Shown here: piece by piece, positions 1-64,000 of the stretch
Layout: every line of letters begins with the position of its first letter
How positions within the stretch are numbered: the stretch's first letter is position 1
The notes under the pieces: model-generated
The model's database searches: none
The model's input: the letters and a program-made list of their open reading frames with translations, nothing else
What the model was told of the DNA's origin: nothing
Position numbers and translations under genes: made by a program
Assembly: GCA_963734495.1 (NCBI GenBank)
Contig: CAVTHK010000001.1
Location: 576,001 to 640,000, forward strand
Source of the DNA: an uncultured Spirochaetota bacterium
Lineage (GTDB): Bacteria > Spirochaetota > Spirochaetia > SZUA-6 > CAVTHK01
Direction of reading: 5' to 3'
DNA: 64,000 bases

Positions 1-82
1 GGCCCGGACGCGACCGGCGCCTCCTTTCCTTGGACCGCGGGCGAGCGCTATACTTTCGCTCATCGACAAGGAAGAGCACGCT

Positions 83-853
83 GTGAGCAGCGACATAACG
101 CGCATCCTCAAGGACTGGGACTACGAGTCGGGCAACCTGATCCGAATCATCAAGGCCGACGACGGCCGTGATGTCCTGCAGGTCCGCCAGCCGCTCGGCA
201 TCGAACAGTACGAGCTGCAGGGGCGGCCCGACGGCCTGGCGCCCGAAGGCAAGGAGTGCTACGTCGAGCTGTACTCCGAGAGGCTGCGCGAGCACGTCGC
301 GGCGCACGGCTCCGAAGAGGGGTTCACGCTCTCGCACGACGACCTCGCGCGGCTGCAGAACGAAGGCGTTCTCTACTACTACCGCTACCTCGTGCTGTTC
401 CAGATCGGCGACTTCGAGAGGACGGCCTCGGACACCGACCACAACCTCGCGCTGTGCGACCTCGTGGAAAAGTTCGCCGACAAGGAGTCCGACAAGAAGG
501 AAGTCCTCCAGTACCGGCCCTACATCCTGCGGATCAACGCGATCTCCAAGGCGATGATCTCGCTCAACCACCAGCTCAAGGCCGCGGCCATGGAGATCAT
601 CGAGAGCGCCATCGACGTCATCAAGAAGATGCCGAACATAGACACGCCGGCCTTCCAGTTCGAGAAGATCCGCTCGATCAACAGCCTGAGGGCCACGCTC
701 AAGCAGATCCAGGAGCAGAAAGTATCGCCCCTCGACAAGCTCAAGGCGGATCTCGACCGCGCGGTCGAGGAAGAGGACTACGAGACCGCCGCGCAGATCC
801 GCGACCGGATCAGAGAGCTGGAGGGCCCGGGTGAACAGCAGGACGACGCCTGA
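83..853 (+). CDS. UvrB/UvrC (UVR) motif-containing protein
   Basis: 256-aa ORF with SD-like AAGGA upstream; C-terminal UVR motif LKADLDRAVEEEDYETAAQIRDRIREL. Confidence 0.85.
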   Translation: MSSDITRILKDWDYESGNLIRIIKADDGRDVLQVRQPLGIEQYELQGRPDGLAPEGKECYVELYSERLREHVAAHGSEEGFTLSHDDLARLQNEGVLYYYRYLVLFQIGDFERTASDTDHNLALCDLVEKFADKESDKKEVLQYRPYILRINAISKAMISLNHQLKAAAMEIIESAIDVIKKMPNIDTPAFQFEKIRSINSLRATLKQIQEQKVSPLDKLKADLDRAVEEEDYETAAQIRDRIRELEGPGEQQDDA

Positions 854-855
854 CC

Positions 856-1007
856 GAGGCTGTCGCGTCTGTCGCCAGCCCTCGCATGAGCGCGCTTCGA
901 GCGGCCTTGCCGCTCTCGACAGCCGGGGATAGACCGGCCGCGGTCTGCCGCGGCCAGACAACCGGCAGGGGCGTGGGTGACGGCCTGCCGGAAGCCCGAC
1001 AGGCTCC
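856..1007. mobile_element. Putative MITE-like / structured intergenic repeat (copy A)
   Basis: Imperfect terminal inverted repeats (GAGGCTGTCG at 856; CGACAGGCTC ending 1006) and internal hairpins; 937-1007 matches the reverse complement of 63508-63579 at 60/72 positions by hand alignment. Confidence 0.5.
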
Positions 1008-1067
1008 TGGGCGGCGCGGATTGCGCGGCGCTCCCCGCAGTCGAGGGGGTCCCGCGAGGTGGTGTCC

Positions 1068-2351
1068 ATGACGGCAGGTCCCTGGCAGCCACTGATCCTG
1101 CTCGTCGTCGAGGCAGCCGGCATCGCGGCGCTCCTGCTGGCGCTCTTCAGCCTCCGCTCGGAGCTCGGGCTCGTTCCGCTCAGCGTCACCATCGGCGTTC
1201 TGCAGCTCTTTCAGAACCTGCTCGCCGCCACCGTCTACATCCGCATCGCCCCGGGGGTCCTCGTCGGGCCGGGGTCCGTCATCGTCTTCACGGCCAACCT
1301 ATCGACCATCCTGCTCGTCTATATCCGCGAGGACGCCCTGGAGGCGCGCAAGCTCGCGTACGGAATCATCGGCGCCAACGTGCTCGCCGGCCTCCTGATG
1401 TATCTCACCGGTGTCAGCCTCGACCACCCGTGGGTGGTGAACCTCGCGGGCGTCCCTGCGGCGCTGTTCAGGCAGAACCTGCGCGTGTCGATCGCGAGCA
1501 CCGTGGCGCTGGCCGTGGACGTGATCGCCGTCATCCTGCTCTACGAGGCGGTCAGCCGCCGCGTCCGCCACAGCTTCTTCGCCCGCATCTGGATCACCAT
1601 GACGGCGATCCTCGCGGGCGACACTGTCCTGTTCAACACCCTGGCTTTCCTGGGGGAGCCAACCTACGGCGCTCTGCTGCTGTGGAACCTGGTCGGCAAG
1701 TCGATCTGCGCTCTGTTCTTCTCCACGGTGCTGCGCGTGTACCTGCACTACACGGGCCGGGGCGAATTCCACGGCCCGCGCGGCGCCGTACGCGACATCT
1801 TCCACCTCCTGACCTTCAGGCAGAAGTACGAAGCCGTGACGGAGCTCGTCTACAGGGACGCGCTCACGGGGGTCTACAGCCGCAGATTCTTCGACGAGAT
1901 CCTGCCGAGGGAGCTCAGCCTGGCGCGGCGGTCCGAGCGGCCGCTCGCGCTCATCATGATCGACCTCGACCGCTTCAAAAGCGTCAACGACACCCACGGC
2001 CACCAGACGGGGGATGCGGCGCTGCGGGCTTTGACGCAGTTCGTGGTGCGCGGCGTCCGGTCCACGGACATCGTCTGCCGTTTCGGCGGCGAGGAGTTCG
2101 TCGTCGTGCTCAGCGACACGACCGCTGCCGGCGCGGTGGCGCTCGCGGAGAAGCTCTCGGCCCAGCTCAAGGAGGCCCAGATCCGCGGCGGCGAGGAGTG
2201 GGCGCTGCCGGTGCGGTTCACGATTACGGCCGGAGTCGCCGGCTTCCCCGACGACGGCGTCGACGCGGACGCCCTGATCCGCGCGGCCGACACGCGCCTC
2301 TACACGGGCAAGGACGAAGGCCGCGACCGGGTCGTCGGCCCCCCGGACTGA
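1068..2351 (+). CDS. Diguanylate cyclase (GGDEF) with N-terminal VUT/YhhQ-like membrane domain
   Basis: DALTGVYSRR, MIDLDRFKSVNDTHGHQTGD, RSTD I-site and GGEEF; hydrophobic N-terminus with VUT-like motifs; ATG 1068 follows GAGGTGG. Confidence 0.9.
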   Translation: MTAGPWQPLILLVVEAAGIAALLLALFSLRSELGLVPLSVTIGVLQLFQNLLAATVYIRIAPGVLVGPGSVIVFTANLSTILLVYIREDALEARKLAYGIIGANVLAGLLMYLTGVSLDHPWVVNLAGVPAALFRQNLRVSIASTVALAVDVIAVILLYEAVSRRVRHSFFARIWITMTAILAGDTVLFNTLAFLGEPTYGALLLWNLVGKSICALFFSTVLRVYLHYTGRGEFHGPRGAVRDIFHLLTFRQKYEAVTELVYRDALTGVYSRRFFDEILPRELSLARRSERPLALIMIDLDRFKSVNDTHGHQTGDAALRALTQFVVRGVRSTDIVCRFGGEEFVVVLSDTTAAGAVALAEKLSAQLKEAQIRGGEEWALPVRFTITAGVAGFPDDGVDADALIRAADTRLYTGKDEGRDRVVGPPD

Positions 2352-2386
2352 AAGCCCGCACTCCGCCTGTCCGCGTGCTCGCGAGA

Positions 2387-2415
2387 TTGTCAGCTCGTGG
2401 TCCCCGGTGTATCCT
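2387..2415 (+). promoter_or_regulatory. Putative sigma70-type promoter
   Basis: TTGTCA-N17-TATCCT, 7 nt before ATG 2423. Confidence 0.5.
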
Positions 2416-2422
2416 GAACGGC

Positions 2423-2875
2423 ATGAGGAAGCTGCTGCTGGCCCTGGTGTGCCTCGCGCTCGCCGCCTGCGCAACCTTATCGCCGCGGCGCGCCGAGCGC
2501 GCAGCCGGCGAGATCGTCGGCCTCGTGAACTCGGGCCGGGCGGCCGAGCTCGCGCGGATGAGCCGCGCGCCGTTCCTGCTGGACGGCGAGCTGCTGCTGC
2601 TGGCGAGCGACGTGGCCGCCTTCTGGGACGGGGTCTCGAAGGCGGGGCTCAGAATCGACCCGGCGGCCGCGGTCAAGGCCGTGCCCGTCGACGCGCAGAC
2701 CTACGCCCGCTTCGCGTCGACGATGGAGGTCAAGACCTTCTTCGAGAGCTATGTTTCGAAGAAGGGCTCCCTCGTGGTGCTCGAGGCCGGACGCGCGCGC
2801 ATCCTGCTGCTGCTCGAGCGCGGCAAAGGGGGCCGGACGTTGATCGTGGGATTCAAGGGGCCCGACGCGATATGA
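2423..2875 (+). CDS. Hypothetical lipoprotein
   Basis: Signal peptide with lipobox MRKLLLALVCLALAAC; ATGA overlap with next gene. Confidence 0.75.
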   Translation: MRKLLLALVCLALAACATLSPRRAERAAGEIVGLVNSGRAAELARMSRAPFLLDGELLLLASDVAAFWDGVSKAGLRIDPAAAVKAVPVDAQTYARFASTMEVKTFFESYVSKKGSLVVLEAGRARILLLLERGKGGRTLIVGFKGPDAI

Positions 2876-3893
2876 AAACGAAGCTCATTCTCGCCGCGGC
2901 GGCGCTCCTCGCCGCCGCCGCTCAAGGGGCGCTCGCCCTCGACAAGCACGAGGTCGTGTTCACCGAGGGCGCGCCGATCCTGCGCGACAACGGCGTCGAG
3001 CAGGAGATCGTGGTCGGCGACACGGTCCAGCCGGGGCAGACGATCGTGACCGGCGCCGGTGACCGCGTCGATCTCGAGTCGGGCAGCTACCGGGTGAGGA
3101 TCGCCGAGAGCTCGGTCTTCACGCTCCTGGAGACCGACGAACAGGGCGCGAGCCAGCCGGTGCTCAAGGCGGCCCTCGGCAGGCTGAGCTTCGTGCGGCA
3201 GAAGCTCGGCGGCTCGGAGCCGCGCCTGGCCGGAAGCGCCGCCATCTGCGGCGTGCGCGGCACGGACGTGACGCTGGTCTCGGGCGCGGACGGCACGACG
3301 CTCATCGTCGTGGACGAAGGGGCGGTCGACGTGTCCGCGGCGGGGGCAACCGTGCAGCTCGCCAAGGGCGAGGCGGTCGAGGTGCCCACCGGTGCCGCGC
3401 CCGGCCAGAAGTACCAGGCTCTGAGCCGCGAGATCGACTTCAGCAAGTGGAACGGCGACCGGCTCGCCGCGATGCTCAAAGACCCGGTGACGGCAGCCGC
3501 GAGGGTCGAGAAGCAGCTCGACTCCTACATCGAGCAGATGAAGATCCTCAGGCCGCTGTACGACCAGCGGTACGCGGAGCTGCAGGCGCGAGGGCCCGGG
3601 AGGCGGACATCAGGAACGACGGATCAGCAGGCAGCGACGGACTTCCACGACAAGTCGGTGGTTGCCGGCGCAGCGTCGAGGCACACACGGTCTTCGTGAA
3701 CCTCCGCTTCTACGCCCTGTCCGCGCTTTCACTGCGGAGGTTCGTCGAAGGCAGGCTCTACGCCTTCACCAAGGCGCAGTACATCGCCACTCCCGCGAGC
3801 GCCGCGTACCAGGAGTTCCTCAAGGAGCACGCGAGGCTGCTCTCGAAGTTCGAGACCGCGGTCGTGCCCGAGCTCGTCGCCGCGGACATATGA
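2872..3893 (+). CDS. Secreted FecR-domain protein (frameshifted near 3595-3690)
   Basis: Signal peptide; FecR-like motifs GDTVQPGQTIVTG and AAICGVRGT; C-terminus continues in another frame to 3893. Confidence 0.75.
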
Positions 3894-3906
3894 GAAGGAG
3901 GCAATC

Positions 3907-4305
3907 ATGATCGCGCGTCTGACGCGGATAGCTTTGCTCGCGACGGCGGTCGTCTGCTCTGACGCTGGGCGGGATGCGCCGTGGACAAGACGTCGATCGA
4001 GGACCGGATCTCGGATGTTCATCGACGGATGTCAACGCCGGCAACTACGGCAGCCTCTACAAGCACCTGCACACGGATTGCGCCGAGCGGAACGCGGCCA
4101 AAGTCGGCGAGCTTTCTGGACCTCCACCGTCTGGATCCTCCCATACCCGCCGTTCAGCCTGTCCGGCATGTCGTACGGCACGACCTCTACGGGCAACCTG
4201 GTCTCTGCGACGTCTGGTAGCGGCAGTGCGATCACTTTCGTCATGAAGGAAGAGGATACCGGACGACTGGTTCATTCTGAGCATCTCGGTGCCGGCGTAG
4301 GGTGA
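3907..4305 (+). CDS. Hypothetical lipoprotein (several apparent single-base insertions)
   Basis: Strong SD AAGGAGG; joining frames gives LTLGGC-AVDKTSIEDRISMFIDDVNAGNYGSLYKHLH; end uncertain. Confidence 0.5.
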   Translation: MIARLTRIALLATAVVCSDAGRDAPWTRRRSRTGSRMFIDGCQRRQLRQPLQAPAHGLRRAERGQSRRAFWTSTVWILPYPPFSLSGMSYGTTSTGNLVSATSGSGSAITFVMKEEDTGRLVHSEHLGAGVG

Positions 4306-4327
4306 ACTGACGGCTGCAAGCGCGGAC

Positions 4328-4645
4328 TCAGGCGCGCAGCTTCGCGAGGCGCGCCATCAGCCTCGGCGGTCGCGCCCCGGGGGCGTGCTTCTGCCTGCTG
4401 AACCGCTCGAGGATGCGGATCTCGTCGCCCCTGCGGCCGAGCTTGCGGTACGCGACCGCGAGCTGCCAGTAGTACCACGGCGCGACGCCCTCGCCTGAGG
4501 CCCTCGCGTCCGCCTCCGTGGCTGCGACCAGCCGCAACAGCAGCGCGATCGCCTGGTTTTCCCTGTGCAGGCGACGCAGGCCCTTCACCCGGTCGACGTA
4601 CTCCGAGAAGTGCCTGCCCTGGACGCAGCCCGGCTGCTCCGCCAT
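4328..4645 (-). CDS. Small hypothetical protein, TPR-like helices
   Basis: 105-aa ORF, SD GAGG; APWYYWQLAVAYRKLG..EIRILERF. Confidence 0.65.
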   Translation of the reverse strand: MAEQPGCVQGRHFSEYVDRVKGLRRLHRENQAIALLLRLVAATEADARASGEGVAPWYYWQLAVAYRKLGRRGDEIRILERFSRQKHAPGARPPRLMARLAKLRA

Positions 4646-4730
4646 CGCCTCGCCTGCTCCCGCGCAATAGTCTACGCGAGCCCCGCCGGCCGTTCCAGCC
4701 GGCGCGCGGGCGCGGCGGCCTGGTGAGGGG

Positions 4731-5471
4731 CTACGACACGGCCAGGTCCACTCCTATCTGCAGGAGTCCCAGCCTTGCCGCCAGCCCGACGGACGCGATG
4801 TTGTCCCAGGAGGTGCTGTAGAGCGGGTTCATGGCCTGCTGACGCACGAGGGCGGCCCAGGCAGCCACGACCTCGGCTCCGTACCCGCGGCGGCGCAGGC
4901 GCGGAAGCGTCTCCACTCCGGCCTCCACATCGTGAGAGGATCGGCGAACGACCTGGCAGACCGAGACGGCGCGGCCGCCTTCGAGCCTGGCCACGCACGG
5001 CTGAACCAGGTCGAGCCGCTCGACGAGGTCGTCGAACCCATCGCGCAGAACGTGGGCTTTGCCGCGGTCCACGACCGTGACGCGCGGCGCGGCGGGCAAC
5101 TCCGTGGGAAACCTGTAGACGGGGCCGTGATGGACGATCTGCGTCTGCGAGGACGACGCCCCCAGCGCATCGCACAGGATGGCGCCCAGCTGCGCCTCCG
5201 CCCCGAACGGGAGGCTGCCCAGGGCGGCGCTCACGCGGCGTGCGGCCTCGTCCGAAACGTCATGGCGGACGGCGAACACCAGGACCCCCTGCCCGTGGCA
5301 GAGGTACGCCCGAGGGGCGGGACGCGTCGCGCCCCAGGGCTCGTTGATGGAAAGCAGCCGGCCCGCGCGATCACAGACGTACAGGAGCCGCGGGCGTCGC
5401 CGGATCACGTCGGCGTCGTCGAAGCTCGCGGCGGCATCCCTGGTTCCCACAGCTGCTCCGCGACCTCGCAC
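4731..5471 (-). CDS. GNAT family N-acetyltransferase
   Basis: EAGVETLPRLRRRGYGAEVVAAW acetyl-CoA motif; LYSTSWDNIASVGLARLG-type C-terminus; start uncertain. Confidence 0.8.
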   Translation of the reverse strand: MRGRGAAVGTRDAAASFDDADVIRRRPRLLYVCDRAGRLLSINEPWGATRPAPRAYLCHGQGVLVFAVRHDVSDEAARRVSAALGSLPFGAEAQLGAILCDALGASSSQTQIVHHGPVYRFPTELPAAPRVTVVDRGKAHVLRDGFDDLVERLDLVQPCVARLEGGRAVSVCQVVRRSSHDVEAGVETLPRLRRRGYGAEVVAAWAALVRQQAMNPLYSTSWDNIASVGLAARLGLLQIGVDLAVS

Positions 5472-5543
5472 TTCAGTCTATTCCAGGATCGCCGGATAGC
5501 GCGAGCCGGTGCGAGCCGGGCGGCGCCCGGCTGAGCCCGGCAC

Positions 5544-6455
5544 TCAGCCGTTCGCTCTGTGATCGGCGAGGACCTGGTCGATCGTGCGGCGAGAGATGCC
5601 GGCAAGCGTCGGGTTGGTGCTCTTGTAGTACGGGAGCGCGATCAACCCGGTGGACAACGCCCAGCCGCTGCCCCGCGCCCAGCTCGCGTCATCGGCGGCG
5701 AGCGACGCGCGGAACACGACCCTGGTTTCGGCGGAGAGTAAGTTCCAGGCCACCATCAGGTCGCACGCGGGGTCGCCCACGCCCAGGCAGCCGAAGTCGA
5801 TGACGGCGCTGAGCCGACCCTGCTGCTCCAGAAGGTTCCCCGGCCTCAGGTCGCCGTGGATCCAAACCGGCGGGCCGCTCCACTCCGGGGCCCCGAGGGC
5901 CGCTTCCCACGCCCGCGCCGCGGCTTCCGTGTCGAGCGTGCCGCGCAGAGCCGCAAGCGCGGCGCGGACGCGCTCGTCCCGCGTCGCGAGCGGGACGCCG
6001 CGGCCCGAGTTGTGCTCGCCGGGCGCAGGCCCGCCGGAGGCGTCGACACGTCGCAGGGCGGCCACGAACCGGGCGAGCTGCCGCGCAGCCTCGCCCGGAT
6101 CAGCGAGACCTTCGAGGGTCGCCTCCTCGCCGTCGAGCCACCGGTAGATGGACCAGCGCCACGGGTAGCTCTCCGCGGGCTCGCCCATGGCGAGCGGGAC
6201 GGGGATGGCCAGCGGCAGGTGGGGGGCGAGCTTCGGAAGCCACTCCTGCTCCTTGTCCACCTGCCCGACCGCCCAATGGATGCGGGGCATCCGCACGACC
6301 ATGTCCTCGCCGAGCCGATAGAGCGCGTTGTCCGTCCCGGCGGTGGCAACCGCCTCGATGCGGAGGCCGGCCCACCGCGGAAACTGAGCGGCAAGCAGCC
6401 TTCGCACGAGGGATGCGTCGGTGTCCACCTCGTCGGCGTGCATTCTGCGGGTCAT
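5544..6455 (-). CDS. Aminoglycoside phosphotransferase (APH)-family kinase
   Basis: WIHGDLRPGNLL and VIDFG motifs, GDPACDL. Confidence 0.9.
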   Translation of the reverse strand: MTRRMHADEVDTDASLVRRLLAAQFPRWAGLRIEAVATAGTDNALYRLGEDMVVRMPRIHWAVGQVDKEQEWLPKLAPHLPLAIPVPLAMGEPAESYPWRWSIYRWLDGEEATLEGLADPGEAARQLARFVAALRRVDASGGPAPGEHNSGRGVPLATRDERVRAALAALRGTLDTEAAARAWEAALGAPEWSGPPVWIHGDLRPGNLLEQQGRLSAVIDFGCLGVGDPACDLMVAWNLLSAETRVVFRASLAADDASWARGSGWALSTGLIALPYYKSTNPTLAGISRRTIDQVLADHRANG

Positions 6456-6468
6456 GAGCGCCTCGCGC

Positions 6469-7528
6469 CTACGGCGCGGCCGCCCGCAGGAGGCGGGTCA
6501 CTTGGGCAGCGGAGGCCTCGAGCGGGATCACCCGCGAGCAGCGCCTGCCGCGCGCGAGCTCGGCCGGCGGCAGCGAGGCCTCGAGCGCGTCGACGGGCAG
6601 CAGGTGCGGGTGAGCCGCCACCCACGCCTCCGCCCGCTGCAGGTCGGCGGCGGCGACCGCCAGGTGCACCATCGTGACCGCGGGCTCGGCCTCGAGCCGG
6701 TCGAGCATCCGCGCGAGCGCGTCCTCGTCGAGCTCGCGGCCGTCGAGGAGGACCTCGATGGCGGCGGACTTCTTCAACTTACCTCTCTTCCTGGCGATGC
6801 GGTCAGCCTCGCGGTAGGAGGCCGGGTCGCCCACGTCCAGGCAGTCGCCGTCGATCAGCCACCCGTAGAACGGCGCGCGCGGGACCAGCCACTCCATCAT
6901 GGTACCGGGCGCGTCGGGGCGGCCGGTCGACGCGGGCGTACTCGCGGATGAGCGGCAACGCGTCGCGCGGGAACGTGTAGAACGCGATGCTCTCGATCGA
7001 GGTCGGGGGCCGCGCGGGCTTTTCCAGGAACTCCGTGATGCGGCCGTCGGGGGCGAGCACGGCGCAGCCGCGGCGGCCAGCGAGCTTCGCGGGGTCGCCC
7101 ACGTCCTCGCAGGTGTTGGCGCCGCCCCCCTTTTCGCGGGCGAAGGCGAGGAAAGCGGGGATGGAGAAGCTGAAGAGCTTGTCGGAGCACACCACGAGGA
7201 GGTCCTCGTCGAGGCCGAGGCGGTCCATGGCGAAGAGGAGGTCGCCGACGCTGCCGCGCCGCGTTTCGTTCGTCGTCGTCCCGTCGTCGAGCACCGTGAC
7301 CGGGCGCAGGCCCGCAGCCTTTGAGCGCCGCTGCCACAGGTCGAAGAAGGCGGCGTAGCGGCTGTTCGTGACCAGGGTCAGGTCTTCGATGCCGGGGGCC
7401 GCTGCCAGCGCCTCGACGGTCCCGTCGAGGAGGGGGCGGCCGCCAACGCGCAGGAGCGTCTTGGGGTAGAGGCGCGTGTAGGGGTGCAGACGCGTGGCGT
7501 AGCCCGCGGCCAGGATGACGGCCCTCAC
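6469..7528 (-). CDS. Sugar-1-phosphate nucleotidyltransferase (frameshift ~6900-6930) with C-terminal extension
   Basis: AVILAAGYATRL.P.T..PKTLL signature, FLEKP; DVGDPASYREAD in the downstream frame. Confidence 0.85.
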
Positions 7529-7564
7529 GCGAGCCCCTGCATGGGTCGGCGCTTCACGCCGCGC

Positions 7565-8599
7565 TCACGACCGGCCCGCCGGGTCCGCGGCGATACGGAT
7601 CCTGAGGGTCCGGTAACCTTCGCGCGCGTACGCCTCGTCCAGCTCGGCGTAGTGCTTGTCGCCGCTGCAGACGCCCACCGCCGCGCCGCCCGATCCCGAG
7701 AAGTTGGCGTGCGACCCGTGCTCGCGCGCGATCTCGATCATGCGCACGTTCTGCGGCGCCAGCGAGTAGACGCTGCGCCGCAGGTCGAAGTCGCGGCTCA
7801 TGAGGGCCCCGATGTCGCCCCCGCGGCCCGCCTCGAGGCAGGCGACCGCCTCGTCGGCGAGCGCCGCCTTGGCGGCCATCGCCTCGAGGACCCGGGCGTC
7901 GTGCTCCACCGAGACGCGGTAGCGCATGATGTTGTGGACCTCGCCCGAGGATTTCGACAGCTCGTCCTTGTAGGCGATGTAGAGCGGCGGCAGCAGGCGG
8001 GGATCGAGGTTGCGGTAGCCGCCGTGCCTGCCTTCGTTGGCAGCCCACGCCTCGCGGGTGAAGTCCATGTACACGAGGCCCCCGTAGACCGCGACCACGC
8101 GGTCCTGCGGCCCGGCGCTGATGCCGAGCTCCGCGGTCTCCGCCTCGAGGATGATGTTGGGCTGCACGGCCTTGGGGATGTCGCGAACGCTGAGCTCGTA
8201 GAAGCGCATGAGCGCCGCGAACACGGCCTTGATGATCGTGCTCGAGCCGCCGAGCCCGAGGCCGAAGGGCACGTCCGAGTCGTACTCTATGGTGAAGTTC
8301 CGCCGCGGAAGCTCGATCCCGTGCAGGTCGCAGTACTGCTTGAAGCGGACGAGGATCGCCTCGATGATCCGGATCCCGCCGTAGTAGCCGTAGGTTCTGC
8401 GGTAGCGCACGAGGTCGTCGAGGCTCTCGAAGCGCGTGAGGTCGCGGGCCGTCGGCACGATGTGCAGCTCGGGCGTCTCGTAGAGGACGACCTGCGCCTT
8501 GAAGGCATCGAACAGGAAGGAGATCACCTTCCCGTTGAAGATGTCCGAAGGGTTCCCGATGAGGCCCGAGCGGGCGTAACAGCTTTCTCTGATGATCAC
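7565..8599 (-). CDS. GHMP kinase, glucuronokinase-like
   Basis: ARSGLIGNPSD, GYYGGIRI, PFGLGLGGSS, ELGISAGPQDRV..VYGGLVYMDF, FSGSGGA; resembles plant glucuronokinase from recall. Confidence 0.8.
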   Translation of the reverse strand: MIIRESCYARSGLIGNPSDIFNGKVISFLFDAFKAQVVLYETPELHIVPTARDLTRFESLDDLVRYRRTYGYYGGIRIIEAILVRFKQYCDLHGIELPRRNFTIEYDSDVPFGLGLGGSSTIIKAVFAALMRFYELSVRDIPKAVQPNIILEAETAELGISAGPQDRVVAVYGGLVYMDFTREAWAANEGRHGGYRNLDPRLLPPLYIAYKDELSKSSGEVHNIMRYRVSVEHDARVLEAMAAKAALADEAVACLEAGRGGDIGALMSRDFDLRRSVYSLAPQNVRMIEIAREHGSHANFSGSGGAAVGVCSGDKHYAELDEAYAREGYRTLRIRIAADPAGRS

Positions 8600-8704
8600 T
8601 TGAAATGCGCTCCTGGGGTCCGGTCTTGCCGCTGCGCGACCGTGGACGCGGAAGCCGCCCGGTCGCGCAAGGGAGGCCGCCCGGCAGCGCGGCCGCGCCG
8701 GGCC

Positions 8705-9439
8705 TCAGAACCAGAGCTTATCACCGTTGGCACGGAGCCACCTCGAGCGGGCGCGCCAGTCCGGCAGCACGCGCTCCACGTCGCGCCAGAACGCCGGCGT
8801 GTGCCCTCGCTCGCGGAGGTGGGCCAGCTCGTGCACGCACACGTACTCGCGCACCGCGGCCGGCGCGAGCAGCAGGCGCGTGGACAGGTTGATGGCCCCG
8901 CGGCGCGAGCAGCTGCCCCAGCTCGCCCGCAGGTACTTGAGGCGAACGAGCGGCGCGCGGCCGCCGAAGGCGCGCGACGCGACACGTTCGACCGTGTCGC
9001 GCATCCGCGGCAGCCACGCGCGCGCCAGGCAGCGGCTGGCGAGCAGCGTCACCTGCCTGCCCTTCTCCAGCGGGTCGAGGCCCAGCGGGACGACGACGCG
9101 GAGCTCGCCGCCCTCGAGGCGCGCCGTCCCCGTGCGCCGTTCGCGCTCCTCCAGCCGGAGCGTGTACTCCGCTCCATCCACGGAAAAACGCTCGCCGTCG
9201 GCAAAGGCGCGCCACGCGGGTCTCGGCGCGAGGCGTCGCTTGTCCACCGTGCGCCGGGCCCACGCGAGCATCCGGGCAACGGCGTCGTCGCGCTCGGCAG
9301 GGCTGAAGCTCCAGGGCACGCGGATGTGGACCGCGCGCTTGCCGATCGACGCCCTCACGTTGGCCCGGACCTCGAAGGTGATGCGCACCGGGTAGCCCGC
9401 GCCGCCCGCGCGGCCGGCGGGAACAAGTCGCTGGTTCAT
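8705..9439 (-). CDS. YgjP/DUF45 (M48-like) metallopeptidase/hydrolase
   Basis: SWGSCS..G.INL, YVCVHELAHL..GH...FW. Confidence 0.88.
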   Translation of the reverse strand: MNQRLVPAGRAGGAGYPVRITFEVRANVRASIGKRAVHIRVPWSFSPAERDDAVARMLAWARRTVDKRRLAPRPAWRAFADGERFSVDGAEYTLRLEERERRTGTARLEGGELRVVVPLGLDPLEKGRQVTLLASRCLARAWLPRMRDTVERVASRAFGGRAPLVRLKYLRASWGSCSRRGAINLSTRLLLAPAAVREYVCVHELAHLRERGHTPAFWRDVERVLPDWRARSRWLRANGDKLWF

Positions 9440-9450
9440 GCGCTCGGCGC

Positions 9451-9873
9451 TCAAGGCTTGACGATCTCGCCCTTCCACCTGCCGATCGGTCCGAAGTCCA
9501 CCACGTTCGTGTACCCGGCCCCGGTGAGCGCCCGGTACGCCGCGGCCGAACGGGACCCGCTGCGGCAGTAGACGATGATGAGGGCGGCCTTGTCGCGCGT
9601 CGGAGGCTTTGCCAGGATCGTGTCGTTTGGGATGTTGACGGCCGTGGGGATGTGTCCGGAAGCGAACTCCTCCGGCGTCCTCACGTCGACCAGGATGTAG
9701 GGGACGCCTTTGCCGGCCGCCTTGTCCGCGATCAGCTTCTGGAGCCCGTCCGGCGTCCCGTAGTCGGCCGACTTGTTGCCCTGCGCCTTGTCGTCCTGCG
9801 CCCCGCCCTGCGCCGCGGCCGTGAGGGCCGCCGCGAGGCCGAACACCAGCGCCGCCAGTCCTGCCCTGCGCAT
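9451..9873 (-). CDS. Secreted rhodanese-domain protein
   Basis: Signal peptide; LVDVRTPEEFASGHIPTAVNIP and VYCRSGSRS. Confidence 0.9.
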   Translation of the reverse strand: MRRAGLAALVFGLAAALTAAAQGGAQDDKAQGNKSADYGTPDGLQKLIADKAAGKGVPYILVDVRTPEEFASGHIPTAVNIPNDTILAKPPTRDKAALIIVYCRSGSRSAAAYRALTGAGYTNVVDFGPIGRWKGEIVKP

Positions 9874-10021
9874 GGAAAGGTCCTCCTGCCTGCCTGCCGT
9901 AGACTGTACCGGAGGGGCCGACTGCGGCGCAAGCCCGCTCAAGCCCGCGAAGCCCGCGGCAAACCCTCCCCCGTTGCAGCGCCAGTCCCGCCCGGACTAC
10001 ACTCCCTGCGCGAGGCCCTCC

Positions 10022-11188
10022 ATGCAGAACGTCATCGTCGTGAGCAACGTCGCTGACAACCCCTTTGCCGAGGACATTGCCCACGCCATGAACCAGGACG
10101 AGGACTACTCGGACCTGATCTCCCTCAAGGACTTCCTGAACACGGAGTTCTGTCCCCGGTTCATCGTGGACGAGGAAGACCGGGAGCGGACCGGCAGGAA
10201 GCTCGAAAACCGCACGATCCTGATCGTGTCGACTTCGATGGGGCTGTACACGCGGCAGGACCTGGCGATGCGCAACTGCCTCATCGCGCGCGCGGCCAAG
10301 GACAACGGGGCCGGCAGGGTCATCCTGCTCGAGCCCGACCTTTACTACAGCGCCCAGGACCGGGGGCCGCGGCCCGAGCACGGGCTCACCGCCTTTCCGC
10401 GCGACCCGGACGATTTCCGCAAGTTCGACGGGCAGCCGTTCACGGCCCGGCTGTACGCCGACCTCCTCAGGCAATCGGGCGTCGACGAGGTCGTGACCGT
10501 CCACAACCACTCCGCGTCGGTGCGGGCCATCTTCATGGACCGCTTCTCGGGGCGCTTCCACAACCTCCTGCCGGCCGACCTGTACGCGAGCTACCTGCGC
10601 GACTCAGACATCGTCGACCGCGAGCGCCTCGCGCTCAGCGCGCCCGACAAGGGAGCGCTCACGTTCTGCGAGTACGTGCAGAAGGAGCTCGGGGAGCCGC
10701 GGGTTCCGCTTGTTGTTTTGTGCAAGGAGAGGCGGGGCGAGCGCGAGGTCAAGGTGGAGGTCTCGGAGAGCTCCGAGGTGAGGAGGGAGGCGGTCGCGGG
10801 CCGTCACGTGGCGCTGATCGACGACATGACGCGCACGGGAGTGACGGCTGCCGAGTGCTGCCGGCTGCTCACGCGCCTCGGCGCGGAGCGGGTCGTGGTG
10901 TTCGTGACCCACTTCCACTCGAGCCGCGAGATCCGGGGGAACCTGAGCGACCCTGCCGTGACCGAGATCGTCACCACGAACACCATCCCGCAGATCCTCA
11001 ACAGGGACATGCAGGGACGGCTGCGCAAGCAGATCGTGGTGCTCAAGGTCGAGCGCTGGGTCGCGAGCTTCATGAGGCAGCTCCTCGGCGAGCCGGAGCC
11101 TCTTTCGGGGCCGCTGTACGCCGAGGACATGTCGAGCAAGAACCCCCGCTGGCGCGGGACGATGGGGCCGCTGTTCTCTTCGCGATAG
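10022..11188 (+). CDS. prs: Ribose-phosphate pyrophosphokinase (atypical)
   Basis: PDLYYSAQDR, SAPDKGA and PRT motif LIDDMTRTGVT; upstream TTGCAG-N18-TACACT. Confidence 0.75.
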   Translation: MQNVIVVSNVADNPFAEDIAHAMNQDEDYSDLISLKDFLNTEFCPRFIVDEEDRERTGRKLENRTILIVSTSMGLYTRQDLAMRNCLIARAAKDNGAGRVILLEPDLYYSAQDRGPRPEHGLTAFPRDPDDFRKFDGQPFTARLYADLLRQSGVDEVVTVHNHSASVRAIFMDRFSGRFHNLLPADLYASYLRDSDIVDRERLALSAPDKGALTFCEYVQKELGEPRVPLVVLCKERRGEREVKVEVSESSEVRREAVAGRHVALIDDMTRTGVTAAECCRLLTRLGAERVVVFVTHFHSSREIRGNLSDPAVTEIVTTNTIPQILNRDMQGRLRKQIVVLKVERWVASFMRQLLGEPEPLSGPLYAEDMSSKNPRWRGTMGPLFSSR

Positions 11189-11279
11189 ACGCACACGCCG
11201 CGGCCGCGCCGCGCCGGGGGCCGGCCGGCACGCCGCGACGGCGCCTCCCGCGGCGCCGCCCCGTCTGCCGCGCGCGCGA

Positions 11280-13004
11280 TCAGCGCATCACGACGTTCGG
11301 CAGCATCTGGGCGCCCTTGAACTCCAGGTAGCGGAACGGGTGGATGTCCAGCGGGTTGGGGAACCAGCCGTCGATCTTGTCGAGGTCGATGAGGTTCAGC
11401 GACGGCTGGTGGCTGACCGGCATGATGACGCCCGTCGTGAGGAGCATGCTCTCGGCTTCGCCGAACTTCTTGTAGCGCTCCTGCCCGGTCAGCGCGCTGC
11501 CGTCGGAGACCAGCTTGTCATAGTCCGCGTTGCGGTAGTGGGCGTCGTTGAGGTTGCTGTCGCCCGTCCACATCTGGAGGAAGGTGAGGGGATCGAGAAA
11601 GTCGCCGATCCACGTCATCTGGCCGATGGTGTACCCTTCGCCCTTGATGCTCGCGAAGTACCGGTCGTAGTCCACGGTCGAAACCTCGACGTCGAGGCCG
11701 ATCGCATCCTTCCAGGCGTCGCCGATGAGCTTTGCGACCCGCTCCGAATCCCCGCCGGCCCCCACGCGGAAGACGAGCTTCGGCAGGCCCTTGCCCCCGG
11801 GAAAGCCCGCCTCGGCGAGCAGCTTGAGGGCCTCTTCCTTGTCGGGCTTTTCGATGGCCTGCACGTCGGGGTAGCCGGGGATCTGGTAGACGAGCTTGGC
11901 GGTCGGAAAGAACACCTGGTCGGTGCGCACCTGGTCCCAGGGGACGAGCAGGGCGAGCGCGCGCCTGACCTTGGGGTTGTTCCACGGCTCGCTATCGCTG
12001 CGGAAGAAGTAGAAGCTCGTGGCGAACAGCGGGTTGAAGACGACGTTGCTCGTGTCCTTCAGGACCGAGCTGTCCCAGCTCGTCGCCCACTGGATCAGGC
12101 CCTGGTTGAAGCCCTCGGACGCCGCCCCCGGGGTGCTCAGGAAGCGCATCACGATGCGATCGAGCTTGACTTCGCTGCGGCCCCAGTAGAGGTTGTTGCG
12201 GGCGAACACGATCTCGTTGTCGTTCTTCTCGAGGACGAAGAAGGGACCGTTGCCCACGATCGAGGAGCGCTTCTGCCAGCCGTCGTCGTGCATGTAGAAG
12301 GGGTGGATCGGAACGAACGCCATGTGGCAGAGCACCTTGAGAAAGTGAGGCGCGGGCTTTTCGAGCTCCACTTCGAGGGTGTAGTCGTTCACCACGCGGA
12401 TGCCCACTTCGTCCTGGTCCGTCGTCTGCCCGGTTCGATAGGCGCGGGCTCCCTTGATCACGTCGAAGAACGTCGAGTACTCGGCGCCCGACTTGGGGTC
12501 GAGCACGCGGAACCAGGAGTCGCGAAAGACCTTGGCCGTCACCGGGTCTCCGTTGCTGAAGCGGCCTTCCTCGCGCAGGTAGAAGCGGTAGACCAGGCCG
12601 TTGTCAGAGATGTCCCAGCGCCGTGCCGCGCCGGGCATCGGCTCGAGCGTCATCGGGTTGTAGATGACCAGCCCCTCGTAGATCGCCGTGTACACCTGGG
12701 CTTCCAGCGAGGTGTAGGCGCGCACCGGGTCGAAGCTGATCGAGCCCGCGAGCGTGGCAAAGACGAACTCCTGCGGCTTCTCCTGCTGTTTTTCCGGAGG
12801 CGTGGGTTGCGCCGGCGCGGCTTCGGCCGGCTTCGGCGCAGGCCCGACCTGGGGGGCGGGCGCCGCCGGGCCCGCGGCCTGCCGCGGGGCCGCCGCGGCG
12901 CTCAGGCCCGCGCAGCCCGCCAGGGCCGCGGCGACAAAGAGCACCCCGAGCGCCGCCAACGAGGCGCGCACCGCGAGGCGACGAGAGCCGGTCTGTCTGT
13001 TCAT
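11280..13004 (-). CDS. oppA: Peptide ABC transporter substrate-binding lipoprotein (family 5)
   Basis: Lipobox LAGC, Pro/Ala linker, IYEGLV, FYLREEGRFSNGDPVTA, GNGPF, WIGDFLDP. Confidence 0.9.
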   Translation of the reverse strand: MNRQTGSRRLAVRASLAALGVLFVAAALAGCAGLSAAAAPRQAAGPAAPAPQVGPAPKPAEAAPAQPTPPEKQQEKPQEFVFATLAGSISFDPVRAYTSLEAQVYTAIYEGLVIYNPMTLEPMPGAARRWDISDNGLVYRFYLREEGRFSNGDPVTAKVFRDSWFRVLDPKSGAEYSTFFDVIKGARAYRTGQTTDQDEVGIRVVNDYTLEVELEKPAPHFLKVLCHMAFVPIHPFYMHDDGWQKRSSIVGNGPFFVLEKNDNEIVFARNNLYWGRSEVKLDRIVMRFLSTPGAASEGFNQGLIQWATSWDSSVLKDTSNVVFNPLFATSFYFFRSDSEPWNNPKVRRALALLVPWDQVRTDQVFFPTAKLVYQIPGYPDVQAIEKPDKEEALKLLAEAGFPGGKGLPKLVFRVGAGGDSERVAKLIGDAWKDAIGLDVEVSTVDYDRYFASIKGEGYTIGQMTWIGDFLDPLTFLQMWTGDSNLNDAHYRNADYDKLVSDGSALTGQERYKKFGEAESMLLTTGVIMPVSHQPSLNLIDLDKIDGWFPNPLDIHPFRYLEFKGAQMLPNVVMR

Positions 13005-13058
13005 GCAAAGTCTCTCCAGGAATATACCGACGCGCCGAAAGGCGGGTCAAAGAGCGCC

Positions 13059-13099
13059 GGCGGCGTCTGGCGGCGCCTGGCAGCGTCCGGGCGGCGTCT
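13059..13099. repeat. Degenerate 10-bp tandem repeat (GGCGGCGTCT x4)
   Basis: ggcggcgtct ggcggcgcct ggcagcgtcc g ggcggcgtct, intergenic. Confidence 0.55.
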
Positions 13100-13129
13100 G
13101 TTTCCAGGCGCGTCGACCCGCGGCGTCGC

Positions 13130-14251
13130 TCATCCGGCGGGCGGGACCGCCGCGTCGACCGCCTCGAAGTAGCGGCGGATCACGATCGCCTCGTCGAACT
13201 GCTCCTGCACCTTGAGCCTGCTCGCTCGCCCCATGCGGTCGCGCTCGGCCGGGGAAAGCGCGAGCAGCCGGAGCATGGCCCGCGCCAGGTCGCCCGCGTC
13301 GCGGGGCCGGCAGAGGTAGCCGTTGGCTCCGTCGTCCACCGCTTCGCGGCAGCCGACGCTGTCGGTCGTGATCAGCGGCTTCCCCATGCTCGCGGCTTCC
13401 AGCAGCGTGCGCGGCACCCCTTCGCGGTAGTAGGAAGGCAGCACGACGCAGTCCGCCTTGCGGATCTGCTCGCGGATGTCGCTCGAGAACCCGAGGTAGC
13501 TCACCACGCCCTCGGCCTCCCAGGCCGCGATGGTCTCGGCCGCGATCGCCGACGGGTTGGCCACCCCGATCTCGCCCGCCATCAGGAAGCGCGCCTCCGG
13601 CCGCTCGCGCCGGACGATGCGCGCGGCCTCGACGTACTCCGCGATCCCCTTTTCACGGATCATCCTCGCGATGAGAAGAAAGACGGGCGGGGCTCCCGGC
13701 TCGCGCGGCGGTGCCGGCGCGAAGCGCTCGGTATCGACTCCTGACCCCGGGAGCAGCCGCGCCTTTTCCTCCCGAACCAGGCGCCCCGCGAGGAACAGCG
13801 CCCGGTCGTCCGGGTTCTGGAAGAAGACCGCGGCCGCCCGCGCGAACGCGACGCGATAGAGACCGCGCGCGACCAGCAGGGCGGCGGACGGCGACTGGAA
13901 CAGCGTGCCGAGACCCGAGACGTTGGCGATCGCGGGGATCCCGAGCCGCCTCGCGGCCAGGCCGCCGTAGATGTTGGGCTTGATGGTAAAGTGAAGGACG
14001 ACGTCGGGCGAGATCTCGCGGTACAGGCGGACCAGGCGCCCGAGCAGGGCGAGATCGTGCGCGGGGCTGGTCGACGAGGCGCGCATGGCGAGCGGGTGGA
14101 ACCGGATGCCGTCGGCGGCGATGGCCGCCGCGCTGTCGTCGGGGGGCGCGGCGGCCGCGACCTCGTCGCCGCGGCCGCGAAAGGCGCGCACGAGGCCCCA
14201 GCGGAAGTTGCGGATGTTCCAGGCCGTGTTGGCCACGAAGAGGAGCTTCAC
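13130..14251 (-). CDS. Glycosyltransferase family 4 (CapM-like)
   Basis: HFTIKPNIYGG, FFQNPDD, PGSGVD, LPSYYREGVPRTLLEAASMGKP. Confidence 0.92.
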   Translation of the reverse strand: MKLLFVANTAWNIRNFRWGLVRAFRGRGDEVAAAAPPDDSAAAIAADGIRFHPLAMRASSTSPAHDLALLGRLVRLYREISPDVVLHFTIKPNIYGGLAARRLGIPAIANVSGLGTLFQSPSAALLVARGLYRVAFARAAAVFFQNPDDRALFLAGRLVREEKARLLPGSGVDTERFAPAPPREPGAPPVFLLIARMIREKGIAEYVEAARIVRRERPEARFLMAGEIGVANPSAIAAETIAAWEAEGVVSYLGFSSDIREQIRKADCVVLPSYYREGVPRTLLEAASMGKPLITTDSVGCREAVDDGANGYLCRPRDAGDLARAMLRLLALSPAERDRMGRASRLKVQEQFDEAIVIRRYFEAVDAAVPPAG

Positions 14252-15303
14252 CGCACGACCTCCACGGCGAGCCCGTCGCCGCCGCGCATCAGCCGCAGCC
14301 AGCCGATGTCGTTGCCCACGAACCGTATGGTCCCCCGCGGCGCGCCTCCCGCGGGCGTCACCCAGACCTGGATCCGGTTGCGCCGCAGCACGCTCGCCTC
14401 GACGGTGATCGAGACCGGGGCGCTCCCGCCGTCGAAGTTCCGCAGGTACACCTCGATGCCCGCCCCGGAATTGCGCTCGATGCGGCAGCGTCGCACGACG
14501 CAGTCCTCGAGGCTCTCGTTGGCCCGATTCGGCTCGAAGTCGATCCCGGCCTGGGGCGCGGTGCCCCGGGTGCGCTCGATCACGCAGTCCTCGATCAGCA
14601 GGCCGCGCGCGGACACCACGCTGATGCCCTGGCGGTAGTTGTCCGTGAGCCGCACCCCGCGGATCGTCACGTTCGCGCAGTACGGGTCGATCCCGCCCCT
14701 GCGGCTGTCGCCCACGTAGATGCCGTCGCCCCCGCTCGACTCGATCGCGAGCCCTTCGACGAGGACGTTGCGGCAGCTCTGCAGAGAGAGCGCATGGCGC
14801 CACTCGGCCTGCTCATAGGGCGGCGCCATGTAGTCCGACTTTCTCATCCGCAGCGTCGCGCCCCAGCCCCGAAGCGTCAGGTTGGTGACGGCGTCGGCGG
14901 AAAAGAGAGCGTCGCCGCCGCCGAGGAACAGCCCGGGCTTCGCCTCGATCACCACGCCCTGCTCGAAGAGGATCTCCTGGCTGCCGGCGAGGCGGATCGG
15001 ACCGAGGAGCCACGGAGACCCCATGTTCGGGACTTCCACCACCGCCGCACCCGAATCGATGGCCGCCTGCAGGGCATGCGTGGAGTCGGCGGGGTCGAAG
15101 CCCCACCACGCCGCGCTCACGACGCCCTGGCGGCCCCCGACCGCCGACGCGGCAGCCGCCGCGTCGCGGCGGGCGGCGCCCTCGAAGCGCACCGGCCGCC
15201 CGCCCGGCAGGGGCGCGACCAGGCCGCGCGACTGGGCGCAGCCGGTGGCCAGGAGGCAGGCCGCGGCCGCTGCATTGAAGAATCGCCGCCCGCGGGCTAA
15301 CAT
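14248..15303 (-). CDS. Right-handed parallel beta-helix lipoprotein (pectin-lyase-like fold)
   Basis: FDPADSTHALQAAID, SGGDGIYV, DNYRQGISVVS, PQAGIDFEPN; lipobox LATGC; start uncertain. Confidence 0.8.
   Translation of the reverse strand: MLARGRRFFNAAAAACLLATGCAQSRGLVAPLPGGRPVRFEGAARRDAAAAASAVGGRQGVVSAAWWGFDPADSTHALQAAIDSGAAVVEVPNMGSPWLLGPIRLAGSQEILFEQGVVIEAKPGLFLGGGDALFSADAVTNLTLRGWGATLRMRKSDYMAPPYEQAEWRHALSLQSCRNVLVEGLAIESSGGDGIYVGDSRRGGIDPYCANVTIRGVRLTDNYRQGISVVSARGLLIEDCVIERTRGTAPQAGIDFEPNRANESLEDCVVRRCRIERNSGAGIEVYLRNFDGGSAPVSITVEASVLRRNRIQVWVTPAGGAPRGTIRFVGNDIGWLRLMRGGDGLAVEVVR
15275..15303 (+). promoter_or_regulatory. Putative sigma70-type promoter
   Basis: TTGAAG-N17-TAACAT, 9 nt before ATG 15313. 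Confidence 0.5.
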
Positions 15304-15312
15304 GGCCCGCCC

Positions 15313-16375
15313 ATGAGAATCACCGTGCTTGCCCTGTTCGACCGCATCTCGTTGTTCCACACGCTCAAGCCCGTCTTTCTCTGCGCCGGCGAGCATCGCT
15401 TCACGATCACGGACTCCTCGGAGTGGTGCCTCAGCCGCGACTCGAACCGCGTCCTGATCATGGAGCGCTGCTTCCTCAAGCCCGACGTCGTCGACTACAC
15501 CCTGCTGCGGCCGCCTGCGCGACAAGTACGAGCGCATCGCGTTCTTCAACGGCAACGCGGGCGGCGGAATCCACCGCCCCGGCGTCCTCGCCTTTGTCGA
15601 CCTCTTCTACAACAAGGCGCTGTTCCGGAACCGCCTGGTGTACCGCAGGCGCCTGTACGCCAACGAGCTCTTCGCAGACTACTACCACACCCGCTACGGA
15701 GTCACGGACACCCCCGACAAGACCGTCGAGCCCGTCGGCGACGATGCGGAGCTGGCCAAGCTGCGCCTCTCGTGGAACGTCGGCATCGGGGATTTCCCGC
15801 GCCGGAACCTGCGCCAGCGCGCCGGAGTGGCGCTGGCGCGCATGCTCGGCGGCCGCTGGGCGCGGCCGTTCTTCGCGCGCGGCCCCTGGCGGTCGCCGGC
15901 AAACAGCGGCGCCATTGCCGTCCACGCCCGATTCGGCTATCCCGCCCAGGCCTCCATCGCCTCCCACAGGCGGGTGCTCGCCGACCGGATCAAGGGGCAT
16001 CCCGCTTTCGTCACGGGCCAGGTGGGCCAGAGACGCTTCAACTGGGAAGTCCGAAACTCCCGCATCGTGCTGAGCCCCTTCGGCTGGGGCGAGCTCGCGT
16101 TCCGCGACTACGAGGCGGTGCGCAGCGGGGCCCTGCTGGTCAAGCCCGACATGAGCCACCTCGAGACCTGGCCGGATGTCTTCGTGGCGGGGGAGACTTA
16201 CGTGCCCATCGCCTGGGACGGAAGCGACGTCATCGAGAAGTGCGAGCACTACCTCGCGCACGACGCGGAGCGCCGCCGGATCGTGGCCAACGCCACCGAA
16301 GCCTACGCCGGGCAGGCGCGCCGCCTCTGCGAGCGGTTCGAATCCGCGGTCGCGGAAATCGCCGGGGCGCGATAG
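15313..16375 (+). CDS. GT-B glycosyltransferase, CgeB-like C-terminus (frameshift ~15510)
   Basis: SRIVLSPFGWGELAFRDYEA..SGALLVKPDMSHLETWP. Confidence 0.75.
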
Positions 16376-16442
16376 CCGGCGCGGCCCGGTGGGGCCCGGC
16401 CCGCCCGCCCGGGGCGAGCCTCGCGTCAGGCGCAGCGCGCGA

Positions 16443-16889
16443 TCACGGGGCGGTCCCCCGGGGCCCGGAGTCGCCGCTCCCGCCCGGCGCCGGTCCGTGC
16501 CTGCGGAACACGAGAAGCTTCTGCGCCGCGAACGAGAGACTCACGACGATCGCGAGGGCAGCGATCTGGCCGGCGTAGCGGCCCAGGCCGGCCCGCTCGA
16601 CGAACAGCACGAGCAGCGCCATGTTCAGCGCGAGCATGGCGGCGTATGAGCCCGCCATCCCCGCAACCATCCGCGGGGTGACCGGCTCGCGGTTGCCGAA
16701 TGTGAACCCCTTGTTCGCGAAAAAGCTGAAGGTAGCTCCCACGCAGTACTCGGCCGCAAGCGCCGCGCGGTAGTCCAGGCCGAGGGCGACGAGGCCCGAG
16801 TAGATGAGGAACGTGACCGCGGTGTTTACGACCCCTACGAGGTTGAACCTGGCGATTTCGCCGAGTAGACCTTTTTTTTCACCACCCAC
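16443..16889 (-). CDS. GtrA family flippase-like membrane protein
   Basis: IARFNLVGVVNTAV, FSFFANKGFTF, four hydrophobic segments; overlaps upstream GT2. Confidence 0.85.
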   Translation of the reverse strand: MGGEKKGLLGEIARFNLVGVVNTAVTFLIYSGLVALGLDYRAALAAEYCVGATFSFFANKGFTFGNREPVTPRMVAGMAGSYAAMLALNMALLVLFVERAGLGRYAGQIAALAIVVSLSFAAQKLLVFRRHGPAPGGSGDSGPRGTAP

Positions 16890-17773
16890 TGCGGAGTCCC
16901 GTTGACGTCGAGATAGAGCTTTCCGAGGTATTCGCCGACCAGGCCGAGGAACACCATCTGCACGCCGCCGATAAAGAGGACCGACACGATGGTCGACGCC
17001 CAGCCGAGCGGCTCGCCGGGGGTCACCAGCTTCTGCACGAGGAACACGACTGCCAGAACGACGCACGCGGTCGACAGGAGCATTCCGGCGAACGTGACCA
17101 GGCGGAGAGGCTTGATCGAGAAGTTCACGAACATGTTGAGCCACAGCCCGACGAGCCTGCCGAGGGTGTAATTGGACCGGCCGACCTTGCGTGGATTGTG
17201 CTCGACGTACGCGCTTCCGATACTGTTCGTCACCCGGAGGATCAGGCCGTCGACGTACGGGTACGGGCCCTTGTACTTGACGATCTCGTCGATGACGTCG
17301 CGCTTGATGAGCTTGAAGCTGCTGAGGTAGAGGTCGCGGGGCTTGCCGAGGAGCCACGTCGCGACTCTGTCGTTGAAGCGGCTGCCGAGGTTGCGAAAGA
17401 GGTTGTGCTTCTTCTTGCGGTACTTCGAGTACACCACGTCCCAGCCGTTCGTCGCCTCCGCGAGCAGCTTGGGGATCTCCGACGGCGGGTTCTGGAAGTC
17501 GTCGTCGATGATGGCGGCGTAGTCGCCGCTGCAGTGGTTGAGGGCGCACATGACGGCATTGTGCTCGCTGAAGTTCCGTCTCAGGGAGATGAACTTGAGC
17601 CCGTCGAGCTCGCGCGCGAGACGCGAGCACACCTCTTCGCTCCTGTCCCTGCTCCCGTCGTTGACAAGGACGATCTCGAGCTCGATCCCCGCGAGGTCGC
17701 GGCGCACGGCGCGAACGAGCTCCTCGATCGTGGCCTCGGCGTTGTAGACCGGTACGCAGACACTGAGCAGCAT
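16835..17773 (-). CDS. GT2 polyprenyl-phosphate glycosyltransferase (ArnC/GtrB-like)
   Basis: SVCVPVYNAE, VNDGSRD, LRRNFSEHNA, IDDDFQNPP, two C-terminal TM helices then GEYLGK. Confidence 0.92.
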   Translation of the reverse strand: MLLSVCVPVYNAEATIEELVRAVRRDLAGIELEIVLVNDGSRDRSEEVCSRLARELDGLKFISLRRNFSEHNAVMCALNHCSGDYAAIIDDDFQNPPSEIPKLLAEATNGWDVVYSKYRKKKHNLFRNLGSRFNDRVATWLLGKPRDLYLSSFKLIKRDVIDEIVKYKGPYPYVDGLILRVTNSIGSAYVEHNPRKVGRSNYTLGRLVGLWLNMFVNFSIKPLRLVTFAGMLLSTACVVLAVVFLVQKLVTPGEPLGWASTIVSVLFIGGVQMVFLGLVGEYLGKLYLDVNGTPQWVVKKKVYSAKSPGSTS

Positions 17774-17787
17774 GCGTCCACTCCCGC

Positions 17788-18871
17788 CTAGAATCGGTTG
17801 ATGACTTCGACGACGCCGCGGATCTGCTCCTCGGTGTGGCAGTAGGAGATCGGCAGGCTCACCGTCGTGTTGTGGATCTCGTCGGCGATGGGGAACTCGT
17901 ACTCGTCCAGGAGCCCCTCGAGGGCCTTCTGCCTGCTCGGCGCCAGCGGGTAGTGCACGTCGGTCTTGATTCCGGCTTTGAGCAGGTGCTCACGCAGGGC
18001 GTCCCTCTTCGGGTGGCGCACGTTGAAGATGTGGTAGATGTCGTAGAAGCCGTCCTCGACGACGGGCTTTACAAAGTCGTCCTTGAGGTTCTCCAGGTAG
18101 ATGCGGGCGAGCCTGCGCTTGTGCTCGTTGATCTCGTCCAGGTGGCGGAGCTTTACCGAGAGGAAGCCGGCCTGCACCTCGTCGAGGCGCGAGTTGTAGC
18201 CCACGACTTCGTTGTAGTACTTCTTGATCGAGCCGTAGTTGCGGTACATGCGCAGCTTCTGCGCGATCGCGGCGTCGTCGGTGACGACCGCGCCGGCGTC
18301 CCCGAGGGCTCCCAGGTTCTTGGTCGGATAGAAGCTGAAGGCGCCCAGCCCGAAGGTGCCGACCCGCCGGCCCTTGTAGCGCGCCCCGTGGGCCTGCGCG
18401 GCAATCCTCGATGAGGGCCAGGTTCCTCCGGCGGCAGATCTCGAGAATCGGGTCCATGTCGCACGACTTGCCGTAGAGATGGACGGGCATCACGGCCCGC
18501 GTCCTGGGGCCGACCTTGGCCTCGATGAGCGCGGGATCGAGATTGTACGTGCGCAGGTCCGGCTCGACCAGCACGGGCCTGTGCCCGCACTGGAGGATCG
18601 CGAGGATCGTCGCGATGTAGGTGTTCGAGGGAACGATCACCTCGGAGCCGGCGGGCAGGTCGAGGACGCGCAGCGACAGGATCAGGGCGTCCAGCCCCGA
18701 GGCGACCCCGACGCAGTGCGCGGCACCGCAGTACCGGGCGAACTCCTGCTCGAACGCGGTGACCTTGCCGCCGAGGATGAACCAGCCGCCGTCGAGCGTC
18801 TCGGCAAGCGAGCGCTTGTACTCTTCGAAGAACGGCTCGTTCGCTTTGCGCAGGTTCTCGTAGTCGATCAT
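17788..18871 (-). CDS. DegT/DnrJ sugar aminotransferase, FdtB-like (frameshift ~18400)
   Basis: [25 protein letters not shown] in the shifted frame, [15 protein letters not shown]. Confidence 0.88.
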
Positions 18872-18888
18872 CGTGCTTCCTCCGGCGC

Positions 18889-19872
18889 TCAAGCGAGCCA
18901 CCAGCGGTTCTCGCGGGCCCACTCGATCGTGCGCTGCAGGCCCGCGGCCAGGGGTACTTTCGCCTTCCAGCCGAGGGTCTCCGCTGCCTTGCGGACGTCG
19001 GGCACGCGCCTGGGGATGTCCTCGTAGACCGCCCCGTATTCCCTGGTCGTGTCAAAGGGCACCATCTTCACGGCGGCTCCGGACACCTTGATCACCGTCT
19101 CGATCGCCTCGCGGACGCTCGTCTCCGTCGGGTTCCCGAGGTTGAATGCCTCGCCGACGGCGGCGGGGTTTCCGGAGGCTTCGAGGATGCCGTCCACGAT
19201 GTCGGCCACGTAGGTAAAGCAGCGGGTCTGGGTGCCGTCGTCATAGCACAGGGGCGGCTCGCCCCGCAGCACCTTGTAGACGCTCTGCGAGATGACGAAG
19301 TAGGGGTTCTGCCGCGGCCCGTAGACATTGAAGAAGCGCACGATCGAGAACGGCAGCCCGCTCTGGCGATGGATGCCGTAGATCATGTGCTCGCACACAG
19401 CCTTGCTCGAGCTGTAGCTCCAGCGGTCCACATACGTGGGACCGAGCACCCTGTCGCCGTCCTCGCGCCAGGGCGTTGCGGGGTTCTTCCCGTAGACCTC
19501 GCTCGTGCTGGTAAAGATGAACTTCGTGCCGTGCCGGCTCGCGAGCTCCAGGAGCGTCCGCGTGCCCCCGACCACGATGTCGATCAGCTTGAGCGGGTCC
19601 GCGAGGTAGTGCTTGATCCCCACGACCGAGGCCAGGTGATACAGGACCGCGGCCTCGGGGCGATAGAAGCGCTCGACCGCGGCCCTGTCCCTGAGATCGC
19701 CGACAAAGTACTTCAGGTTGGGATGGCTGCGGACCGCGGCCAGGTTGCGGGACTCCTCGAGGGGAGCGATGTCAAAGACGTGGACCTCGTCCCCGCGGTC
19801 GAGCAGCGCTTCGACAATGTGGCTGCCGACGAACCCGGAGCCTCCCGTGACCATGACAACGTTGCCGCTCAC
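18889..19872 (-). CDS. NAD-dependent epimerase/dehydratase/decarboxylase (extended SDR)
   Basis: VTGGSGFVGSH, TSTSEVYGK, RWSYSSSK, RFFNVYGPRQ. Confidence 0.88.
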   Translation of the reverse strand: MSGNVVMVTGGSGFVGSHIVEALLDRGDEVHVFDIAPLEESRNLAAVRSHPNLKYFVGDLRDRAAVERFYRPEAAVLYHLASVVGIKHYLADPLKLIDIVVGGTRTLLELASRHGTKFIFTSTSEVYGKNPATPWREDGDRVLGPTYVDRWSYSSSKAVCEHMIYGIHRQSGLPFSIVRFFNVYGPRQNPYFVISQSVYKVLRGEPPLCYDDGTQTRCFTYVADIVDGILEASGNPAAVGEAFNLGNPTETSVREAIETVIKVSGAAVKMVPFDTTREYGAVYEDIPRRVPDVRKAAETLGWKAKVPLAAGLQRTIEWARENRWWLA

Positions 19873-21175
19873 CTTCCCACCCCTTTGTAGCGCAGTCCAG
19901 CGCATCTCATCCGCTCGAGCTTGTCTCTGCAGATCATCCGGCCGTCAAAGATCAGCGCGCGGGGCCCGGCGAGGCGCGCGAGCTCCTCGATCGGAATCTC
20001 GGGGAACTCGCTGGGCCCGTAGTGGAACATGGAGACGAAGTGGGCACGCCGGAGGGTGTACGCCCTCCGAGGTCGCGCGAAAGGCGCGGCCCGCCACGGC
20101 GTAGGCGACTTCGTCGCTGACCCCGGGTCGTAGCATGCGGAGCGTCTCCGCGGAGCGCAGCGCGTCGATGACGCCCTTGGTGGGCGTGTAGCGGCAGTCG
20201 CCGGTGTTGTTGAACGCGATCCCGAGCACGGCCACGACGCGCGGCCGGGAACGCCGTCGTGGATGAGGCCGTCGATCAGGCCCGCCGAGTAGCCGGGCAT
20301 GCTGTCGTTGACGTTGCGCGAGGTCGCCGGGGTCTTCAACTCGATGCCGAGCTGGGCGCCCATGCCGTGCACGAACCAGGGGTCTTTGGTCAGGCAGTAG
20401 CCGCCGACGCCGACCGAAGGCGTGAGGATGTTGACGTGGTGGCGGCCCTTGGGAAGCGTGTTGGCGGCGTCGATCATCTCCAGGACGTCGATGTCGAGCC
20501 GGTCGCTGAGCTTGGCCAGCTCGTTGGCGAGGGCGATGTTCAGGTCGATCCAGAGGTTGTCCGCGAGCTTGACCATCTCGGCCGTCCTCGCGTCGGCCAC
20601 GCGGATCACCGGGACGCCGAGGCTTCGCTCCCAGAATTCGGCCGCCGCCCGCGTGCTCTCCGCATCGACGCCGCCGACCACGACCGGGATGTTGCGGAAC
20701 TCCTGGATCGCGCGGCCCTCGGCCAGCCGCTCCGGGCAGAAAGCCAGCCTGACCCGCGCACGCGCCTCGAGGATGGGGCGCACGACGTCGGCCGTGGTCC
20801 CGGGGGTACGGTGCTCTTGAGCATGACGAGGCGGCCGTCGCGCAGGTGCGGCGCCAGCTGCCGCGAGGCTTCCGTGATCTGGCTCAGGTCCGCGGCCCCG
20901 TGCTCGCCGAGCGGCGTGCCCACGGTGATGAGGACCACCTCGGCATCGGCCGCGGCCGACGCCGAATCCGTCACGCTGAGCCTGCCCGCGCGCACGGTCT
21001 CCGCGATCAGCGCATCCAGCCCCGGCTCGTTGAAGGGGCTGCGGCCCGCCGCGACCGCCTCGCGGATGGCCCCGGCGCGCTCCACGCCCGTGACGGAGTA
21101 GCCCCGCTCGGCAAGGACCGCGCCGATGACGGCGCCGATATAGCCGAACCCTATGACACAGACTCTCTCTTTCAT
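19869..21175 (-). CDS. Nucleotide-sugar 6-dehydrogenase (several frameshifts)
   Basis: VIGFGYIG, ITVGTP, KSTVPPG, FCPERLAEG, AEMVKL, GVGGYCLTKDP. Confidence 0.85.
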
Positions 21176-21576
21176 GCGAGCGCCGCCCTCTTGAACTCCT
21201 GGTAGTCGCGAATGTACTCCCCGGCGTCGTAGAGGCTGTCGCTCAGCACCAGAAGGACGCAGTCGGGCGAGAAGTCGTACATCTCTTTCCATGTCATGCG
21301 GTCGGCGAACAGCGCCTGAGAGGGCTCGGTCAGCTCGTACTCCGCAACGTGCCGGCCGTCGTCGACCCTGATGCGGCACCTGCCCGCCACGGCTACGAAC
21401 ACCATCTTCGAGACCCTGTTGGCGTGCTGGCCCCGCACCGAGCCCGACCCCATGCCGTACATGTAGAACACCCGCCTGATCTCGAAGGGGATGTCCTTGG
21501 ACCCCTCGGCAACGACCAGGGACCCGCGCGCGTCCGGCGTGCAGCGCAGGCGGATGAGATGCGAATTCGTGTCCAC
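21172..21576 (-). CDS. Sugar 3,4-ketoisomerase (FdtA/QdtA-like cupin)
   Basis: DARGSLVVAE, IPFEIRRVFY, RGQHAN, WKEMYDFSPDCVLLVL, EYIRDY. Confidence 0.9.
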   Translation of the reverse strand: MDTNSHLIRLRCTPDARGSLVVAEGSKDIPFEIRRVFYMYGMGSGSVRGQHANRVSKMVFVAVAGRCRIRVDDGRHVAEYELTEPSQALFADRMTWKEMYDFSPDCVLLVLSDSLYDAGEYIRDYQEFKRAALA

Positions 21577-21586
21577 GCGAAGCCTC

Positions 21587-23317
21587 CTACCCGGACGGGA
21601 CCCTGCGCGACGGCTCGAGTATCTGGAACATGGCATTCTCCCAGACGACCCGGTAGCCGAACTGGTCGAGAAACCGCCGCATGCGCTCCCGGTTGAGGAC
21701 GGAGACGTCCCCGCGGTTGAGCGAGGTGTTCCTAGGCCAGGATCGATTGCGGGTGTCCGTCCTGGCAGCGACGACGACGGGAAGGTCCGGGCGCGCCTTG
21801 AGCGCCCATTTCAGGCTCTGTTCCAGCTCGTTGCCGACGTACAGGTTCGGCCACGAGTTGCCCAGGTAAGGGCGCGTCCTGGTCGCGAAGTTGATCATCG
21901 GCGTGGACTCCAGGGCGAGAAGGACGTCGCCCGGGCGGACGCGCCTGGACAGCTCGTCGAGCACATCGCCCACGACCTGCGCGCGCTCGGGCGTCGTGTA
22001 GACGCCGTGCAGCATGGGGTCCCGGACCGTGGCGGTCATCGCGAGCCGGTCAGCGCTGTCGCGGTAGGTGTAGTGCAGCCAGAGGTAGGCCGAGCCGAGC
22101 GCCGTGAACGCGACGAAGAACGCGAGGCCAAAGGAAGCCACGCGCGGAAGCGCGAGCATCCGGGGAGCAGCAGGCGGGTCGGCCTGCACCGCGATGCCGA
22201 CGGCCAGCACGAGCGGGAACGCGAGGGCGTAGCCGAAGAGGCTCACCAGCGCGCCGGTGTCCGAACCGACCGAGAGGGCGGCCAGCACGATGATGGCGGC
22301 GAAACACGCGACCTTCAAGTCCCGGTGGGCTTCGCCGCGGACCAGGAGGGCCAGGGCAAGCGGCATGTAGGCGAACCCCAGGGCTGCCCGCATCACCGTG
22401 CGGTCGCCGTCGAGCCGGGTGACGAGCAGAAAAGCGAAAGCGGCGATGGCCGCGAACAGGATGAGGCCGAGCCGCCGCGCGCGCTCCGGCAAGAGACCGC
22501 CCGCGGCCAGCAACACCCCGGAGGCCAGGCCGTAGACCGCGGCCTCGCCGTTCTGGCGCACGAAGCGGCGGACGATCGTCTTGAGGTCGTAGCCCGAGAG
22601 CTGGTTCCCGGTGCTCTGGAAAAGCCCCGCGACCGAATCCGCGTACAGGGACAGATGGCCGACGGCCGCCATGGCGAGGAGCACGACCGCGAGGCCGAGA
22701 GCATACCCGCCTGCGAACCAGAGCAGGCGGGCGGGCAGGCCGGGCCGCCGGTCGACAAAGGCGTGATAACCGATGACCAGGGCCAGCGCGATGCCCGCGG
22801 CATTGGGCAGCCGCACGAAGACATTGGCGGCTTCGATCGCGCCCGCGACTGCCAGAAGCCACGGCCTGTCGCGCCGCAGCCCTTCGAGGAGGCACAACAC
22901 CGCGGCGAAATGGAACAGGGCGGTCAGGTTGTTGTAGTGAACCACCGGCACCCGCGGGAACTGGAAGCCGTAGGCCAGGATCAGCCCCACGAGCACCAGC
23001 CGGACGGGGACTACGGGTTTGAGAGCCCGCCACACGAGAAGGCAGGAAGCCCAGAAGACGACGGCTGCCGCCAGCTTGAGGCCGAGAAGACCCAGAAAGG
23101 GGACCGCGCGGTAGACGAGGCCGCCGATCACGTTCGACAGCCACATGTGGAACCAGTACCGGATGCTCCCGGGGTCGACAAAGATGAGCTGGTAGCTGTT
23201 GGCGACCCAGCCGGTGTCCGTGAAGTCGAGCCCCTGAAAGGCGGACAGGAACGGAATCGCAAAGAGAAGGGCGAGCAGGCCGGCGTCGGCCCACCGTCGC
23301 GGCGCCGTCGCGTTCAC
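21587..23317 (-). CDS. Polytopic membrane protein, probable GT-C glycosyltransferase
   Basis: QGLDFTDTG acidic motif after TM1, many TM segments, soluble C-terminal domain; sugar operon context. Confidence 0.65.
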   Translation of the reverse strand: MNATAPRRWADAGLLALLFAIPFLSAFQGLDFTDTGWVANSYQLIFVDPGSIRYWFHMWLSNVIGGLVYRAVPFLGLLGLKLAAAVVFWASCLLVWRALKPVVPVRLVLVGLILAYGFQFPRVPVVHYNNLTALFHFAAVLCLLEGLRRDRPWLLAVAGAIEAANVFVRLPNAAGIALALVIGYHAFVDRRPGLPARLLWFAGGYALGLAVVLLAMAAVGHLSLYADSVAGLFQSTGNQLSGYDLKTIVRRFVRQNGEAAVYGLASGVLLAAGGLLPERARRLGLILFAAIAAFAFLLVTRLDGDRTVMRAALGFAYMPLALALLVRGEAHRDLKVACFAAIIVLAALSVGSDTGALVSLFGYALAFPLVLAVGIAVQADPPAAPRMLALPRVASFGLAFFVAFTALGSAYLWLHYTYRDSADRLAMTATVRDPMLHGVYTTPERAQVVGDVLDELSRRVRPGDVLLALESTPMINFATRTRPYLGNSWPNLYVGNELEQSLKWALKARPDLPVVVAARTDTRNRSWPRNTSLNRGDVSVLNRERMRRFLDQFGYRVVWENAMFQILEPSRRVPSG

Positions 23318-24186
23318 TGCCGCGTCTCCGGCACGAACGAGAGGTAGCTCCTGTAGTCGTTGGCGGGCATCGCCGCGATCAGCTTTCGGAAGCCCGCTTC
23401 GTCGATGTAGCCCATGTGGAGCGCGACTTCCTCCACGCACCCGATCTTGAGCCCCTGCCGCTTCTCGATGGTCTGCACGAAGCTCGAGGCTTCGACCAGC
23501 GCATCGTGCGTGCCCGTGTCGAGCCAGGCGGTCCCGCGGCCGAGGTTTTCGACCTTGAGCTCTCCGAGGGCGAGGTAGTGGCGGAGCACGTCGATGATCT
23601 CGTACTCGCCGCGGGCCGACGGCGTGAGGCTCCTGGCCACCTGCGCGACGGTGCCGTCGCAGAAGTAGAGCCCGGGGACCGCGTAGTGCGAGCGGGGCCG
23701 CGCCGGCTTTTCCTCGAGGGAAAGGACCTGTCCGCCGCCGCCGAACTCCACCACCCCGTAGCGCTGCGGATCGGCCACCCAGTAGCCGTAGACCAGGGCC
23801 CCTCGCTCCAGGCGCGCCCCCGCCTGCAGGATCTCCGAAAAGCTGTAGCCGAAGAAGATGTTGTCGCCGAGAACGAGACAGACCGGGTCGCCGTCGATAA
23901 AGTCCTCGCCGACGACGAACGCCTCAGGCAGACCGCGGGGCTCCGCCTGCACGCGATAGCTCAGCCCTATCCCGAGGTCCTCGCCCGTGCCGAGGAGAGC
24001 CTCGATCCGCGGGAGGTTGACGGGGTCGGAGATCACCAGGATCTCCCGGATGCCGGCGAGCATGAGCGTGGACAGCGGGTAGTAGATCATGGGCTTGTCG
24101 TACACCGGGAGAAGCTGCTTGGAGACGGCCCTGGTGCTGGGGAACAGCCTCGTTCCGCGGCCTCCGGCAAGGAGAATGCCCCTCAT
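23314..24186 (-). CDS. rfbA: Glucose-1-phosphate thymidylyltransferase
   Basis: GILLAGGRGTRL, SKQLLPVYDKPMIYYPLSTLMLAGIREIL, LEEKP, WLDTGTH. Confidence 0.96.
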   Translation of the reverse strand: MRGILLAGGRGTRLFPSTRAVSKQLLPVYDKPMIYYPLSTLMLAGIREILVISDPVNLPRIEALLGTGEDLGIGLSYRVQAEPRGLPEAFVVGEDFIDGDPVCLVLGDNIFFGYSFSEILQAGARLERGALVYGYWVADPQRYGVVEFGGGGQVLSLEEKPARPRSHYAVPGLYFCDGTVAQVARSLTPSARGEYEIIDVLRHYLALGELKVENLGRGTAWLDTGTHDALVEASSFVQTIEKRQGLKIGCVEEVALHMGYIDEAGFRKLIAAMPANDYRSYLSFVPETRQ

Positions 24187-24285
24187 TTCACGGTCCTCGG
24201 GCACCTTATAGCACGTCTGGGGCGGGGTCGGGAACCGGACCCGCGCGACTCCGATGCAGCGGCCGCGCCGGCTCGACGCCCGTCG

Positions 24286-25239
24286 TCAGCGCGGTCTCTC
24301 GCGCCCGGCGGCTTCCTGCCGCTGCCGGTACTGGACCTCCTCGAGAAGCATCCGGTTGACGGCGAGCAGGTCCGAAAGGAATGCGACGAGGATCGTCTGG
24401 AAGCCCATGCCCAGCAGGATCGCCGAGAGGATCAGCGACTGGACGTGGCCCGTCCCCTGTCCGCCGATCAGGTAGAGCAGGAAGCGCGCGCCCAGGGCGA
24501 AACCCAGCAGGAACAGCACGGTCCCGATCGAAGCGAAGAAGGCGAAGGGCCGGTAGACGACGAAGATCCGGACCATCGTCATGATCGAGCGCTTGATGTA
24601 GGCGGGGATGCTCTTTACCAGGCGCGACGGCCTCAGGTCCTCGTTGACCCTCACGGGCACCGACGTGATGGCCATGCCCTTGCGCCCCGCCTGGATGATG
24701 GTCTCGAGGGTGTATGTGTAGTCGTTGTACACGTTGAGCCGCAGCGCGGCGTCCCGGCTCAAGGCGCGGAAGCCGCTGGGCGCGTCCGGAATTTCCGTCT
24801 TGCTCAACGCCCTCACGACGCGGCTGCCGAGGCGCTGCAGAGCCTTCTTGACGGGCGAGAAATGCGGTATGCCCTCGATCGGGCGCGCGCCCACCACGAT
24901 CTCCGCCCGGCCGGCGAGGATCGGCTCGACCAGCCTGGGAATGTCGCGGGCATCGTACTGGTTGTCGGCGTCGGTGTTCACGATCACGTCCGCCCCCAGG
25001 CGCACCGCGGCATCCAGACCCGCCATGAACACCCGGGCCAGGCCGCGATTGCGGGGGAACCTCACGAAGTGGTCGACCCCGTGCTTGCGCGCGACTTCGA
25101 CGGTCGAGTCCGTGCTCCCGTCGTCGATGACGAGCCATTCGACCGAGTCAAAGCCCGCGACGGTGCGCGGGAGAGCCGCAAGGGTCACGGGCAGAGTGGC
25201 GGCCTCGTTGAAGCACGGAATCTGGATAATGAGCTTCAC
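24286..25239 (-). CDS. GT2 glycosyltransferase (DPM1-like) with C-terminal TM helices
   Basis: IQIPCFNE, IDDGSTD, VNTDADNQY, DAPSGFRA. Confidence 0.92.
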   Translation of the reverse strand: MKLIIQIPCFNEAATLPVTLAALPRTVAGFDSVEWLVIDDGSTDSTVEVARKHGVDHFVRFPRNRGLARVFMAGLDAAVRLGADVIVNTDADNQYDARDIPRLVEPILAGRAEIVVGARPIEGIPHFSPVKKALQRLGSRVVRALSKTEIPDAPSGFRALSRDAALRLNVYNDYTYTLETIIQAGRKGMAITSVPVRVNEDLRPSRLVKSIPAYIKRSIMTMVRIFVVYRPFAFFASIGTVLFLLGFALGARFLLYLIGGQGTGHVQSLILSAILLGMGFQTILVAFLSDLLAVNRMLLEEVQYRQRQEAAGRERPR

Positions 25240-25243
25240 CGCG

Positions 25244-26806
25244 TCAGTCCTCCTGCGACCGCGAGTCTTCGCGAATCAGGGGCGGGGCAGCCGCAACGAC
25301 GGTAAGAGCCGCCCGGAGCGGGTTGCGACGAACAGCCACGACCGGCGAGCCCGGGTCGCGCAGATAGGCCGCGGAAACGGGAGCGCGGGCGAGCGCCACG
25401 ACGGGCCGCCCGGCCAGGCTGGCCTCGACCAGGCGCGGGAGGCCGGAGGCCTCGAGCACCGAATCGCTCACGAAGAACTGCGCGCACGTCTCGAGCGGGT
25501 TGCGGCCGGACAGGTCGTCGGTTGCGACCACCGGCACGCCCCGGTCGAATGCGTCGGACACCGTGCGCCGGTAGTCTTCCACCAGGGCGAGAGGGTGCTC
25601 GGAGGGACGCAGCGGGTTGTTGGCGTAGATCCTCACGCTTCGGGGGAGCCCCGGAATCGAAAAGGCACCGGCGGCAGCCAGGAGCACCGCCGCCATGAGG
25701 GATGCGCAGGATCGCGCGCGCAGCGGTCCCGCTGCAGGACGGACGCGCCGCCATACGTCGACGAGGAGCGGGGCATCCAGGAGCAGGACCGGCCCCAGCA
25801 TTCCCAGGAGGTATCTGTGGATGAAGGGCTCCACCGGGATGACGGGGTGGATGCTCTTGACGACGAAGGTCTCACCGAGAAGGAAGCTCGCGGCGAGGGC
25901 GAGCAGCGCGGCGGTGGCGGCGTCAGGCTTGCGGCGCACGGCGTAGCGCACGGCCGCGGCGGCCGCGAGAAGAAGGACCGCCATCCAGTACCAGGGCAGC
26001 TTCCCGGGGCTGAAGCGCCCGAACAGGCCCCAGAAGTCCATCGGCGCGATGTAGTCGCCGGTGAAATGATTGTGGATGATGATGCCGATCTGGCCGAGCG
26101 GGTCGCCGGAGAGCCGGTACAGCAGCGCGTGCTCCACGGCATAGAGGACGAGAAGCGGCGCGCAGAACAGGAGGGCGTCGCGGCGCCCGCGGCCGCGGCC
26201 GCGGCGGAACGCCAGGATCGCCAGCAGGAAGCCCGGCGCGAAATAGATGTTCGTGATCTTGGCCTGGTAGGCGACGAACAGAAAGACGGACGAGACGAGA
26301 AGGTTGCGGGTGCGGTCCCGTTCGCCGTCGAGGTACGCGAGGAAGAAAGAGAAGCTCGCGAGCACGTACGTCAGCGAGAAGGAGTCCGGCCGCACCTGGC
26401 TCCCGCCCCGGATCATGTAGGGGAAGGTCACGAGCATGAGGGCCGCGACGAAGCCGGCGGCACGGCCGTGGAGGCGCAGGCCGACGCGGTAGATGAGGGC
26501 GACCTGGACCAGCGAAAGGACGAGCGGCACGACGTAGTAGACATCGGGGTGCGTCCCGAAGAGCGCCTGCGCCGCGAGCACCGGCAGGATCACGGCAAAG
26601 CGGATCGTGCGGTGCTGGATGTTGTCATAGGGGAGGCCCAGGAGCAACCGCCTCGCCGAGAACCAGTAGTCGCGCTCGTCGATGCCGGTGGCGATCATCA
26701 TGAGCGTGAGGAGTCGGAACGCCAGCGTGAAGAGCACGAGGCCGGCAACGATGCGCCGATCCTCGTCGCGCAGCAGCTCCGACGCCCTCTTCAGCAGGCT
26801 GCTCAC
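25244..26806 (-). CDS. GT-C (ArnT/PMT-like) glycosyltransferase
   Basis: GIDERDY after TM1, RPDSF, YQAKIT, multiple TM segments. Confidence 0.8.
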   Translation of the reverse strand: MSSLLKRASELLRDEDRRIVAGLVLFTLAFRLLTLMMIATGIDERDYWFSARRLLLGLPYDNIQHRTIRFAVILPVLAAQALFGTHPDVYYVVPLVLSLVQVALIYRVGLRLHGRAAGFVAALMLVTFPYMIRGGSQVRPDSFSLTYVLASFSFFLAYLDGERDRTRNLLVSSVFLFVAYQAKITNIYFAPGFLLAILAFRRGRGRGRRDALLFCAPLLVLYAVEHALLYRLSGDPLGQIGIIIHNHFTGDYIAPMDFWGLFGRFSPGKLPWYWMAVLLLAAAAAVRYAVRRKPDAATAALLALAASFLLGETFVVKSIHPVIPVEPFIHRYLLGMLGPVLLLDAPLLVDVWRRVRPAAGPLRARSCASLMAAVLLAAAGAFSIPGLPRSVRIYANNPLRPSEHPLALVEDYRRTVSDAFDRGVPVVATDDLSGRNPLETCAQFFVSDSVLEASGLPRLVEASLAGRPVVALARAPVSAAYLRDPGSPVVAVRRNPLRAALTVVAAAPPLIREDSRSQED

Positions 26807-27855
26807 AGGCGTCGGTACTCCTTGTACCAGGCCACGAAGCGCCGGACTCCCTCGCGGATGTCGATCGAGGGCCGGTAGCCGGTGTCCCGCTCGAGGTCGC
26901 TCGTGTCGGCCCAGGTGGTCGTCACTTCGCCCGGCTGCATGGGCATCAGGCTCTTCGTCGCCTTTCTGCCCAGGTTCTCCTCCAGGATCCCGATGAAATC
27001 GAGCATCAGGACCGGGCTCCCGCGCCCGATGTTGTACACCCGGTAGGGGGACGGGGAACAGGAAGGGTCGGGATGCGCGCCGGACCAGCTCGGCTCCGGC
27101 CTCGCGGGACGGTCGATGACGCGAACGACGCCCTCGACGATGTCGTCGATGTAGGTGAAGTCGCGTCGCATCTCGCCGTTGTTGAACACCTTGATGGGCT
27201 TCCCCGACATGATGCCCTCGGCAAACAGGAAATAGGCCATGTCGGGCCGTCCCCACGGACCGTAGGCGGTGAAGAACCGCAGTCCCGTGGTCGGAAGCCC
27301 GAAGAGGTGGCTGTAGCTGTGCGCCATGAGCTCGTTGGCCTTCTTGGTCGCCGCGTACAGGCTGACGGGATGGTCCACGTTGTGCCGGACGGAAAACGGC
27401 ATCGACTCGTTCAGTCCGTAGACGCTGGAGCTGCTGGCGTAGGTCAGCCCCTTGACCTCCGTCCTGCGGCAGCCCTCGATCACGTTCCCGAAACCCACGA
27501 GGTTGGCGTCGACGTAGGCCGAAGGATTCTCCAGGCTGTGGCGGACCCCGGCCTGCGCCGCGAGGTGGCAGACCGCGTCAAAGCGCTCGGCGGCGAACAG
27601 CCGCGCCATCGCCTCGCGGTCGGCGACGTCCATGAGCAGGAACCGGTGGGCGGGGTAGCGGGAGCTCGCCGCGGCGCGGCCGCCCTGCAGGCCGGCCGCA
27701 TCGATGCCCGCCTCCGCGAGGCGGCCGTGCTTGAGCCGGACGTCGTAGTAGTCGTTGAGGTTGTCGAGCCCGACCACTTCGTCGCCCCGCTCCAGCAGGC
27801 GGCGGGTCACGAACGAGCCGATAAAGCCCGCCGCGCCCGTCACGAGAACCTTCAT
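26803..27855 (-). CDS. UDP-glucuronate 4-epimerase-like (Uge/CapI/LpsL family)
   Basis: TGAAGFIG, DNLNDYYD, HLAAQAGVR, SLYAATKKANE, YGPWGRPDMA. Confidence 0.92.
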   Translation of the reverse strand: MKVLVTGAAGFIGSFVTRRLLERGDEVVGLDNLNDYYDVRLKHGRLAEAGIDAAGLQGGRAAASSRYPAHRFLLMDVADREAMARLFAAERFDAVCHLAAQAGVRHSLENPSAYVDANLVGFGNVIEGCRRTEVKGLTYASSSSVYGLNESMPFSVRHNVDHPVSLYAATKKANELMAHSYSHLFGLPTTGLRFFTAYGPWGRPDMAYFLFAEGIMSGKPIKVFNNGEMRRDFTYIDDIVEGVVRVIDRPARPEPSWSGAHPDPSCSPSPYRVYNIGRGSPVLMLDFIGILEENLGRKATKSLMPMQPGEVTTTWADTSDLERDTGYRPSIDIREGVRRFVAWYKEYRRL

Positions 27856-27983
27856 CTGAACAGTCCTTTCCGTGCGCCGCTCGACACCGCAAAAACGAGG
27901 TTTGCCGCGGCGCCGCTTTATGATACTGTGAAGCGATTCATGCAGATCGCGTCCGCAAAACCCAGTCCCGGCAGGTCCCCATC

Positions 27984-29688
27984 ATGAAACGGATCATCAC
28001 GTTCGCAGTTCTGGCGCTTGCGTTCGCCGCAGTCAGCGGCGCTCTCGACTGGAGCGATCCCAGGGACGGGATCTACGCCCAGCTCGACCTGTGGGCCGAG
28101 CGCGGGTACGTGAGACGGCTCCCGCTGCTGCGCCCTTACCCGCAGCAGCTCGTGGTCTCGCTGCTGCGCGAGGTCGCCCGCAACGCCGACCCCGCAAGCG
28201 CCCGCGAGGCCGAGGCCCTGCTCGCCACGGTGGACGTGAACGCGAGGATCGGCGCCGAGGCCTTCAGCGACACGACCGCCACGCAGGACGTGTTCTACAG
28301 CGTCAACGGCGCCTACCTGGAGACCGCGGGCAGGCTCACCGACCTGATCACGCTCGCGGGCAAGGCCGGCGGGTTCGTCGTCGTGAACCCGGGGGACGAC
28401 CCCTTTATCCCGGGACAGCGGTTCCCCGTCGACTACGTCGTGGACTATGCCGCGGTCTCCGTGCGCGGCGTGACGCTGCTGCCGACCGGAAGCGCCAGCG
28501 GGACCGCCGCGTTCGGGACGGACAGCTGGTGGTTCCAGATCGGGCTCAACCGCCACAGCTTCGGGCCCTTCGACGAGGGGCCGGTCCTGAGCCCCCAGGC
28601 CGCGGAGGCGGGACACCTCTCGTTCACGTGGCGCGGCGGGCCTCTCACCTACACGGAGTTCCTGCTGCTGCTCGACGCGACCAGCGACCGCGGCGACGCC
28701 CTCGGCGAAGACGGCAAGATCACCGTCTACCCCAGGAAGTACCTCACCGGGCAGTCTTTCCAGTTCTCGCCCGTGGACTGGCTGGACCTCGGCCTCTTCG
28801 AGACCGTGGTCTACGGGGAGCGCTTCGAGCCGCTCTATCTCGTGCCCATCGTGCCGAGGACCTATCTGAGCGCCTACATGGGCTCGGTCGACAACCTGAT
28901 GCTGGGCCTTTCCGCGTCGGCGCGGCTGCCCGCGGACCTGGGCGTCGACTTCATGTTCTACGCCGACGACCTGCAGTTCCTCGACATGCTCAAGCTGGAC
29001 TTCAACACGAAGTACAAGGTCAGCGGCCAGGCGGGGGTCTCGTGGACGCCCCTGCAGGCGCTGCTCAAGCGCGTGTCACTCGACTACGCGCTCGTGACGC
29101 CCTACACCTACACGCACCGCCGCGTGAGCGTCGAGGGGCTCGAAGATACGGCCGGCCCCCGAGCCGCTGTACGCGAACGGGATCAACTACTACAACTACT
29201 CCCACATGGGAAGGTCGCTCGTGGCCCTCGACCCCAACTCCGACCGCCTGCGCCTGCGGGCGATGCTGACACCGATGGACCGCCTCGGTGTTACACTATC
29301 GGCCGTCTACCAGAGGCACGCCAACGCCACCGACGTCGCGGTCGCCGACAACTGGTGGGTCGGCACCACGGACGGCGGGATCAACGACAACGGGTACGAC
29401 AAGGTGAACGGGCACCGCTTCGACAAGGTCAGCTTTCTCTCGCAGGACGTCATCGAGCAGATCCTGCTGCTCGGCTTCGATGCTTCCTGGAGGATGCCGC
29501 TCGGCCGCGCTACGCTCTACGTCGAAGGGGGCTACACTCTGGAGGTGGCCAAGAACAAGGCGGACACAGATCCCGTGGCACAGGCGAGCGTCTTTACGGA
29601 CAGCCCCGTCATCAACGGCGCGGTCCCCATCGAGGGCAACGACGTCGTGCTCCACCACCTGAGCCTCGGGCTGCGGTATGCCTATTAG
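27984..29688 (+). CDS. Secreted/outer-membrane protein, capsule assembly Wzi-like (frameshift ~29160)
   Basis: Signal peptide; LGLFETVVYG, DNLMLG, FYADD, PYTYTH, L.PNSDRL; terminal beta strand LSLGLRYAY. Confidence 0.65.
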
Positions 29689-30304
29689 CAGACGGGCCGC
29701 TGCCGTGCTCGCCGCGGCGGCCCTCGCCGCGCTCGCGGCGGCGGCCGACCCGGCTTCGCTCGGCGACCTCCTGGACGCGGCTCCCCCCGGCAGCGTGAGG
29801 CAGATGGACCGCGAGGAGCTCGACCGCCTGCTCGCCTACGGCGAGTCCAGCGGGCTCACCATCTTCGAGGTCTTCAACGAGGCGATCGTGGCCCTCGCGG
29901 CCGGCGGTCAGAAGGTCACCGTCAGCGGGGACCTGCTGCGGGACGCGACGCAGCGCTTCGACCTGGGCGGCGACCGGGTGGCTTCGCTCCTGCCGGTGGC
30001 CAAGGTCGCGCAGGTGTCCCTCGGCTCGAGCGGCACCGGCGCGCCGGGCGAGCTCGAGGTGCTCCTGCGGGAGGAGCACGCGCAGTACCTGGAGCTCGGC
30101 GACATCAGGCTTTCGACCCGCTACGGGTTCCGGGATGTCCGCCCGGGGCTCTTTGCCGACGGCTTCGGGGCGAGCGTCCGGCGCTTCGTGTTCTCCTTCA
30201 ACCTGGAAAGCATGGAGCTCTACGACCGCAACAAAGTCGCCATCCACGTCCGGAGCCTGGCCCAGCCCAAGCGCTGGCGGATCCCCCGGATCACGTCGAA
30301 GTAG
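29678..30304 (+). CDS. Hypothetical secreted protein
   Basis: 208-aa ORF with Ala/Leu signal peptide, overlapping the upstream gene. Confidence 0.7.
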   Translation: MPISRRAAAVLAAAALAALAAAADPASLGDLLDAAPPGSVRQMDREELDRLLAYGESSGLTIFEVFNEAIVALAAGGQKVTVSGDLLRDATQRFDLGGDRVASLLPVAKVAQVSLGSSGTGAPGELEVLLREEHAQYLELGDIRLSTRYGFRDVRPGLFADGFGASVRRFVFSFNLESMELYDRNKVAIHVRSLAQPKRWRIPRITSK

Positions 30305-30324
30305 ATAAAAAGAGGTCCAGCAAA

Positions 30325-31821
30325 GTGAAAACCGTGTGGCGTTGTCTCCTCGCGGCCGCGTTTGCCGTGGCAGCCTTGCCCCGGGGCCTGGCCCAGGACG
30401 CGGCCGCCTTCGAGATCACCGGGATTCGCTACCACATCGAGGGCCACACCCGGGAGTGGGTCCTCGCGAAGTTCCTCAGGGACAACGACCTGTACGTCGG
30501 CCGCACGTTCGCCTCGCGCGACGAGCTCGACTCCGTCGTCGCCAACCGCACGCAGCTCCTCGTGAACCAGCGCATGCTCGCATCCGCGCGCATCGAGACG
30601 GCGGTGGAGCCGCGCCCCGGCCAGGCAGCCGCCGTGACCCTGGACGTGCACACGAAGGACAGCTGGAACCTGATCGGACTTCCCTACTTCAAGTACGACT
30701 CCAACTCGGGCCTGCTGCTCGCCCTCCGCGGAAGGGACTACAACTTCTTCGGCACCATGCAGACGCTGACGCTGAACCTCGACTACACCTACACCGAGGA
30801 CCAGACCAACGAGTGGGGGGCCAAGTCCTCGTTCACCCTCCCGTTCGAGATGCTCGGGCACGACTGGAGCTGGGACTTCTCGGGCGGCTTCACCTACGAC
30901 ATCGGGACCGATCCCATCGACTTCAGCCAGACGGTGAACTTCGGCCTGGACCTCGAGACGACCCTGGGGATCGAGATCCCCCTCTGGCCGGACAAGTGGA
31001 CGCTCGCCTACACGCAGGGCTATCACGTCATCCGCGAGGACCAAGAGCTCGTCTACGTAAACCCCGACGGCACCACGACTGTCGCCGACGACGAGTACTA
31101 CCACGAGAGCAAAGTGTCGTTCGGCTCGACCATCCGCACGGGCTGGTACCTGCCGGCCCTGGAGGAGGTCAAGTACGTGCCCTCGGTCTTCGTCGACGTC
31201 AAGTACAAGGCCCAGGGCGAGCTCTCGCCGAACTACCGCGGATTCCAGCCGGGCTTCTCCCACGCCCTCGTGGCCGAGAGGGTCGACTGGATCGGCAACT
31301 TCCGCAACGGCGCCTCGGCCTCGATCGCCAACTCCTTCCCGTACAGCCTCTCCACCGATCGCTGGATCGCGAGCCTCACGGCCGATCTCTCCGGCTACAA
31401 GGCGGCGAGCCCCTGGGGCTTCTCCGCCCGGGTCTCGGGCTTCTACACCCCGGAAAGCGTCAACACCACGAACGCGGCGGCCCCCATCCGGGGCGTCCTG
31501 GACGGTCGCATGGAGGGCAACCTCGGGCTTTACTGGAACTCCGACATCGCGCTCAAGGTGTTCACGATACCCAGGTTCGCCGAGGCCCAGGGGGGCTTCT
31601 TCTTCGACGCCGCCATGGTGACGGACACAAACCTCTCCTTCGACACCGAGAGCGACATCAAGTACGCGGTCGGCGTCGAGGGAGTCGGCTTCCCGCTGTT
31701 CGCGCGCGCCTTCTACCTGAGGATCTCCTTCGGCTTCGACATCACCGACTTCATCAAGACGTTCAGCACCGCCGATCTGCACAAGCCCGAGATCTTCATC
31801 GGATTGGGGCACCATTACTGA
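30325..31821 (+). CDS. Outer-membrane beta-barrel protein, Omp85-like with POTRA-like N-terminus
   Basis: Signal peptide; GHTREWVL, TKDSWNLIGLPYFKYDSNSG, DYNFFGT, IRGV; C-terminus IFIGLGHHY. Confidence 0.7.
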   Translation: MKTVWRCLLAAAFAVAALPRGLAQDAAAFEITGIRYHIEGHTREWVLAKFLRDNDLYVGRTFASRDELDSVVANRTQLLVNQRMLASARIETAVEPRPGQAAAVTLDVHTKDSWNLIGLPYFKYDSNSGLLLALRGRDYNFFGTMQTLTLNLDYTYTEDQTNEWGAKSSFTLPFEMLGHDWSWDFSGGFTYDIGTDPIDFSQTVNFGLDLETTLGIEIPLWPDKWTLAYTQGYHVIREDQELVYVNPDGTTTVADDEYYHESKVSFGSTIRTGWYLPALEEVKYVPSVFVDVKYKAQGELSPNYRGFQPGFSHALVAERVDWIGNFRNGASASIANSFPYSLSTDRWIASLTADLSGYKAASPWGFSARVSGFYTPESVNTTNAAAPIRGVLDGRMEGNLGLYWNSDIALKVFTIPRFAEAQGGFFFDAAMVTDTNLSFDTESDIKYAVGVEGVGFPLFARAFYLRISFGFDITDFIKTFSTADLHKPEIFIGLGHHY

Positions 31822-31852
31822 TGCGGCCCCCCGCGGCCGCCAGGCCACAGGC

Positions 31853-32275
31853 ATGAGCATCGCGTCGTTCGCGCGCACGCTCTTCCGCGACAAGGCAAGC
31901 GGCTCTCTCGTCCAGGCGTTCCGTTACGGGATCACCTCGGCGATCTCCCTGGCCTGCGACTTCGGCGGCCTGTGGCTGCTCACCGAGAAGGCGGGCATCC
32001 ACTACCTCGTCTCGGCCGTCATCAGCTACGGCACGGGCATGATCGTCAACTACGCTTTGAGCATCCTCTGGGTCTTCCCGTCCAGGAAGCTCAAGAGCCG
32101 CGCGGTCGAGTTCGGCGCGTTCGTGGCCATCGGGCTCGCGGGGATGGGCATCAACGAGGCGCTGCTGTGGCTCCTCACAGACGTGCTGCGGCTGTACTAC
32201 CTGGTCTCCCGCGGGGTGTCCGCGGTGGTCGGGTTCGTCTGGAAGTTCGTCGCGCGCAAAGTGGCGCTATTCTGA
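31853..32275 (+). CDS. GtrA family protein
   Basis: QAFRYGI, GIHYLVS, VNYALSILWVF, FVARKVALF. Confidence 0.9.
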   Translation: MSIASFARTLFRDKASGSLVQAFRYGITSAISLACDFGGLWLLTEKAGIHYLVSAVISYGTGMIVNYALSILWVFPSRKLKSRAVEFGAFVAIGLAGMGINEALLWLLTDVLRLYYLVSRGVSAVVGFVWKFVARKVALF

Positions 32276-32948
32276 CCTGCGCTCGACCTTTACCACGAGC
32301 CTGACCAGGACAGCGGCGCAGGCGGCGGCGTAGAACGCCGCGTACGGCAGCACCACCCACCGCAGCGCGCCCGCGATCGCGCCCGCGAGCACCGCGGGCA
32401 TCAGCAGCCCCGTGATGCCGAGGTTCTCGCTGACACGCTTCTCCAGCGAGGCGCGCTGCGGTGCGGCAGCGGCGGCCGCCGGGGCGGATGTTGCGGAAGC
32501 TCTGGTGCGCCACCCGCATGAGGAGGTTGCACGCGGCGGCAACGCCGCCGGCCAGCGGCGCGCCCGCGGCCGCGCCCGCCGCAAGCAGCACCGCGGTGTA
32601 CGCGACGTAGCCGCCGAGGGCGTCGACCCAGGGGCCGTACGCGCTCCCGCCCCGCACCCGCGCGACGTTCCCGTCCACGCAGTCGAGCACGGCGAAGAGG
32701 TTAAAGAGCGCAGCTCCCGCGATCACCGCCGCCCGGCCGCCGGCGGCCATCAGCGCCGCGGCTGCGAGGCACACCACGATGCCGAAATAGGTGACGGCGT
32801 TCGCGCTCGCCCCCAGAGCGAGCGCCACGGCCGAGAGCGGGATCGAGAGCGGCCGCAGGGCGACTCGCGACCAGACCGAGTCCGGCGACGCAGCGCCTCT
32901 CGGCACCGTGCGCGCTATTTCGGCGAGAGAGACCCACCTGCCCGACAT
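32267..32948 (-). CDS. CDP-alcohol phosphotransferase family protein (frameshift ~32460-32480)
   Basis: SANAVT and signature LDCVDGNVAR..G.W.DALG. Confidence 0.85.
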
Positions 32949-32983
32949 ACGCCTTCACCTGACCTTTGTTCCAGCGCCAAGCG

Positions 32984-33012
32984 TAGACTGCGGCGCGCGC
33001 CCGCGCTATGCT
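32984..33012 (+). promoter_or_regulatory. Putative sigma70-type promoter
   Basis: TAGACT-N17-TATGCT, 8 nt before GTG 33021. Confidence 0.45.
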
Positions 33013-33020
33013 CTCGCGCG

Positions 33021-34106
33021 GTGAAACCGCGGCTCGGGATCTTCACGCGCCCCATCGACCAGGGCACGAGCGGGAGCGGAGCGCACCTGCTCGAGATCGT
33101 CAGCGCCTTCATGGCGATCAACCGCGATTTCGAGCTGACGCTCATCCACTACGAGCGCAGCGACCGCGAGATCTACGCCCGCGCGCGCGAGCTCGTCGTC
33201 CCGAGGAGCCCCATCGGCGCGGCCCGCGCCCTGGCGCGCGAGCGCTTCGACGTCGTCCACTACAGCCCGCTCACGATCTACGCGCCCCTCTGGGGGGTGA
33301 GGGCGCGGAAGGTCGCGACGATCCACGGCGTGGAGCAGCTTCTGCTGCCGCGCTTCTACCCGGCCGCCACGTACGCCCACGAGCTGCTGGTGGTGCCGCC
33401 CTACGCGCGGGCGATGGACGCGATCGTCACGGTGTCCGAGACGACGCGCGCCTTTATCGCGCGGCGCTACCGGATCCCGCCGCAGCGCATCACGGTGTGC
33501 CCGAACGCTGTGAGCGCGGCCTATCGCGTGATGCCCCGCACGGAAGTCTCCGCGCCCGCGCGTCACGGCATCGCCGGCCCTTACGTCATCCACGTGAGCC
33601 GCTTCTCGGAGCGCAAGAACCCGTGGACGATGCTGCGGGCCTTCGCGGCGTTCGCGGCCTCGCCCGAAGGCCGCGATCACAGCCTCGTGCTCCTCGGCAA
33701 AGGGTGGGACTCGGAACGGGTCCGCGATTTTGGCAGCCCCTCGGGGAAGCTCGTTGCGCCGGGCTACGTGAGCGAGCGCGACAAGGTCGAGCTGCTGAAC
33801 GCGGCCTCCCTGTTCCTCTACCCTTCGTTCGCCGAGGGGTTCGGCATGCCCAACCTCGAAGCGATGGCCTGCGGGTGCCCCGTGGTCACGTCGCGGGCCT
33901 TCGCGATCCCGGAGATCGTCGGCGACGCGGCGCTGATGATCGACGATCCGCGCGACCACGCGGGCCTCGCCGCGCTCATGTCCCGGGTGGTCCGAGAGCC
34001 CGCCCTGCGCGCTTCGCTCGTGGAGCGCGGCCTCGGGCGCGCGGCCGCATTCTCGTGGGAGGAAAGCGCGCGGCGCCTCCTCGAGGTCTACAGGCGCCTG
34101 CTCTGA
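33021..34106 (+). CDS. Glycosyltransferase family 4 (MtfB-like)
   Basis: VATIHG, TVSETT, ERKN, YPSFAEGFGMPNLEAMACGCPV, FSWEESAR. Confidence 0.92.
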   Translation: MKPRLGIFTRPIDQGTSGSGAHLLEIVSAFMAINRDFELTLIHYERSDREIYARARELVVPRSPIGAARALARERFDVVHYSPLTIYAPLWGVRARKVATIHGVEQLLLPRFYPAATYAHELLVVPPYARAMDAIVTVSETTRAFIARRYRIPPQRITVCPNAVSAAYRVMPRTEVSAPARHGIAGPYVIHVSRFSERKNPWTMLRAFAAFAASPEGRDHSLVLLGKGWDSERVRDFGSPSGKLVAPGYVSERDKVELLNAASLFLYPSFAEGFGMPNLEAMACGCPVVTSRAFAIPEIVGDAALMIDDPRDHAGLAALMSRVVREPALRASLVERGLGRAAAFSWEESARRLLEVYRRLL

Positions 34107-34135
34107 CCGCGGCGTGTCGCCGCGGCCCCGGCTCT

Positions 34136-35305
34136 TCAGGTCCCGTGGACGCGCCTGCAGACCTCGCGGAGCAGCTTCTCGAACTCGCCGGTCCAGTCGA
34201 AGTCGAAGTGCGCCCTCCTTGCGCGGCAGAGAGCTGCCACGCGCTCGTAGGCCGCGGGGTCGCGGTAGAGGGCGAGGATGCGGTCGGCGATCGCCTGCGC
34301 GTCGCCGGGCGGGAACAGGAGCTCCGGGGCGCGCAGCATGTCGGGGATCCCGCCGACCCAGGTCCCGATCACCGGCGTGCCGACGTGCAGCGCCTCGAGG
34401 ACCGCGCCGGGGTAGCTGTCGAACAGCGACGGGACGATCACGAGGTCGGCCGCCGCGGTCATCGGGAATGTGTCGGCGACCCAGCCGTGGAACTTCACCA
34501 TGCCCTGGATGCCCGCGCTGCGCACCCGCGATTCGAGCTCGCCGCGCCCCTCGCCCTGGCCCACGACGTCGATCGAAAGATCGCGCACGCCGGCGGCGGC
34601 GACGATCTCCACGGCGCGGATCAGGTGCGCGACCCCCTTGCGCTCGCCCAGGCCGCCGACAAAGAGGATGCGCCGGAGCGATCGGCTCGCGTTGGACCCC
34701 GCCATCTCCTGCCTGAAACGCGGGAGCCGGATGTCCGCCCTCACGACCCGCACGCGCAGGCGCGACGCCGGCTCCCGCGAGACGAAGTCTTCCAGGTCGT
34801 AGCCGCTCTGGAACACGACCAGGTCGGCCGCGCGGGCGATCATCCGCTCGTAGCGGCGAGCCTTGGTCAGGTCCCAGAGGATGCCCGCGGCGACCAGCGG
34901 CCTGAACATGTTCTCGCGCACCGATATGAGCTCTTCCCGTACGGTGTTGTGCCTCTGAACGTAGAGCAGCGGGGCGCGCAGACGACGCCTGAGCAGGGCG
35001 GCGGCCGGGAGATGGCTCTCGCCGAAGGCCATGATGACGTCGATCGCCGGGGCCTGCGCGCGGATCGTCTGCAGCCCGTTGCGCACCGCGGCGCGGAAGG
35101 CGAGTGCCGCCGGCCTCAGAGCGCCGGGGACGTAGGGGACCGGGAAGCGGATGGGACGGAAGTGCGCGGGGAGGTAATCGAGGGAGGTGTTGAGGATGAC
35201 GCTGACGGCGTTGCCGCGGGCGGCCAGGCCCTCCATGAGATCGAGGTAGCGCGTGTGCCCCCCGGTGCGTATCTCGTGGTTCAGGAGGAGCCCGAGGATG
35301 TTCAT
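34136..35305 (-). CDS. Glycosyltransferase family 4
   Basis: RTGGH, ERKG, VPSLFDSYPGAVLEALHVGTPVI. Confidence 0.88.
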   Translation of the reverse strand: MNILGLLLNHEIRTGGHTRYLDLMEGLAARGNAVSVILNTSLDYLPAHFRPIRFPVPYVPGALRPAALAFRAAVRNGLQTIRAQAPAIDVIMAFGESHLPAAALLRRRLRAPLLYVQRHNTVREELISVRENMFRPLVAAGILWDLTKARRYERMIARAADLVVFQSGYDLEDFVSREPASRLRVRVVRADIRLPRFRQEMAGSNASRSLRRILFVGGLGERKGVAHLIRAVEIVAAAGVRDLSIDVVGQGEGRGELESRVRSAGIQGMVKFHGWVADTFPMTAAADLVIVPSLFDSYPGAVLEALHVGTPVIGTWVGGIPDMLRAPELLFPPGDAQAIADRILALYRDPAAYERVAALCRARRAHFDFDWTGEFEKLLREVCRRVHGT

Positions 35306-36463
35306 GGCGCCGCCGCACCCTGTGCAGTGCGCATCGCGTCGGCGAATGCGGCGCCCCAGTCGAAGCGGAACGCGCCGGCGCGGGCGCGGCAGAGCTCCCG
35401 GGCGCGCAGGTAGAGGGTGGGGGACTCGAGCATCGCCCGGATCCTGTCGCGGATGGCCTCGGCGCTCATGGGCTCGAAGAGCAGCTCGTCCCGGCCGAGC
35501 ATGTCGGGGAGTCCGCCCACGCGGCTTCCGATCACCGGGGTGCCGACATGCAGCGCTTCCAGAACGACGTCCGGGTAGCTGTCGAACAGCGAAGGCACCA
35601 CCATGAGATCGGCGGCGCCGATGAGCGGGAACGGATCGCTCTGCCGGCCGAGGAGCCGGATGCGGCCGTTCATGCCCAGACGATCGACGTGGTCCTGCCA
35701 TTTCGACAGCGCCGGGCCCCAGCCGATCACGTCGAGCGAGACGTCGCAGCCGGCGCCGATCAGCTGCTCGACGGCAGCCATGAGGTACCGGATGCCCTTG
35801 CGCTCCCCGAAGTTCCCGACGAACACGAGCCGCTGCAGTCTCGTGCTGCGATTGATGTCCCTGTCGGCGGCCCGGAAGCGCGGCCCGCCGATGTTGCCGC
35901 GAATGACCACGGTCCTCCCCGCTGCCGCCGGCACTCGCGAGAGGTAGTCACGCTCGTCGAAGGCGCTCTGGAACACCAGAAGGTCGGACCGCGCCGCGAT
36001 GAAGCGCTCGTACGCCCTGAACTTGATCATCTCGAAGCGGATGCGCGCCCGAGCCACGCCCCGCCTGGAGTTCTCGCGGAGCGACATCAGCGCCTCGGCC
36101 ACCGCGTTGCTGCGGTAGGCGAAGGCGAGCTTCGCGTGCAGCAGCGCCTTGAGCAGGAGACCCGCGAGGAAGTGGCTCTCGCCGTGGACCATGACCCAGT
36201 CGGCCCCCGCGGCCTCGGCCTTGATCCGCCTTCCTGCGCGGGCGATCGCGAGCGCCGCGCGGAGCGAAAACGGCAGGGGCCGTTTGCGCGGCTCGGGCGG
36301 CAGAGCTAGCGAGCCGCGCGCGCTCCGTGGCGAAGTCCAGGCCTTCGCCCCTGATCAGCACGACGTCGTTTCCGAGGCGCGCGAGATCGTCGGCCAGCTC
36401 GAGGTACCTGCGGTGGCCGCCGGTGCGGATGGCGGGGTTCAGGAAGACGCAGACGATCTTCAT
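35302..36463 (-). CDS. Glycosyltransferase family 4, paralog of 34136-35305 (frameshift ~36220-36320)
   Basis: RTGGHRRYLEL, GESH, ERKG, VPSLFDSYPDVVLEALHVGTPVI. Confidence 0.85.
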
Positions 36464-37572
36464 GCGCGATCCCGCACCAGACCGCAGGCGAAGTCGTACA
36501 TCTGCTCGAGGCGTGAGCGCCAGTCGAGGCGTCTCCTGGAGAACTCGCGCATGTCTTGGGATATCCCGTGGCCGGCGGTGACACGGGCGGCGAACTCCAC
36601 GACCCGGCCGATGTCGATCGGGCTGTCGTTGCCGTCCATCTTGAGCGCGAAGGCGGCGTCGGCGGGGATGTCGCTGTCGTCGTACGCGTATATGAACGGG
36701 ATGCCTCGAGCGGCATACTCGCGAACCTTCAGCGCGCATGCCTCGCGCATGCCCTTGCGATGCACCGCCAGCGACCCGACCGCCAGAGTCGCTTCTCCCA
36801 TTCGCCGTTCCAGGTCGCTCCCGTAGACCGGACCGACGATCCTCACGATGTGGCGGCCCTGCGCGTTGATCCTCTCTGCTTCCTGGACGAGCTCGCGATC
36901 GGGGCTCCCGATCAGCGCGAGCTCTATCGATACTCCTTCGCCGTAGACGCGCAGCCCATCCAGGAGCCTGTCGCAACCTTGCCAGGTCTGGAAGCTCGAC
37001 GCTACCATGACGAGCTTGAGAGTTCTGCCGTCAAACGGAACGAAGCGCGTGAACCCCGTGGCGCCGACGTCGATCCCGTTTGTGACCGTGGCCGAGGGCT
37101 TCGGCCTACGTCCTGCCTTCGCGACCTCGAGCCTGCGGATCTCGTTGGTGACCCCGATGATGCCGGCCACGCGTCCCAGCACGTAGCGGCTCGCGAGGCG
37201 GACAGCACACGCGAGGACCGCGCGTTTGAACGACCTGCCTGCCCGCAACTCGGCGATCTCGTCGGTGTGGTGCTCCGTGATGATCCTGCCTCCTTGACGC
37301 GCCGCGGCCAGCAGGAGGCCGAGCGGCACCTTGGGGAAACGCAGGATGGCCATGTCGCACGTTGCCAGGGCATCCCCGATCTGGCGCAGATTCGAGAGAT
37401 TGTCGCGGAGGATCGACAGCGGGCTCCAGCGGCCGCGGCGATCATCGGCGCCGGCAAGAGCTCGGAACTCCAGGCCAAGCCCCATTTCGGAGGCAATCGC
37501 CGCCTGCTGCCTGAGCTTGCGCTCGACGCCACCGCCGGGCGAAGAGTCGAGATGGGCCACGCGAGCCTTCAT
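36460..37572 (-). CDS. GT-B glycosyltransferase
   Basis: GGGVERKL, TNGID, WQGCDRL, LKVREYAARGIPFI. Confidence 0.82.
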   Translation of the reverse strand: MKARVAHLDSSPGGGVERKLRQQAAIASEMGLGLEFRALAGADDRRGRWSPLSILRDNLSNLRQIGDALATCDMAILRFPKVPLGLLLAAARQGGRIITEHHTDEIAELRAGRSFKRAVLACAVRLASRYVLGRVAGIIGVTNEIRRLEVAKAGRRPKPSATVTNGIDVGATGFTRFVPFDGRTLKLVMVASSFQTWQGCDRLLDGLRVYGEGVSIELALIGSPDRELVQEAERINAQGRHIVRIVGPVYGSDLERRMGEATLAVGSLAVHRKGMREACALKVREYAARGIPFIYAYDDSDIPADAAFALKMDGNDSPIDIGRVVEFAARVTAGHGISQDMREFSRRRLDWRSRLEQMYDFACGLVRDRA

Positions 37573-38567
37573 CAGCGGGCCCCGGATTCCGCGATGGGCC
37601 CCGTCGATTCCCGTCGGTCGTGCGACGCCAGGACAGCGCGCTGGGCGCGGAACCATTCGCAGGTTCTCCTCAGCCCCTCGTCCAGGGAGATGGAGGATTG
37701 CCAGCCGAGATTCCGCAGGCGCGAGACATCGAGCAGCTTGCGCGGGGTGCCGTTGGGACGGGAGGCGTCCCACAGGATGCGACCCCTGTATCCCACCGCG
37801 GAGGCCACCTTTTCGGCCAGGTCCTTGATGGTGATGTCGTCGCCGGTGCCGATATTCAGGAGCTCCCCAGCATCGCGGGTGTCGTGATGCTCCATGAGAA
37901 AGACGACGGCGTCGGCCAGATCGTCCACGTATAGAAACTCGCGCCTTGGAGAGCCGTCGCCCCAGAGCGTCACGGGCCCGTCGCTGTCCAGGGCGTCCGC
38001 CATCTTGCGGATCAGCGCGGGCAGGACGTGAGAGCTCTGCGTATCGAAGTTGTCGTGGGGACCGTAGAGATTGGACGGCATGACGGACAGAAACTGCGTC
38101 CCGTACTGCCGGTTGTAGGAAGAGCAGAGCTTGACGGCGGCAATCTTGGCCACGGCGTAGGGCTCGTTGGTGTCTTCAAGCGGGCCGGTGAGGAGGTACT
38201 CCTCCTTGAGCGGCTGCGGCGCAAGCCGCGGATAGATGCAGGACGAGCCGAGGTTCAGCAGCTTCTTCGCCCCTGCAAGGCAGGCCGCGTGGATCACGTT
38301 CGCGGACATCATGATGTTGTCGTAGATGAACTCGGCCCTGCGCGTGCTGTTGGCGAGGATCCCGCCCACGGTTCCGGCGGCGAAGAAGACGCAGTCGGGC
38401 TTTTCGCGCAGAAAGAACGCGTTGGTCGCCTGCTGGTCTCTCAGGTCGAGCTCCCCGCGCGTGCGAACGACGATGTTGCCGTAGCCGCGTGCGACGAGCC
38501 GGCGCAGGATGGCAGACCCGACCAGGCCCCTGTGGCCCGCGACGTATACTCTGTCGCTGGTGTGCAC
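37572..38567 (-). CDS. fcl: GDP-L-fucose synthase
   Basis: VAGHRGLVGSA, VGGILAN, LGSSCIYP, YAVAK, SHVLPALIRK, WGDGSPRREFL. Confidence 0.95.
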   Translation of the reverse strand: MHTSDRVYVAGHRGLVGSAILRRLVARGYGNIVVRTRGELDLRDQQATNAFFLREKPDCVFFAAGTVGGILANSTRRAEFIYDNIMMSANVIHAACLAGAKKLLNLGSSCIYPRLAPQPLKEEYLLTGPLEDTNEPYAVAKIAAVKLCSSYNRQYGTQFLSVMPSNLYGPHDNFDTQSSHVLPALIRKMADALDSDGPVTLWGDGSPRREFLYVDDLADAVVFLMEHHDTRDAGELLNIGTGDDITIKDLAEKVASAVGYRGRILWDASRPNGTPRKLLDVSRLRNLGWQSSISLDEGLRRTCEWFRAQRAVLASHDRRESTGPIAESGAR

Positions 38568-38599
38568 GGAATTCCTCCGCCGCGGCGGCGACGTCGCGC

Positions 38600-39685
38600 C
38601 TACTCCTGGCCTCTGGCGTCGTCGAAGCCGCCCTTGCTCAGGTACGCGTCCCGCTCCGCCTCCCGCAGGTCGGAGGCGACCATCATCCTGACCAGCTCGG
38701 AGAACCCGACGGACGGTCGCCATCCCAGCTTCGTCCTGGCCCTGGACGGGTCACCGAGCAGATGCTCGGCCTCGCTCGGCCGGAAATAGCGCGGATCCAC
38801 CTGGATGCGGACGCTGCCCGTCGATGCGTCGATTCCCTGCTCGCCGGCGCCGCGCCCGCGCCATTCGATGTCGATGCCGGCGCAGGCGAATGCCTCCTGC
38901 GCGAACTCTCGAACCGAGTGGCTCTGCCCCGTCGCGATCACGTAGTCGTCCGGCTCGGGGGCCTGCAGCATCAGCCACATCGCCTCCGCGTAGTCGCCCG
39001 CAAATCCCCAGTCCCGCGTGGCATCGAGATTGCCGAGGTACAGCCGATCCAGGAGCCCCATCTTGATGGCGGCGACGGCCCGCGTGATTTTCCTGGTCAC
39101 GAAAGTCTCCCCGCGGCGCGGGCCTTCGTGATTGAACAGGATCCCGTTGCAGGCGAACAGACCGTATGCCTCCCGGTAGTTCACCGTGATCCAGTGGGCG
39201 TAAACCTTGGCCGCGCCGTAAGGGCTGCGGGGATGGAACGGGGTCGATTCTCTCTGCGGGGTCTCCTGCGCCTGGCCGAACATCTCGCTGGTCGATGCCT
39301 GGTAGAAGCGCACCCGGTCGGTCAGCCCCAGGATGCGGACCGCCTCCAGCAGGCGCAGGGTCCCCAGGGCGTCGGAGTTGGCCGTGTATTCGGGAGTCTC
39401 GAAGGATACCTTGACGTGGCTTTGCGCACCCAGGTTGTAAATCTCGTCGGGCTGCACTTCCTGGATGATGCGGATCAGGTTGGAGGAATCCGTCAGATCT
39501 CCATAGTGGAGGCTGAAGCGGACTTCGGATTCGTGAGGATCCTGGTAGAGGTGATCGATGCGATCCGTGTTGAAGAGCGAGGCGCGGCGCTTGATCCCGT
39601 GAACGCGGTACTGCCTGGAGAGCAGGAGCTCAGACAGATACGAGCCGTCCTGTCCGGTGACGCCCGTGATCAGCGCCGTCTTCAA
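38600..39685 (-). CDS. gmd: GDP-mannose 4,6-dehydratase
   Basis: [49 protein letters not shown]. Confidence 0.97.
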
Positions 39686-39718
39686 ACCATCGTCTCCCGT
39701 GGCGGATTGTCTTCCGTC

Positions 39719-41038
39719 TCAGAGCTTGCTGATCCGATCTGTCTCGACGACCCGCGTCTTGATCGCGTTGCGGAAGTCGACAATGAGCCGCGAGAGCGAC
39801 GCGATGCGATCCACGTCGAACGCGCTGTGATTCGTGGCGAACACGACACAGTCCGCCGTCCTGATCAGCTCATCGGTGAGGTCCTGGCTCTTGTAGGGGC
39901 GGCCTTCGTGGGTCTTCACCTCAGGGATGTACGGATCGTGGTAGATGACCTCGGCCCTTTTCCTCGCCACCTCGTCCATGACCGAGAGCACGGGAGACTC
40001 GCGGGGATCATTGATGTCCGGCTTGTAGGCCACCCCCAGAAAGAGGACGCGCGACGAGCTCAACGGCTTCCCCTGCCGGTTCAGCGCGTAGGCGATCTTG
40101 TTCATCATGCGGTGGGGCATCAGCGTGTTGATCTGGCCGGCGGTGTGGATCATCGAAAGGTCAAAGTTGTATTCCTTGGCGACGTACTCCAGGTAGAACG
40201 GGTCGAGCGGAATGCAGTGGCCTCCGATTCCCGGCCCCGGATAGAACGCCTGAAACCCGTAGGGTTTCGTCTTGGCGGCCTCGATCACCTCCCAGATGTT
40301 GATGTCCATCTTGCCGGCGAGCAGCGCGAGCTCGTTGATCAGGGAGATGTTCACCAGCCGGTACGTGTTCTCGAGGATCTTGACCATCTCGGCGACCCGC
40401 GGCGAGGAAACTGGATGCAGCTCCTTGATGGCCTTGCCGTACAGGCCGACGGCAAGCTTCTGCGCCCGCTCGCCGAGCCCTCCCACGACCTTGGGGGTGT
40501 TCTCGGTCTTGTACTGCTTGTTGCCGGGGTCCACGCGCTCGGGCGAGTAGCAGAGCCAGAAGTCCTCGTCCAGCTTGAGGCCCGATACTTTCTCGATTAT
40601 GGGAAGCACGATATGCTCCGTCGTTGTCGGATACGTCGTGCTCTCCAGACAGATGAGACAGCCGGGCTTCATCGCGCGAGCGATGTCGTGGCACGCAGCT
40701 TCGATAAAGCTCATGTCCGGCTTCTTGAATCGGTCGAGAGGGGTGGGAACGCAGATGATCGCGGCGTCGCAGGAGCGGATCCGCGAAAAGTCATCCGTGG
40801 CGGTGAGCATGCCCGAGGAAACCACCGCGCTCAGCTCGGAATCAGCCACGTCGCTGATGTAGTTCCCCCCGCGGGCGACGCACTCAGTTTTCGACTTGTC
40901 CTTGTCGAAGCCGATCGTGCGGATCCTTGCTTTCGCAAAGGCGACCGCCAGAGGCAGGCCTACGTACCCGAGCCCGAGAACTCCGACGACCGCGTTCCCG
41001 CTGTTGGTCTTCTGGAGAAGCGACTGGTAGTGATCCAT
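39719..41038 (-). CDS. wbpA: UDP-N-acetylhexosamine 6-dehydrogenase (WbpA-like)
   Basis: GLGYVGLPLA, ICVPTPL, LESTTYP, SPERVDPGN, GPGIGGHCIPLDP. Confidence 0.88.
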   Translation of the reverse strand: MDHYQSLLQKTNSGNAVVGVLGLGYVGLPLAVAFAKARIRTIGFDKDKSKTECVARGGNYISDVADSELSAVVSSGMLTATDDFSRIRSCDAAIICVPTPLDRFKKPDMSFIEAACHDIARAMKPGCLICLESTTYPTTTEHIVLPIIEKVSGLKLDEDFWLCYSPERVDPGNKQYKTENTPKVVGGLGERAQKLAVGLYGKAIKELHPVSSPRVAEMVKILENTYRLVNISLINELALLAGKMDINIWEVIEAAKTKPYGFQAFYPGPGIGGHCIPLDPFYLEYVAKEYNFDLSMIHTAGQINTLMPHRMMNKIAYALNRQGKPLSSSRVLFLGVAYKPDINDPRESPVLSVMDEVARKRAEVIYHDPYIPEVKTHEGRPYKSQDLTDELIRTADCVVFATNHSAFDVDRIASLSRLIVDFRNAIKTRVVETDRISKL

Positions 41039-41039
41039 C

Positions 41040-41597
41040 CTATGCCTCCTTGAGCCCGTCACCGCTCGACTCGTATTTCTTTCCACACTGCGGGCAGACG
41101 AGGTCGACGAGCTTCGTCCCGCACGCGCAGACCCAGCCGTGGCTCTTCGCCGGATTGCCGTACACCAGCGCGTAGTCCGGAACGTCCCTCGTGACGACCG
41201 CCCCGGCGCCCACGAAGCTGTAGCGGCCGACCGTCACGCCGCACACGATCGTCGCGTTGGCCCCGATCGAAGCGCCTTTGCGGACCACGGTGGTCTTGTA
41301 TTCGGTCTTGCGCACCACGAAAGAGCGCGGATTCACGACGTTCGTGAAGACGCACGATGGGCCGCAGAATGCGTCGTCCTCTATGATGACGGAATCGTAG
41401 ATGGAGACGTTGTTCTGCACCTTCACGTTGTTGCCCAGAACAGCCTTGCCGCCGACGTTCACGTTCTGGCCGAGAACGCACCTGGCGCCGATCTGAGCTC
41501 CCGACATCACGTGACAGAAGTGCCAGATCCGCGTGCCGGCGCCGATCTTGCAGCCCTCGTCGACAAAAGAGGATTCGTGAACGAAGTATTCCGACAT
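41040..41597 (-). CDS. wbpD: Hexapeptide N-acetyltransferase (WbpD-like)
   Basis: IWHFCHV, GQNV, KVQNNVSIY, CVFTNVVNPRS, GANATIVCG. Confidence 0.9.
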   Translation of the reverse strand: MSEYFVHESSFVDEGCKIGAGTRIWHFCHVMSGAQIGARCVLGQNVNVGGKAVLGNNVKVQNNVSIYDSVIIEDDAFCGPSCVFTNVVNPRSFVVRKTEYKTTVVRKGASIGANATIVCGVTVGRYSFVGAGAVVTRDVPDYALVYGNPAKSHGWVCACGTKLVDLVCPQCGKKYESSGDGLKEA

Positions 41598-41621
41598 ATC
41601 TTCCTTTCCAGACTGTCTCTG

Positions 41622-42716
41622 CTACAGGGAACTCACGGCGTCCCGGACGGCGCGGCAGACGCTTTCGATCTCGCTTTCTTTCAGAAAGGGATGCATCGGC
41701 AGCGACAGCACCTCCGCGGCCGCCCGTTGGGACTCGGGACAATCCACGGTGGGCGGCATTCCGCTGAAGGCCGGCTGAGCATGCAGCGGCGACGGGTAAT
41801 GGACAGCCGTCGGGACGCCGCGCTCTTCCATTTTCTTCCGGACCTGATCTCTCCCTCTTGATCTGATGGTGTACTGCGCCCAGACACAGAGATTGTGCGC
41901 GAGGACGCTCGGGGTCTGAACGACCCCCTCGAGCAGCTTTGTGTATGCAGCAGCGACTTTGTTGCGGGCCGCGATCTCCACGTCAAGGTGTCGCAGCTTG
42001 ACCCGCAGGACGGCCGCCTGGATGGTGTCCAGGCGGCTGTTGACCCCCACGAGGGCATGGCTGTATCGCTTTGACTGCCCGTGGTTGCGGAGCATCCGCA
42101 GCTTTCCGGCGAGCTCATCGTCGTCGGTGAACATGGCCCCGCCGTCGCCGTAACACCCGAGGGGTTTCGCCGGGAAGAACGACGTCGCCGCAACGCGGGA
42201 AAGGCCGCAGGACTTCCGGCCTCGGTAGGTCGCGCCGAACGATTGCGCCGCATCCTCCATGACCCAGAGTCCGTGCCTCGCGGCCACGGCGTTGATGGCA
42301 TCCATGTCGGCGCACTGGCCATAGAGCGACACGGGTATCAATCCCCTGGTTCTCGAGGTGATCTTCGCGGTGATCCGCGACGGATCCAGGTTGCAGGTGA
42401 CGGGATCGACGTCCACGAACACGGGGACCGCGCCGATCAGAGCCACCATCTCGGCGGTGGCGAAGAACGTGAAGTCCGGCACGATGATCTCGTCGCCGGG
42501 CTTGACGTCGAGAGCGAGGAGCGGGAGGAGGAGCGCGTCTGTGCCGTTGCCGCAGGCGACCGCATGTTTGACGCCGGTGTAGCGCGCAAGCTCCCCTTCG
42601 AGAGCGGCGATCTCTTCTCCACCGATGAACCTGCAGGAGGAAAGCACCTCCGCGACCGCCGCGTCGATCTCCTTCCGATACGCGTTGTACTGCGCTTTCA
42701 GATCAACAAACTCCAT
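41622..42716 (-). CDS. wbpE: DegT-family aminotransferase (WbpE-like)
   Basis: MEFVDLKAQY, NGTDAL, EDAAQSFGA, TSFFPAKPLGCYGDGG, NSRLDTIQAA. Confidence 0.9.
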   Translation of the reverse strand: MEFVDLKAQYNAYRKEIDAAVAEVLSSCRFIGGEEIAALEGELARYTGVKHAVACGNGTDALLLPLLALDVKPGDEIIVPDFTFFATAEMVALIGAVPVFVDVDPVTCNLDPSRITAKITSRTRGLIPVSLYGQCADMDAINAVAARHGLWVMEDAAQSFGATYRGRKSCGLSRVAATSFFPAKPLGCYGDGGAMFTDDDELAGKLRMLRNHGQSKRYSHALVGVNSRLDTIQAAVLRVKLRHLDVEIAARNKVAAAYTKLLEGVVQTPSVLAHNLCVWAQYTIRSRGRDQVRKKMEERGVPTAVHYPSPLHAQPAFSGMPPTVDCPESQRAAAEVLSLPMHPFLKESEIESVCRAVRDAVSSL

Positions 42717-42723
42717 GCTGCTG

Positions 42724-43680
42724 TCACCTCCTCGACAGTGATTCCATGATGCGTAGGCCTGACAACACCTCGGGAGCGGCCGGGAACTTCTCCAGCTCGT
42801 TCGCCGCCACATACTGGTACATCCGCAGGTGACCGGCATCAAAGGATGCCGGACTCAGGGCGTCCCCTTCGGGCGCGGGAACGTCCTTGACGTCCCAGTG
42901 GTCCACGCGGCTCAAGTTGGGACCGGAAACACGGATGGACCCGCGCTCGGCGATGAAGATGGCCTCGGTCGCCACGTTGCGCCGGTACGCGCTCACGGTC
43001 GCGTTGAGCGAAGCCACCGTGTCGCAGTCGAACCGCATGGACGCCGATACGGTGTCCGGTGTCTCGAGGCCCCGGAGCCTTCCGCAGAAGCCTTCCCATC
43101 GCTCGACGCCGCCAAGAAGATAGAGCAGCGCGTCCAGGTAATGGCTGGCCTGGGTGAAGAGCACTCCCCCGTCCATAGCGGCGGTGCCATGCCAATCGGT
43201 CCTGAAATACTCGTCGTTGCGGTTCCACAGCACGTTGATCACGACTTGATAGATCTTCCCGAGCGCGCCCTCCCGGATCAGATTCCTCAGAATCTGTACG
43301 AGCGGGTTGTAGCGAAGCTGATAGACCGGCAGAATCGTCTTGCCGCTGCGGGAGGCGACATCGTAGAGAGCCTTCGCGTCGGTTTCGGAGAGGGCCAGAG
43401 GCTTCTCGCAGACAACGAAGCGGGCTGAAGTCGACTCCAGTGCCTCCCGGACGTGGACCGAATGCAGACCCGAAGGGGACGCCACCACGACGACGTCAAC
43501 ATCGCCGAAACCGGCTGCCGACGTCGTCCAAGGGATCTTTCTCGGGTCTGCGACCTCCCGGGCCTTTTCAACGAGTATGTCGGACACCACGGCAAGCGAC
43601 AGCCCCGGCACCTTGTCGATCGCATCGATATGACGTCGGGCTATCCGCCCACATCCCACCAGACCTACTCTTCCCACCAT
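42724..43680 (-). CDS. Gfo/Idh/MocA oxidoreductase (WbpB/WlbA-like 3-dehydrogenase)
   Basis: GLVGCGRI, SPSGLH, VCEKPLA, WHGTAAMDGG..QASHY; upstream of wbpE/D/A. Confidence 0.85.
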   Translation of the reverse strand: MVGRVGLVGCGRIARRHIDAIDKVPGLSLAVVSDILVEKAREVADPRKIPWTTSAAGFGDVDVVVVASPSGLHSVHVREALESTSARFVVCEKPLALSETDAKALYDVASRSGKTILPVYQLRYNPLVQILRNLIREGALGKIYQVVINVLWNRNDEYFRTDWHGTAAMDGGVLFTQASHYLDALLYLLGGVERWEGFCGRLRGLETPDTVSASMRFDCDTVASLNATVSAYRRNVATEAIFIAERGSIRVSGPNLSRVDHWDVKDVPAPEGDALSPASFDAGHLRMYQYVAANELEKFPAAPEVLSGLRIMESLSRR

Positions 43681-43711
43681 ACCACCGCCCGTTGCGTTCT
43701 CCGCGCTGAAT

Positions 43712-45634
43712 TCAGGACTCAGAAATGGAAAGCAGGCGCGTCCATCTCACGTAGTTCAGATATCGCCACAACTTCGCGTGACTGAGTGCGGCGCCCCGGA
43801 GCGAAGACTCCCACGAGCCGCGAACCACCGCACCGTCGACGATCTCGCTGTCGGCCGCCGATGCTATCACTTGATCGACCCATCCCCGGGCCTGTCTGAG
43901 CCAGTCGCGCTGCGGCGTGACGAACCCGATCTTGTCGCGCCGGTCGAGAATTTCGTCGGGCGCGATGCCTCTCATGGCTTCACGCAGCACCGACTTTGAC
44001 CGCCCGTCGCCGTCAACCAGGTATTGCTCGGGGAGAGCAAGCGAGAACTCCGCGATCTCCCTCGTGAGAAAAGGGACTCGATTCTCGATCGAGTACGTCA
44101 TGGCGTTCCTGTCTCCGTGCCTCAAAAGGGTGGGAAGCCCGGAAACGACAAGAGAATGGGCGAGCTCCTCCTTGACTTTGTCGGTACCCCTAACGCGCAG
44201 GCGCGTCTGAGCCCGGTCGGACACCGCCTGTCCGGCTTCACGCCTGAGCCAGCCGTCCGAGCCTCGCAGGCGCGATCTGGCCGCGCGATACAGCCGCGGG
44301 GCCGCATCCGCGGCCAGGCCCCTCAGGATTCCGCGCGTCGATCTTCCCGGCCACGCCGAGGCACGCCTCAGGAGACTCGCGGCCTGCAGCCAGCGTCCTC
44401 GCAGCAGGAGCGTGTGCAGCCGCTGCGGAACATACCCCCCGTAGCCGGCGAACAGCTCGTCCGCCCCCTGGCCTTCGAGCATGACCTTGATCCCATGACG
44501 CGCGGCAAGCCTGAATACCCGATCCTGCGCGTAGATACTCGTGCTGGCGAAGGGCTCGCCCAGCCTTCGGATCAGGCGGTCGACATCCTCAGCCAGCTCG
44601 TCACCCGTGGAAATCGTCTTGTGCGCGGAAGCCCCGGCGGCCTGGTTGGCAAGGTCCACCCAGGCCTCCTCGGAATCGCTGCTTCCGCGTGCCACGAAAC
44701 TGAAGGTCTTGAGGTCGATGCCCGGTGCCACGGCCCGGATGCCGCACGCGATCGAAGCGGAGTCGATTCCGCCGGAAAGCGCCACTCCGAGCGGGACGTC
44801 GCTGCGCAGATGGATCCGAAGGCTCTCGAGGAGGAGCCTTCTGAGCTCTGCTTTCGCCTCATCGAAGCCCCAACGCCAACGGGTCTCTGCCGCCGGCGCC
44901 CAGTACTGCCGCGCCTGCGCAAGCTGCCCCTTGGCGACGCTTGCACGAACGAAATGAGCGGGGGGAACCTGGTGAATCCCGAGGACCATCGTGTCGCTGC
45001 CGGCGTCCACTTCGCCGTGGTCCAGAAAAGCAATCGCGCGCGTCCGGTTGACTCTTCTATCCGTTCCCGGGAAGTCGAGTATCGCCTCGATCTCGGAGGC
45101 GAACGTGATGCCGTTCGCGCCGGCCTGGTAGAAGAGCGGCTTGATCCCGAAGAAGTCCCTTGCCAGAACGACCTCGTCGGCTTCGCGATCATAGATCGCG
45201 AACGCGAACATGCCGACAAGCCGAAGCAGGCACGAAAGCCCCCAGTGGGCGTAAGCCCGGAGAAGAACCTCCGTGTCACTCCTCGTGGAAAACCCGATGC
45301 CGCAGCCCTCGAGCTCGCGCCGCAGCTCGAGGTAGTTGTAGATCTCGCCGTTGTACGTGATCGTGAAGCGCCCATCCTCGGTAGACATCGGCTGATGCCC
45401 ATCCGGCGAAAGATCGATGATCGAGAGTCGGGTGTGGCCGAGCAGAAGGTGACAACTGCCGCTGTCCTTCGCTGTGTCCGGACCGATCGGCGTGCGGCGC
45501 CCGTCGAACTGCATCCAACCGCGGTCGTCGGGACCCCGGTGTCTCACGCGTGCGGCCACGGAAAGCGCCGCGGCGCGCACCGCGCCGTGCTCCCTGTATC
45601 GGGGAGACGGAATCCAGCCGAATATTCCACACAC
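43712..45634 (-). CDS. AsnB-like glutamine amidotransferase (glycan amidation)
   Basis: GTG then CGIFG (N-terminal nucleophile Cys), HRGPD, RLSIIDL, LSGGIDS, GQGADELFAGY, SIENRVPFL. Confidence 0.9.
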   Translation of the reverse strand: MCGIFGWIPSPRYREHGAVRAAALSVAARVRHRGPDDRGWMQFDGRRTPIGPDTAKDSGSCHLLLGHTRLSIIDLSPDGHQPMSTEDGRFTITYNGEIYNYLELRRELEGCGIGFSTRSDTEVLLRAYAHWGLSCLLRLVGMFAFAIYDREADEVVLARDFFGIKPLFYQAGANGITFASEIEAILDFPGTDRRVNRTRAIAFLDHGEVDAGSDTMVLGIHQVPPAHFVRASVAKGQLAQARQYWAPAAETRWRWGFDEAKAELRRLLLESLRIHLRSDVPLGVALSGGIDSASIACGIRAVAPGIDLKTFSFVARGSSDSEEAWVDLANQAAGASAHKTISTGDELAEDVDRLIRRLGEPFASTSIYAQDRVFRLAARHGIKVMLEGQGADELFAGYGGYVPQRLHTLLLRGRWLQAASLLRRASAWPGRSTRGILRGLAADAAPRLYRAARSRLRGSDGWLRREAGQAVSDRAQTRLRVRGTDKVKEELAHSLVVSGLPTLLRHGDRNAMTYSIENRVPFLTREIAEFSLALPEQYLVDGDGRSKSVLREAMRGIAPDEILDRRDKIGFVTPQRDWLRQARGWVDQVIASAADSEIVDGAVVRGSWESSLRGAALSHAKLWRYLNYVRWTRLLSISES

Positions 45635-46812
45635 TACGGATTCCCCCGGGCTCGGCGAAGCCGTCGGCATCTCTCATAATCGCCTGCCACGGAGGCCGCG
45701 ATCCTGAGGGGATCATGCCACTTTTCGACGAACAGCCGGGACCGCCGTCCGACGTCCGCCAACTCGTCCCGTCTCGATGACAGCCAGTCCCTGAGCACGC
45801 CGTAGATAGTGGCCGGCTCGGCGCGGATGATCGGCATCTCCTGGCGCATCTCCGCGGGGATGTACTTGAGATCCTCGTCGCGAACGTAGCACACGACGGG
45901 CTTTCCGAGCGCCATGGCTTCCACCGCCAGGGCGCCGTACCAGCCGGCCAGGAGCTGATCGACGACGAGATCGGCCGACTCGTACACACGGCGCGCTTCG
46001 GAATGAGACACCCTCTCGACGAGACGCATTTCGACCGGTACGCCGTCCCTTCCTAATTGTTCAATGGCCTCGAGAACATACCTCGTTCCCTTGACCTGAC
46101 GGTGGCTCGGCGCGTGCACCACGACGGCGCAGCGCCCGGTGTCGGATGAAGGATAGACGGGGGCCCACCGCTGCGGATCTACCGAAGCATACGCCAGGAA
46201 CCTGGCCTTTGGAGGAAGCATGTTCAGGAGATCGGGGTTCACGGCGTATATGATGTCGGCATGCCGGCCGATGTATGCTATGTCGCGCCGCTTCCTCCGA
46301 TCGCTTCGAGCGGTATAGTAGTCCGCGGCAACTTCGCGGGCGAACGTGACGCGGTAGTTGCGGCGGCAGTAATCGCCTTGCCGCGCATCGTCGCCCTGGA
46401 AAGTCATGACGACTGTCTTGCGCAGTGTCCGCAGGACGGCAAGATCCTTGAGCCGGACGGCGCGCAAGTAAAGGGCATAGCACAACCGGGCGAGCCGGGC
46501 GACGAGCGACGGGGCGACTGCCTTCTTCAGAGCGCCAACCGAGAGGATGCTGGAGCCAAAGTTGAAGTGCACGACGTCGCAACGGGCGATGGCCCGCATC
46601 AGCAGCCACCAGCGCGCAAGCTCACGCCTGAGGATGCCGTCGCGGTGGCTCCAGAGCACCCTGTCGCTCCTGAAGCCGAAGCTTGAATGCCGAAACGCCA
46701 CCAGGGAGCTCGACAGCCCGAGCTCCCTCTCGGCCTCCGCGAGTCCCCGTGGGTTGCCCGCTATGTTGTCAGGGCAGTGAAGGACCCGCAGGGGTCGTTT
46801 GCTGACGCTCAC
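45634..46812 (-). CDS. GT-B glycosyltransferase
   Basis: HAPSHRQVKGT, DQLLAGWYGALAVEAMALGKPVV. Confidence 0.85.
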   Translation of the reverse strand: MSVSKRPLRVLHCPDNIAGNPRGLAEAERELGLSSSLVAFRHSSFGFRSDRVLWSHRDGILRRELARWWLLMRAIARCDVVHFNFGSSILSVGALKKAVAPSLVARLARLCYALYLRAVRLKDLAVLRTLRKTVVMTFQGDDARQGDYCRRNYRVTFAREVAADYYTARSDRRKRRDIAYIGRHADIIYAVNPDLLNMLPPKARFLAYASVDPQRWAPVYPSSDTGRCAVVVHAPSHRQVKGTRYVLEAIEQLGRDGVPVEMRLVERVSHSEARRVYESADLVVDQLLAGWYGALAVEAMALGKPVVCYVRDEDLKYIPAEMRQEMPIIRAEPATIYGVLRDWLSSRRDELADVGRRSRLFVEKWHDPLRIAASVAGDYERCRRLRRARGNP

Positions 46813-48016
46813 GGCTCGGAAGGACTCCTATCTTGCGGTTGATATCGTCGAATACTCGACCGACGGACTCCAGCGAATGGTGGTCGAGCACGTATTGCCT
46901 GGATCTCTTTGAGAGATCCTCCAGATCGCAGGCTCCGAGTGCCAGTGCGCGTATGGTCTCCTTGACTGTGAACGGGTCACACCTGACGACAGGCAGCTCG
47001 CTTTCCCGCAAGAGCCCGGCGACGCGATAGAGCTGCTCCAGCTTGGGGTCGATGTAGGTGACGACCGGCCGCCCCATCGCCATCGCTTCCAGGGCGAAGA
47101 TCCCGTACCAGCCGATGATGAGCTGCTCGACGACGACGTCCACCGTGTCCAGGATGCGGCGTATCTCGTCGTTCGACACCTTCTGTACGACGACCAGCTC
47201 GACGGGCAGGCCTTCGCGCGCCAGGGCGTTGACGGCCTCCTCCACGAACCGTGTCCCCTTGATGGCTTTGTGATTGGGGGCGTGAAGGAGCCGCAGCGGG
47301 CGGTCGGCCGAGAACCCGGTCCGCCGGTCGAGCGGGCGGGTCGTCTTCCACAAGTCGGTATCCACGGAGAAATGCGCCAGCATGAGGGTGTCCCAGTGGT
47401 GCATGTAGTAGACCCAGTCACAGCCCGAGATGACGTGACTGGCACGTCGCGACCAGTGCTCTACCTGCCACCTGATTCGCGATCGCTTCTCTTTCTGGAA
47501 GAGGGGATAGTCGGTCATCATAGCGTGGCGGTAGAGCAGGTTCGGACACAGTCCGAGATCCTGAACGTCCCCCCCGTAGGGCATGACCACCGTCTTGATG
47601 CTCGCTGTCTTCAGCAGCCAAGACTCCAGCCCCGCCAGGGGGGTGGACCGCAGCGGCCCTCCGTTGAAGTAGATGTACAGGCAACGGTAGCGAAAGATGC
47701 AGGTCAGGAAGAGCCGATAGGCACGGTTCCTGTGCGACCAGCGGTCTGCTCGCACGTCGAACTCATCCGTGATGAAGTAAACACTGTCGACGAAAGTCTC
47801 AACTGAGTACCCGCATCGGCGGAGAGCCTTCTTGTGGTGCACATTGTTGATGAGCGGTTCGGGCCCCAGGCCCACATCGACGGGTTTGCGGCAGAACCTC
47901 GCCACTGCAGCGGCTGGCACGATTGCGAGCGCCCAGAGGGCGGCCCTCAGCAGCCGAATCGTTGTTCCAGCCGCGACCCGGAAATGCGAGTGTAGACGGG
48001 CGCGCCGTTCGTTCAT
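46769..48016 (-). CDS. GT-B glycosyltransferase, related to 45634-46812
   Basis: HAPNHKAIKGT, EQLIIGWYGIFALEAMAMGRPVV. Confidence 0.85.
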   Translation of the reverse strand: MNERRARLHSHFRVAAGTTIRLLRAALWALAIVPAAAVARFCRKPVDVGLGPEPLINNVHHKKALRRCGYSVETFVDSVYFITDEFDVRADRWSHRNRAYRLFLTCIFRYRCLYIYFNGGPLRSTPLAGLESWLLKTASIKTVVMPYGGDVQDLGLCPNLLYRHAMMTDYPLFQKEKRSRIRWQVEHWSRRASHVISGCDWVYYMHHWDTLMLAHFSVDTDLWKTTRPLDRRTGFSADRPLRLLHAPNHKAIKGTRFVEEAVNALAREGLPVELVVVQKVSNDEIRRILDTVDVVVEQLIIGWYGIFALEAMAMGRPVVTYIDPKLEQLYRVAGLLRESELPVVRCDPFTVKETIRALALGACDLEDLSKRSRQYVLDHHSLESVGRVFDDINRKIGVLPSRERQQTTPAGPSLP

Positions 48017-48939
48017 CGGCTCTGGGTGTTTCGTGCCGTAGAAGCGGGCTTTCGAAAAGAGAGAAAAACCTCATTGCGGCTGTTGTAGACCTTGCGGGCC
48101 AGTTGCAGACCGTGCCCGGCGAACAATCGAACCACCCGGACCGGATCCTCGTAGCGGGAGTGAAAGGCGTCCGGCGCGCCGGCGGGGATGTGGAACGCCG
48201 TGTGGTCGCCGTAGAGCTGAAACCGTCCTACTCTGCGGACATAGGGCGCAGGGCGGCTCTGCGGACGAGGCTTTCCGGTCAAGACGGACCACGCCGACCG
48301 CAGCGCCCGGCGAAGGCCGCGACGCACCGCAGCTTCCCTGTCCTGCATCCGGATCGCAAACGATCTGTCGGACATCCAGACGAATGCCATGCCTCCAGGT
48401 GCGAGCACGCGGCAGGACTCCATGACTCCGCGCTCCTCGGACACAAGATGGTCCAGGCTTGTTGCGAACACCACGTTGTCGATGGAGTTATCCGGCAGCG
48501 GAAGGAACTCGCCGCACCCGGTGATCAGGAATCCGCGGAAGGCGCTCGCGCCGATCGGATCGACTCCCCACAGACGGTACTTTCCCATCTCCGGCCAGTC
48601 GAAGTATCCCGGCATCTCGGACGGTCCGGGGCCGATGTCGGATGCGCCCGTGATCTGCTCCCTGATGAATGCGCCGAAGCGCTTCACGTCGGCGGGTTCC
48701 GGCAACGAGAGGCTTTCTCTGAGCCGGACGTAACCGATCTCCGCGTTGTTGTTCAGCGCAGCGTTCAGGAGGTACCTGCGGCCCTAGCGTTCGAAGAGTA
48801 GCTTCCGGTAGTCGTAGGCGAGGCGGGGGTCTCCTGCCTGGTATTCCATGCCGCACCGAGCGCACCGGGACATCCCGGGCTTCTGCGCGAGATCCTGAAC
48901 GTGCCCGCACGAGACGCACCTGATGGTCATCGTCGTCAT
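48013..48939 (-). CDS. Class I SAM methyltransferase with N-terminal CxxC..CxxC ribbon; in-frame TAG at 48784-48786
   Basis: CVSCG/CARCG; DIGPG, GVDP, GEFLPLPDNSID, ATSLDH, RVLAPGG; same frame on both sides of the TAG. Confidence 0.7.
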
Positions 48940-49892
48940 CTCGGCGCCTTGCGGGCGACGATGTGATGATTGCGCGCCTCGACGGTCCTGCGAATTTCCA
49001 CGAAACCGGCGCCGTTCAGCCAATCGACGATCTCCTCGTAGGGGTGAAGGTCGTTGATTGCGGGGGAGATGGCGTCGAAATAGCCGTGGATGAACTTCTC
49101 GCGGTCTGCATCTCGCGATTGCGGAAAGCGATCATCGTTCATGCCCTTGCGGAGGGCTGCCAGCTTCTCCTCGTGGCTCATGTGACTGGTCGTGCGGCGC
49201 CAGTACTCGTAGAGGTTCAGTTCGAGGTAATCGCCGAGCTCCCCGAATCTCGGCTCCCCGTAGATCATGAGGAAGAGATAGCCGCCGGGCGCGACCATTG
49301 GAACCAGGTTCTGGAACGCCCGATGGGTGTCGCCGGTATGGTGCAGGACGCCATAGCACCAGACCAGGTCGAACACGTCCGGAACCGGTGTCCCGCGCAG
49401 GATATCCGCCTCCAAGGTGCGGTGGCCGGCAAAGCATCCGCATGCCGACCGGGTGGCGTCGAGACCTTGGCGGCTCTGGTCGATCGAGAGGACCGTGGCG
49501 CCGAGAACGCACAGACCGTAGGAGAAGCGGCCGTTGCCGCACCCGACGTCGGCGGCCGACTTTCCAGCGAACCAATTCGGGCTGAGCCCTGTGTACTGAC
49601 AGATGCGTTGCGGCACCGCCCGGGCGAACGATGGATTTGCCAGCAGATCGGCCGAATCCGGCAGCCGGTCCCACTGAAAGGAGAAGCTCTCCTTGGTCGC
49701 GGTGATCGCGGCGGTGTCTCTCGCGGCGAGGTCGCACGCCCGGCGGGCCAGACTGCTCGTGCTGCTCAACTGATACTCGAGGTACTGTGTCCTTGCTTCG
49801 AGCAGCGCAAGGCGTCGTCGCAATCCCGGGCGACTCCCGAAGTGCGCCAGGACGGAGAGCCGCCTCGTCAGCTTTCGGATCAAACGAAGCAT
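48936..49892 (-). CDS. Class I SAM methyltransferase
   Basis: SFSFQW, DVGCGNGRFS, FDLVWCYGVLHHTGD, PGG. Confidence 0.9.
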   Translation of the reverse strand: MLRLIRKLTRRLSVLAHFGSRPGLRRRLALLEARTQYLEYQLSSTSSLARRACDLAARDTAAITATKESFSFQWDRLPDSADLLANPSFARAVPQRICQYTGLSPNWFAGKSAADVGCGNGRFSYGLCVLGATVLSIDQSRQGLDATRSACGCFAGHRTLEADILRGTPVPDVFDLVWCYGVLHHTGDTHRAFQNLVPMVAPGGYLFLMIYGEPRFGELGDYLELNLYEYWRRTTSHMSHEEKLAALRKGMNDDRFPQSRDADREKFIHGYFDAISPAINDLHPYEEIVDWLNGAGFVEIRRTVEARNHHIVARKAPR

Positions 49893-49896
49893 CAAC

Positions 49897-51741
49897 TCAC
49901 TCCCATTTCTGCGACGCTCGGCCGTCCTCAGAACAGAACGGGCGCGGGACGGATCGGCCCGCCAGGAAGATCCTGCACCACCCCTCGAAAAACATCAGGC
50001 TCCAGATGATCAGCCTCTCGTCGCTGCCTTCGTCGTGGCGGCGCAGGGTTTCCTCGACGTAGGGTCGGTTGACGTATTCGCCCATGCAGGATTTGGGTCC
50101 GAGCAGGAGATCGCGGATATACTCCCGCAGCTCGCGACGGTACCAAGTCTTGTCCGGAGGAGTGAATCCCTGCTTCCTCTTGTGGATGATCTCCTGCGGA
50201 AGCAGCGGCTCAAAAGCGCGCTTGAGCATGTACTTCGATATCTTGTTCCTGTACTTCAGAGCATCCGGCATGAGGAGGGTCATCTCGACCATCTCGTTGT
50301 CGAGGTAAGGGACCCTCGTCTCGAGGGAGAACGCCATCGACATCTTGTCCTCGACCATCAGCATCCCATGAAGGAACGTCTTGACTTCGAAGTACAGGGC
50401 TTTGTTGATCGGCGACAGGCCCTCCGCGCCGCGAATGAGAGACTCATACGCCTTTCTGGGCGTCTTCGGGTCCATCTCCCGCAGCATCCTCTCGGAGAAG
50501 AGCCTGTGCCTGTCGCCGTCCTTTACCAGACGACTCCAGTAGTCGTAGTAAGCGGCATCGAACTCACGCGGATCGTGCTTGTCCTCGATGATCGCGTAGC
50601 GCCACGGGTAGCCCGCGTAGGTCTCATCGCCGCCGCTTCCGGACAGGTTCACCTTGAGCTCGCTGGCGACGAGCTGCGCGAGGGTATAGAACGTGTAGCA
50701 CATGCCGACCTTGGGGTCTTCGAGGTGCCACACGATCATGGGAAGGGTGTCGATCACATCCTGCGGCGAGATCAGCCGCTCGTGGTGCTTCGTGCCGAAC
50801 ATCTGCGCTATGATGCGGGCGTCGTCCTTTTCGCTGACGCATCTGTCGGTCGGCTCGATGCCGTCGGTGTCGAAATATCCCGTGAACGTCTGAAGGTCCC
50901 GGAAATGCGTGGTCGTGATCGCGGTGATGGCAGAGGAGTCCATGCCGCCGCTGATGGTCGCCCCGATCTCGACATCGCTGATCAGGTGCCGGCCCATCGC
51001 GGCACGGAAGCGCTCGAGGATCATCGACGAGAACTGATCCTCGCTCAGATCCTGCGGCTCATACCTGAGGTCCCAGTAACGGCTCGTGCTCATTCTCCGC
51101 TCTCGGAGATCGAGCTCGAGATTGAAGCCGGCAGGCAGCATCTTGATCCCGGCGAACAGGGTCCGGTCGGAGATGATGTTCTGAAAGGTGAAGTACTCGT
51201 TCAGCCCCTCGGGGTCCACCGCCGCCCGTATGACCTGCGAAGCCAGGATCGCCTTGATCTCGGAGGCCATCACCAGGCGCGCGCCGTCCCAGTAGTAGTA
51301 GAAGGGTTTCACGCCCATCCGATCGCGCGACGCGAAGATCAGGTGCCGGCGGGTGTCGCAGATCACAAACGCCCACATCCCGTTGAACAGCGAGGCGCAC
51401 TGCTCGCCCCACTCCTCGTAGGCGTGCAGGACAACCTCGGTGTCTGTCTGCGACCGGAACTTGTGGCCCTTCGCGAGCAGCTGTGTCCGCAGGTCACGGA
51501 AGTTGTAGACTTCGCCGTTGTAGGAGATGACGAGCGACCCGTCCTCGTTTGCCATGGGCTGGTGACCCAGCGGAGACAGGTCGATGATCGAAAGCCTTCG
51601 GTGGCCGAGAGCGACCTGGTGCCCGGGCCAGATCCAGGACCCGCCATCGTCGGGTCCTCTGTGATGGACGGCGTCGCACATTCGGTCCACGGAGCCCTGG
51701 AGGTCGGGGACCTCCCCGATGAGCGCTACGAAGCCACACAC
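49897..51741 (-). CDS. AsnB-like glutamine amidotransferase (second copy)
   Basis: GTG then CGFV, HRGPD, GHRRLSIIDL, ISGGMDSS, GSGGDETYAGY, SLETRVPYLD. Confidence 0.9.
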   Translation of the reverse strand: MCGFVALIGEVPDLQGSVDRMCDAVHHRGPDDGGSWIWPGHQVALGHRRLSIIDLSPLGHQPMANEDGSLVISYNGEVYNFRDLRTQLLAKGHKFRSQTDTEVVLHAYEEWGEQCASLFNGMWAFVICDTRRHLIFASRDRMGVKPFYYYWDGARLVMASEIKAILASQVIRAAVDPEGLNEYFTFQNIISDRTLFAGIKMLPAGFNLELDLRERRMSTSRYWDLRYEPQDLSEDQFSSMILERFRAAMGRHLISDVEIGATISGGMDSSAITAITTTHFRDLQTFTGYFDTDGIEPTDRCVSEKDDARIIAQMFGTKHHERLISPQDVIDTLPMIVWHLEDPKVGMCYTFYTLAQLVASELKVNLSGSGGDETYAGYPWRYAIIEDKHDPREFDAAYYDYWSRLVKDGDRHRLFSERMLREMDPKTPRKAYESLIRGAEGLSPINKALYFEVKTFLHGMLMVEDKMSMAFSLETRVPYLDNEMVEMTLLMPDALKYRNKISKYMLKRAFEPLLPQEIIHKRKQGFTPPDKTWYRRELREYIRDLLLGPKSCMGEYVNRPYVEETLRRHDEGSDERLIIWSLMFFEGWCRIFLAGRSVPRPFCSEDGRASQKWE

Positions 51742-52736
51742 TGGTCTTCCGCCCTCGCCCTGCTCAGGTAGCTGACGAACTCGTCCAGCGTCTTCTGCAT
51801 GGTCCCCCAGAAGTCGGTCTCGAACACCGCGGACAGCTCGTCGCGGATCTTCTTGTTCGACACGTCGAAGTACATGATGTCTCCGATGAGTGGATCGCCG
51901 TGCCGGACCTTGTTGCTCGAGCCGGCAAGCCGGAGCAGGCCCGACGCGAGGTCGTTGATGGTTATCTTGATCCCCGACGCTGCGTTGTAGGCCTGTCCGC
52001 TCGCGGCAGGGATGACGGCCGCCCTCAGGTTCGCGTTCACCAGGTCCTTCACCCACGTGAAGGACCTCATCTGCGTGCCGTCGCCGAATACCGTGAGGTC
52101 GCTGCCTTCCTGGATCTTGCGGAGGAATATGGAGACGACCCCGCCGAACTCGTTCGATTCCTGCCGCGGACCGTAGACGTGGAAATAGCGCAGGATCGTC
52201 GTGTCCAGCCCGTAGAGGCGGTGAAACACGTCCACATAGCGCTCGCCCGCGAGCTTCGAGACGCCATAGTACGAAACCGGGCGGAGCGGATGGTCCTCGG
52301 TGGTCGGGAAGATCGTCGGCTCGCCATACACGGAGCCGGTCGAGGCATGCACGAACTTGCGAACCCTGTGCTTGAGGGCGAGTTGCAGCAGCCCGAGCGT
52401 GCCGCCGGCGTTGACCGCAAGGTCCTTCTGCGGATCCAGGAGACAGATGTTCTTCTTGGACGCGGCGTTGTGGAAGACCGTGTCGGTGTCGCTGATCAGG
52501 TCGTTCATCGCGTCGCCGTCGCAGACGTCGCACCGGACCTCGTGGAAGTTGCGCGAGTCCAGGAGGTGCTCGATGTTCCGTTTCTTTCCCGCCGAGTAGT
52601 TGTCGACGCTGTACACCTCGGCGCCCAACCTCACCAGCTCCTCGCAGAGATGGGACCCGATAAAGCCGGCCCCGCCGGTCACGACGACTTTGGCCCCGCG
52701 AAGCCGGTCAAGCTGCTCACCCAGAGCGGTCACCAT
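51726..52736 (-). CDS. NAD-dependent epimerase/dehydratase (SDR)
   Basis: VTGGAGFIGSHL, STGSVYG, YGVSK, LRYFHVYGPRQ. Confidence 0.9.
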   Translation of the reverse strand: MVTALGEQLDRLRGAKVVVTGGAGFIGSHLCEELVRLGAEVYSVDNYSAGKKRNIEHLLDSRNFHEVRCDVCDGDAMNDLISDTDTVFHNAASKKNICLLDPQKDLAVNAGGTLGLLQLALKHRVRKFVHASTGSVYGEPTIFPTTEDHPLRPVSYYGVSKLAGERYVDVFHRLYGLDTTILRYFHVYGPRQESNEFGGVVSIFLRKIQEGSDLTVFGDGTQMRSFTWVKDLVNANLRAAVIPAASGQAYNAASGIKITINDLASGLLRLAGSSNKVRHGDPLIGDIMYFDVSNKKIRDELSAVFETDFWGTMQKTLDEFVSYLSRARAEDQCVAS

Positions 52737-54026
52737 TCAACACCTCCCGCTGCTGCCCGCGCGCGGAGCGTTCGCCACTCCAGACGCGGCCTGATCACTC
52801 CGACATACCCTCCGCCATAGTCCCCACGTAGTTTTCCGTCGTCAGCGCCCTCGAACGACAGTACGCGATGGAGAACGAAGGACTCGTTGGCAGTCCAGGA
52901 ACCGACAACGAACCCGAGAGAGACAGAGTACCTCATGTCACTGAGGAAATCACCTGGGATCGAGCACGTGGTCAGATAGTTCCCTGGGCTCAGCGCAACC
53001 CCGTAGAAGTCGGGTTCCGATGTTGCTCAGTGAGGAAAAAATGTTGCTGTCTTCGGGGTCGTGCAACACCATCGACAGCGCTAGGCGCTGGCCCTCGGAC
53101 AGAATCGTATATTCGATCTCGACGATAGCTCCCTCCGATATCAACACCTGCGTCGTGGGTTGGCCCTCACGGTCCTTCACGGAAACCCGGTCGACTCGGA
53201 CACACCAATTGCCGGGCCTGTCCTCTCCGCTCCAGATGCGACACCCGACGAAGTCCGCGTCGCCGGTATACTCCGCTATGGCCTGATGTGTCGGCCCGAT
53301 CATCCTCAGCGTCCCGCTTTCCAGCAGGAGGCACCGGTCGCACAGACGGCGGACCGCGGCCATGTTGTGGCTGACGAAGATCACCGTCCGCCCATGCTGC
53401 CCCACGTCCTCCATCTTGCCCATACACTTCTTCTGGAAGCGGACGTCCCCCACGGCCAGCACCTCATCGACAATGAGAATGTCCGGGTCCATATGGGCCA
53501 AGACGGCAAATCCCAGTCGGACATACATCCCGCTGGAATAATGTTTCACCGGCGTGTCGATAAACTGCTCCACTTCGGCGAACGCCACGATTTCGTCAAA
53601 CTTCCGGGCTATTTCCTGGCGCTTCATGCCGAGAATCGCCCCGCTCATATAGACGTTATCGCGGCCGGTCAGCTCCGGATGGAAGCCCGTGCCCACTTCC
53701 AACAGGCCGCAGAAGCGCCCGTTGATCACCGCGCGGCCCTTCGTGGGCTCCGTCACCCGAGAGAGGATCTTGAGGAGCGTCGACTTCCCGGCGCCGTTTC
53801 TCCCTATGATCCCGAGTCGCTCCCCTTGCTCGACCTCGAAGCTGACGTCCTTGAGGGCCCAGAACGTTTCGCTCGTCCGCGAGCGCGCACCTCTGCCGAG
53901 GATGCGCCTTCCGAGCCTTTTGACTCCGCCGGCAATCGCCTCGCGGAGAGAATCGTAGCGGGCGTTGTGGGCATGCCTGATGCGGTAGCTCTTGCCCAGC
54001 CGCTCGGCATTCAACGCGAGGGCCAC
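52730..54026 (-). CDS. wzt: Polysaccharide ABC transporter ATPase with C-terminal domain (frameshift ~52940-53000)
   Basis: FWALKDVSF, GRNGAGKSTLL, YSSGMYVRLGFA, DEVLAVGD, VSH; C-terminal beta domain ending GVIRPRLEW. Confidence 0.92.
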
Positions 54027-54078
54027 TTTTGCCTCCCAACACACTGTCACAGGTTCTGGCGGGACGCTGCCCCGTCGA

Positions 54079-54924
54079 TCAGATGACGTCCGCGAATTGG
54101 CGCTCGGTCCGACGGAAGTAGCTTATGCCCGCCACGTTCGCCAAAGTGCACACTGCAATCGAGCAAACGAGGCCCGGAATGTAGAGAGACGCGGTCCCCA
54201 GGAGCGCCCATCTGAACCCGTCGATGACTCCCACGGCGGGGTTGAGTGAATACAGGAACCGCCACTGCTGCGGCACCACGGCGCTCGAGAATCCCACGGG
54301 GGAAATGAACAGGCCGGCTCGAAGGAGAAAGGGCACGACGTAACGGAAGTCCCGGTACTTGACGTTCAGGGCCGATATGAGGAACCCCAGGCCGCTGGCC
54401 GTAAGCGCGGCCAGCGCCAGAAACAGAGGCACGGCGAGAAAGCGCGGCGTGAGCGCGACTCGATAGAACGCCATCAGCGCCACGTATACGGCAAGCCCCA
54501 CCGCGAAATCCACGAGCGCGACGATGGTCCGGCTCAGCGGCATGATGATCCGCGGAAAGTAGACCTTCGAGATGAGGCTCGAGTTTCCCACAAGGCTGTT
54601 GCTTGCGTCCGCGAGCGATTCCGACAGGAACGTCCAGGGCAGCATGGCAGCGTAGACGAGCAGGGGGTAAGGGTACCCATCCGAGGGGAGCTTGGCGAAC
54701 CTGCCGAAGACCACGGAGAATACGACCATGGTGAGCAGAGGCTGCATCACCGCCCACGCCACGCCAAAGAAGGTCTGCTTGTAGCGCAACAGAATGTCGC
54801 GCCATGCAAGAAACCCCAGCAGCTCCCGCTGCTTCCAGACGTCCCGCCAGTAGTTGCGCTCGCCGCGACCTGCCTGGATGACGAGGTCCCAGGTGGACTC
54901 GTTGCCGCGCGTGATGTCAGCCAA
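54079..54924 (-). CDS. wzm: Polysaccharide ABC transporter permease
   Basis: RDILLRYKQTFFGVAWA, LISKVYFPR, LNVKYRDF, LNPAVGVIDGFR. Confidence 0.95.
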   Translation of the reverse strand: MADITRGNESTWDLVIQAGRGERNYWRDVWKQRELLGFLAWRDILLRYKQTFFGVAWAVMQPLLTMVVFSVVFGRFAKLPSDGYPYPLLVYAAMLPWTFLSESLADASNSLVGNSSLISKVYFPRIIMPLSRTIVALVDFAVGLAVYVALMAFYRVALTPRFLAVPLFLALAALTASGLGFLISALNVKYRDFRYVVPFLLRAGLFISPVGFSSAVVPQQWRFLYSLNPAVGVIDGFRWALLGTASLYIPGLVCSIAVCTLANVAGISYFRRTERQFADVI

Positions 54925-54992
54925 CTCTCACTCCCTGCTCACCTGATCCCGGCGCGGCGGGTCTCATCGGGCTGCAGCCGCCGCGCGATTCT

Positions 54993-55939
54993 CTAGCGCC
55001 TCTGAAACCAGTACGGCGGCCGGGCTCGAGGCAGAAGCCATCGGGTCCGGTAGCCGTCCACGTCGCCCTTGAGAGCCCGTATGAACAGCTCGGTGTGATC
55101 GACCGTCCTCGTCACGTCCACAAAACCCTGGGCCTCGATTGCCTTCTTCACGTAGTCGTATTCCAGGCGACGATTGACCAGCGGCGCGTAGATGTCATGC
55201 TGGTTGTGAAGTGCGGTCACGTCTCCCCCGCGCCTTTTCCAGCAGGAATGCCCTTCGGGCGTCGTCGGACATCAGGGAGTTGTAGTAGACGCGCTCCCGG
55301 AACAGCTTCAAATCGTCTTCGAACGGCACGCTGTCGCGTCCGTAAAGGTAGGTGTAGAAGATGCCGTCGGGCTTCACAGCCCGAGCAGGGTGCGAAGCGA
55401 GCCGGTAAAGCTCGTCGTGTGATGAAGCACGCCCCACGAGAACACCAGATCGAACTGCTCACCGCCGATCATCGGCCCGAGATCTTCAAGCCGCGACACG
55501 ACGAAACGCTTTCGAACCCGGAAACCCTCCAGGGCACGCCGCGTCTCTTCGACTGCGACTTCGTTCACGTCGACAGCCGTGATGTCGGCTCCGAGCCTGG
55601 CCAGCCCATAGCTCCATCGACCGTTGCCGCATCCAGCGTCAAGCACGCTCTTGCCTGCGAACCACTCAGGCTTGATCTGTATCTCCTGCTCGGCGATGAT
55701 CCGATCCACGTTCTCGCGAAACCAGGGGTCCGAGAGCAGGAAATGCCCTCCTTGAGTGAAGTCCACTGGTGCCGGAAGCTCGCCTGCGTGCTCTCTGCCG
55801 CCAGGATCATGGCATGGTCGAGATCATGGACCGCCTGGTAGAGAAGCCGGTAGATAGCGTCAACGTCTCGCGTCGTGGATGCATGTCTGCGGCGCCGCAG
55901 GGCCCGCACGACTCGGCCGAGAAGGCTGCGGAGATTCAT
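54993..55939 (-). CDS. Class I SAM methyltransferase, paralog of 48936-49892 (several frameshifts)
   Basis: ASFRHQW, PEWFAGKSVLDAGCGNGRWS, FDLVFSWGVLHHT. Confidence 0.8.
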
Positions 55940-55956
55940 CGCGCAGCCCTTGATGC

Positions 55957-56687
55957 TCAAAGCCTTCGTTCCTTTCTCTCGCGAGTCAGGCTGCGCGCCC
56001 GCGCCATGTGATTCGCGTCGTCGATCTCGGCCCAGCTGCAGGTCGGCGACGCGGCGGCAATAGACGGGCCTGCGTTTGGACGCGGCGACCAGGCCGCCGA
56101 CCTCGTACTCGCCTTCAGGCGGAAGAGCGCGCAGCAGCGCGGCCAGCGCAGGCGACACCCGCGTGATGCCGACCAGCTCGCCCGCCACCCCCGCGCCCAG
56201 CACGCCGCGGTCCTTGCTCATCGCCACCAGCCGCGCGTCGCCGTCGGTCTCCACCCACACCTCGTCGCCCGAGGCGGTCGGCCCCGACAACAGCACGACA
56301 TCCTCGTGCGGGTCGGCCAGCACCTCGTCGAGCGCGCGCGGCTCGTAGACCAGGTCCGACTCCAGGATCAGCAGCGGGCCGGCCGCGGCCGCCCGCTCGA
56401 GCCCCACCTGCAGCGAATAGAAGCTGCCCAGCTCCGCGAACTTCGGGTTGTGCACGGTCTCCACGAGCCCGGCGCGACGCGCGGCCAGCTCGCCGGTAGA
56501 AGTGCGCCAGGTGCCCGGTCACGATCACGACGCGCCCGACCCCGACCGCGACAAGCTTGTCGAGCGACTCCTCGATGATGGGCCGGTCGCCGAGCTTGAG
56601 GAACCCCTTGGGGATCTCGCTGCCCAGCTTGCCCAACCGCGTCCCGCGACCGGCCGCGAGGATGACCGCAGTCGTGACGTCGTTCAC
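55957..56687 (-). CDS. Phosphonate/phosphocholine cytidylyltransferase (PntC/LicC-like; frameshifts ~56495 and ~56035)
   Basis: AVILAAGRGTRL, PKGFL, HNPKF..GSFYSL, LESDLVY, GELVGI, WAEIDD. Confidence 0.82.
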
Positions 56688-57824
56688 CTGGCGAACCGCT
56701 TGCGGAACACGCCGATGAGCCGCTTGAGATCCCCGTCGCCGATGGCACCCATGTTGGCGATGCGGAAGATGGAGTGGTAGAGCCCGGCCTGGCCCGCGTA
56801 GATCACGAAGCCCGCCTTCTTCAGCAGGTCGTGGAGCTCCTGGTAGGTCGCCCCCTGGGGAAGGGTGAAGGAAGAGATCACCGCGCCATAGGCGTCCTCG
56901 GGGAGGAAGCGCCTGATCCCGATGGCGTCGAGCTCGGCGCGTATCGTCTCCGACAGGCGCCGGTAGCGCTCGTGGCGCGTCCGCCAGCCGCCGCCCGCCT
57001 CCAGCTCCGCCAGCGCCTCCTGCATCGCCACGCACACGTGCGTCGCCTGCGTGAACGGCGAGAAGCCGCTCTTCTGCTCCTTGTAGTAGCGGTAGAGGTC
57101 CAGGTAGACCGAGGTGGCGCCGGTCCTGCCGGTCTCCAGCAGCTCGCGCCGCGCCATGACGAAGCAGATGCCGGGCGCGCCGTGGATGCACTTGTTCGCC
57201 ACGGCGCAGAGCGCGTCGAGGTTCCAGTCGGCGAAGCGGATGTCCTCGCCCGCGAAGCTGCTCACCGTGTCGAGAAGGAGTCGCCGCCCGTGTTTCTTCA
57301 GCACGCGGGCAAGGGCGGGCACGTCGTTGAGCCTGCCGGTGGTCGTTTCGTTGTGCACCGCGAGCACGTGCGTGATCGACGGGTCCGCGGCGAGCCGCGC
57401 ATCGGCCTCGGCCACCTTGATCGGCTCGGGCCACTCGGAGCGCACGAGCACGAGCTGCTTGCCCTGAGCCTCGATCATCGCGGCCATGCGCTCGCCGTAG
57501 ATGCCGTTGGCCATCACCAGCACCTTGCCGCCGCGCGGCACGAAACTGGAGATCATCGCCTCGACGGCGCAGGTGCCCGAGCCGGTCATGAGGATCGCCT
57601 CGTAGTCGCGCTCCGACTCCTCGTACACGCGCACGAGCCACCGCCTGATGTCGAGGACGAGCTCGGCGAACTCCGGCTCGCGGTGGCAGAGGTCCTCCTT
57701 GAGCAGCGACTTCCGCACCCGCTCGGTCAGCGTGACCGGCCCCGGATTCAGGAGGATGGTGCGCGCGGGCGGCCTTGGCGCGCGCGGCCACCTTGCGGAC
57801 CGGGCGGCGGGCGACCTTCTTCAT
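56684..57824 (-). CDS. aepZ: 2-aminoethylphosphonate aminotransferase (frameshift in first ~20 codons)
   Basis: ILLNPGPVT, DLCHRE, GSGT.AVEA, NGIYGERM, VHNETTTG, DTVSSF, ANKCIHG. Confidence 0.88.
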
Positions 57825-57825
57825 T

Positions 57826-58971
57826 TTACTTTCCCTCCTTGACGCAGGCGCGAAAGCGGGCAGCCACCTCGGGCGGCGTGATCGTCGGCCTGGGCAGGTC
57901 TTCGGGCGCGCCCGGAACAATCTTTACATGAAGAAGGCTCAACGCCGGCGCCCCGTCGCGCGCGAGGAACGAGGCGACCTCGTCGGGCGTCGTCGCGCGT
58001 GCGGTCACGGGGTAGCCGCAGGCTGCGGCGATGGCGCAGAAGTCCACGGAGTGCGACACCGTCGACTGGCCGCCCGTGGACTCGTGCATCTGGTTGTCGA
58101 GCAGCACGTGGACGAGGTTCGGCGGCCGCTCGTAGCCGACGGTCGTGAGCCCGCCCATGCGCATGAGCACCGCCCCGTCGCCGTCGAGCACGATGATCCG
58201 GCGCTTCGGCCGCGCAAGCGCGAGGCCGAGCCCCAGGCTCATCGCGCACCCCAGCGAGCCGACCATGTAGAGCTGCTCGCGGCGGTCGTCGAGGGAGTAG
58301 AGCTCGCGGCCGGCAAAGCCGGTCGAGGCGATCACGAGGTCGCCGGGCCGCAGGCTCGCCTGCACCGCGCGCAGGATCTCGGCGCGGGGGACGCGGGCCG
58401 GGAGGGCGCCCTGGGGGGCCGGCGGGGAGGCGAGGGGGCGGGCCTCCGGCCTGCTCTTGAGCTTCCAGTCGGCGACGGAGCCCTTCTTCATCACCAGGGC
58501 GTAAGGGAGACCTTTGCTCTCCATGTGAGCTATGGCGCGGTCGAGCGCGGGCTCGACGTCGGCGTCCTTCTGCGGAAAGTACTCCCAGGGGATCTCCATC
58601 ACCTCGAGCATGCGCGTCGTGATGGGCCCCATGAGCGCGTGCTGCGGCTCGTCATGCGGGCCTCCGGGCTCGCCCCGCAGCGTCGTGATCACGAGGATCG
58701 GGATGCGGAAGATCGCGTTCAGCGAGGTGAGGGGGTTGACCGCGTTGCCGAGCCCCGAGTTCTGGAACATGGCGATGGCGCGCACGCCGCCCAGGTCGGA
58801 GCCGGAGGCGATGGCCACGGCGTCGCCTTCGTTGGCCGCCGCGACGTAGCGCAGGTCGGGCGAGTCGATGACGTAGTTGATGAAGGGCTTGAGGTAGGAG
58901 CAGGGCACGCCCGACCAGAGACCGAACCCTCTGCGTTTCGCGCCCTCGGCAAAGATCTGCGCTGAGATCAC
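57826..58971 (-). CDS. ppd: Phosphonopyruvate decarboxylase
   Basis: [53 protein letters not shown]. Confidence 0.95.
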
Positions 58972-60589
58972 TGGAACCTCCCGGCGAGCACCAGGTCATC
59001 CAGGCTGTCGATGTCCAGCCAGTTGCCCGTCGTGTAGAGGACCCGCACGCGTTGTCCGCTCGCGAGCAGCGCGTTGACCAGCTCGGGGATCTTGGAGGCG
59101 CGACCGCCGGCGCGCGGCCAGGAGGTCGGCGACGGCCTTGCGCAGAGTGGCGCAGCGAGCCCCGGGCCACTTTGAGGAACCCCATCCACTCGCCGTGGAC
59201 GCTTGCCTTCGACGCGCTCGTGGACCATGCGGGTGAGGTAGACCTTCTGCGCCGAAGACCTCGCGGGAGTAGGGCAGGGTGCACTGCGCGTAGTCCGACG
59301 TCGCGGCCGCGGTTCACGCTCTCCTGCCACGCCGTGTCGACCGCGATGGTAAAGGCCTCGTCGCTCTCGGAGAGCATCTCGAGGATGTACTTCTTGAAGA
59401 GCACGTCCCCGTAGGAGACGATCGTGTCCTTGTCGCCGGGGAGCGCCTCGAGCGCCTTGGCGAGCGAGGCGACCTCGCCCGTGCTCTCGAAGTCGGGGTT
59501 GTCGGCGTAGCGAACGCCGGGGAGGTCGACCGCCTCCTTGCAGTAGCCGCGCACCACGGTGACGTCCTTGATGCCGACCGCGTTGTACCCGTCGACGATG
59601 CGCGAGAGAAGCGGCTGTCCCGCGATCTCGACCATCGCCTTGGGCCTCGTCAGCGTGAGGTCGCCCAGCTCCTTGCCCCTGGCGGCCGCGAGCACGATGG
59701 CCTGGTTCTCGGCGCCGCGCTGCGGGAGGTAGAGCTTCTCCGCCTCCTCGAGCTCCTTTTCGCCCTGCAGCCGGAACACCTCGGCGACCGGGGCGATCGA
59801 GTCCTCGACCGACATCAGCCCCTCCGCTTCGGCAATGGCCCGGGCCGTCCGCTGCATTCCCGCGATGGCGGCCCGCACGACGTGGTTGGCCCAGATCGCG
59901 ATGGCAAAGCCGTACCGGCGGAAGACGTCGGTCGGTGTCGAGTAGTACTTGGTGGGCACGATCACCACGGGCAGGCGGTCGCCCCATTCCTTCTTGAACG
60001 CGAGCACCTCGTCCGGGACGGAGAGCGCGCTGTGAATGAGGATGCCGTCCGCGCCGGCGAGACGGTAGGCTTCGGCGCGGCGCAGCGCCTCCGCGAGGCC
60101 CCAGCCCGCGATGAAGGCCTCGACGCGGGCGATGATGCAGAAGTCCTCGTCGCCCTGGGCGTCCTTGCCGGCCTTGATCTTGCCCGCGAACTCGTCCATG
60201 TCCGCCAGCGGCTGCGCGGTGCCGCGGATAAAGCTGTTGGTCTTCGGGAAGAGCTTGTCCTCGATGCAGACGGCCGCCACACCGCGCTGCTCGAGCTTGC
60301 GCACGAGGCGCCTCATGTTGTTGAAGTTGCCGTACCCGGTGTCCCCGTCTAGAAGGATAGGGACGGTGGTGGCATCGGCCATGAACTCGATGACGTCGAG
60401 GACCTGGGTCCAGCTCGCCTCGTTGCTGTCGCGCACGCCGAGCTGTGCCGAGATCGAGAGGCCGCTCCCCCAGATCCCCTTGAAACCGGCCTCCTCGACG
60501 ATCCGCGCGGAGAGGCCATTGTGGGCCTCGCAGAGGAACTCGAGGCGGGGGGAGGTGAGGAGCTTCTTGAACTGCTTCGTCTTTTTCAT
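58968..60589 (-). CDS. pepM: Phosphoenolpyruvate mutase with C-terminal nucleotidyltransferase domain (frameshifts 59100-59300)
   Basis: [22 protein letters not shown], diagnostic [10 protein letters not shown]; second domain [30 protein letters not shown]. Confidence 0.95.
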
Positions 60590-60773
60590 AGGCTTTTCGT
60601 GGGCATCGATCGTTTGCCTGTCGGCCCGGTCGCCGGCGCCGTTCGGCTGAGCGAGGGCGTCCCGCGGTCCGGGCAAGCGCGCCCGGCGGCGGGCGGCCTG
60701 CGCCCGTCGCGGGTGCGTGCAGTGATGGCCTCGCAGCGTTTGCGGACGTCGCCGAAACAGATCGTCCCGTTCG

Positions 60774-61331
60774 CTAGGCGAGGATGTCGCGGAGGTAGAC
60801 CACGGGGCTTTCGCCCTCGGCGGCAGCCTGCGACGCGCCTGCTCCCTCGGGTACGCGGGCCGCCGCGGGGCGTCTCCTCCGTTCGGAGATCACGCGGAAG
60901 CAGCCGTCCCCGGCGGGGCGGTCGTCTCCGCGGACGAAGCGCACGCTGCCTTTCGCGCAGACGTGCTCGATGATGAAGTCCAGGTCGCTCGACCCGACGA
61001 GCGCTACGGTGTGGAAACCCCGCAGCCGCGCGGCTGACACCAGGCGCTCGATTGCTTCCTTGTAGTCGACGACGTTCCTGATCGTTCTCCTGAGGAAGCG
61101 GTAGCTGCGTCTGGCTATCTCATCGGCGCCCGCGGGGGTCACGGCATAGCGGATATTGCGGTTGTTGACCTTGCGGATCGCGAGCCAGCCCTTGTGCGCC
61201 AGGCGCTTGAGAATGGCGTTGGTCATCCCGAGGGACAGACCGACCACCTGCGCCAGGTCCCGCTGCCTGACGCGGCTGCCATTGCGATAGATGCTTTCCA
61301 GGACTTCCAGCTCGCGCTCTGCCGTCGCCAT
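60774..61331 (-). CDS. Winged-helix MarR-type regulator (EPS-associated type)
   Basis: [32 protein letters not shown]; heads the glycan operon. Confidence 0.88.
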
Positions 61332-61332
61332 G

Positions 61333-61377
61333 ATTGTTCAGTCGTCGAACAATATAGCACGCGGCGGAGTTTTGCAA
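61333..61377 (-). promoter_or_regulatory. Promoter with overlapping palindromic operator ATTGTTC-N7-GAACAAT
   Basis: Perfect 7-bp inverted repeat at 61333-61353 overlaps the -10 region (TATATT/TATTGT); TTGCAA -35 at 61372-61377. Confidence 0.7.
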
Positions 61378-61504
61378 CGGCTCGCGCGACGCTCCGGCTC
61401 CGTCCGGGGCGGACGCCGCCCGCGGCCCCGCGCCCCGGGACCTGCGCCGCCGCCGCCTTGCCGCCGCAGCGCGCCGCGGCGCTGCGCGTATCATCACGCC
61501 CGCA

Positions 61505-62495
61505 ATGGGCAGGCTGCCGGTACTCGTCTGCATCCACGGCCTCGGGAACAAGCCGCCGCGGGCCGTGCTGTCGGACTGGTGGCTGCGCTCGATCCGCGAA
61601 GGGTTCGCCCTCTTCGAGGTGCCGGAGCCCCGCTTCGACTTCGACTTCGTGTACTGGGCGGACCTCATCCACGAGGTACCGCTCGACCCCGGTGGCCCCG
61701 TCCGGGCACCCGCTGTCCGTCGGGCACCCCTACGTCCCCTACGCGGAGCCGCCGGAGCTGCGGAAGCCCGGCCGGCTGCGGCGTGCGATCCGCGAGGAGA
61801 TGGACCGCATCATCGACCGCGTGGCGTTCACGGAAAGAGGCATCACCTACCTGGACCGCATCGGCGACCTGGTCATCCAGGCGCTTTTCCGCGACCTCGA
61901 GATCTACTACTACGGGACCTGCATCGATCGGAAACGCAGGATGAGGCCGGCGCGCGACGTCATCCAGGAGGAGCTCGTCGCGGCGCTCCGCAGGCACCGG
62001 CGCGAGCGCGTCATCCTGCTCGCCCACTCCATGGGGACGATCATTTCCTACGACGTGCTGTCCAACCCGCGTTACGGGGTGACCGCGGACGCACTCGTGA
62101 CCGTGGGCTCGCCTCTCGGCCTGCCGCCCGTGATCAACAAGCTCCGGCAGAACGGGCGCTCCCACGGGCCGGCGCGCGCCGCGGGCGTCCCGCTGTGCCG
62201 GGCGCCCGAAGGGGTGCGCGAGGCCTGGCTGAACTTTGCCGATCTTCACGACCAGGTCGCCTGGAGCTACGATCTGGCCCGCGACTACGGCCCGAGCTCC
62301 CGCGGCGTGCGGCCGCAGGATGTGGTCGTCTGGAACACCTACCGCGACGACCACGGAAAGCGGGACCCGCACAATATCTTCGGCTACACGCGCACGCCGC
62401 GGCTTGCCGCCGCTCTGGCGGACCTCCTCGCGAAGCGGCGGCGGCCGGGTTGGGTGGAGCGCTTCAGCTCGGCGATCGACCGGTTCTTCCGCTGA
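61505..62495 (+). CDS. Alpha/beta-hydrolase-fold protein (frameshift ~61700)
   Basis: IHGLG oxyanion segment, AHSMG nucleophile elbow, LVTVGSPLG, D.VA, PH...GY. Confidence 0.75.
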
Positions 62496-62534
62496 CCGCC
62501 GCGCGGCGGGAGCCGCGGGCGCGGACGCACGCGG

Positions 62535-63395
62535 TCAGCCCCGTGGCACCCTGTCCCGGTAGCGGGAATTGACGCAGACAAACGACGGGTTGTGCAGGTC
62601 CGGCTTGTTGTACACGAGCGGCTCGCGGGAGCCCGCGCGGCACAGGCTGCCGCCGGCGGCCTCGACCACCGCCTGACCGGCCGCGACGTCCCACTCGTAT
62701 GTGGGCCCGATGCGCGGATAGACGTCCGCCAGCCCTTCGGCCACGTGACACATCTTCAGCGAGCTTCCCGAGGAGCGGGTCACGACCTCGCCGAAGAGGC
62801 GGCGGCACTCGCCGATGTAGGCGTCGGTTTCCGGGGTCATGTGCGAGCGGCTGGCGGCCACGGTGAAGACGCGCGTGCTCTCCGCCGGCAGCCGCACGGA
62901 CCGCAGCGCGACCTCCTCCCACTCCGCGCCTCGGTCGGCCAGGGCCGCGAGGGCCCCGGCGTCGCTCAGGCGGTAGGCCGCGCGCGACGGCACGTGGCCG
63001 AAGTAGGCGAGGGAGGGAACCGGGGCAAACACGAGCCCGAAGACCGCCCGGTCCCGCTCGACGAGGGCGATATTGACCGTGAACTCGCCGTTGCGGCTCA
63101 CGAACTCCTTGGTGCCGTCCAGCGGGTCCACGAGCCAGAAGCGCTTCCAGCCTTTGCGCTCGTCAAAGGGGATCTCGCGGCCCTCTTCGCCAAGAAAAGG
63201 GATCGAGGCATCGGCGTCGGCGAGGATCTCGCGGATGCGCTGCTGGGACCGCCGGTCGGCCTCGGTCAGGGGAGACGCGTCGCTCTTGGTCTCGACGGCG
63301 AAGTCCGTCTCGTAGACGCGGAGGATCTCGCGGCCGGCCGCCCAGGCCGCGCGCAGCGCGGCCTGCAGCAGCGGCGTGCGCGGTTCAGATTTCAA
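62535..63395 (-). CDS. cysQ: 3'(2'),5'-bisphosphate nucleotidase
   Basis: SPLTEAD, WLVDPLDGTKEF, EFTVNIAL, ASRSH, GSSLK, EWDVAAG. Confidence 0.93.
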   Translation of the reverse strand: MKSEPRTPLLQAALRAAWAAGREILRVYETDFAVETKSDASPLTEADRRSQQRIREILADADASIPFLGEEGREIPFDERKGWKRFWLVDPLDGTKEFVSRNGEFTVNIALVERDRAVFGLVFAPVPSLAYFGHVPSRAAYRLSDAGALAALADRGAEWEEVALRSVRLPAESTRVFTVAASRSHMTPETDAYIGECRRLFGEVVTRSSGSSLKMCHVAEGLADVYPRIGPTYEWDVAAGQAVVEAAGGSLCRAGSREPLVYNKPDLHNPSFVCVNSRYRDRVPRG

Positions 63396-63507
63396 GGGCT
63401 GGAACCTCCGCGGGCGCGGCGGGCAGCTCGTTGTGGAAACGCGCCGTCAAAGGATTCGGGACGGAGCCGCCGCAGGGATGTGTCGCGGGCCCGCCGCGGG
63501 TTGCCTT

Positions 63508-63579
63508 GGAGCCTGTCGGACTTTCCGGCAGGCCGTCGGTCGCGCCCGGGTCGGTCGTCCGGCCGCGGCGGACCGCGGC
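63508..63579 (-). repeat. Structured intergenic repeat (copy B)
   Basis: Reverse complement aligns to 937-1007; hairpins GCCGCGG-N4-CCGCGGC and GCCTGTCGG-ACTTT-CCGGCAGGC. Confidence 0.75.
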
Positions 63580-63584
63580 TCTGC

Positions 63585-63860
63585 CTAATCCTGCAGCATC
63601 CGGAACGGGCTCTTGAACCAGTAGGCGAACAGTAACCCGCACACCGCCAGGGCCCACATCTTCGCGTTCGCGCCGGCCTCGGAAGCGCCGCCCAGAAGGG
63701 CGATCAGGGCGAGGGCCAGCAGGGGCACGGAGATGATCGCCGCGATGATGAGGGTCATGACCTTGACCGTACGCGTCGTCGCATAGCGGAAGATGATCGT
63801 GTTCACGATCACGCCCACGGCCAACACGATCGCTCCGGCGAGCAGCAGGCTGTCCATCAA
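63585..63860 (-). CDS. Small hypothetical membrane protein (about 3 TM)
   Basis: SD GAGGAGGG; three hydrophobic segments. Confidence 0.65.
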   Translation of the reverse strand: MMDSLLLAGAIVLAVGVIVNTIIFRYATTRTVKVMTLIIAAIISVPLLALALIALLGGASEAGANAKMWALAVCGLLFAYWFKSPFRMLQD

Positions 63861-64000
63861 GCCCTCCTCAGGTCAGAAACTCAATATGCTCCCGTAAGTA
63901 TAGCGCAGACTCCCGCGTGGGGGGAGCCGCCGCGAGAAAAACGCGTCAGGCCTTTCCCGCGCCGCCGGCGGCGCCGCGGCCGGGGTGTCCGCTCGGGGTC

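Follow-up and report, generated by a model that had tools for sequence, protein, structure and literature searches.

The window analysed here is a stretch of 64,000 nucleotides from an uncultured Spirochaetota assembly (18 contigs, 83% complete), whose host is described as a soil or wetland spirochaete. On its reverse strand lie a sugar kinase gene and, directly downstream, the parts of a nucleotidyltransferase gene:

7565..8599, reverse strand: glucuronokinase-family GHMP sugar kinase (P0001), 344 aa, GTG start, frame intact; assigned from motifs, Pfam and a tree.
7529..7564, reverse strand: spacer of 36 nt from the kinase stop to the transferase start, containing two more GTGA words.
6932..7528, reverse strand: N-terminal part of the NTP-transferase in its true frame, about 199 codons, up to ...IREYAR; PF00483.
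6928..6931, reverse strand: site at which one extra base puts the transferase out of frame, from DNA alignment with the L001 ortholog.
6793..6930, reverse strand: end of the transferase catalytic domain in the shifted frame (STGRPDAPGTMMEWLV...DVGDPASYREADRIA), from the translation.
6469..6792, reverse strand: C-terminal extension of the transferase, about 95-105 aa plus stop, belonging to no known family.

In the ORF translation of the kinase, GNPSD occupies residues 15-19, GYYGG residues 71-75, ELGISAGPQDRVVAVYGGLVYMDF residues 157-180, SGEVH residues 218-222 and FSGSGGA residues 300-306, and every motif quoted for this protein in an earlier sequence-only reading of the DNA is thus present in the 7565-8599 frame. 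Pfam recognizes GHMP_kinases_N (PF00288, 5.3e-10) and GHMP_kinases_C (PF08544, 9.1e-06), and GC3 in this frame is 0.95. The family motifs GNPSD, GYYGG, AG.QDRV..VYGG.V.MDF, SG.VH and GSGGA align with the plant and animal rows. The plant and animal identities rest on nine named sequences. A plant protein named glucuronokinase by UniRef is 40% identical to the kinase over 335 residues and 45% over 280 (E 5e-69), and named animal fusions of an NTP_transferase with a GHMP kinase are 41-46% identical across 93-97% of its length. Among the longer matches, 18 of 24 carry PF00483 and PF00288 together, and 24 of 120 relatives among the matches listed bear the JGI name “glucuronokinase”. In a tree of 172 rows, 168 family rows separate from four HddA-like outgroup rows with support of 100, and the window kinase is placed in a clade of 22 bacterial rows, also supported at 100; the GalK model scores 17.3 bits against a cut-off of 443. 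A structure search with the kinase found no solved structure from the glucuronokinase family, the best solved structure being HddA at 44 bits. Phylogeny and identities thereby bear out the earlier reading of the kinase as plant-type, and by sequence it is assigned to the plant/animal glucuronokinase family, outside both HddA and GalK.

The same reading had placed an NTP-transferase 36 bp after the kinase. With the kinase stop at 7565-7567 and the GTG that opens the transferase frame at 7528, the distance is as claimed and the kinase is intact, but the transferase is split by one extra base that the reading had missed. For the ORF at 6803-7528, the match to PF00483 (1.6e-21) is limited to profile positions 2-188 of 245, and the ORF departs from the true frame past ...IREYAR (about 6932); the ORF at 6469-6900 carries the remainder of the enzyme (PDAPG...W..D.G...Y) and the C-terminal extension in another frame. 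In this assembly 6469-7528 is not one open gene, because of the extra base near 6930. DNA alignment with an intact 334-aa ortholog (L001:7032-8036), from the same genus and with an uninterrupted reading frame, shows that the window has one additional base, at about 6930, and a related metagenome contig (run X3, record 19, depth 3.5) has one base fewer at 6928. Contigs from four wetland-metagenome runs cover the region only as short pieces from related strains; in the search of sequencing runs, the best run held 0.30 of the region's words, none held half, and no RNA run was listed. The C-terminal extension is common to three related loci (L001, L002 and L020), is missing from two (L005 and L019), and had no match in Pfam, NCBIfam or Atlas searches.

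The interruption raises the possibility, which we consider improbable though far from negligible, that the unit is decaying in this genome, with the transferase a true pseudogene and the kinase working alone or being lost. The extra base relative to both the same-genus ortholog and the related short-read contig would fit such decay, as would the replacement of a translational overlap by a 36-nt spacer and the presence of the kinase without any detectable partner in three close relatives. Several observations speak against it. Both transferase halves retain coding-type composition (GC3 of 0.88 and 0.96) and are about 77% (N part) and 69-70% (C part) identical to the corresponding parts of an intact ortholog (P0148), and at least two further genes within 15 kb are split likewise: DegT into two frames (profile positions 6-148 and 198-359) and an NDP-sugar dehydrogenase into two frames of its N-domain (positions 2-127 and 125-183). 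Furthermore, an assembly of 18 contigs that is only 83% complete, compared with 99% for a 220-contig congener, has the pattern of long-read indel error. An assembly error is more likely than a dead gene as the source of the transferase frameshift.

The canonical transferase motifs are retained, with AAGYATRL, YPKTLL and LEKP in the window protein corresponding to the G-x-x-T-R, PK and EKP of the PF00483 fold, and the catalytic TR and the EKP are each present in 20 of 20 bacterial members of the class. A class profile was built from 19 kinase-linked bacterial transferases, a limited sequence sample, and in this comparison it scores 250.7 bits on the N part of the window transferase and 51.6 bits on the C part (positions 198-243). 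It also matches the N-domains of named animal fusions over their full length (105-147 bits), on which a GalU-type profile reaches at most 16 bits, and its scores on other PF00483 proteins are lower (53.9 bits for the best own-genome paralogue, 44.1 for RmlA and 29-43 for GalU-type domains). Aligned with the N-domain of the Oscarella fusion, the intact ortholog P0148 shows 30% identity (E 4e-26), and a block reading DDGT(T/S)..N..R.GS.GD is common to the bacterial class and the fusions and missing from RmlA and GalU-type sequences. The transferase is therefore best classed, on profile and motif comparison, as the bacterial equivalent of the “putative pyrophosphorylase” domain that animal glucuronokinase fusions carry at their N-terminus, and not as a GalU, RmlA, MurU or HddC enzyme. 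The window transferase scores 31.8 bits on the GalU model TIGR01099 (cut-off 326.8), and GalU is not among the matches of P0148 at 1e-10.

A word-indexed search of long proteins with the transferase gave six matches with no animal fusion among them, which we attribute to the filter on 5-residue words, given identities of about 30%. The top two of these matches are Bacillota proteins, 43-47% identical and fused to a ProA-like domain. One candidate for a bacterial fusion, P0053 (580 aa), was rejected because its frame had been called too long: roughly 220 residues at its start are Arg-rich and match no transferase. PMC3938481 presents bacterial transferases as a tree in its Figure 3.

Species-representative loci bearing the kinase were assessed for conservation of the pair. 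The transferase lies directly 3' of the kinase in 19 of 27 assessable loci, and in 17 of these 19 the two genes overlap by 4 nt in an NTGA stop/start, so that the 36-nt spacer of the window is atypical of the pair. Of 61 genomes surveyed in the order, 21 contain the kinase and 16 the transferase (E<=1e-15). Every one of the 15 strong transferase matches (at least 164 bits) falls in a kinase-bearing genome and adjoins the kinase, and the 40 kinase-free genomes yield a single weak match of 58 bits. The adjacent transferase is missing at eight of the 27 loci; whole-genome searches for five of these found it absent from four at E<=1e-10. This strict genomic coupling supports a functional tie between the kinase and the transferase that follows it. 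No constant third gene was found in the flanks of the 27 loci, which are variable: polysaccharide genes (GT4, GT2, Wzx-like, Wzt/ABC-2, Wzy_C, pyruvyl transferase and SDR epimerases) occur in about 10, sulfation genes in three, an inositol-monophosphatase family gene in two and a GH2 hydrolase in one.

Taken together, we propose with a probability of roughly 0.6 that the locus encodes a two-gene sugar-salvage unit that corresponds, in unfused form, to GKUP, the fusion protein of animals and fungi (glucuronokinase with putative uridyl pyrophosphorylase; zebrafish DrGKUP, PMC3938481), with D-glucuronate as the likeliest substrate and UDP-glucuronate as the likeliest product. The GHMP sugar-1-kinase would phosphorylate the free sugar at C1 with ATP, and the small RmlA-like nucleotidyltransferase would then combine the sugar-1-phosphate with an NTP, UTP being the likeliest, giving an NDP-sugar that would go to glycan synthesis. 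We infer the identity of both the sugar and the nucleotide. According to the available text of PMC2823444 and PMC3938481, the Arabidopsis and zebrafish kinases of the family are specific for D-GlcA, and ATP-dependent phosphorylation of D-glucuronate at C1 with inactivity on GalA and neutral sugars is reported for the Arabidopsis, Lilium, zebrafish and Xenopus enzymes only. The pyrophosphorylase activity of the zebrafish domain is described there as barely detectable, with trace UDP-GlcA at 70 h (PMC3938481). Our full-text literature searches found no characterised or assayed bacterial member, in line with the earlier statement that no characterised bacterial example was known; bacterial homologues as such had nevertheless already been listed, as the available text of Pieslinger 2010 names glucuronokinase homologues in “a few bacteria” (PMC2823444).

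D-glucuronate as the substrate appears less certain than the sequence-only reading implied, because the clade of the window kinase has lost a conserved Arg in motif II. Where the family pattern is IPRQ.GL.GSS, this clade reads PFG.GLGGSS, with Phe112-Gly113 in the window kinase; across the 168 family rows the position is Arg in 119 (RQ in 91) and Phe in 24. It is accordingly possible, although we favour it much less, that the mechanism is the same and the sugar another, namely another uronic acid, an N-acetyl-hexosaminuronic acid or a neutral sugar, the Arg-less “PFG” clade having switched substrate and making, with its dedicated transferase, an NDP-sugar other than UDP-glucuronate. Such a switch would agree with further clade-wide changes at positions otherwise conserved from basal bacteria to plants and animals (AGLQDRV to AGPQDRV, with L164 as P; Q170 as A; and NFDLR to DFDLR, with N270 as D); among 94 columns with at least 93% conservation in 29 animal and plant sequences, the clade differs from the consensus at 24. 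A switch would also agree with the tree, which does not join the window clade as sister to the one with the assayed plant and animal enzymes (backbone support 80-90), and with the two NDP-sugar dehydrogenases of the genome, both of which score higher on UDP-ManNAc/GlcNAc dehydrogenase models than on Ugd models, so that hexosaminuronic acids may be involved. Against it, the window kinase is identical to the consensus at the other 70 of the 94 columns, which include R10, N16, P17, S18, D19, the GYYGG insert, QDRV, H222 and GSGGA. Motif-I residues R10 and G15-N-P-S-D19, whose counterparts line the sugar pocket in other GHMP sugar kinases such as galactokinase, and the putative catalytic D166 are unchanged. 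In addition, a basal kinase clade (L027 and L028) retains PRQ yet has a partner transferase of the same type as the window's, and partner type thus does not track the Arg substitution. If a switch had occurred, it would give the glucuronokinase family a sugar-1-kinase specificity that is so far undescribed for it.

For the glucuronate salvage reading, the sequence-only reading had further suggested that the product could feed a nearby UDP-GlcA epimerase and a uronate-rich glycan. The locus does not support this: no neighbouring gene reaches any equivalog cut-off for such an epimerase, and the neighbouring sugar genes, with RmlA above its cut-off together with FdtA and DegT, read better as a probable dTDP-amino-deoxyhexose route. 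No clear Ugd was found in the genome. Downstream, an APH-family ORF at 5544-6455 (PF01636, 5.6e-43) begins 13 nt past the transferase stop on the same strand, an arrangement that could suggest that the transferase serves this kinase in AmgK/MurU-like recycling of peptidoglycan sugars. We consider this very improbable, as the APH protein had no match in any of 30 related loci, the MurU model (NF045761) scores 36.1 bits against a cut-off of 250 and is confined to the first 50 residues, and it is the overlap and co-occurrence of the GHMP kinase with the transferase that are conserved.

Comparison with known systems places the pair closest to GKUP. The window kinase shares its 41-46% identity with the kinase domains of these fusions, and the transferase falls in the PF00483 subclass of their N-domain. 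The window pair nevertheless differs in being two genes, kinase then transferase, whereas the fusion has the transferase at its N-terminus; in the bacterial transferases, which are without an 11-12-residue insert after G-x-x-T-R and retain the Arg of that motif in 20 of 20 members compared with 11 of 22 fused domains; and in the PFG rather than PRQ of the kinase motif II. The plant enzyme GlcAK (Arabidopsis At3g01640, EC 2.7.1.43; available text of PMC2823444) belongs to the same kinase family and follows the same two-step salvage logic, but its partner USP (UDP-sugar pyrophosphorylase) is unrelated, unlinked and of broad specificity. Plants also obtain GlcA via MIOX, which was not found in this 83%-complete genome, a weak negative given that the same search was blank in 14 of 14 control genomes. 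Bacterial glucuronokinase-GalU pairs and fusions (L036-L038, L055; P0139-P0142) share the kinase family and the kinase-then-transferase layout, with kinases 40-49% identical to that of the window. They retain PRQ, however, and their partner is GalU-like (P0140 at 195 and P0142 at 206 bits on TIGR01099, far above the window transferase), so that the window pair is, on these scores, distinct from them. Bacteroides Fkp, reportedly a fused L-fucokinase/GDP-fucose pyrophosphorylase specific for GTP and fucose, is likewise a bacterial salvage enzyme uniting a nucleotidyltransferase with a GHMP sugar-1-kinase, presumably of other kinase and transferase lineages. Finally, HddA/HddC of the GDP-D-glycero-D-manno-heptose pathway also encode a GHMP kinase and a small PF00483 transferase together, and outside its own family the kinase finds its best NCBIfam and PDB match in HddA, but a heptose kinase and guanylyltransferase for GDP-heptose is the least probable of the readings: the HddA model (NF049969) matches the kinase only in part (positions 70-176 of 338) at 43.9 bits against a cut-off of 600, the HddC model matches a related transferase at 42.8 bits against 300, and the HddA-like outgroup is set apart by a branch length of about 2.6 substitutions per site, with the family motifs absent or altered and no counterpart of the GYYGG insert, NPS or QDRV.

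Bacterial UDP-glucuronate is textbook Ugd chemistry. To our knowledge, plants are the only organisms in which the kinase/pyrophosphorylase bypass has been fully demonstrated, with an incomplete demonstration in fish. In the fish fusion, the pyrophosphorylase half is nearly inactive in vitro, and its function is still labelled “putative” in the available text (PMC3938481). Automatic annotation already names the family glucuronokinase, bacterial homologues have been on record since 2010, and this copy is damaged in its assembly. In bacteria the same two modules are found here as separate genes whose translation is coupled and whose occurrence is strictly linked, and this provides independent genomic evidence for one shared pathway. 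Because the catalytic Arg is kept in bacteria and lost in half of the fused domains examined, the bacterial pair may be a simpler and more promising system in which to demonstrate activity, and a compact pair leading from GlcA to UDP-GlcA would be useful in enzyme-based nucleotide-sugar synthesis. Bacteria have paired the glucuronokinase family with two unrelated transferase classes, one GalU-like and one GKUP-like, and these two partner classes bear on the origin of the eukaryotic fusion.

The kinase (P0001) and the nucleotidyltransferase encoded downstream of it form a conserved two-gene sugar-activation unit, which represents animal GKUP (glucuronokinase with putative uridyl pyrophosphorylase) in unfused bacterial form. 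Real reading frames were chosen by third-position G+C, the G+C content of the window being 68%, and the features of interest are as follows.

7565-8599, minus strand: kinase, 344 aa, with motifs GNPSD, GYYGG, ELGISAGPQDRVVAVYGGLVYMDF, SGEVH and FSGSGGA and both GHMP kinase domains
From GTG 7528, minus strand: PF00483 transferase frame, opening 36 bases past the kinase stop and true through ...IREYAR
To the stop at 6469, minus strand, in a different frame: transferase continuation RPDAPGTMMEWLV...DVGDPASYREADRIA plus an extension of ~105 residues
5544-6455, minus strand: APH-family phosphotransferase, starting 13 nt past the transferase stop
4731-5471, minus strand: GNAT-like acetyltransferase, after the APH-family gene
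~13 to 55 kb of the window: sugar cluster with RmlA, FdtA, split DegT, GDP-mannose dehydratase and SDR enzymes

Membership of the kinase in the glucuronokinase family, as proposed by the sequence-only reading, was confirmed by a FastTree phylogeny of 172 rows (the window kinase, 32 locus kinases, 135 database proteins and 4 HddA-like outgroup sequences), limited to near-full kinase domains, with matches covering at least ~290 profile positions. All 168 family rows split from the HddA-like outgroup with a support of 100*, and the window kinase falls among 22 bacterial rows that make up a clade with 100* support, most of them from Spirochaetota MAGs, with one Planctomycetia and one Lentisphaerales row. 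The named plant and animal kinases make up a derived group (79 rows); because backbone support between the window clade, this group and the others is just 80-90, we draw no conclusion on the direction of gene transfer. None of the NCBIfam equivalogs claims the kinase, which scores 43.9 bits against the HddA model (cut-off 600), 27.8 bits against mevalonate kinase and 17.3 bits against galactokinase. Its closest solved structures are HddA-type kinases at only 42-44 bits, and the glucuronokinase family is therefore without a solved structure.

Of 8000 candidates scored in a word-indexed search, 4235 proved to be relatives. The 120 listed share 54-100% identity with the kinase; 24 have the JGI automatic name "glucuronokinase", and no other name occurs among the matches listed. 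An exhaustive HMMER search gave 378 clusters at the 50% identity level (E<=1e-30). Among the 24 matches of a longer-protein search, 18 combine PF00483 with PF00288; the named ones, including those of sea urchins, a sponge, an annelid and crustaceans, cover 93-97% of the query at 41-46% identity, and a plant protein named glucuronokinase by UniRef was also matched. BLASTP against this plant protein gave identities of 40% (335 residues aligned) and 45% (280 residues). Pieslinger et al. 2010 (PMC2823444) place glucuronokinase genes in "a few bacteria" and name sequences of Dyadobacter and Verrucomicrobium in the legend of a figure.

Specificity for D-glucuronate is described for Arabidopsis GlcAK (PMC2823444) and zebrafish DrGK (PMC3938481). 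An alignment with 25 animal-type fusion and 4 plant-type sequences has 94 columns conserved at 93% or more in those sequences; the kinase of the window is identical at 70 of them, including motif-I R10 and G15-N-P-S-D19, the GYYGG insert, Q165-D-R-V168, H222, R228, R274 and GSGGA. The remaining 24 differ, some of the changes being common to the whole window clade, which has AGPQDRV where the family has AGLQDRV, Ala for Gln after QDRV., DFDLR in place of NFDLR and LSKSSG in place of PSDSG. Action on a different sugar is a serious rival, as motif II of this clade reads IPFG.GLGGSS and its Arg is replaced clade-wide (Arg in 119 of the 168 family rows, RQ in 91, Phe in 24), whereas PRQ is retained by basal bacterial clades, GalU-linked clades, plants and animals. 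Since the family's Arg may or may not read the carboxylate, we hold D-glucuronate as the probable substrate at roughly 60%, judging by these sequence comparisons, and keep another sugar as the alternative.

The proposed pairing with the transferase was borne out across related loci. A kinase-alignment search provided 30 species-representative loci, of which 27 were assessable (3 are cut inside the kinase), and in 19 of these the transferase lies directly downstream. The kinase stop overlaps the first transferase codon as NTGA in 17 of the 19 (the other two have a 9-nt gap and a broken kinase), so the 36-nt spacer of the window (7529-7564, minus strand), with two extra GTGA words, is atypical. 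This spacer resembles a short insertion, with the GTGA stop/start word present three times and a single GTGA or TTGA overlap in relatives. Five of the eight genomes without an adjoining transferase were searched whole: a Lentisphaerales genome carries it on a separate contig (44% identity), and the remaining genomes, three of Spirochaetia and one of Poribacteria, yielded none at E<=1e-10. In a Spirochaetia relative (L014:7420-9180) a DDE transposase sits at the transferase's expected place and may account for its loss there.

The order to which the window belongs was covered with 61 genomes: 21 have the kinase and 16 the transferase (E<=1e-15); all 15 transferase matches of at least 164 bits are in kinase-holding genomes at coordinates adjoining the kinase, and kinase-free genomes gave a single, weak match (58.5 bits), these counts from kindred genomes being descriptive rather than a statistical test. 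The kinase is rare across the phylum (4 of 301 sampled genomes), and four kinases from phylum and order, just 40-49% identical to the window's, are followed by a GalU-type gene instead.

In the window itself, the 36-base spacing reported by the sequence-only reading stood, but its single open transferase gene did not, a frameshift at about 6930 having been missed. The last ~40 codons of the frame opened at 7528 are Arg/Pro-rich noise. The ortholog of a same-genus relative (L001; P0148) is intact at 334 aa, and DNA alignment with it shows the window to be a single base longer at about 6930; a short related-strain contig from a wetland-metagenome run has one base fewer at 6928 (single contig, depth 3.5). 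Within 15 kb, two more genes are broken in this way: a DegT-type aminotransferase (17788-18922, minus strand), whose two frames cover profile positions 6-148 and 198-359, and a nucleotide-sugar dehydrogenase (19869-21379, minus strand), whose two frames cover N-domain positions 2-127 and 125-183. Such breaks suggest that single-base indels are frequent in this assembly. The transferase frameshift may be real, but we lean towards an assembly indel because of these two split genes and because the assembly, in 18 contigs, is yet only 83% complete (the congener, in 220 contigs, is 99% complete). A C-terminal extension of ~95-125 residues, of no known family, occurs in 4 of 6 compared orthologs (6469-6792, minus strand, in the window; L001:7765-8036; loci L002 and L020), with weakly conserved patches LD..D..AL, AW.A..P.LLP..LEA and GCS.

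No constant neighbour beyond the pair was found in the 27 loci, and none of the 30 has a match to the APH or the GNAT protein. Genes for cell-surface polysaccharides often lie nearby, in keeping with a role of the pair's product as a glycosyltransferase substrate. The local uronate context that had been proposed was over-reached: in the window's sugar cluster RmlA (425 bits) and GDP-mannose dehydratase (586 bits) exceed their cut-offs, the SDR enzymes fall below every equivalog cut-off, and a UDP-GlcA 4-epimerase has no support. Nucleotide-sugar dehydrogenases number only two in the genome, both encoded in the window, and each scores higher with UDP-ManNAc/GlcNAc dehydrogenase models than with Ugd models; the genome, 83% complete, thus shows no evident canonical Ugd, and MIOX was found neither there nor in control genomes. 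Inositol-monophosphatase-family genes, which could be CysQ-like or inositol-linked, are convergent to the pair in two relatives (L006:4345-5238, L013:7789-8859), and the window has one of its own at a distance of 54 kb from the pair (62535-63446). Elsewhere in the window, a TPP-dependent decarboxylase-like gene adjoins a class-V aminotransferase (56684-58995, minus strand), a pairing that we take to be reminiscent of aminoethylphosphonate synthesis, and a diguanylate cyclase (GGDEF) has an N-terminal 'vitamin uptake-like sensor' (VUPS) domain (1059-2351, plus strand).

The transferase reaches no NCBIfam cut-off; its best model is archaeal AglF (63.7-65.2 bits, cut-off 400), with 31.8 bits for GalU (cut-off 326.8) and 36.1 for MurU (cut-off 250). 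Among solved structures it comes closest to mannose-1-phosphate guanylyltransferases and an RmlA, at about 43 bits. For the intact ortholog, the N-terminal domain of the Oscarella fusion gave an alignment (30% identity across 207 residues, E 4e-26) and a GalU-type bacterial fusion gave none. Against a profile of the 19 transferases directly following the kinase, named animal N-domains score 105-147 bits over their whole length, compared with at most 16 bits against a profile of four GalU-type N-domains; GalU-type domains score 29-43 bits against the first profile. In the window's own genome, this first profile gives the two gene pieces 250.7 and 51.6 bits, the next paralogue 53.9 and RmlA 44.1. 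At a threshold of 25 bits chosen by us, the N-domains of 71 collected kinase-domain proteins (at least 450 aa) are of the window-transferase type in 37, of GalU type in 4 and of neither in 30. Two Bacillota proteins of 687 aa (P0296, P0297) join a transferase relative (43-47% identity) to a glutamate-5-semialdehyde dehydrogenase-like domain, which may be a genuine fusion or a gene-calling artefact.

Gangl et al. 2014 noted that the fusion N-domain resembles bacterial nucleotidyltransferases and that such proteins in bacteria and archaea consist of that N-domain alone; their text contains no occurrence of operon, adjacent, neighbo- or gene cluster. Full-text literature, with subscription journals mostly outside its coverage, yielded no assay of a bacterial member and no account of the bacterial pair. 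In our alignment, bacterial transferases and fusion N-domains share the block (D/N)DGT(T/S)..N..R.G(S/A).GD, absent from RmlA and GalU-type proteins, and EKP is present in all members compared. GKUP-type fused domains differ in an 11-12-residue insert after the first motif and in the catalytic Thr-Arg of G-x-x-T-R-L, retained by all 20 bacterial members, whereas only 11 of 22 fused domains have Arg there. According to PMC3938481, the zebrafish and Xenopus domains were without pyrophosphorylase activity in standard assays, with trace UDP-GlcA after 70 h only. The loss of this Arg in half of the fused domains is worth setting beside the near-inactivity of these two animal domains.
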